A DNA stretch of 62,997 nucleotides, filler included, from Polymyxa betae A26-41 (Eukaryota > Protista > Endomyxa: Phytomyxea), in NCBI GenBank assembly GCA_003693705.1. It is 5 parts of 5 records of this genome, joined end to end, with 100 filler letters (N's around TTAATTAATTAA, not from the genome) between each part and the next. Parts side by side here need not be neighbours in the genome. Positions count along the whole stretch, not along the records: positions 1 to 15,207 come from RBZT01000284.1; 4 more parts are not named here. One strand, given 5' to 3'. A program made the translations under genes and the position numbers. Position 1 is the first letter of the stretch, and every line of letters begins with the position of its first letter. Shown one piece after another: positions 1 through 62,997 of the stretch. The notes under the pieces are model-generated. The model had not been told where the DNA came from, searched no databases, and was given only the letters and a program-made list of their open reading frames with translations.

Positions 1-1124
1 TCTGTCATGTGTCATGCCCATTGAGCATGACAGTACTCGCAGCCGCCCAGCCGACCACCAGGCAGTCGTACTGGCCCTTCCTGAGGGGCTGCGCAGAGGG
101 CTGCGCCCCTGCTGACGATTCCTATAGGGGAAGAGCCCTAACTGTCATGGACTGCGCGGGTCCCCTCGTCTCCCTACTATGAATGGCGAGGAGCGGCCTC
201 CACGCAACCATTCCGATCACAATATTCAATATTGTTACACGCAAAAGAATCGAAGGTTAGATAGAAATCTGTTCACCGATCACCAACAAAACCACAAGGA
301 AAGACCGTGTCGAATGTTTGTAGCTGAAAACCTTTTGCGATTAATCGCCGAGTCTCGCAAGGTTTGGGCAAAACAAAATATGCCTTCAGGCGAACAAAAA
401 AAATTACTGGAGCGTGCGGTATTCGAAACCGCGACCTCATGCTTGCAAAGCATGCGTGATAACCAACTACACTAACGCCCCGAATTGATTGTTGGGACAT
501 AATACTGCGTACACAGGTGGGTGCGCGGCATTTCTTCTCATCTTGATAGACTCATTAACAACATTTTGACTTCTACCAAATTCAAATATTTTACAATCTG
601 AATATGCCTTTTGGTCTCTTATGTTACCTTGATTCAACTTGGTTCCGATTCTCAAACTGCTCTGAATAAAAATGACGCTGCACTCTCCAGTTCAGTTACC
701 TCCAGTTTCTGATGCGTATATTTGAATTACTGTCTCTGGATAAGGCATGACATTTGTCATCATACAATTTGTCCTTCTGAATCGGTGGCAGGAATCGCGG
801 TCTTCTAATAGTCACACCATGAAATAAGCTATAGCGATCTGCATCAGCAGGCGGGCCTTCGCTACCGCAACTTTCGACGCAAACACATCCTTGCCGAATT
901 ATTCAGATTGTGGATTGATTGCTTGGATTCGGCACCCCAGCAATGCGTCCGCAGCCAGACAGAGAAAATCCCAAATTCACAGATCTTAAAAGCCTAGAAA
1001 AATACAGCCCTTGCGCTACAGTGTGATCTGTAAAGTTCAGGTGCACGATAAACGAAATGTTCAACAATGTTTATAGGTATATAGAAGTTGATGTCATAGA
1101 AGCAGATATACGATGTTCAGCGGA

Positions 1125-1559
1125 TCAATGCTTTTTCTGGATATACAGGAAGAAGGCCGCGACAAAATAGCAGCAGTACCCGAAGATGCGGAAGACAAAT
1201 CGGACGCTTTTACTCAAGCGGCCATAGGTCTTGCCCAGAGTGACAATATAGCAGCATATTAAGCTGACCACGGCAAAAGCCAGCATGGTGCCGTTCTGAC
1301 GAATGTTAAAACCCTCTCGAATACCTGTAACAGCGAACCATATTAAGGCTGTCATCGTTACGGTGTGGTTGGTCTTTTCGCCGAATCCTTTGATAGAGGT
1401 GCTGATGGTACTGTCAGAGGAGATGGTCGGCAGCGACGGCGTGCCTGGAGGGAGCAGGTTAGCATCAGAAGAGGGCGACGCCAATCCGGGTTGAAAGGGT
1501 GGTGGCGCTATAAAGTTGGCGAGCTCAGTTGCGGGCGTGATCGGAGCATTAGTAGCCAT
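1125..1559 (-). CDS. hypothetical small membrane protein (Pro/Ser-rich N-terminus, about 3 hydrophobic helices)
   Basis: ORF from ATG (MATNAPITP) with three hydrophobic stretches (MTALIWFAVTGI, MLAFAVVSLICCYIV, FVFRIFGYCCYFVAAFFLY); no family recognised. Confidence 0.5.
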   Translation of the reverse strand: MATNAPITPATELANFIAPPPFQPGLASPSSDANLLPPGTPSLPTISSDSTISTSIKGFGEKTNHTVTMTALIWFAVTGIREGFNIRQNGTMLAFAVVSLICCYIVTLGKTYGRLSKSVRFVFRIFGYCCYFVAAFFLYIQKKH

Positions 1560-2881
1560 GATGTGATAGGAGTTGAATGAAAGGGAGGACGTGAGTGACC
1601 ACACTGCCTATGGTAACATAGGGGTGGCCGCATTGCGCATGACCATGCGCAACCCACTCTCAGAGGGTTGGTACATCTTCCTATGATGCACTTAAAGTCG
1701 GGATGGTCACGTCCGGCATGCCCGTTACCGCCCCGGAAAAAACTACAATTGACGCAGTGTTTTCGAAAAGTGCGTACGCACTTGTTTTAATTTACAAAGC
1801 TATCTAACAGCGCAATTGCTTCAAGTGACGCAGCAGCCTCTTCAGCATAGGTTGGCATCTCTGTTACAGTGAAGCCCGAAACGAAATGACGGAAGACCTT
1901 GCCCGCAAAAGTGCAATTTTTATCAGCAAGGAGTCATGGAAACAATAAACGAAAAGCTTCTATACTTATCGAATTTAGGAATCGTGAGGGACTGAGATAT
2001 TTATTTGCGAACACATTTGCTGTTAGATCTTGATTTCCCCATACAACCGAAGCAAAAATCTTAGCTTTCATTTTTGATGGGCAGACGTCCAGGGCTACTA
2101 AGGTGTTATTGCGTAAAACACACTTTTTTATTGCCGCGAAGAGGCAGCCCTGCCAGGCTGCAGCGAGCAGCAAATATGCCCGCAAATCATATCGTTAGAT
2201 GGATGCATATTCCATCAAATATTCCTGAAGGAACTCATTGGATTGACGGCAGATTGGGTATGCAGTCAACAGATATCGAGGACACCAAAAAAAGTTCCTC
2301 ATCGGATCTTAGATACAAATGTTAAATCAAGTCAATTCAAAGATTATCCAAAGAGATATCCATTCGAGAAACGAATTACAAAGCGCAAAAGCAACCCGAG
2401 AATAATCATTACAGACCTCTAGCAAATCGAGCAATTCTGACCACACCAGATGTAAAGACATTTGAAAAACTTAGGCATCGAATCTATCGTTAAATACCGA
2501 TTTTGTTTACGGAAGCGCGAAAAACTCGAACTTCTACAAATTCAATGCTCAAAACTGATCCGCTCAGTATCAAAACATCGCGTAAAATTTCAAAGCAGGA
2601 ATTTTTGCGCAAAAGCAGCAAAGGCTGCTTTGAGATTTAGCGGCAATCAACAGGGGATCTCATCAGCCCCGAGAAGGTACCGGATTCAACTCTCTGTAGG
2701 TTGAATTTGTTTTTGAAGTCTGTTTTGCCATCGCAAAACCAGAAACAGAACTAAGTAAACCTGGTGCGAAAAATTCTCAGAGTAACGTAATGGAGTTGCA
2801 GAAGTGCTCTAAAGAGTTATTATGCTAACTGGGAATTTGTATTGGTAAACCCTAAACCCTATGAGCAGTTCAAACGGGCGC

Positions 2882-5800
2882 TCAAGATGAATTCAGGACT
2901 GGAGCTGGGGATTCCCAGGTCGCGCCCGACGCCGTTGACCCGATCGATTTCAGGTCGATTTTGTTGCCCGATTGCGGATTCTGTTTCATGACGACCTCGA
3001 GTTCATCCTCGACGATCAAAATCTGCTGCTTCACCGACTGCAGGCGCTGCTTGGTCTTGCTGGCGGCCGCATTCTGCACGTTCAGGTCCCGTTGGCAGGC
3101 GTCGAATTGGACCTCGAGTTCGTCGCGTAGCTTCTGCAGCCGCGCCCTCTCACTGTTCGGATCTGCCCGCATGGCAATGACGTCGATGGAGCGACGGATC
3201 GTGGCCATAATGCCGGACGACGGTGCGTGCATGTGGCCCTGTGAGGCGGCGGCCTTCACCGCCGCGCTGTTCTGCGTATGCGAGCGCGTCTTGTTCGTCT
3301 TCTTATTGGAATCCTGACTCCAGGTAATGAACGACTGCAGCTTCAGGTAGAGCAGGACCAGCGCCGGTAACACTACGGTTCACCACATCGATCAGTAACG
3401 TAAATCGGAACGCAAGTGTAACGTAATCGCGGACGAGTAAATGCAAATGGCATTTTCGGGAATACAAATGAAGTTAACATTAATCAGTAACGTAAATCCT
3501 AACGCAAGTGTAACATAAGCGCGGACTTGTAGAAGCAAATGCAAAGTGACATTTTCGGGAACGCAAATGAAGTTAACCACATTAATCAGTAACGGAAATC
3601 ATAACGCAAGTGTAACGTAATCGCGGACGTGTAAACGCAAATGGTAACGTAATCGCGGACGTGTAAACGCAAATGGTAACGTGACATTTTCGGGAAACGC
3701 AAAATGAAATCGAAAACAGCGGTTATCTAAGCGTAACGTAAAACCTACCTGAGAGCAAGACGGCGAAAGTCGCGGCCAGTACGGTGAGCGTAACGTTAAG
3801 GACCCATTGGGCCAGCAGGCCCAGGACCAGAACGAAGACGCTGAGCAGGACAACGAAGGTGGCCAGGAAGAAGCCCTCGGCTTTGATATCCATTCGGACG
3901 TGGGTGATGGTGATGTCGTCCATCGAGAGCAGGGCGACCATCAGGTAGAGGCCGGCGACGAGGACGGCCCCCTGCAGGCCCAGTACGACCAGGAACGTGA
4001 TGATGGCCGTGCTGGACAGTTCGCACTTGTTGACGATGGCGGCGGACATGGAGATATCACCGTTGCCCCAAAGCGCCGTCACCACGACGATATCGGCGAC
4101 GATGATGGCAAGGGTGATGGCGAACAGGAGCTCGTTACGGATGCGCACCACTTTCGTCATGGAATAGTTGAAAATCTGTCGCCAACATTCAGTATGGCGG
4201 TAACGTAAAAGCCCGGAGCCATGTTCGGGAGATGATGCAGAACCACCACAACGGAACACTTTTCACGACAAACATGAAAACCTTAAAAACATTTCACCAC
4301 TTTTTTATGACATATGAGAATCTTTCAAAAAAATTTCACCACTGTTTTGAAGACATAAGACAAACTTTCAAAAAAATTTGACCACTTTTTTGATGACATG
4401 TGAGAAACTTTCACAATAATTTCACCACTGTTTTGAAGTCATAAGACAAACTTTCCAAATTCACCACCTTTTTGATGACATGATAAACTTGGAAAAAATT
4501 TCACCACTTTTTTGTCATTTTGAAGAGTTTTGAAGTCATTGACAAATGGCAACGTACCCTGTAGTAGCGCCATAATTTCATCACACTTGGGAATATTAGG
4601 AGTGAAACTGCGACCAATGAGGCTGCCAGACGACATGCGCAGATTCCAGCGGTTTGCGCCACGGCTGATAGAATCGTGAACGCATTCAGCGATATGAACC
4701 CGAGCAGAGTCAGAGCCAACAGCGTCGGTCCAGACATGATCACAATGCGCGCCTTCGATTTGACGGCAACCGCCACCAAAATCGTCACTGATGCCGTGAT
4801 TAACAAGAAACCCTAAAACCCTAACCCCAAACTTACAGTACAGCCCCATCGCAGAACTCGAACTCGCAATCAGGCCAACCTGCTGCGATTCCGATAGAAA
4901 CTCGCTCGCCGCCGGCGGTGAGAACAGATTCAGTTGCCATTGCGCACGCCCGTAGACGCCGTGCTGGCCCACGGCGGGGGCGGCGCCGTGTGCGAAGATC
5001 ATGGGCGTCACGGAGTCCGTGATTATGTGATCGGATAAATCGCCGGTCGACAGTTTCCGAGAGAAGCGGCATGTTAGGACGCCGTCGTCTCTGGTGACGG
5101 AGTAGCCGGCCATGATGCTCTGAGCGCCGCCGACGCGTTCGTCCGGGAGCGGCGCCATGACGTAATCGTATTCGTTGCCGACCTTGGAGTCCAGGACGCC
5201 CGGCGATCCATCGTCGTTGATGAAACATTGGATGACATCAGAGCCGCGCATTACGGTTCCGAATCCGACAGCCGCCCACCCGCCTAGTTGTGTTACTATT
5301 TCCGCATGCCAGATATCACCCTGTTCAAGTTTCAGATGCCAGATGCAGCTGGTAGAAAAAATATTTTCAGTACCAAGAGATTAAGTTTTGTTAATTATGT
5401 TTTGAAAATCTCAATTTGCCACCAAACATTTTCGAAAATGATTAAAAGTTCTTTTCATTTAGCAACAAAATTTTTGTAAACAGTTCTGGGAAAAAGTTCG
5501 TTTTTTCTTCAGTACCTGAATCATCCATCTCATTTGATACTCCGGAAGAGGAGAGAATGTCCGCCATGTAGAAGCCGGAAAACTGTTGAATAGCTCAAAG
5601 GACAGAGCTGGCTGATAGTGAAACAGGGCGTCCGGCATCCATTGAACGCCGGTCAAGTCCGTGATCATTTCGCAGACCGTGCGGTCTTTAATCCACTGTA
5701 GCAATTCGGCATCAAACAGTCCGGAGATTTCGAAATACAACGGGTCCGCGTCACGTAAACGCGTGAACTGCTGCGTCAACAGGAAGCTTAACGAATGAGG

Positions 5801-7828
5801 TAACGCATATTTGCCGTAGCCGACGGGTTCCATCATGGCCCCCACAATCAAGTCCAGATTGGAAACGTTACCCCCATATAAGGCCGAAGCTCGCGCAGCC
5901 GCTGCAGGGTCCGGTGTGATTTGTGCGAACGAAGTCACCGGGTTCATCCGCGGGAGTCCGGCCGCGGACATTTTCGCCCGGACTTCGTTATACGGGGGGA
6001 GGCCGCGATCCCTCCCAGCCTGAATATCAACTGCGACCAGATCGGACTTTTGATAGGGGCTGTTACGCAGCTCGGCCACCACATGTAGGTCCATAGCCGC
6101 AGCGGGCTGCAGCATGAGGCCGCGCACCACCCGATCCAGACCGTACTGGACCGGTTCGCGGCCGATGGCGTCCCGATCGTCGACGGCGTAGTATCCGGGC
6201 TTGGCTGGCGCTCGCCATTCATCCACGAGAAAGATGTTGGGAGGGGTTGCGCTACGGATGTAGGCCTCCAAGGCCGTGACGGCGGCCGGGTCCAGAACGG
6301 GGTTCAGGTCCGTCACGGCACCCAGATAGTCCGGCAGGTGATGCGAGAGCAGTTTCGGCAGGAACTCGTAGAAGACCACCTTCTGATAGACGGCGATATT
6401 GATGCGACGGGCTTCCGCGAACAGCTCCTGGTCGGTCCATGACGGGTGCTGGTCGTGCAGGCCCCGAGCCAGGCGATTATGTTCGAGGGCGAAGAGCGAA
6501 TGCAGAGACAGTACGCCCAGGCTGTCCATCGCCCGCGGATCTCCGGTCTCGAAGACATACTCGCCGGACTTTAGTGAATAGGGCGGCAGATGGTGGCCTT
6601 TGGCGGACTTCGAAATGCGAAGAGTCCCGTTGACGCCGTCACGGAGTTCGGAGAGCCGCGCGGCGCTGGATGAATACACCATGGATAGATCCAGCCAGGT
6701 CGTGGCGTCGTTACGTTTCCGTTCGTAAGCAGCCCCATCTGTAATGTTACCCGCCTCGCGAAGATACCCAATCTGGCCGTTTCCTGTCAAGGGTTTAGGG
6801 TATTAGGGTTTACATTTTTCGCTTCGGACGCTACCTTGGCATTGGGCATCAAACACCGGGTCACAGCGCGGCGCTGTCACGTTCAACCAGGCCGAACTCC
6901 GTCGCGGCAAATAGAGGTCGTGCAGGACGAACTCCGCGAAAGCCGGAACCCACTGATTAATAAAGTTGATGGTGTTGGCGGCGTAACGTTCCGGGCCGAA
7001 CAGCTCGATCGAGATTCGCCGAGCCGAGGGTCGCGTCGGTCCGGCGGCCTCCGACCGCCCGTCGTCGTACGCCTCGCGCAGCGCCACGAAGTCCAGCAGC
7101 TGCCGGGTGGAACCCCATTCGGGCTGCGCCGGGTTATGCCCGACGCCATCGATCCGGTAATGCTTGCCCACCATGATGCCGTTTGCCAGGGAACCCTTGG
7201 GACGGGAGGGTACGGCGACGCGATCCTATTAAGGAAGGCCATCGATCGCCCCAGACGGCAATCACCGACCCGGGTACGACGCTATTTATCGAACGTTATT
7301 TGTTGTAGCGTATCGTAATGGTAACTAACGGATGGTTTTTGCTCGATTTTTAGGCAGGCTCGAGTTCTGTATCAAGAATTTCGCGGCGATTCTGATGTCT
7401 TCTTCTCAGCAATCAGAAATCAATTATGAGGCACCATACAAATATTTGACAAAGATGGCAAAGAGAACAATATGAATACATAGACTGAGGTGATGAAGGG
7501 AGCTCCATTTTTTGTAACCAAAATGTTGAAGGTACGATCCAATCCAGCTCAAACTTCATCAGAAAAGTTTACAACAATCTGCAAAATCCGTCGAAACAAA
7601 AAACTCGAGTCTTCTACTCCATCTCGAATTCTTGTTGGACAATGCCAACAGGAGCAGATTATATCCCGTGGTCGAGCATTCAAGATTGCAACAATCCGAA
7701 CTATTCTCTACCTTAATGTGAAGGATTCCAAAAATGAAAACGATTCCGAGAAGAGAGGTCGCGGAAGTCCCCGAAATGATCCGCAGCCCCGGCGCGACAC
7801 TCCGCGGCCAATCAAAAAATGGAAACAT
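2882..7828 (-). CDS. peroxidase-DOMON-class C GPCR fusion protein, 7 exons
   Basis: Exons 7828-7712, 7225-6835, 6783-5516, 5320-4837, 4787-4558, 4175-3749, 3372-2882 join through GT-AG introns in one frame (3408 nt). Peroxidase motifs YRIDG..PEWGS, EFVLHDL, NDATTWLDLSMVY, GDPR, LEHNRLA, DIQAGRDRGLPPYN, QFTRLRDADPLYFE. DOMON motifs GWAAVGFG.MRGSD, CRFSRKL.TGD, IFAHG..QHG. 7tm_3-like KLWRYYRIFN..KVVRI. Exon 1 is the least certain. Confidence 0.85.
3392..3740. repeat. intronic minisatellite (GTAACGTAATCGCGGACGTGTAAACGCAAATG-type units)
   Basis: Imperfect ~32-bp units and longer higher-order repeats fill intron 3373-3748. Confidence 0.85.
4262..4530. repeat. intronic minisatellite (~40-bp AATTTCACCACTTTTTGATGACAT-type unit)
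   Basis: About 6 imperfect copies inside intron 4176-4557. Confidence 0.85.
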
Positions 7829-8426
7829 TACTGTGACTGAAAAAACACGTTGATTTTTGAAAAAATAGTTGATAAAAAATTCTTTCAATTTCACAGCAAA
7901 AAATCACATGAATGTATCTTCAGATCAGAGGACATTCAAGTAGCAAAGAGCAGTACAGAGGGGATTGAATAGCAGTCTGTGTTTTGTCCTATATAAACTA
8001 CCGGTTGGAGTTCACAGACTCGTGCTTGCGATCGCGTGCGCTTTGATCGTACTGTACTAATGGGGCATTCGATCCTAAACAATCATAAATGACATAAAGT
8101 TAGGCGCCTTCTAACGCATGCTCTCAAGCAGTAAGGCTAACTTGACGCTTCTCCGACGTTGTTATGCCTACCGGTAATATATAATAAACGAAAATCAACA
8201 AATGCCAACCGAAGGTCCTCGAAAAGAAAACAGCTGCAACAATGTAGCTGCAAAAAAAATCACTTCTATCGTGATCAATTCATTCTTCTAGGGTTCAATA
8301 TCTCGGAGCCGAATGCCAATCGAGGACCGAGATCGACCTTCGCCATCCAGTCCATCGCCAACAAGCCCTGTAGCCGATAGCACTGCATTCGCCTTGTCTT
8401 GTCTTCGGACGCCAACGCCACCCGGA

Positions 8427-8725
8427 GTCTTCAAATTCAGTCTGTCATCAGGGGACTGCGGTCTCTGTCTTCAAATTCAGTCTGACATGGGGGCTGCGTT
8501 CTCTGTCGTAAAATTCAGTCTGTCAGGCTGCAATCTCTGTCTTCAAATTCAGTCTGCCATTAGGGGGCTGCGCTCACTGTCTTCAAAATACAGAAGTTCA
8601 AATTCAGTCTGCAATCAGGGGGCTGCGGTCTCAGCCTTCAAAAATCAAATTCAGTCTGCCATCAGATGGCTGCGCTCTCTGTCGTAATATTCAGTCTGTC
8701 TTCAGGGGAGCTGCGCTCTCTGTCG
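8427..8725. repeat. minisatellite, ~40-bp unit TCTTCAAATTCAGTCTG...GGGGCTGCG.TCTCTG
   Basis: About 7 imperfect head-to-tail copies with no unique spacers. Confidence 0.85.
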
Positions 8726-9409
8726 TCGAACAAGAGCTTATCGGTGACAATGGTCGCACGAGTAGCAGGGTCGTTGAAATTTCAGCTGCGGTTTCATAGA
8801 GCTGAATACTGAGCAGAAAACTCCCCCCGACGGTTTCCATGAATGCGCGATCTTCATATGCTTCACAACATTTGTCTCTTGACTAGAAATCTTGAACTGT
8901 CCGTGTACTTTGATGTTGCTGAATTCTGGCGACTGCAGATTCAAAGGCATCGGTGACAGGATCGTCGTACTGCCTGCTGTAAAACGTTTCGGCCGTGACT
9001 GTTGTTAGCGGTCGGAATAAGTGACCAAAATGAAGAGCGGGATAGAAGAAGAAACATCTCTTTGGAAAGAGATCTGAAATGTAAAGAAGTGAGACACTGC
9101 GCTCTCAAGATCAACTGTGTGTGACGATTTCATTGACAGCAAACCTCCCCATTTGTTTTTTAACAATCGCGCCGTTTTACCAGCAAGTTTATAGCTGGAA
9201 TGGATTCCGACAACAATACTGTCAGTCCGAACCCATCCTGGTCAATCTTTGCATAATAACGGCTTCAGGACAAAATTCGCGATCCCTCAATTATGTTGTG
9301 ACAACAAGACATGATGGTAATCGTTACGGGTACATTCAGATAAAGAGGTTTGGAGTAATACAGTTTATGGTCGTTCAGGATCCATCAGCAATGTATGAAA
9401 CCAGTTTGT

Positions 9410-9590
9410 ATAAAATCATTTTGTGAAATTTTTTGTATATCATTCTTTTCAAATTTTGTAAGGCATTATTCTGTTAAAAGTTTGTATGATATGATTCTGT
9501 CAAAAGTTTATACGATATAATTCCGTTAAAAGTTTGAAGGATATCAGAAATTCTGTTAAACGTTTATATGATACCATTCTGTTAAAGACC
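9410..9590. repeat. AT-rich minisatellite (~24-bp ATTCTGTTAAAAGTTT core)
   Basis: Repeated ATTCTGTTAAA/ATTCCGTTAAA cores. Confidence 0.7.
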
Positions 9591-9627
9591 AGAAAGCCAT
9601 GGATAGAAGCAGAATTTCAATAAACAT

Positions 9628-11006
9628 TTATAACGTCGCTTTTTGATAAATGGTGTGATTGGCAGAATTTGTAGAAAGAGCTGTAAAGCGATCATTCAGT
9701 TCGGAGCAAACTTTCGCCAGGAGATGCGGTTCCTGAACCTTGTCTCCGACCATCACAATAAAATTATCCACATCATCCGCACAATGATTTTGAAGGCAGT
9801 TCAATATTGGATTGACAATTTCATTGAGATATTCCAGTAATCCTTTAGAACAATTAACCTTAAACAGCTGAACTTGATCTCGAAGGGCCCGAATGCAGAC
9901 CAGAAAACATCTCTGTAACATTCGAGCTTAGAAAAAATCAGTGAAAGAGGTCATGAACGAACCATCTGGAATCCTGTGATTTGATATCTAAGAAGGCAAT
10001 CAGCGATTCTGTTCTTGTCAGGAATAAAGGTCAATCTCCAGATTCCATCGTCGGGTATGATAGATCGTTCAAAGCCGCAGACGGACTCCGGCTCGTCCAT
10101 CCGATTACATTTCCTGAAGAATTTCGAATGGGGAAACGGGTTCCCCCATCGCGATTGAAACGTTCGCATATCCTTCTTACAGCAGATCGTCAAACAGAAC
10201 AAGACCGGCAGGCAGGTCGCACGTAGCCTGTAGTGGAGGCGTTTATACTCTTTGCTCGATCCCGCGCCGGGAATGCTGGCCCAATCCGTGTCGCAGTACA
10301 AGCTGGCGATCAGAACGAGTCTCTGCAACGTGGTCTGAGTTTGGGCGAATTTCTGTTTCAAGCCCAGAGACGAATGATGGACAGTTTCAGGTTCTGGATT
10401 GCAGCGCGAATTTTTGTTAGGGTTTGTCTTATCGGTGAGGAAAGCGAACTCAGCTGGCTGCGGTTGTTTCTTCTACAATAAAAAATAACTTTTGTTAAAA
10501 ATCGAATGTTGAATAGACGGACTTACAAGGAAATGACAAAGGCTTTCGTAATCCGAAATATTATCCACAGAACAGTCCAACAACGCGTTCAGAATCTTCC
10601 TTTCATCAAGACTGGAAGGGGTCTCCGCGATCTTCGAGTTTCCGCAGCGCGTCCCGAGACATTTCAAATGGAAATTCGAATGCTTGAAGTCGTTGCCCCA
10701 GCGATGCTGAAACTTCAGGAATTGTTCTTCACAGCAAATTACCACACATCGTAATACTGGCAAACAGACATATTTCTTCCAGTAGTCCCATTGACTTTTA
10801 TGCGCTTTGGCTGCACCAATCTTGCGTAATTTCCGATAAAGATTCGCTATCAGAAGCAGCTTTTGTAATGTGTGTTTGGTCTGTGCTATCTGATAAATCT
10901 CATACAAATTCAGAAGCGTAGTGTCAATTTGAACAATCAGAGACTCGTCAACAGTAAGATCCTCTTCGGGAATAAGAGAAAGCGGCAGCTGATTGAATGA
11001 TTCCAT
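9628..11006 (-). CDS. hypothetical protein (or pseudogene) with 2-3 copies of a Cys-rich domain
   Basis: ORFs 10473-11006 and 9951-10361 share QT..TLQ.L.LIA.LY...CLPVL.C..ICC.....FQ.RWGN.F.HS.F..KC; an intron 10526-10473 (GTAAGT..TAG) joins them in frame; 9628-9921 has a weaker copy (NPILNCLQNHC). Confidence 0.55.
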
Positions 11007-12914
11007 CTCTTCACTATTCGGTTCTTTCCTCTATTGCACAAAAATCACAAACAGCAAATTGAAAAACGATTTTTACCAGAAATTGACATAAACTATTGTA
11101 GTCCGTAATATCGCTCACGCTATGATCCAACATATCTTTTACACTCTTGGACAGCGCTGCGGTTTCAGAGCCGCGTTTTCTCTTTCTGACGGTTGAGTGC
11201 TTCTTAGAAGCAGTCTGGATGAAATTGGTAAAAAGCAGAAGTTGGTCAAATGGAGCAAAACCTGGAAGGATTCGAGAACATGAACAGAAGACGGAGTTAA
11301 AGAGGGTTCCAAATAGAGATCTTCAGGTTGGATTTCAGATCGATTCGGCATTGCGAGGGTTTGCTGAACTGTCGGCGATTCTTGATCGAACAAATCCTAT
11401 AAATGAATGATCAGTGAAGATGAATGCGAACAGCTAAAAAGAATCATACAGCAGAATTTCGGAAACTTTCACAGAAATCCTAAAGAGAAGTTAACTGCGA
11501 TCTCAAAATGTTTCGTTGAACTTCAAACTTTGAAATTGTAAAAAAAGCCTTCTTTATAACTTCCAAATTTTGAAATTGTAAGTTTTTCTAATCTTTTGAA
11601 AACATGACATCTAATGACAGACCCAGCCTTACATCAATTTGGAAGTCCGAAATCCCCATACTGAACGAATCGTCTCTCTGAGAGCGATCATCAACTGAGT
11701 GATCGGGCTCAGACAACAACCAATAAGAATCTTGAACCGGACGGATATCCTTCTCTATCAAAATCTATTAGAAAAAGTTATCCGATTGTCCGCACAAAGA
11801 CTAGATCCAAATCACGGAGACCACCATGGGCTCATCGGCGACCGCCAGGGCGTACTGGTCCCGGAGAAGTTTCGTCAATGTCTCGACTGTGTCGGCAGCA
11901 TGAGCAGCAACCAGAATGGAAGAGAAGATGGCCGAACAAATCATGATTGTCCCCGATAACCAACAGGGCCGAATCTGATTGATCACGGAGTCCGTGCGGC
12001 GAGGAATTGTAGAGGGCTGCGCAGGGACCCCCTCCACCCAGACCAAGCGATATTGATCAAGAGAGAGGCCGCCGCTTCATTGTCTCTGCCATTCGACATC
12101 ACCAATGCCAAAACCTTTGTGATCTAAAAACCCTAAAACCCTCGCAATTGCTGTGTCCTTTCACAAAACGTTTCCGTCATTGTGCGAGTCCCGAAGCTGT
12201 GGCTCAGAGCTGCATAAATATCAGGAAAAAGTAAAGAAAATTAAAATAAAAAATAAAAAATTACATTTAAAACAAAAGGCATCGCTGACCTATGTCTTTC
12301 CAAATGCAGCAAGACGAGCCGGAGATTTGTTACTCGATGTTTTTTGCAGCATCTTGACTCTAAATTTGTTCTGGACGAGGCATATTCAAGCCCTGATAGA
12401 CTCAAAATCGCTCTTGACAAAATACGCTCACGATTTGAATATACCAAGAATAACAATGGAGCCCAATCGTCAGAGTCTGACGACGATGACGAGAGTTCGG
12501 GATCGCTTTGTCAGGCACGAACGCCGGCAAAACGGATATGCATTGCCCAGAGCAAGGCTCCGGTAACACCTGCAGCCGATATTCACGCCGCTGTTAAGTT
12601 GGATGCCCATTTCACAGCATCGATTTCGAAAAAGGCGAAAATCTCCCACCAGCAGCAGTGTCGCGAAATTCCATCGCCTTCTCCACAGACTTTGAAACCA
12701 ACTGCCCGTAACCGGCCATCTGGATCCAGCCGAATCGCTAACGCGATTAATAATCTTTCAACAGCGGTACGAGAGAGCTATCCAACTCATGACCCAGCAG
12801 TATAGCGATTGTTTAACAGATATGCAGACGGTGAAGGCATACAGCCTGATGACCGATAAGGCGAAGGTAGCAGTGTTCGTCGCGATGCCAGCCAATCGTT
12901 GTCGATTTTCCTTC

Positions 12915-13121
12915 AGGACCTGTAAGTCCTTTCGTGTAGGCGTCGGATAGAATAGTGCTATCTGCGGCAAATCCTTCCCATCCGGCCAGCACATAGGTGA
13001 ACAATAAATCAAAAGAGCAAGCAGTCAGGACGTTCTGGCTCAAGAATCCCTTCCTATTCGTATAAGGCTGTGCTTGACTGGATGGAACAAACGCTGGAAT
13101 GTGAGTCCCATCCAGGGCCAT
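12915..13121 (-). pseudogene. PIF/Harbinger DDE transposase fragment (HARBI1-like)
   Basis: ALDGTHIP...NRKGFLSQNVLTACSFDLLFTYVLAGWEG.AADSTIL is the Harbinger catalytic core; truncated on both sides. Confidence 0.9.
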
Positions 13122-13149
13122 CCGGCAGTCTTAGGTTTAGAGTTTTTGC

Positions 13150-13416
13150 TGCACTGACTCTCAGTGCTCGGACTGCAATAGTTTTAATCTCAGGAGCGGC
13201 TCCCCAACGTGTCATTAAATCTGACCATACAATATCTTCACCTCTGATATGAATAATCACATAGGTGAACTTCTGTATCTGCAGATCCCAACGTTATAAT
13301 TTCAGCGCAACTGGCTTCGAAACTTCTGTTGGTAAAAATATCTGTATCAAGTTTGTATGTTCAGCAAATAACTTGAACGGTCTGTCAACCATAAGTAGAT
13401 AATCTAGCTTTTGTAA
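13150..13416 (-). pseudogene. Ty3/Gypsy RNase H fragment
   Basis: KLDYLL...RW.LQIQ.F.Y.IIHIRGEDIVWSDLMTRWG with an internal stop. Confidence 0.75.
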
Positions 13417-14980
13417 GAGCCTGTTCCAAGTGAAAAAATGCGATAAAAAATGCGGTAATTAAAAAAATGCGGTCCAGGTATGACATCCGAAAAATGCTGA
13501 AAATGACTGTATATTAAATGAAGTAATAAATGAGATCGTGAGTCCTGCGAACTGCGTTGTGTGTAGTCTCTAACAATATCGTCTCCCGATGTCCCTGAAG
13601 TTTCCTCAACGGTCGACGTTGCGACGTCAGCAAGCGTTCCTGCTACTAAGAAGCGAGGCAGGCCAGCGAAGACTGAAGACAGCGCTCCGGATGTACAATG
13701 GTCAACGGAAATGGTTGAAATGATCCTGGATTTGAAGGAATTTCATCGAACTTTCTTCGTGGATTCGAAAAACAAAAATACTATTGCGAAAGGATGGAAT
13801 CGAATCACAAGTGATGTCAAATATACCTTCAATATGGACATATATGTAGACAAAGTTAAGCGGAAGTACCAGGATGTAGACCTGGGCACGGTCCGTTCCG
13901 GTCCGGTCCGGTCCGCGGTTCTCAAGTCTCGGTCCCAGGACGGTCCTATCCCTTGTGAGCGGTCCGGTCCGGTCCGGTCCAGGATTGATGACGGTCCTAT
14001 CGGTCCAGTCCTACACATTGATTCGGTCCGGTCCGGTCCAAAGACCGGTCCTGGACCGGTCTTTCACGGTCCCTTCGCAGTTCCCAGCTCCGTCAAATAA
14101 AATTTTCAAAATTGTTTTCTTCGCGTGCTGGAGACACCGGCGCACTGGCCACGGTCTCCCCTCACGAGTGATAACACAGAAAAACTGTTGAAATTGGCTT
14201 CCTGCAACCGACTCTTCGGGGGAATTTAAGAAAAATCCACTTTAATAACACACTAGGCAGGAATTGAGTATCCTTAACCATAGAAATGCAGGTAGGCGAG
14301 GGGACCCTTGAGGACCGGTCTCACGATCCAGTCCGGTCCGGTCCGGGGTCCTATTATTGGTATGCGGTTCGGTTCAGTCCGGTCCGAGAGCTATGTCGGT
14401 CCTGCACGGTCCCGCCTGAGACTTGATTGGTCCGGTCCGGTTCCGGTCCTGGGACCGGTCCTGGACCTTACCGGACCGGACCGTGCCCAGGTCTACCAGG
14501 ATGTGCAGCGGGCCTATCGACAGCTGACGAAAATCGACGAAAAATCAACTGGAAACGTAAAACTTGCCAAGAAACCGGAATACTGGGACTCACTGGTATC
14601 TCATTTCGGCGGTAATGAGGGTTCTTCCCACGACTGCCTCAACAGTGTAGCGCCTCAAGTTGGCAAGGCTGAAGACTCTGGATCACTTACTAATAATGGG
14701 TTCTAGGAAGTCGCAGGCTTTGCCCAAAAGGCGCCATCTGTACAAACAGTGGTGACCCCTCGGAGATCCATGCGTGCTGTGAGCGAACCTGACGTCTCGA
14801 TCGGCAAGGAGATCAAGGAGGGCTTGCTTGGCATGGGCCAAATGATAGCCTCAGCTTTGGCGGCTCCAAAAGAGGTATAACCGAGTAAGCTGGACAGCAT
14901 CGGAGCCTTGCTGGAGCCGCAGGCTGTACAGACTGAAGAAACGAATAATCTACTTCGTTCCTTAGTGCAGAGTGTGTAGT
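13417..14980 (+). mobile_element. Harbinger-like element remnant encoding an AT-hook/Myb-SANT (MADF-like) protein, disrupted by a MITE
   Basis: Begins TAA|GAGCCTGTTCC (PIF-like TSD/terminus); ORF KKRGRP..WSTEM..GWNRI..KVKRKYQD/VQRAY..STGN..KPEYWD becomes continuous once the MITE is removed; right end not found. Confidence 0.6.
13877..14495. mobile_element. hAT-type MITE, 619 bp
   Basis: TIRs TAGACCTGGGCACGGTCC / GGACCGTGCCCAGGTCTA; perfect 8-bp TSD CCAGGATG at 13869-13876 and 14496-14503; subterminal GGTCC arrays. Confidence 0.93.
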
Positions 14981-15207
14981 GAGGCTGTCTCACATTCAAG
15001 ACAAATAGAACAACTGAGTCAATCGATGCTAATGATTGATCAGTGACATTGATCCATCGGAAGGTATCCGTGGAAAACCCTAACGTGACAGGGGGAGACC
15101 CGAAAGGGCCAAATCGCCACTGGGGGCCCAGTGGCGGCGGAAACTGCGTGAGTCACGTTCCGGCCTCCGGAAGCCCGGAACTACCCTGGCCGGCCTGGAC
15201 GAGACCT

Positions 15208-15307
15208 NNNNNNNNNNNNNNNNNNNNNNNNNNNNNNNNNNNNNNNNNNNNTTAATTAATTAANNNNNNNNNNNNNNNNNNNNNNNNNNNNNNNNNNNNN
15301 NNNNNNN
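15208..15307. other. artificial contig spacer
   Basis: N44-TTAATTAATTAA-N44, stop codons in all six frames; same spacer at three other sites. Confidence 0.97.
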
Positions 15308-15484
15308 ATAAATTGATACGAATTATACGACCTACGAGTGATCGGGTGTTGGTATCAAATGATTCCCACTGTATGTAGCTCCTTCCATTATTTACATTTG
15401 ATAATGATATTTCTCCCTACTCAATGAACTACTCTATATCATGATGATATGTTTGGAAGCGGTGAAAGATAAACAATATGTTTT
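15308..15484 (+). repeat. 177-bp repeat, inverted copy at 31300-31476
   Basis: Reverse complement of the other contig end with 3 mismatches. Confidence 0.95.
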
Positions 15485-16494
15485 AAAGGATTTGTTTGCC
15501 CAAGTCCAGACGGAGAATAACAAAATTGACATCCCAGATTTAATTCGGAATCATTTAATCGATATTGAAGCGGTCTCGGTGACCTTATAAAGCTAAAGCT
15601 TACTTTCTTGGTTTCACCTCTTTCTGTTGACACATTTAGGATGAACTATCGAAGATACAAATTCGTTAAATTCAGCGCGCGAAGAGAATGTAAAAGAGTC
15701 CTTTCGAGTATTTGTTTCATTGCGAAACGTTGAGATGCATAAGCAGGTCGACTCTAGCCGGAAAAGAATCGGACATTAACCAACAATGGAAGTCGAATCA
15801 CTGGAAATGGAATTAATAAATATGTTTCGATGAAACCTATTTACGAAGTGAATCATAGTGTGAATACACTTTATTGCAAAACTAGAGTTGCAATTGACAA
15901 GGTTTGCCATGCCTCTTTAAATGACGATTCAGCGACTGTTTTGTCCTGACAAACTTGGGCATCCCGCTTCATCAAAATAGGAAGCAGAGCAACTATGCTC
16001 AACATTAATAAGGGCGAAAACACCTTCAAATGGCGAAAATACAAAAAAAAAGTTCCGCATCCACAACGGAGTTTTTGCGAAACAAATCTGCGATAAAATC
16101 TGCGAGAAAATCTGCGTTGGCGCAGCCCGGACGTTTGGTGGTTCCTGACTGGATACGTTTGATTTCACGTTCAAGAACTTGAGGTGTCAAATAGCGCAGC
16201 CTTTCGGCCGAGCTGCGAGGAAAGGTCCGTGCGCAACTCCGTAGTCATCTCTAAGGCTGGGAGATCCCTGGGATTCGCCACTCGGTCGTTGTCGTGCTTG
16301 GTGAAGGACTGAGATCTGGGACGTCCTTGCGCAGCCGAGTGTATAAAACAAAGAAAAGGAACAAACATCATAAAACAGGTCGGTCCCATTTCCATACACC
16401 ACCGCTAGCCCTAGCCCTGGTCCCAGGCCTCCAGCCTCTATATCCCTTAGTCGTCTTGGCACTGACTCTCTGTCTATAGATATAACTCATAAAA

Positions 16495-18462
16495 ATGAAC
16501 AGTGGCCAAGTTATGTCGGTTAGCGGTGCCGGAAACTTCACTTCTGCCTCACTTTATGTTGGTGATCTTGCTCCCGATGTCAACGAAGCCCTCCTATTTG
16601 AAATCTTCAACGCTGTCGGTATGTACAGACATGTCCCTTTCTAGGTTATCATTGACTGTATGCTTTAGGTCCTGTGGCTTCTATTCGTGTCTGTCGTGAT
16701 GCGATTACCCGTCGCTCGCTTGGATATGGATACGTCAATTACCACAACGTTGTAGACGCTGAACGTGCCTTGGACACGATGAACTTCACCAACATCGGTT
16801 CTAAGCCATGTCGCATCATGTGGTCTCAACGCGACCCAGCCCTTCGCAAGTCGGGCGTTGGCAACATCTTCGTTAAGAACTTGGACCCAACTATCGACCA
16901 TAAAGCTCTTTACGACACCTTCAGCATGTTCGGTAACATTCTCTCCTGCAAGGTCGCAATGAGCCCCAGTGGCGAAAGCCTCGGATATGGATTCGTTCAT
17001 TACGAGACTGAAGAAAGCGCTACGAAAGCTATCGAGAAGGTTGACGGTATGGTTATCTCTGGTACCCATGTCCAGGTTGCTCGCTGGAAGCCTCGGTCTG
17101 AACGCTCTGGTGATCTACACAAATTCACCAATGTCTATGTGAAAGGCCTTCCCGACTCAGTGGATTCGGAATCTCTACGTGCCATGTTCGAGAAGTTCGG
17201 TCCCGTCACTTCTTTCTTGTTGTCTGAAGACGAGAACGGCAAATCTAAGTGCTTCGGTTTCGTCAATTTCGAACGCCCCGAAGACGCCGAAGTCGCTGTT
17301 CAGGCCCTGAATGGCTGTGAGGTTGATGGAAGCATTCTGACGGTCACCAAGGCTCAGAAGAAGCAAGACCGAGCTAAAGAACTTGCTGTCAAGTTTGAAC
17401 AAATGAAGCTCGAACGTCATAAGCAGTTTGCTGGTGCCAATCTTTACATCAAAAACCTGTCCGATGAATTTGACGATGATCGTCTTCGTAACGAGTTCGC
17501 CTCTTACGGTCCTATCACATCTGCTCGTATCATGCGTGATGACAGTGGTCGCTCCAAAGGCTTCGGCTTCGTATGCTTCTCGAATGCTGATGACGCTACT
17601 AAGGTCGGTTGCTGATATTTCTTTTCAGCTTTAAATGTCATGATGTTATATATTTCAGCTATCTCTGCACATTCTTTGAAGATTACTTCCTTACTGAACT
17701 GTTCTATTACTCTTTGTTAAATTCCTCTTCGCGATTGACTAACATGTCATGTAGGCTGTCACTGAAATGAACGGCAAGATTGTTGATGGCAAGCCTCTCT
17801 ACGTTGCTTTGGCTCAACGAAAGGAAGTTCGTCGTGCTCATTTGGATGCCCAATACCGTGTGAAGATGGGTCAACAGATGCCAATGGGTCAACCTGCTGG
17901 CATGTATCCTCAAGGCCAGCCTGTGTTCTATCCCGCCCAAATTCCTCAACGCCCAGGTTTCGTCTATCCGCCTCAGATGATGGCTCGTCGTGGTTGGCCA
18001 GCTGCACCTTCTGGTCAGGTTATGCAGCGAGGACCTGCTCCTCCTATTCCGGGTCCTCCCGTCATGTATGCTACTGGTATGCGTCAGATGCCTGCTGCAG
18101 GACGTCGTCCCATGCAAGGTGGCCGAGGTGGTGCAACTCGTGGTGGAGCTGCTCGTGCTCCTCCCAAGATGGGAATGATCCCTGTTCAACAACCTCTTAC
18201 TGTTCAAATCTTGGCATCTGCCCCTGTTGAACAGCAAAAACAGATGATTGGTGAACGTTTATTCCCGTTGATTCAGACGCAGCAACCTCAGCTTGCCGGA
18301 AAGATTACGGGCATGCTCTTGGAAATGGACAATGGTGAATTGCTGAACCTGCTTGAGTCACATGAAGCTTTAACAGCAAAGATCGATGAAGCCTTACAAG
18401 TTCTTGAACAGCACCAAGCCCGACAACAGCAGGTAACCGCCGAACAGGAACAGCAAGCCTAA
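16495..18462 (+). CDS. PABP: cytoplasmic poly(A)-binding protein
   Basis: Exons 16495-16618, 16669-17603, 17755-18462; four RRMs ([24 protein letters not shown]) and C-terminal MLLE domain ([12 protein letters not shown]). Confidence 0.97.
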
Positions 18463-18540
18463 GCTCAGTTCTTCATCTACGACCCACCGAGTCTGTTTCC
18501 AATAAATACGTTTGTTTTGTTTGCAAATTGTCTTCAGATT

Positions 18541-19784
18541 TTAGTTAGGAGTTTCATTAAAGTCACTTATCGTGACATCAGTTCTCATAAAGTCTATGCA
18601 CATCGCTTCAGTACAATCTCCCGGTTTCTTGGGATCAAATTTCGCCTTGTAAGCGAGCCCATTCATACAAACCACTACAATTGTATTGGGTTCGTTATCA
18701 AAGGCTACGATGCTCACAGAATCTGCAGTAACACGAAATCTTGAATGAGACCAAGAAGATGAGAAATAGGCAGGAAGCAAGCCAGAAAACGATGATTTCG
18801 TTCCAGGCTGTGGACTAGAATTCTGGTTTGGAATTAAAGAGAAGATGTGGACGGTACCCTTATCGCTTGATGCAACAAGGTAAGTTGAGTCTGGATTAAA
18901 TGCCAACGAAGTGATGCATGCCCTGTCTGATCCTCGTCGAACTTCATGTTGTAATGTGCCTCTAGTCGTATCCCAAACACGAATTAGCGTCCCTACGATT
19001 AACTTTAGGTACAGGATAACGATATTAATGAAAAAAACCTTTTCTGGAAGCTGTTGCTAACAGCGATCCATTGTTATTGATAGCCATAGCTGATAGCTCT
19101 GATTCGTGAGCGGCGATTAAAGTAGTGGGCTGTGTCTTTATATGATAATGCTCTACACGAGCATGACCACGTTGTAATCCAGGGCAGACTACAATTGTAG
19201 CAGATGGTAATGGAGAGACACAGCATAATCCCTCAGGGTTCGTTCCTGTTTCAATATGATCTAGAAACTTGTCAGCAAGCGTAGATCTGTACGATATTAC
19301 GAACCCAGTAGCTTCAGATCGGCAAAGTTGTAGACATAAATCTTTGCATCCAGAACAACAACAATTCTATCTTTCCGCAGTCGTACACCGCGAATTTCAG
19401 ATCGGAAGCTAAGCTAAAGGCAAGTCAGTGAATTACATTCGAGTTTAACAGAAAAAACTCACTTCACCAATGGATCGAGTCTGGTGATCATCCCAAATTA
19501 AAACCTTATTTGGCGGATATCGGGGGTTATGGCCCCCACCGACTAAAGCAATGATATTGCAGCGATACAGCATCTCTGAAAACCCTTAGAAAGGTTCGTG
19601 AAACTAACAGATGATAGCACGAACCAACACAGCCGATTCCTCCAGGTGGATTGAATTCCCTTCTAAAGGTCTCAGCAAATGGATTCACATTAAATATTCT
19701 GAAGCCATTGGTCGTGCCAATAGCTAGACATTGATAATCTTGATTGAAAGACAGAGAGAGAATTTGTGTTCGGCTTGATGTCAT
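18541..19784 (-). CDS. ATG18: PROPPIN WD40 autophagy protein (ATG18/WIPI family), multi-exon
   Basis: [56 protein letters not shown] across short introns. Confidence 0.92.
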
Positions 19785-20202
19785 CGCTCACCGTCGTAAT
19801 GAAATCAATAATGACAACTCTATAAGATCACACTTTAGAACGCACTTTTCATGTCATTTCATGTAAATGGTCCGTTTATGATACCAACATATCTGACAAT
19901 TCGGAGGCACTGCTTCATCCACAATCATGGTATTCAGATGCCATTAGATGGATGTATTTAGGTAAACATGTGCATATCAGTACCGACAAGTTAGACCGGA
20001 GAAGGTTTCAAGCGACTCATTTGCTGACAGCGGCAGATTCTAAGGCAACAGCCTGATAATAAACCGCGCTTCTTTTTACATGGAGGTCAGCTGCAAGTAA
20101 TAGTGGTGCTCTGAAACTCTAAAATAGCAGAGAGCAGTATATAGTGGTGTGTGCTGGGTGAGGGTCATGTCATGTCCGTAGCTATTGATATTTAATAGGA
20201 AC

Positions 20203-22436
20203 ATGTTGAGGTCTGCCAGCAAAATATCACGGACTGCTCTTCCTGAACTTGGAGTTTTACCTCAATTTAAAGGACCACAGCCATTACTATCTCTCAGTCA
20301 TGCTTTCAAATTCCATGCTCAAGAGTCTAGGGCAGCTCCTGGTCAAGGCTCGCTCTCTGATCTTGCATCTCAATATTTGTTGATTGAGATTGGGCGTATT
20401 CCGGCATGGGATAGGCAAGATGCCATGACGAATCTCAAAACCCAGATCCAGGACTTGTTTGAAGAAACCCTGAAATCGTTGGTGCTCTAATTTTGCCATT
20501 TTTCATCGCGGTTAATTGTAGCTTGTAGAAGCGACGACGTTCGTCAATTTGTGAATTTATCGTTATTGAATAAGTTCTATGTGACTCGATTCTATAATGA
20601 TGCATTTCCCTATCGAATCATGCAGCGTTATTATCTTCAATCAGGCCAACACAAAGACGCGGCAGAAATGGAACGAGTTGCGTTGGACAAAATTGGCTGC
20701 GATCGCTCACGATTTCATGCTATTGCTGCTAGCATCGAGCATTTTGATTCTGCTGCTGTCTCATTGGCTAAATACATTCCCAGCTGTGATAAAGAACATC
20801 TTCTTCTTCATCTAATCATTAACAAGGCCGATCAGTATGTATTTTATTGATTTCTGCCATTGAACTGACTATTTACAGAGAGAATGACTCGAAAACGGTT
20901 ATTGATGCGTATTGTTCAGTATCCGATCATTCTGCTATGCCGGCTGAGTATGCTCTGCAATGCACCATAGGGAAATTTCAGCTAAGTTGATGTTTTAGGA
21001 TATTCGCTAAAGTGTTACGACATGTCAGATTATTAGTGCCAAGCACATATTCACCCCCTCTGCTGGTTCCTATTAAGCGGGTTTATCCAATACTTTCTCC
21101 ACAATTCGAAAATCTCCCGAACGATTCTATATCGCAGGCACTTCTTGTGTCTCATTTGTATTCAATCCCTTATTCGTATCGTAGGAAATGTATCAAGACA
21201 TGGCTTTGATTCAGTGCTCAATTGGCGCTGTGGATGCTCTCGTTCAGTTATTTAATCGTGGTCAACCATCGTTTCTCAAGAATCCAATGTCATGTACAAT
21301 ATTGGCTGGTGCCTTTCTTCGCTTGAATATGTACAATTCGTTACAGCAGTTGAAATCAACTCATCGTGTTAAACTCACCATACCGGAACATGTCAAGTAT
21401 GCAACATTGCTTGCAGATGTCCTTCCTCCAGAACAGGTAATCATTCACTCTCCGTCTGTCATACAATCTGACCTGAATATGCTGTTCAGTTTACACCCAG
21501 ATTAGGAGGGTTGCGGTTATCAGCACCCATAGTTTCGGCTGCTTTGCTAACATATTGCTATACTCGAGTAGGGCTTCACGATGATGAGATTGTGATTAAT
21601 GCCATGTCAGCTGTTCAGCAGAATTACGGTACCATTGCCAATTCACATCAAAATCTGCTATAAGTTTTGTTAGGCCATTTGGCTCGACATCGACCAAGCG
21701 CTATCATGTATGCTAGTGCTTGTGCTGAAAGGTCTCTACTATCAATGCCATTTTCTGAAGCTGCCAGTGAAGAATTTGAAATATTATCGCAAAGACCGGC
21801 CTTCCTATCAAACCATAAACTGAGACGTATTCTCACGTCTATACGTGCATGGACTGCGGCTCGTCGTGGCGATCGGTAGTTTCGAACTTCCTTGTATCAA
21901 CTGATGCTGATAAATCGTAGAAAAGAGACCGAATCGATTGTGGCGAAAGCAGTAATTGAGCAAAGAAAAGCTCCAGATTCTCTGCGTGGTGCAATTATTC
22001 GTACAAGTGCTATTGCAGCAGCTATTGCTGTATCCGCTCTAGAGGGTGATTTATGTAGGATCGATTCCTTTATTCGCGGTAAGATAGCTTTGCTGTGAAA
22101 CATCTCAACTTGCTGATTATGTCTATGTCTGTAGATCTAAAGCGAATAAAGCATGTTCCTACTGCATCAGTAATGTACAGCAAAGTCCTTGCTGCCGCTA
22201 TTGCCGACGAGCAAGCTCAGTTCGACGAATACTTCAATAATCTTCACATGCAGTTGCAGCTAGAGGCTTTATCTCCTCATGTTGTGCCAACGTTAGTGGA
22301 TCTGTACGACAGCAGCTATTTTGACGACTCTGAGCTGCTGAAGAAATTATTTACTCCTGAACGGTTATCTGGAAAGGTCACCGAAGACAAATATCTTGTA
22401 AAACTTCGCCAGCTACCCTTATTTTCTAATATATAG
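20203..22436 (+). CDS. hypothetical multi-exon protein with a mitochondrial-presequence-like N-terminus
   Basis: Chain of + strand ORFs separated by ~50-bp GT-AG introns; starts MLRSASKISRTAL; no family recognised. Confidence 0.65.
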
Positions 22437-22639
22437 AATTTCGGTATTGTCGGATATTATCTTGCGACTTAAATAGGCAGATGTGCAATATCAGTGGTTT
22501 GATTTATGCAATTAAGGTCGTAAAGCTCACAGTTTTTTTTCGGACAAACTAAGATACACAATACTCAACAATTTCGAGAAGAAATCAGCACATGTCAAAT
22601 CAGCCATAACGCCATTCATGCATCTCATGCTTTGCCTCA

Positions 22640-23400
22640 TATCATGGCTATGTGGCCCACACGAAATTCGTTAGTATCACCGAGCAATCTGAAGAATTTG
22701 AGGGAGGGCTCGATGAGCGAAATAAAAGCAGTTTATCCGTCAATATTGCAACAGAATGTATTACTGAATGTCTAACATGCAATCATAGCAAGCCTTGAAA
22801 GTGGCCTAAGAAATGTTTGAGATTCGGGAAAGCCACAACCAAACATTTACCTGGTGAGGGGATTGTTTCTGACGATAAACCTACTGTAACCGATGTTTGC
22901 ATTGGCTCATCACCGTTTAATAATTTCTGAATATTTTCACGTTAAGAACAGCACCATGGCAGGAGAAACTCAGTAAACCTGTGCTAATGATTGGATTCTT
23001 TCTTTTGGGTTAGATTGACTTTCTAACGCCGTCACGATTTCGCCAGCAACTAACAGATTTCGGTTTTGCATTCTGGAGATTTGATCATTCAGAGTGGATA
23101 CAATATTGTCATGCTCCTGATGAAGCAAAATATTATATAGTTTTACTGAAGCAGATGCAGAGTTGTTAACCTGTTTCTGCTTCAGTAATCTGATGCTGAG
23201 TGAAAAAGCAGTAGTAGTCATGGAAATAATCCAGATCTCTTGCTTGAAGCGCTGGACATTATGCCAGAATGAGCCCGAGCTAGACCGTGTCCTTGAGCCA
23301 ATAAGATTACTAAATACTTGAAAAACTCTCATACTACAAGTGGAAGATGAGAGATATCAATCTATCTAATGATATAGATACATGTAGTAACCCGCTACTA
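22640..23400 (-). CDS. hypothetical multi-exon protein, ends uncertain
   Basis: 120-aa ORF 22970-23332 plus short downstream exons bounded by GT/AG. Confidence 0.4.
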
Positions 23401-23780
23401 CACTACATCATTCATTATCTAACTACCTAACTACCATCTCACTATTATTGTCTATTTGGTTGTTTGCATTGGATTCTCTCGTTTTTATTGCTACAGGCGG
23501 TGCAGAACTTTCCACTGCATTGCCTGATGTTAGTTAGATCAGGAGCTCCTTCTACCGGTTTCAGAACCTTTCCGTCTTATCTGGTCGTTTAAACACATTA
23601 TAAGACCGGACTAGAGTGGCGTTTTTATCAGATGCCCGAGGTCGAAAGAAATGCTCGAATATTCCCAGCCAGGCCACCTTGGGAAACGAATGTGATGGTT
23701 CAATTCCGAATTGTGTTTTAGCCATAAATTCGGTTTGATTACCATATCTCTATCTCGTATCAGTTTGGAACATCTACCCC

Positions 23781-24518
23781 ATGCTTGCCATACAGATATT
23801 TACTTGGATCACATTACTGACCTATTCATTTTCTCGACTAGATGATAATTTAATTGCAATACATTCAACTGATGGTCAACAGTACCTCACTGAATGTCTT
23901 CAAGATAATCAGAGAACGTTTACTACTTTAATATTGCATTGGGAGACACAATCAACACCAACATATTGTGCTGTTGCAAGTTCGGTAGCTGTCCTAAATG
24001 CACTGAATCTGACCGGGCCAGTATTACCTGGATTTGCAGCCAACATCACATATTTCTCACAAACCAGTCTGATTTCCATGCCTGGCGTTGAGCAATCAGC
24101 ACCCGAACCTATAGTTCGTAAAAGGGGAATGACTCTGGATGTTCTGTTCCATGTATTGAAATCAGCTGCTGGACCCCAGATTGATATTGAGCTAATGCGA
24201 GCTGATACTGATGATTTAGCTGGATTTCGTGAACGTGTCTCTACAGCAGTTTATAACAACAATAGCTTTATATTAGTGAATTATAATCGTGAGTCTATAG
24301 ATCAGAAAGGGGCTGGTCATGTCTCACCTATTGGAGCTTATCATTCTGATACAGATCGAGTTCTTATACTTGATGTAGCAAGATATCTATATCCACCTAT
24401 ATGGGTCCCTATCTCGGATCTGTTTCAGGCATTGAATACAACCGATCCTGTCTCAAATTTAACTCGAGGTTATCTTATAATTAGCGGCAGCGATAAGAAT
24501 GTTAAACAAAATATCTGA
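23781..24518 (+). CDS. phytochelatin synthase-family protein (catalytic domain only) with predicted signal peptide
   Basis: ETQS.PTYCAVAS (Cys), GMTL, VNYNR..I.Q.GAGHVSPIGAY (His), DRVLILDVARY.YPP.WV (Asp), RGY; single exon. Confidence 0.93.
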   Translation: MLAIQIFTWITLLTYSFSRLDDNLIAIHSTDGQQYLTECLQDNQRTFTTLILHWETQSTPTYCAVASSVAVLNALNLTGPVLPGFAANITYFSQTSLISMPGVEQSAPEPIVRKRGMTLDVLFHVLKSAAGPQIDIELMRADTDDLAGFRERVSTAVYNNNSFILVNYNRESIDQKGAGHVSPIGAYHSDTDRVLILDVARYLYPPIWVPISDLFQALNTTDPVSNLTRGYLIISGSDKNVKQNI

Positions 24519-25117
24519 ATTGTTTCAAGCTTGCCCCAACAGATATATCACTCATGTTGATACAAAAATAAATGAGAATCCGGTTATGCTTTCAAACACT
24601 TTCTCGTTGATAGATGCAATCACATACCTTTTGAATATCTTCCAAATACTTGAACAAATGCTGAACAGTTCATATCGTGCTCGATTTCTTCACAAATCGC
24701 AGTATCGTTTCCTTAAAATCAGACCCAAATGTAGACCTGTTTTCCTGCTAAAAAAGCCATCGTTCAACTCACAATGAAAATTGTAGGATTGGGTCATGAA
24801 CAAACCAATGCTGAGCTATGATCAGTGAGTGATGCATGAACAATAGTGAGGAAATTTGATGAGGTGAGAGTCTTGTACATTGTGGGTCGTCTTTGATCTG
24901 GGGTTGTCAAATAACGCCAATTAGTACATAGACAGCGATTATGGATTGTTGGGCAAATTTTCATCGTAATAGACCCGGTTCATTCTAACGCGAGGTTATT
25001 TGAAAGCGAAGATTTCATTAATTAGAGAGTTGAAGGTCTTTATCTTTATGATGAAATAGAAATAAGTGCGGGTTGCCACTTGTTATATAATAAGTTATTT
25101 GGTTAAATTTGGATATT

Positions 25118-26365
25118 ATGGCAGAGATTGATGCAAGTTCATATCTAGATACTCCAAGCCCTAATCATAAGATCCATCAAAATCATACTGATCATAATAT
25201 AGATCATGGACTACTTGTTGAAGCAGAATCATATAAGGCAGATAAGATTATATCTTGTGTTGGATCACATACAATTAAGAGTACGAGACAATGTGCTTCT
25301 AGAATCTCAACTTGTTTTTATCGCTGGCTGTAGGTTCACTTCATGAGAATGAAGATCGATGCTCAGAATCACATCATGATGATTTTTATGTGTTTACTGT
25401 AGCAGATGGTCATGATGGCGCTGATGCATCAAGTTTTGCAATTGATAATCTTAGCTGGAATATATTAAGATCTCAAGAATCTGATTCTAACAATCAATAT
25501 ACAATAGATCATGCATTACGTCAGGCGTTTATTACAACTGATGATCAAGTTGGTTATATTCGAGCTCTTCATATTGCTCCTTAATATTTGTATTATAGTT
25601 CTGTAAATCTGCACGAAGATCTGGCTCAACTTCTGGAACATGTGTTATAGCACTTGTTGTTCGTGGAAGTAATTGACTCTATATAATCATTATATTCATC
25701 ATGTGAATATCTATTAATAGGACATGCTGCATTTGCATCATCTGGCGATTGTGGTGCTGTATTTCATAATCATGATGGCACATATAAATTCATCTGTAAA
25801 CGGCATACAGCTAAAGATCAGTCAGAGGCAGATCGGATCCGTTCTGCTGGAGGATTTATTCAAGGTTTTTGAACTGGTTAATTGTTATTGACATTTAATA
25901 TGAATTGGCTATAGGAGATCGTGTAATGGGTATATTATGTCCTTCTAGAGGATTTGGTGATATTGATGTTCGAGATTCATGTAAGCATTATCAATGTATG
26001 ATTATATGAAGTTTGTAAATATGATCTATTTTAGGTCCTGGTTCCATTATACCAAATCCTGATGTTGTATCTCTTATTATATCTCAGTCTGATAATTCAG
26101 ATCCTGTTAATCCAATATTTGCATTATTGGCTTCTGATGGCGTCTTCGACACAGTCGATCTCAATACTGCTGTCAGTTTGGTTAAAAAGTAAGCCAGAGG
26201 TATAACTCATTGTTTTATCCAAAATCGGTGACATCTGTATTCAGAACATTGATTCTGCACGCTAATCAAGCAAAACGTGCTGAACTTGCTGCACGAAAGC
26301 TTGTTCGATATTGTGCTGATCGAACAACTGATGATATTACTGCCATTGTTATTTGCTTCAGATGA
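25118..26365 (+). CDS. PP2C (PPM) family protein phosphatase, multi-exon
   Basis: NEDR, VADGHDG, SGTC, SGDC, SRGFGD, LASDGVFD, TDDIT motifs over short introns. Confidence 0.92.
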
Positions 26366-26603
26366 TGTCCCGTTCTGCTGATTAACTGATTGTATTTATT
26401 CTATTGTAAATATCCAATATTAGGCCTTGTTTATCATGGAGCAAATATTTATGTAGTTGCCTAACAATTGACAATCATCAATATGGGACTGTCATTTATA
26501 ATTATTCCTTCGTCTTCTTTTTCATTGCTTCATTGCAAGCAATTATCTGAAATACGCGACGGAGTTGTTGTTAGATGATCATGTTTTTATTGTGTATTGA
26601 TAC

Positions 26604-27566
26604 ATGTCATCACCATCTTCTTTAAAGAAAGCACGTTCTGGTCAAGTCGAATTCTGGGTCGCCAAAGTTCCCGAATTTGTCCTTGAGGAATGGGAGAAGC
26701 GTGCATCTTCTAGGCCCAATGAGCCTGTCTCTAATCTCTTGCTCCCTGAGGATTTCACTCCCAAATCACTGCCTAAACGAATGAAGTTAAGCTCGTCAGG
26801 CTCATCATCAGCAAGCGACCTTGAATTTCTAGTTAGACCAGATTATTTACCAGGTTCAATATCATCGTGCTTTTACACTTGGCCTATTTCAATATGGTTC
26901 AGGGTCGAAAATTCAGCCACCAAGCATGTTAGTGATATCGGATCAGACATCACGAAATCAATGTGCTTTAGAAGGAAAGATATCATTATTTGCTGATGTT
27001 AGACCTGGATTGGGTTCGAAATCTTCATATCAAGAACTTGTTGATCAAAGAAAGTCGAGATATGAATCTGATTTACAAACACAGAAGATTATGCTGGATG
27101 ATGGGAAATCAGAAATGACCTCCCAGTTCAAACTGCTTTCTGGTATTCCAACATCAAGTACTGGAAGGGTAGCTCGACCTGTTGTACTCAAAAGATCTGA
27201 TAGAGCAGGTCCATTAGATTTGTTAATTCAAATTTATTGGCGTTTGACTGAATGAGGTTTGTTTGTAGTTGATAAACGTGTTCGTCTGGATGAAAGTCAG
27301 CTTAAACGAAAGCTGTTTCATCTATTTGATGATAAACCACATTATCGTCTATCTGAGCTTGTACAATTAACAGATCAGGTATTTCATGTCATATTCCTCC
27401 TATAGTCATCATTTCTCTAATATTTTTTTAGCCCAAAGCATATCTGAAAGAAATTCTGGATCAAATCTGTGTTCAACATCGTGCGGGTCCTGTGATGCAT
27501 CATTACTCATTAAAACCCAATTATCGTCTCACAACTGATACCGATGAGGCTCCTCCAGCTGTTTAA
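26604..27566 (+). CDS. transcription factor IIF beta subunit (RAP30/Tfg2)
   Basis: N-terminal WVAKVPEFV.E.W; C-terminal winged helix KRVRLDESQLKRKLFHLF..HY.L.EL..LTDQPKAYLKEILDQI...YSLKPNY. Confidence 0.88.
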
Positions 27567-27655
27567 TAGAAATAATAATCAACGTTCTCTTGAATTCACG
27601 AGAGATTACATTTATATAAATTATAAGGGACATTTTCTGAGCTTTCTTGCCTGAG

Positions 27656-27984
27656 CTATTGGAATGGATTCTCAATCTCCTCAGTTCCATCAACAGGTGC
27701 AATTAACATGACTGCTGAACCACGACAAACAGTTAGACCTAAATTTCGGGTATCATCTGTTAAGCGGTATGGTTCATCTGGATCCCGAATATATTCGACA
27801 GTTTCATCCAATACAATATTGACTAGCGGGTCATATCCTGTGTCGTCTTAGTACATTCAAGAATGGGAAGTAGTTAGAGACTACCTTTGAGAATGCCAGT
27901 AACCTCCCGACCGCCAGTAAATTTCACTCGAACGGCCTGATCCAAGTTCTTGTTCAGATCAAGGACGGATTCCTTCTTGGACAT
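27656..27984 (-). CDS. LSM7: U6 snRNA-associated Sm-like protein LSm7
   Basis: MSKKESVLDL.K.LDQ.VRVKFTGGREVTGILK/GYDPLVNIVLDETVEY.RDPD...R.LGL.VCRG...DG.EEIENPF; one intron; absent from the ORF track. Confidence 0.95.
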
Positions 27985-28416
27985 GCTGATTAACTGGTAT
28001 AAATAATAACTACGAGGACACTGATTCAATATAAATGTGCTCTGTTATGAGATGGATGTTATATAATCAATCACGTCAATTAACGCACTTTCAAGAGAGA
28101 TATCCAGCTTATTATAAATACTGCTCGGGAGGAATCTATCTATTGATACATAGAACTCATACAAGATGGTCTTTCTGCATTATCTATTGATTATGTTTTT
28201 GATGTAATGAATGTTTCTGCTTTGGACTATTTGAAGAGCAGACTTTTTCGACAACTTAAAACCAGTTTTTAGAAGCCAACCTTTGCAGAAGGCTCATTTC
28301 AAAATGCTGGATTTGTTCATTTATAAAGTGAACCCATCACAATGAAGATATTTTCTATCTTGATCGATCGTTGTGGAAAAGGTTGTCATGTGATATTTCC
28401 ACAAATGTAAGTTGAG

Positions 28417-30293
28417 ATGATATCGATACTAATTATTGGTATATTGCATGGTATATTGTATCAGCGAGTTCTATCAATACCTTTTCCCTGTTCTGTATAC
28501 AATAACCTATTAACTATATCATCAAATAGTATTGAACTCAATATTGATTATACATATGGTAATAATATTATGTTTACATCAACTGGCAAATCTATAGATC
28601 CCAATTCGCCTTCTATTGACGCTCTGTCCAATTTCTGTAAATGCTCTTCGTTCTCTGTCTCGAATATCACCATTCGACAGCAGGACATAACATCATTAAG
28701 AATTGTTAATCAAAAGGTCCTTGATTTGATTCTATGCAGTATTAATAGTAATCGTATTAATTCAGATTAATGCAAGCCATCTGAGCGATAAACCTCTTAA
28801 TTGCTTAACTGGATTAACATCTGCAGATCTATCTGGAAATACATTTATTAATGGATTACCTGATAGCACATTTACATATCAGACTAAACTTACCAATCTG
28901 TATCTAGATAACTGTCAGATATCAGTTATTTCTAGCTCATTTTTCCATTCATTAACTAATCTTATATTACTGTATATATTCATATTCATTTTCTATCAAT
29001 TAATCATTAATCCTCAATAGATCACTACGTTCAAATCGGTTCTGGAGTTTGCCTTCCGATTTCTTATCTAACCTTGCGATAACTTCATTGTAAGAATGTC
29101 TCTATATGTAAACACACAATCAAATGCCTTTTAGATATTTGGATGATAACCTCCTATTACAATCTATTCCTTCAGCTTTGATCACATCAAATCCTTCAAT
29201 GTCTATGTAAGCTGTTGACATATAACAGATTATCCATTAACTCATCATTTGTAGATCTTTATTCAGAACTCCTTCCTTATCATGTATTCCTAACCTACAT
29301 AGCCAGATATCTTCCTCTTATCTATCAAATTGTTCTGATGTGCTCTCCAATGATGAGCTCTATCTAGGGGGTCCTCTTAATTGCCAACAAGTTTCAGTTC
29401 GATTTTCGAGTATTTGGGATGATGATGATTTACCAACATATCTAAGCGATTTTGTCACCGATATTAGTCTGGCATTATCTCTTGATAGTTCTCGTATTGT
29501 CAATCCTACAATGATTACAGATTCTGGTCGTACTACGGCTGTATTTCAAGTTCTACCTCGTTTACGTGAAGGTCAACTTGCTCCAGAAGCTGTAGCTGGA
29601 CGTATTAGAGAGCAACTAAAAATGCAACAACAATATAGCATGCTTAAAGAAGGAGTTGTAACCAATTGGCTTACAGCAATTGCTAATATTGATTCTACAG
29701 CAATTATATTGAAATATTGCCCTGCTATGTCTATGTTTACTGCTTATAATTCATGTTATGATATAAGCAGCTCTGCTACTTTGTTTGATCTTACATCACC
29801 TGTATTCTGGGCCATATTGTCGGCAGGAACGGCTATCATTGCTATCGTGATTTCATTCTTAATTACGTGTGTTATTCAGCGAAAGAAGAGCGAATTACAG
29901 ACAGCATCAACAATATCGATTATGGGAACAGCAACGACTGATAGTAAGAACTCAACAAGACAGTTTGATATGAATCAAGGTCAAGGTCGTGCATTATCAG
30001 CAATACCATTCTCAGCAGTTGAACATCCTATTACATCATATCAACAAGCAAGAGCACAATCTGCTATACCTTCATTACAGTATCATACTGCACCTAAATC
30101 AACAGCTATTTCACCCAAATTTGATGATAGGCCTGATCAAACTGAGCAGCAGCAGCAGCAGCAGCAACAGCGCTCTGCTTCTGTTAAACCTAGAGGGAGG
30201 AAGAAGACCAAGAAATGGGATGCTGATAGGTTAGCGAACCCATGGATTGCTAAAGAAGAAAATCAGAGTGATGATGATGATGATTTCTGGTAA
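28417..30293 (+). CDS. type I membrane protein with extracellular leucine-rich repeats
   Basis: Hydrophobic N-terminus; LRRs (LTSADLSGN, LTNLYLDNCQI, LRSNRF..LP, YLDDNL); TM (VFWAILSAGTAIIAIVISFLITCVI-QRKK); cytoplasmic tail with poly-Q and no kinase. Confidence 0.8.
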
Positions 30294-31299
30294 CAATTTC
30301 AGTAAATAAAAACGAGATTTATTAAGAGGATCAAAGATGGAATCGAATTACATTAGTTTGCTGCTGATCTTTGTCAACATTGGGCTCTGAGAATCAGATA
30401 TGTTTACTGGTTATAATGCCGTTCAGGCTATGCTCCAGGTCGTACTGGATGGCGGCTCCGTTCGTCTGAACGATTCTGATTCAGGTATATCCTATAGCGT
30501 CTGATGGCACTGATTGTATGGTGGAGCAGTACTCCCGCCCATCAATTACATATTGGATGGTGCTCTGGGACAGTTTGCAGGAAGTGATGGTCTGTTATTT
30601 GGTGATGCATGCGACTTTATTACAGGTGATATAAAGGTAGTAGATGTTTTATATTTGGAATTGATATTTAACACAACACCATATCTATATAGTACTGGAT
30701 TCAGTAATTCATACATATCAATAATTGGACTAGCATGGAAACATATCAGTTATCTATTATTATACATATATCAGATATACACTTACATAACAAAATATTT
30801 CTGATATAATGATGTCTTATATTATTATTCTTGTAATTGTCACTACTACGTCAACAGCCATACGTGCAAGCATGGATTGAAAGTTTCGGCTTATTGGGGT
30901 TTCTGAAATCCTGATTTGGCGAATCTAAACACAAATGAGAGGGGCGGCCCTGTGGCGATGGCGCCCAGTTCTTGATCGTATTCTAAATCATGGATGGTTA
31001 CTCGGTGGTTACTAACTTGTACTTGCAATCCGCAATCATATCCATGTAAAGTATTCAAGTCATGAAACAGTTATACTGTATAGTCACAATTTTTAGCTTT
31101 TGTTCTTATGAGAACTGAGAAGTATAATTCATGAGCTCACTGAAATACTATTGAACTGATTTTTGCTGTTGGAAATGCGATCGAGATCCTGGAGATAGTG
31201 CAATCAATAAACTATTTTAAGATTGTGTATGCAATCCACTCTAGTTGTAACCTGAGAAATAGAATAAGACAGGCAGTCTGACATCTCGTTCTCAGCTTG

Positions 31300-31476
31300 A
31301 AAACATATTGTTTATCTTACACCGCTTCCAAACATATCATCATGATATAGAGTAGTTCATTGAGTAGGGAGAAATATCATTATCAAATGTAAATAATGGA
31401 AGGAGCTACATACAGTGGGAATCATCTGATACCAACACCCGATCACTCGTAGATCGTATAATTCGTATCAATTTAT
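31300..31476 (-). repeat. 177-bp repeat, inverted copy of 15308-15484
   Basis: Direct sequence comparison. Confidence 0.95.
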
Positions 31477-31576
31477 NNNNNNNNNNNNNNNNNNNNNNNN
31501 NNNNNNNNNNNNNNNNNNNNTTAATTAATTAANNNNNNNNNNNNNNNNNNNNNNNNNNNNNNNNNNNNNNNNNNNN
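31477..31576. other. artificial contig spacer
   Basis: N44-TTAATTAATTAA-N44. Confidence 0.97.
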
Positions 31577-32946
31577 TCCGTTGGCTCTTCAGTCGGCGCC
31601 TCGGTTGGCTCTTCCGTAGGCTCCTCCGTTGGCTCTTCAGTCGGCGCATCGGTGGGCTCTTCCGTTGGCCATTCAGTAGGCTCCTCCGTTGGCTCTTCTG
31701 TAGGCTCCTCAGTGGGCACTTCAGTAGGTTCCTCGGTTGGCTCTTCAGTAGGCTCCTCCGTTGGCTCTTCAGTCGGCGCATCGGTGGGCTCTTCAATAGG
31801 CTCCTCCGTTGGCTCTTCAGTCGGCGCCTCCGTTGGCTCTTCTGTAGGCTCCTCAGTGGGCACTTCAGTAGGTTCCTCGGTTGGCTCTTCAGTAGGCTCC
31901 TCCGTTGGCTCTTCAGTCGGCGCATCGGTGGGCTCTTCAATAGGCTCCTCCGTTGGCTCTTCAGTCGGCGCCTCGGTGGGCTCTTCTGTAGGCTCGTCGG
32001 TCGGTTCTTCCGTAGGCCATTCAGTAGGCTCCTCAGTGGGCTCTTCAGTAGGTTCCTCGGTGGGCTCTTCAGTAGGTTCCTCGGTGGGCTCTTCAGTAGG
32101 CTCCTCCGTTGGCTCTTCAGTTGGCGCCTCGGTGGGTTTTTCGGTTGGCGCTTCAGTCGGCTTCTCGGTGGGCTTTTCCGTTGACTCTTCAGTCGGCGCC
32201 TCGGTGGGTTTTTCGGTTGGCGCTTCAGTCGGCGCTTCGGTGGGCTCTTCAGTCGGCTTCTCGGTGGGCTCTTCCGTTGGCTCTTCAGTCGGCGCCTCGG
32301 TGGGTTTTTCGGTTGGCTCTTCAGTCGGCGCCTCCGTGGGTTTTTCGGTTGGCTCTTGAGTCGGCGCCTCGGTGAGCACTTCAGTCGGCTTTTCCGTTGG
32401 CTCTTCAGTAGGCGCCTCGGTGGGGACTTCGGTCGGCTTTTCCGTTGGCTCTTCAGTAGGCGCCTCGGTGGGGGCTTCGGTCGGCTTTTCCGTTGGTTCT
32501 TCAGTAGGCGCCTCGGTGGGAACTTCGGTCGGCTTTTCCGTTGGCTCTTCAGTTGGCTTGTCGGTCGGCGCCTCGGTGGGCTCTTCAGTAGGCTCGTTGG
32601 TCGGCGCCTCTGTTGGAAGGTCAATTGGCGGATCTGTCATTTCTTTAGGGTTTTCAAACGGATCTTGAGTGGGTTCATCAGGCATTGTCCAATCTGGATC
32701 CATCGTTGGGGAGTCCATGGGCCATTCTGACGACAGCAATTAGTAAAGGGATAGCTTCGGAAGATAAATTTATGACTAACGAGTAGGCTCTTCAGTACCT
32801 AGAGGAGGCATCGTCTCTTGGCCGTCATCATCACCTTGAAAGCGATGTAGCGCACCTCTAAATCGTATACGCCTTCGCAGCCGGTTATCGGCCTGCGTAA
32901 TGGCTGCCAAAACGGCGGCCAAAAACAGGACCCGCAGGACTGTCAT
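31577..32946 (-). CDS. secreted mucin-like acidic repeat protein (PTEE/PTEA/PTEK), 3' end lost in the gap
   Basis: Exon 1 32946-32781 encodes signal peptide MTVLRVLFLAAVLAAITQA; intron 32780-32727 (GTTAGT..CAG); then a long array of 12-bp tetrapeptide repeats. Confidence 0.9.
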
Positions 32947-34598
32947 GGTGTTGAAGAAGTGAGCGAACAGGCGTCATGAAGATCGATTGGTACAATCCCA
33001 ATCGTACCCGTACTTATATAGTAAGTACAAATTTTGAATAGCAAGTCACAGTGAGTAGTTGCTGCACTGAAATAACAAGTCATAATCCCGAGATGGGGGA
33101 AACGACGTTATCTATTGCTGTAATGGCATTCACGATTTTTTCGCCCTTTCTATTTGAAGAACGAAACTATCGCTTCTGATTAAATCCAGGATTGAATTGA
33201 ATGCGATTACTTTTTATCTTTGAAAGTTTGACTGCATTTCGGTCATCACGGTTACCTTTATCCATGTATTAGATTGACAGTGCAGAAGCGAAAACAATTC
33301 ACAGAAATACTGAAATTGAGGAATCGGCTGTATAAAAACAACAACTTTATGAAAACTAATATATTTACCTCGCAGCCATAGTAAGACCACTTGTCAATGG
33401 TATCAGAAGACGAGCGACATTTGCCATATAAACTGCTCAGGATTGTCTCCGGGAGTATGGAGGTGCTGAAACCAGCATGAACAGTTTAGGCTCAGCGTGA
33501 GTGAGCGATATCATCAGCTTCGAAGACGCCGCTCGACCTTCATCAACTTTGATAGAACGATTAGAAGCAAATTGCAAAGTGAGTAGCGTAGAGTGTTGAG
33601 TGGAGAATGCAGTGGGAGTGGCCTTCTTATCGTTATGGCTTCCTTCGATAGGTAAGATAGTTCAAAATCCTTTGGGTTTCGAAGCCGAGTCCTTGCTGTG
33701 TCGGTTCTTGCCACTGATTTCTGTGAATGTCAAGCGTGAGTGGCAAGGCCGATCGCTGGTTTTGTTTCCAATCAATCTGCGAGAACGTTCGTCTCATGTC
33801 GTCTGTATACAGGTGAGATTTAACGACAATTACAAACAGTGTTCTGACAATAGTGTTGATAAGGAATGCGAATTTAGTGAGCTTCTCTTCAATCTGGATA
33901 GCTTCGCGTTCGCGCCGCCGCTGGCAATGAAATGAAATTAATTGCCTGGTAATGGTCCAACTGTTATAAGCTACAATCCTTGTTGATATTTTGATTGTAT
34001 AGATCCCGTATCGTCTTATCCACGTACGTGACTGATGGTCTTTCTTGGCATTATTCTGTGAGCTCAATCATGACAAGGCCATAAGATCGGGGTCACGTCA
34101 GCAACCGATGCGGTAAAAATTCGGCAGTTTCTGCTTGTTTCTGTCTCCCTGAGCAATTTATGCTCGGTTTATATTTGTACTACTTTTGCTGGTTGACGCG
34201 CTGTAATTCATTAAGTTTGGGTTTATATACGTCGTTTGGTAATTATGTCGGAATCTGGATTGGTGTGTTTTTAGTTGATGTTAACGTCGAGGCTGTGTTT
34301 GAACGACCCAATACTTTCTTCACGTCACAAGATTGATGGCGCCGTTATTTTGTCGTTTATTTAATCCCTAGCCTTGATTTCCTTGGCTTTACTCTAGAAT
34401 GCCTTAGGCTTTTCTGTTTCCTCATTGCGAATTGTTGTTAAGTTTTCTGATCATTTGATTTAGATTGGCTGCCCCAATCCTAATCGTTAACACTCTGTTA
34501 TTCTTTTTCTTTCGTGAAGCTTTTGAATCTAGTGCAATTTGATTCCAACTACAATGCTTGCTGTCGAGTTCAAGATGATCAAATGAATAGACCTAGAT

Positions 34599-34648
34599 GC
34601 CTGGGCTATCCGTCTAGAGGTTCGCCTGGGCTATCCGTCTAGAGGTTC
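34599..34648. repeat. short direct duplication (GCCTGGGCTATCCGTCTAGAGGTTC x2)
   Basis: Two adjacent copies of a 25-bp word. Confidence 0.8.
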
Positions 34649-36761
34649 ACTCTGTAGGGCTCATCTTGGCAAATTCGATTGCTTTCACCCTCACAACTGC
34701 TTTAAAAAGCTTGAACGCCACTAAGCTGTGAAGATAGTCACGTTCAGCATTTAGAAAATGCTTCTGTTGGGCATGAATCACTTTGCTGATCACTTTTATC
34801 TGGTAAAAAATGCAAACTCTTTGAAAAACTCGCGATCTTTGTAAAACCGTAATTTTTACGATAGCTTTAATGCGAAGCTCCAGACTTTGTGCATGATCTG
34901 TTTATCGACTGTCAATCTCAATGATGGTACTATTCTCGCTATTGTTATTATAGCCTGCTGCCCATTAACTTCATCTCGCCTTGCTGTAATCAATTAGCCT
35001 GCTATCCATTAGCTTCATCTCGCCTTCCTGTGATTAATTTTCCATCTCAGTAATGGTTGCTGAGGACGGCAACTGATCTATCTTGTTGGATCAGTGAATG
35101 TCGTCTCGGCATCATTTGTAGTCAGCATGGCTTTGGTCAGCCTCTTTCACGATCATTAGTCTGATGGCCGAACCTGGGATGGGTCTCAACAGGATCTATT
35201 AAAGCACAAAGGACCGGTCGGAGTCGTTTTACGACAATTACTTGCATCTGATCTAAAAAGGCGCTAGAGCTGGTTCGTCGATCGAGCAATGCTTCGATGG
35301 AAAGGAATGAAAACGACTAGTTTGTTGAATATACTGAACGGGCGGTGCTGTCACCTTCAGCACAAGGCCTTTACTGGCGTTCTGGCTATCTGGAACAAGA
35401 ATAGACCCTTCTGCTTTGATGAATCATTCTGCTATGGTATCAGCAAAAGGCAGAATGCTGCATGCAGAGCCCAAATCCCCTAGTTAAATCATGCTGCTGT
35501 CACTAAGGCTGTTCATTTGGATACCAGCGAATGAAGATTTTATAGTCCTACAGACGAGACTAAGACGCATTGCTAGACGGTCGGCTGACAAAGGTCTGCC
35601 TAAAATGTTGATTTGCATAAACATTTGTATGGACGATATTTCTTAATAGATTCCCATGTATCGCCTTCTTAGAGCCAAATGCACTTTTGTGTACAATCGA
35701 GACTAGCCAAATTTTAAGCATTTTTTTCGGGGGCGAAACATTTTTTGTGAATAACTGTTTTATCTCATTTCTGAACGAATGCTGACATAGTTCGAAGGAC
35801 TCCAAATCAATGTTTAGACCAGGTATTTGCTAATCATGGAGAAATTTGTTTCCGCTTGCGTCGGAGAGAAGTCGATTAACGAGTCAGGATCCCATTAGGA
35901 CGATAATCAGGTGGAAATCTCTGGGCCGGCTGTGTCTTCTATCGTTTAGGCTGATCTGATTGCTCTTTCTTCGACAACGATCCAGCTGTGATGTCCGGTC
36001 TAATTAGCCTCATGTCATCTGCATGTGCTGATTTGTAAAGCCATTCACTTTCATTTCAACTAATCAGTGACATCCGAGCGGTTCCAAGCATGAAAATATT
36101 TCGCTTGGATGGCATGTGCCATTAAGTACATGCCAATCAAGTGAATCAATCATGGTATTAGCAACTTGCTAAATGGATCTTATAAAAGAGGCTCAAGTGC
36201 CGTTATTAACGTTTTTTAAAGGCAGCCCTTTCCCCAGTTTATTCAAAAGAAAAAAAGATGTGTTCTCGTCTGGTTGCAATGATTCAGAGTGATGCGTCTG
36301 CGATATTCGTCGAGAGGTAGATTTTTGGTGTTCTTGGCGTTCGGCTTATCTTCGGACGATCTGAAGTCCTGGAACTTAAGCCTTACACTTGTGTCTTACA
36401 CTTGTTTATGTTCATTAGAATGTTCTTGCCGTAAACTCTTGTTTACGCTACACCCAATAAAGGCCATCTCTGATAATCGATTCTATTCGAAGATCGAGAT
36501 CACGAAACAGGATGGGTAATCATTATCAATAGGACTGTTCTAGTGCTTAACAAGTTCTGTTGAATGCTCTCAGAGGCCGTTGGATCAGGCAACGCCTTCA
36601 TAAATGTTGTCGCGGAAGGGAGAAATTTCGGTATCTCTGAATTCATAGTGAGTATCCGGCAAAGTTGTCACGACTTCGATCTCAGGGCCCTGTGTGATGG
36701 GAAAGATCACCGCCCTGGTGTCTAATCACCTAAACTAGTCGAGTCCAATTCAATCCAATGC

Positions 36762-37040
36762 TGTGGAAACATAGCATCATCCTGTATCGTGGTAACTTGC
36801 AGCTCGACATGCGTGGAAACATAACATCATCCAGTATCGTGGCAACTAGCAGCTCGTCATGCTGAGGAAAACGTAACTCCATCCTGTATCGTGGTAACTA
36901 ACAGCTTGACATGGTGTGGAAACATAACATCATCCCATATCGTGGTAACTAACAGCTCGACATGCGATGGAATCATAACATCAGCCTGTATCGTGGTAAC
37001 TAACAGCTCCACATGTGATGGTAACATAACATCATCTTCA
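36762..37040. repeat. minisatellite, ~51-bp unit, about 5.5 copies
   Basis: GTGGAAACATAACATCATCCTGTATCGTGGTAACTAACAGCTCGACATG repeated; one isolated copy near 37645-37684. Confidence 0.88.
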
Positions 37041-38218
37041 GTCATCCCTCTCAATAACGACTCTCTTTACTGTATAACGACATCTCCATAGAAGCCCGAT
37101 AATGTTACATTGTGCGAATATTGTTCTATGGCGCGGCCCACGCCTGTCTTCTCATTCTTAGCAATACAAACTTGATTTTCTACCATTGTCTCGTCACCGT
37201 TAGACTAGCCAGCTGGGAGGGTTAGCATTGCGTCTGGCGCTCAGACCCCTTAATCAAATGGTCCCTACTTTTTCGAGAAAGAGAGAGTCGCTCGCGATAT
37301 CCGAAAAACAGCTGATTTGCCGAGTATACTATGATTACATTACAGAGAACAAACTCAGAGCTGGTTTCTGAAAGATTGGGTTATCAGGCCTGCCGTTCGA
37401 CTATCTTGGCATTGTAAGAGACCTTGGAAGTACGAGAATCAAATGAGCAGTTTGACGTTAACGACGACAAATCGAAGCGTATCGAAATTTTGTTAGGCAC
37501 TTTTCGGGATTACCCCCAAGAACTCAAAGAAGAACTTCTTGAAGTTTGTAAAGCTTTAAGTTTGTAACTATTCGAGAAATAAACCTCAAAACCAAAAAAA
37601 CGATTTCAATAACAGCTGCTAGTTAAAACATACCAATGGTTGCGGTGGAAACATAACATCATCTAGTAGCGTTTGTAACTAACACCGGTAACGGGGCGTG
37701 ACCAGTACGACGACCAGCATCCGCATTGTTGTTGGGATGCATTGTTGTTGGGATGCGAGATGGCGTATTTCATGTCTCCAGCAGTCTAATAACAGCGAGT
37801 TCCAAGCAAAGATTTGTCAGCAGAAGGTTGATTCGGCCCATTTTTGTCGCGCTTTATCTATCTGTCTATATAAAAGGGCATTCCATAGAAAGGTTTCTGC
37901 AAAAGTTTTGTTCGCAGAGAAGGCTGTATCAGAAATGCAGTTCGGACACTCGCCGACCGGACGCTCAGAAGCCCCACAAGACTCGCGCGTTCTCTGACAT
38001 CATCTCATGCAGGTCTCTCAGCCTCCATGCGAATGCTGAATTGACACCCGAACATGGCGACATCTCTACACAGGGATCGTTTGGTTGTGGTGAAGGTGCT
38101 CCAGGTCACAGAGTTGATCATGACGGATCTCGACGGCAACGACGAGACTGCTTCGTCTGAAGAACCTCCTGCCCGATTCTCTCTCCTGTTCGGAACGTCA
38201 TTCTGATAACCCATCGAT

Positions 38219-38410
38219 ATGATACGCATTCTCACCTTGCTTTTCATCATGGTCGTCATGCTGGGGGCGGTCGTACAGGCCCAGGCCCAGGATCAAGGCC
38301 CGATTCCTCAAGATCAAGTACGTGATGTTCCTTCTGGAACGACAAAGGCGAAGATTGTCAAGCGTCTGGAACGATTGGGGAATATTGGCAGAAATCGGGG
38401 CCCGTACTAA
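38219..38410 (+). CDS. small secreted protein, possibly only the first exon
   Basis: Clear signal peptide MIRILTLLFIMVVMLGAVVQA; GTACTA at 38404 followed by a CCCTAA doublet may be an intron. Confidence 0.55.
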   Translation: MIRILTLLFIMVVMLGAVVQAQAQDQGPIPQDQVRDVPSGTTKAKIVKRLERLGNIGRNRGPY

Positions 38411-39380
38411 AGACAATCTGCTGGTCGTGAACTCTAATAAACCCTAACCCTAACAACTTGACACGTTCTTGTCTGTTTTGGAGAAGCATCCCGCCAGATT
38501 CGCTTGAGCAAAGAGCGCTCCGCAGACGCCCGTTTATGATGAGCTATTGGCGTAAATCGTCACCTTTCAATCGGAGCTCGATCCAGCATAACCAAACACC
38601 ATCACGCTCTGGATTTCTCCCAGTTCATATCAGTGAAGTCGTACAGGGATTGTCGCGAGCCTCACTGCCAAACTATCATCTATGATGCTCAATATCACGA
38701 GCATCATCGCCGTCTACGGAAGACTTCAATTATGGTTGAGAACAGAGCAGATTATAGGAAGTATCATCATGAGTATAATTTATCATCCTGTAGTACTCGT
38801 GAGATGATTTCTATACACACGATGCAGGATTAATAATGTCCTAGATCAAGGAAGAAGTCATCAATCCCATTCCAAAGAACACCAAATGAAACTATTCATT
38901 TCGACATCGCCCGGGACGTTGGGACCCATCAGGATTGTTCCAGGGCTGGAAAACCCCTGAAACCCCCTGGATTTGGGAAATAAAGTACGGTTTTTGGTTT
39001 TTTGTTACCCTAACAAACCCAAGATTTTATTCATCAAGCTCATCCTCCGTGACGACAACAATATCGACAATCGCATCATTCAACTGCCGATAGTGGGATA
39101 ATCGTCAGTTTGTCAATCCGAGCAACTTGTTATGAATGAATCCCTGGCTGGAAGGAAAGCCCACATCAGACAAATCGACAATCGAATCAATCGATGGGGA
39201 ACGGACTCAAAAAACCCTGATTTAAGCCATTATAAAAAAGTTTTTTTTTCATTAAAACCCTACAAAAGGCCCGTGGGGCCAGCTTTGAATTGTTTCAGAG
39301 GGTTGCTCCGGCCTTTTTGCTGCTGCTCCATCGGTTTGCGATGCCATGCCGTGGTTAGACGTGATTCCGCCCATTTGACG

Positions 39381-39599
39381 ATGCTGCTAAAACTTAAATG
39401 GACGAAGGTCTTGGGCTGGATCGTGTTTCTGTCCTTATGTGCGGGCTTCGCTGTCTTTATATCAAGGAGATCACCCAAGGAGACGGATCCCAACAAGATG
39501 AGCGCTGATGAATTAGTCCAGCACCTTGTGCACTTGGCTAAACAGCTCGACGTATTGGAATATAAACTGGGAATAATACAAGAAGGTTGGCTGCAATAA
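39381..39599 (+). pseudogene. truncated copy 1 of tandem membrane-anchored family
   Basis: KWTKVLG-TM-PKETDPNKMSADEL..HL.HLAKQLD, then similarity stops. Confidence 0.8.

Positions 39600-62997: not shown

Follow-up and report, generated by a model that had tools for sequence, protein, structure and literature searches.

Class C G-protein-coupled receptors (GPCRs) known so far detect ligands mainly via a Venus flytrap, their ectodomains usually being ligand binders, and to our knowledge no GPCR carries a haem or redox module in its extracellular part. A locus of Polymyxa betae A26-41 (assembly GCA_003693705.1) raises the question of whether such a receptor exists, since the first-pass annotation described it as a peroxidase-DOMON-class C GPCR fusion and a candidate redox- or haem-sensing receptor. 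The window analysed here is the whole stretch of 62,997 nucleotides from this genome (five parts joined end to end, filler included); positions count along it, and the locus lies in the part from RBZT01000284.1 (positions 1 to 15,207).

Gene model and domain order

The predicted gene consists of seven minus-strand exons (7828-2882) that splice to 3408 nt, or 1135 amino acids plus a stop, with no internal stop or frameshift. Pfam searches and structure predictions were made exon by exon, whereas the joined protein was used for frame, hydropathy and numbering. The features are:

Exon 1, 7712..7828, minus strand: aa 1-39, ATG and a moderately hydrophobic leader (hydropathy peak 1.9, GT donor, in phase)
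Exon 2, 6835..7225, minus strand: aa 40-170, N-terminal part of the haem peroxidase fold (PF03098, E 3.8e-10)
Intron 2, 6784..6834, minus strand: 51 nt, with an in-frame stop and telomere-like repeats in opposite orientation to those of intron 4
Exon 3, 5516..6783, minus strand: aa 170-592, remaining peroxidase fold (PF03098, E 3e-75)
Arg346 codon (CGT), 6254..6256, minus strand: position of the proximal haem-ligand His (PDB and homolog alignments)
Exon 4, 4837..5320, minus strand: aa 593-754, DOMON, linker and TM1 start (PF03351, E 1e-12)
Intron 4, 4788..4836, minus strand: 49 nt, phase 1, inside TM1, separating the DOMON exon from those of the 7TM
Exon 5, 4558..4787, minus strand: aa 754-830, TM1 end, ICL1 (RIVIMSGP), TM2 and TM3 (PF00003, E 3.7e-4)
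Exon 6, 3749..4175, minus strand: aa 831-973, ICL2, TM4, ECL2, TM5, ICL3, TM6 and most of TM7 (hydropathy, hhalign)
Exon 7, 2882..3372, minus strand: aa 973-1135 to the TGA, TM7 end and cytoplasmic tail

All six introns (486, 51, 195, 49, 382 and 376 nt) run from GT to AG with consistent phases, bearing out the seven-exon frame of about 1135 amino acids originally proposed. Third-position GC is 0.56-0.85 across exons (0.72 for the whole CDS) against an intron GC of 0.30-0.45, and homologs run uninterrupted across the position of intron 2 in the alignment. For intron 3 a nearer acceptor AG at 5349 was rejected as out of phase and containing nine stops, the in-phase acceptor being 5321; intron 5 splits the motif KLWRYYRIFN after KLWRYYR. 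The telomere-like repeats of intron 4 are TTTAGGG, and the gene's intronic repeat motif is also present on another contig. The tetranucleotide correlation of the contig is 0.80 with other loci of this genome versus 0.04-0.68 with foreign loci, weakly supporting a native contig rather than contamination, and the gene reads as single-copy and intact. The proposed order of leader, An_peroxidase, DOMON, seven helices and coiled coil is likewise recovered by exon-wise Pfam searches and hydropathy. Exon 1 is the weakest-supported part of the model, with neither a Pfam nor a homolog match, and its leader is probably a signal peptide.

The peroxidase-DOMON head and its parentage

The peroxidase domain belongs to the peroxidase-cyclooxygenase superfamily fold. 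An AF2 model of exon 3 (pLDDT 82.5) was matched by Foldseek to MPO, LPO and DUOX at TM scores of about 0.75-0.8, with E values of 1e-23 to 1e-20 for MPO, LPO, DdPoxA and DUOX1. Distal His141 (codon 6922-6920, exon 2) and Ca-site Asp142 are conserved in the homolog alignment, and exon 3 conserves distal Arg253 and the Ca-site T-x-W-x-D-x-S. At the proximal position the ligand His is replaced by Arg346, the propionate-binding Arg positions are occupied by Ala343 and Ala425 in PDB alignments, and the R-F/Y-G-H motif reads A-Y-I-R. Because the proximal His and both propionate Arg are lost, the domain is probably a haem-free scaffold by analogy with DUOX; the DUOX1 peroxidase homology domain, which is missing the His, shows no haem binding (PMC7794343). 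DUOX resembles the present protein in having an extracellular fold without the haem-ligand His, with a conserved Ca site, atop a membrane domain, but it carries EF hands, functions as an NADPH oxidase and lacks DOMON and 7TM. With these haem-site residues gone, the earlier suggestion that H2O2 or a phenolic is sensed through peroxidase turnover becomes unlikely, and DOMON is a stronger candidate for the haem site.

In DOMON, Met616 (5251-5249) and His712 (4963-4961) are both present in exon 4. Among the aligned DOMON rows the Met is found in 20/20 and the His in 19/20, and every receptor-type row has both. We take these columns to be the axial haem ligands (Iyer et al. 2007, as cited in PMC4846438), which would make Met616/His712 the expected, putative haem ligand pair. 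Their retention in receptor-type rows, as in b561-coupled parents, would be expected if haem binding were still selected.

Where did this head come from? The closest relative, P0001, gives a contiguous match of about 45% over exons 3 and 4 that reaches the start of TM1, and has His at the proximal peroxidase site. Its tail fits a phase-1 intron at the same site followed by a TM1-like stretch (p 0.04-0.06), which is suggestive only. The next relatives are peroxidase-DOMON-b561-b5-reductases with an intact RYGHS, which cluster with this gene's head in the tree (support 100/99) and come from Sorochytrium, Cladochytrium, Synchytrium, Blastocladiella, Platysulcus and the metagenome eukaryotes P0004, P0005 and P0157. 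Like the present protein they carry An_peroxidase, then DOMON with Met/His, then a membrane domain; unlike it, they keep both peroxidase His and continue into a b561, b5 and reductase tail rather than a 7TM. These phylogenetic relationships indicate that the peroxidase-DOMON head derives as a unit from the peroxidase-DOMON-b561-b5-FAD/NAD oxidoreductase family. The idea that redox modules replaced the ligand module of a receptor is right about the ectodomain, which is An_peroxidase plus DOMON with no Venus flytrap, but not about a module-by-module exchange. No Plasmodiophora or Spongospora ortholog was identified among the matches whose source was looked up, and a scan of metagenome loci returned distant peroxidases only (mostly 24-34% identity), the P0001 contig not being among them.

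A divergent seven-helix region

Hydropathy places seven hydrophobic segments within aa ~740-989, at ~740-762 (TM1, weak and Ser-rich), 766-799, 796-826, 839-871, 883-921 and two inside 925-989. PF00003 (7tm_3) matched exon 5 at E 3.7e-4 and 20.7 bits (profile 25-98) against a gathering score of 33.5 bits, and exon 6 alone was not matched by 7tm_3 in the Pfam search. Aligned to a class C profile by hhalign, at a probability of only about 10%, exon 5 (E 0.0027, range 91-156) and exon 6 (E 0.0034, probability 9.6, range 162-288) were colinear. Using hmmsearch with a small family profile, the 7TM scored no better than shuffled controls; exons 5 and 6 had no significant pairwise BLAST match to P0165 or to the genome's other class C loci. 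The sole PDB match of exon 5 was GPR156 (E 1.1), a single-sequence AF2 model of exon 6 (pTM 0.42) had Foldseek matches to generic helices only, and exon 6 found no match in the ESM Atlas.

Class C columns align in order, namely TM3 Cys803/805, ECL2 Cys881, TM3 Lys824 (the K of KxxR) and ICL3 Asp926, with Lys824 and Asp926 occupying the class C ionic-lock positions. Seven helices, the TM3/ECL2 Cys, KxxR ending TM3 and the ICL3 Asp are common to this protein and the class C receptors GABA-B, GPR156 and GPR158, and ICL1 reads RIVKMSSP in GPR156 versus RIVIMSGP here. GABA-B receptors also have a C-terminal coiled coil, as does this protein, in which a heptad pattern at aa ~1045-1104 (about 3160-2975) has hydrophobic residues at 10/17 a/d positions. 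The protein differs from class C GPCRs in its peroxidase and DOMON ectodomain, in a 7TM that falls below the Pfam cut-off exon-wise, and in the loss of the TM5/ICL3 Arg, the Asn preceding the ICL3 Asp and, by eye, the TM7 Pro. A Venus flytrap is also missing from GPR156 and GPR158, according to two reports (PMC11621567, PMC8611064). Cytochrome b561 was considered and rejected as the identity of the membrane region: there is no b561 signal in exons 5-7, the predicted TM helices of exons 5-6 are free of His (the single His, in exon 6, sits in the ICL3 loop), and b5, FAD and NAD domains are all absent from exon 7 in the Pfam search. The sequence comparisons support a class C-like, very divergent 7TM, neither cytochrome b561 nor transporter. 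The class C GPCR assignment is retained to that extent, and is weakened by the exon-wise scores and lost residues, because of which we infer, rather than assert, G-protein coupling.

The architecture is not unique to this gene. At least eight further sequence clusters (P0165, P0207-P0213) combine peroxidase, DOMON and 7tm_3 in single called proteins; P0210 is EukProt EP00010, the Vexillifera abyssalis transcriptome, and one cluster has already been auto-named with all three domains. In line with what the first-pass annotation had supposed, no paper describing the architecture was found in the searchable literature, which mostly excludes subscription papers, and there were database annotations only. 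The Vexillifera-type proteins match this gene in their three domains and the order of these, keep the DOMON Met/His and, as here, have an apparently disabled peroxidase. Their 7tm_3 is canonical (E 1e-33 to 1e-44 where rescanned), whereas that of this gene is far more divergent; the proximal peroxidase His is kept and the distal His lost in six full-length proteins, the opposite of this gene; and these six carry an extra N-terminal domain, a coiled coil not being evident in their alignment. A single clade of this gene and the Vexillifera-type is rejected by the peroxidase tree (LG+G4; AU p 0.0038 and 0.0105); the DOMON tree also places them apart, with a common clade not rejected (AU p 0.217). 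The phylogenies suggest that the peroxidase-DOMON-7TM design probably arose separately in a plasmodiophorid and an amoeba lineage. In the ESM Atlas, P0165 matched a peroxidase-DOMON cluster only (0.79).

Candidate input, output and alternatives

The best reading of these comparisons is an enzyme-to-sensor conversion in which the input would be DOMON haem rather than peroxidase chemistry. We give roughly even chances to its full form, in which a tail-swapped transmembrane oxidoreductase would act as a plasma-membrane receptor, with DOMON haem as candidate sensor and G-alpha output. The parent would have been ordered signal peptide-peroxidase-DOMON-cytochrome b561-cytochrome b5-FAD/NAD(P)H reductase; its extracellular peroxidase-DOMON head would have been retained and its electron-supplying tail exchanged for a GABA-B/GPR156-like class C 7TM and a cytoplasmic coiled coil. 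The peroxidase fold may then serve, as in DUOX1, as a haem-free, Ca-stabilised scaffold or as a dimerisation or ligand domain. DOMON would bind b-type haem via Met616/His712 and, uncoupled from b561, could respond to a small ligand of that haem or to the redox state outside the cell. The signal may reach TM1 and the rest of the 7TM by way of a short linker; the coiled coil may dimerise the receptor, and a G-alpha protein encoded in the genome would carry the output. The shared design hints at receptors reading extracellular redox state or haem ligands. More tentatively, and with some doubt, we propose a haem-based redox- or gas-sensing class C GPCR with at least two origins, plasmodiophorid and amoebozoan, by tail swap, the peroxidase being silenced complementarily each time.

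The 7TM might instead lack G-protein signalling of its own, as an anchor or an obligate GABA-B1-like heterodimer partner (through the coiled coil) that presents the head to another class C subunit or an electron donor. Its divergence far above that of the Vexillifera-type and of the genome's other class C genes, the missing class C residues, the coiled coil and a DOMON-ferric reductase gene in the genome, a possible donor, all favour this, but a plain anchor needs no seven helices and K824, D926 and the TM3/ECL2 cysteines are retained, so we regard it as somewhat unlikely. We consider it unlikely that the ligand is unrelated to redox, with the emptied peroxidase pocket or DOMON binding a fatty acid, phenolic, root-exudate sugar or surface cue and haem uninvolved. 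The broken peroxidase haem site, the usual ligand binding of class C ectodomains and the sugars and small molecules that DOMON domains bind as well (PMC4846438) speak for such a ligand; against it, every receptor-type row conserves DOMON Met and His, and so do the b561-coupled parents.

That an active peroxidase gates the receptor by turning over H2O2 or phenolics, as the first-pass annotation had it, appears very unlikely. His141 and Arg253 are in place, the modelled fold looks intact and P0001 has the proximal-site His, but this gene has Arg and two Ala at the proximal and propionate positions, and the distal His is missing from the six full-length Vexillifera-type proteins. Least probable of all is a mis-join of neighbouring genes or a decaying pseudogene, to which the often substituted conserved sites and long branch might point; the DOMON-7TM intron is canonical, in phase and within TM1, the open 3408 nt have a GC3 of 0.72, the same architecture is called as single proteins elsewhere, and the P0001 tail, suggestively, is compatible with the same intron.

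Signalling via DOMON haem, if it takes place in this protein and in the Vexillifera-type family, would represent a new mode of GPCR input and a clear, repeated conversion of enzyme to sensor. In Polymyxa betae, which parasitises roots and is the vector of the rhizomania virus, the receptor is a candidate for sensing root-surface ROS or exudates. Even without signalling, two apparently undescribed families are exposed, that of the receptor-type triple and that of the parental peroxidase-DOMON-b561-b5-reductases. G-alpha genes were found in the genome, and its other class C genes bear varied non-Venus-flytrap modules. A report that cites Bi et al. 2019 implicates GPCR signalling in the related clubroot pathogen (PMC9180986).

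Gene model and source contig

We modelled the gene at 2882-7828 on the minus strand as seven exons, with Pfam domain matches obtained per exon.

Exons of the spliced model
7828-7712, minus: exon 1
7225-6835, minus: exon 2, An_peroxidase
6783-5516, minus: exon 3, An_peroxidase
5320-4837, minus: exon 4, DOMON
4787-4558, minus: exon 5, 7tm_3 (sub-threshold)
4175-3749, minus: exon 6
3372-2882, minus: exon 7

All six introns (486, 51, 195, 49, 382 and 376 nt) are GT..AG and every exon is in phase through a 3408-nt CDS of 1135 aa plus stop, as the first-pass annotation had proposed; its order of peroxidase then DOMON is likewise borne out. An acceptor at 5349 was rejected because it broke the frame. 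GC3 of the exons is 0.56-0.85 versus a GC of 0.30-0.45 in the introns, and relatives read straight through the positions of introns 2 and 3 as contiguous homologs; exon 1 has no outside support. The draft assembly comes from the binning of a root sample (PMC6328671), and composition hints that the contig is native to the Polymyxa betae genome.

Short telomere-like TTTAGGG runs lie in both short introns in opposite orientations (4808-4828 and 6790-6812), just past the stop codon (2846-2860), at 12127-12142 and at another class C locus (L053). Minisatellites with units of 43 nt and about 92-102 nt make up most of introns 5 and 6 (4260-4516 and 3378-3696), and more tandem arrays occupy 8431-8730 and 9392-9586.

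Ectodomain and membrane domain

The peroxidase fold is intact in the predicted model (AF2 pLDDT 82.5), for which Foldseek returned MPO, LPO, DdPoxA and DUOX1 at E about 1e-21. On the distal side the domain retains His141 and Arg253, and its Ca site is also preserved. In place of the proximal R-F/Y-G-H motif it has A-Y-I-R, which puts Arg346 at the haem-ligand His position, and both propionate-binding Arg positions hold Ala; since these three losses are coordinated, a sequencing slip is unlikely. The DUOX-like haem-peroxidase domain of the first-pass annotation thus stands as a fold but not in its haem-binding residues, and we read it as a pseudo-peroxidase. In this it resembles DUOX1, whose peroxidase domain, also without the ligand His, showed no haem (PMC7794343). 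An_peroxidase has no other match in the genome.

Among aligned relatives, the DOMON column of Met616 holds Met in 20/20 and that of His712 holds His in 19/20. In cytochrome-type DOMONs these positions ligate haem b, and the domain probably carries a putative haem site there.

Hydropathy places seven hydrophobic segments after a short linker, with TM1 running across intron 4. In a search across all of Pfam exon 5 matched 7tm_3 at a sub-threshold E of 3.7e-4, and its sole PDB match was GPR156 (E 1.1). Exon 5 (E 0.0027) and exon 6 (E 0.0034) matched neighbouring stretches of a class C profile, each at a probability of about 10%, with the TM3 Cys, Lys824, ECL2 Cys881 and Asp926 in conserved columns; against a small HMM they scored no better than shuffled controls, and certain class C residues are absent. 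Seven helices of class C type, as claimed at first pass, gain support from exon 5 and the landmark columns but not from the threshold or the shuffles. Profile searches found no support for cytochrome b561, the contrary identity named beforehand. Our verdict from these alignments is that the membrane domain appears class C-derived and strongly diverged. The expected cytoplasmic coiled coil agrees with a heptad pattern in the C-terminal tail (10/17 a/d positions hydrophobic).

Relatives and origin of the fusion

The nearest of 1.84 billion representatives is P0001, a partial protein (JGI 3300075153) with about 45% identity to the window protein across both exon 3 and exon 4, extending to the start of TM1. 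It departs exactly at the intron 4 position; by back-translation only, the residues there are compatible with a phase-1 GTGAGT donor and, in a different frame, with a TM1-like stretch (p 0.04-0.06). The next relatives are peroxidase-DOMON-b561-b5-FAD/NAD proteins with intact peroxidase motifs. This parent family, itself a DUOX-like design, occurs in chytrids, Sorochytrium, Blastocladiella, Platysulcus and further eukaryotes; it is widespread (P0004, P0005, P0157, P0012, P0018, P0035, P0143, P0119 and P0214; loci L012 and L063).

A profile search found P0165, whose single 1433-aa ORF combines An_peroxidase and DOMON with 7tm_3 (E 4e-44), and through it eight clusters (11 sequences in total) with this triple, one of them from the Vexillifera abyssalis transcriptome; one carries an automatic JGI name that lists the three domains. 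The architecture, of which the first-pass annotation knew no description, already exists as automatic annotation; in the literature covered, which included few subscription papers, no description of the triple or the parent family was found. The proximal His and the DOMON Met/His are kept in 8/8 of these Vexillifera-type clusters and the distal His is absent from the six full-length proteins, whereas in the window protein the distal His is kept and the proximal one lost. P0165 and P0207-P0211 (L050, L065, L067) carry an extra, conserved N-terminal domain of ~300 aa before the peroxidase, without a Pfam match in P0165 and P0210, the members scanned. Judged by sequence, the window protein appears to be a receptor of class C type whose ectodomain derives from an enzyme and probably bears haem.

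The peroxidase tree places the window protein and P0001 together with b561-type P0004, P0005 and P0157 (support 100/99), as does a quick mixture-model tree, and their forced union with the Vexillifera-type proteins was rejected (LG+G4; AU p 0.0038 and 0.0105). The DOMON tree also sets the two groups apart; there, their union was not rejected (p 0.217). Two independent fusions are favoured by these trees, though not proven.

Proposed sensing and genomic setting

Going by domain order, the parent family would feed its DOMON haem and peroxidase with electrons drawn from NAD(P)H and relayed by FAD, b5 and b561; a 7TM in place of the b561-b5-reductase tail would cut off the supply. Peroxidase catalysis appears broken in both receptor lineages, by different routes, with the DOMON ligands kept. 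The simplest reading, to which we give about an even chance, is a sensor in which the redox state or ligand occupancy of the DOMON haem would shift TM1 and the bundle, with the peroxidase fold providing a scaffold and dimer contact made through the coiled coil.

It is rather doubtful that the 7TM acts as an anchor that does not couple or as one subunit of a heterodimer. An ordinary ligand pocket in the ectodomain seems unlikely. Sensing gated by the peroxidase, with its distal His present and its proximal His gone, we regard as highly improbable, and there is a very slight chance that the gene is mis-joined or decaying.

Besides the window gene, the genome (G000) has four other 7tm_3 matches, and it holds several G-alpha loci. 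The other class C-type genes form a tandem pair bearing LamG modules and ephrin-like repeats (G000:C620, L051), adjoin a 5'-nucleotidase-like C-terminal exon (G000:C536, L052) or carry an EGF module (G000:C932, L053). A DOMON-ferric reductase-FAD gene (G000:C968, L006:1405-3342) is a possible redox partner. The window also contains the following.

Other features of the window
408-481, minus: tRNA-Ala(TGC) gene
1125-1604, minus: membrane-protein ORF downstream of the receptor gene, weak DUF3522 match (E 0.006)
12813-13121 and surroundings, minus: DDE_Tnp_4 (PIF/Harbinger-type) transposase fragment (E 1.4e-6)
13876-14496: MITE-like element whose GGTCC-rich internal repeats are flanked by 34-nt terminal inverted repeats (91% complementary)
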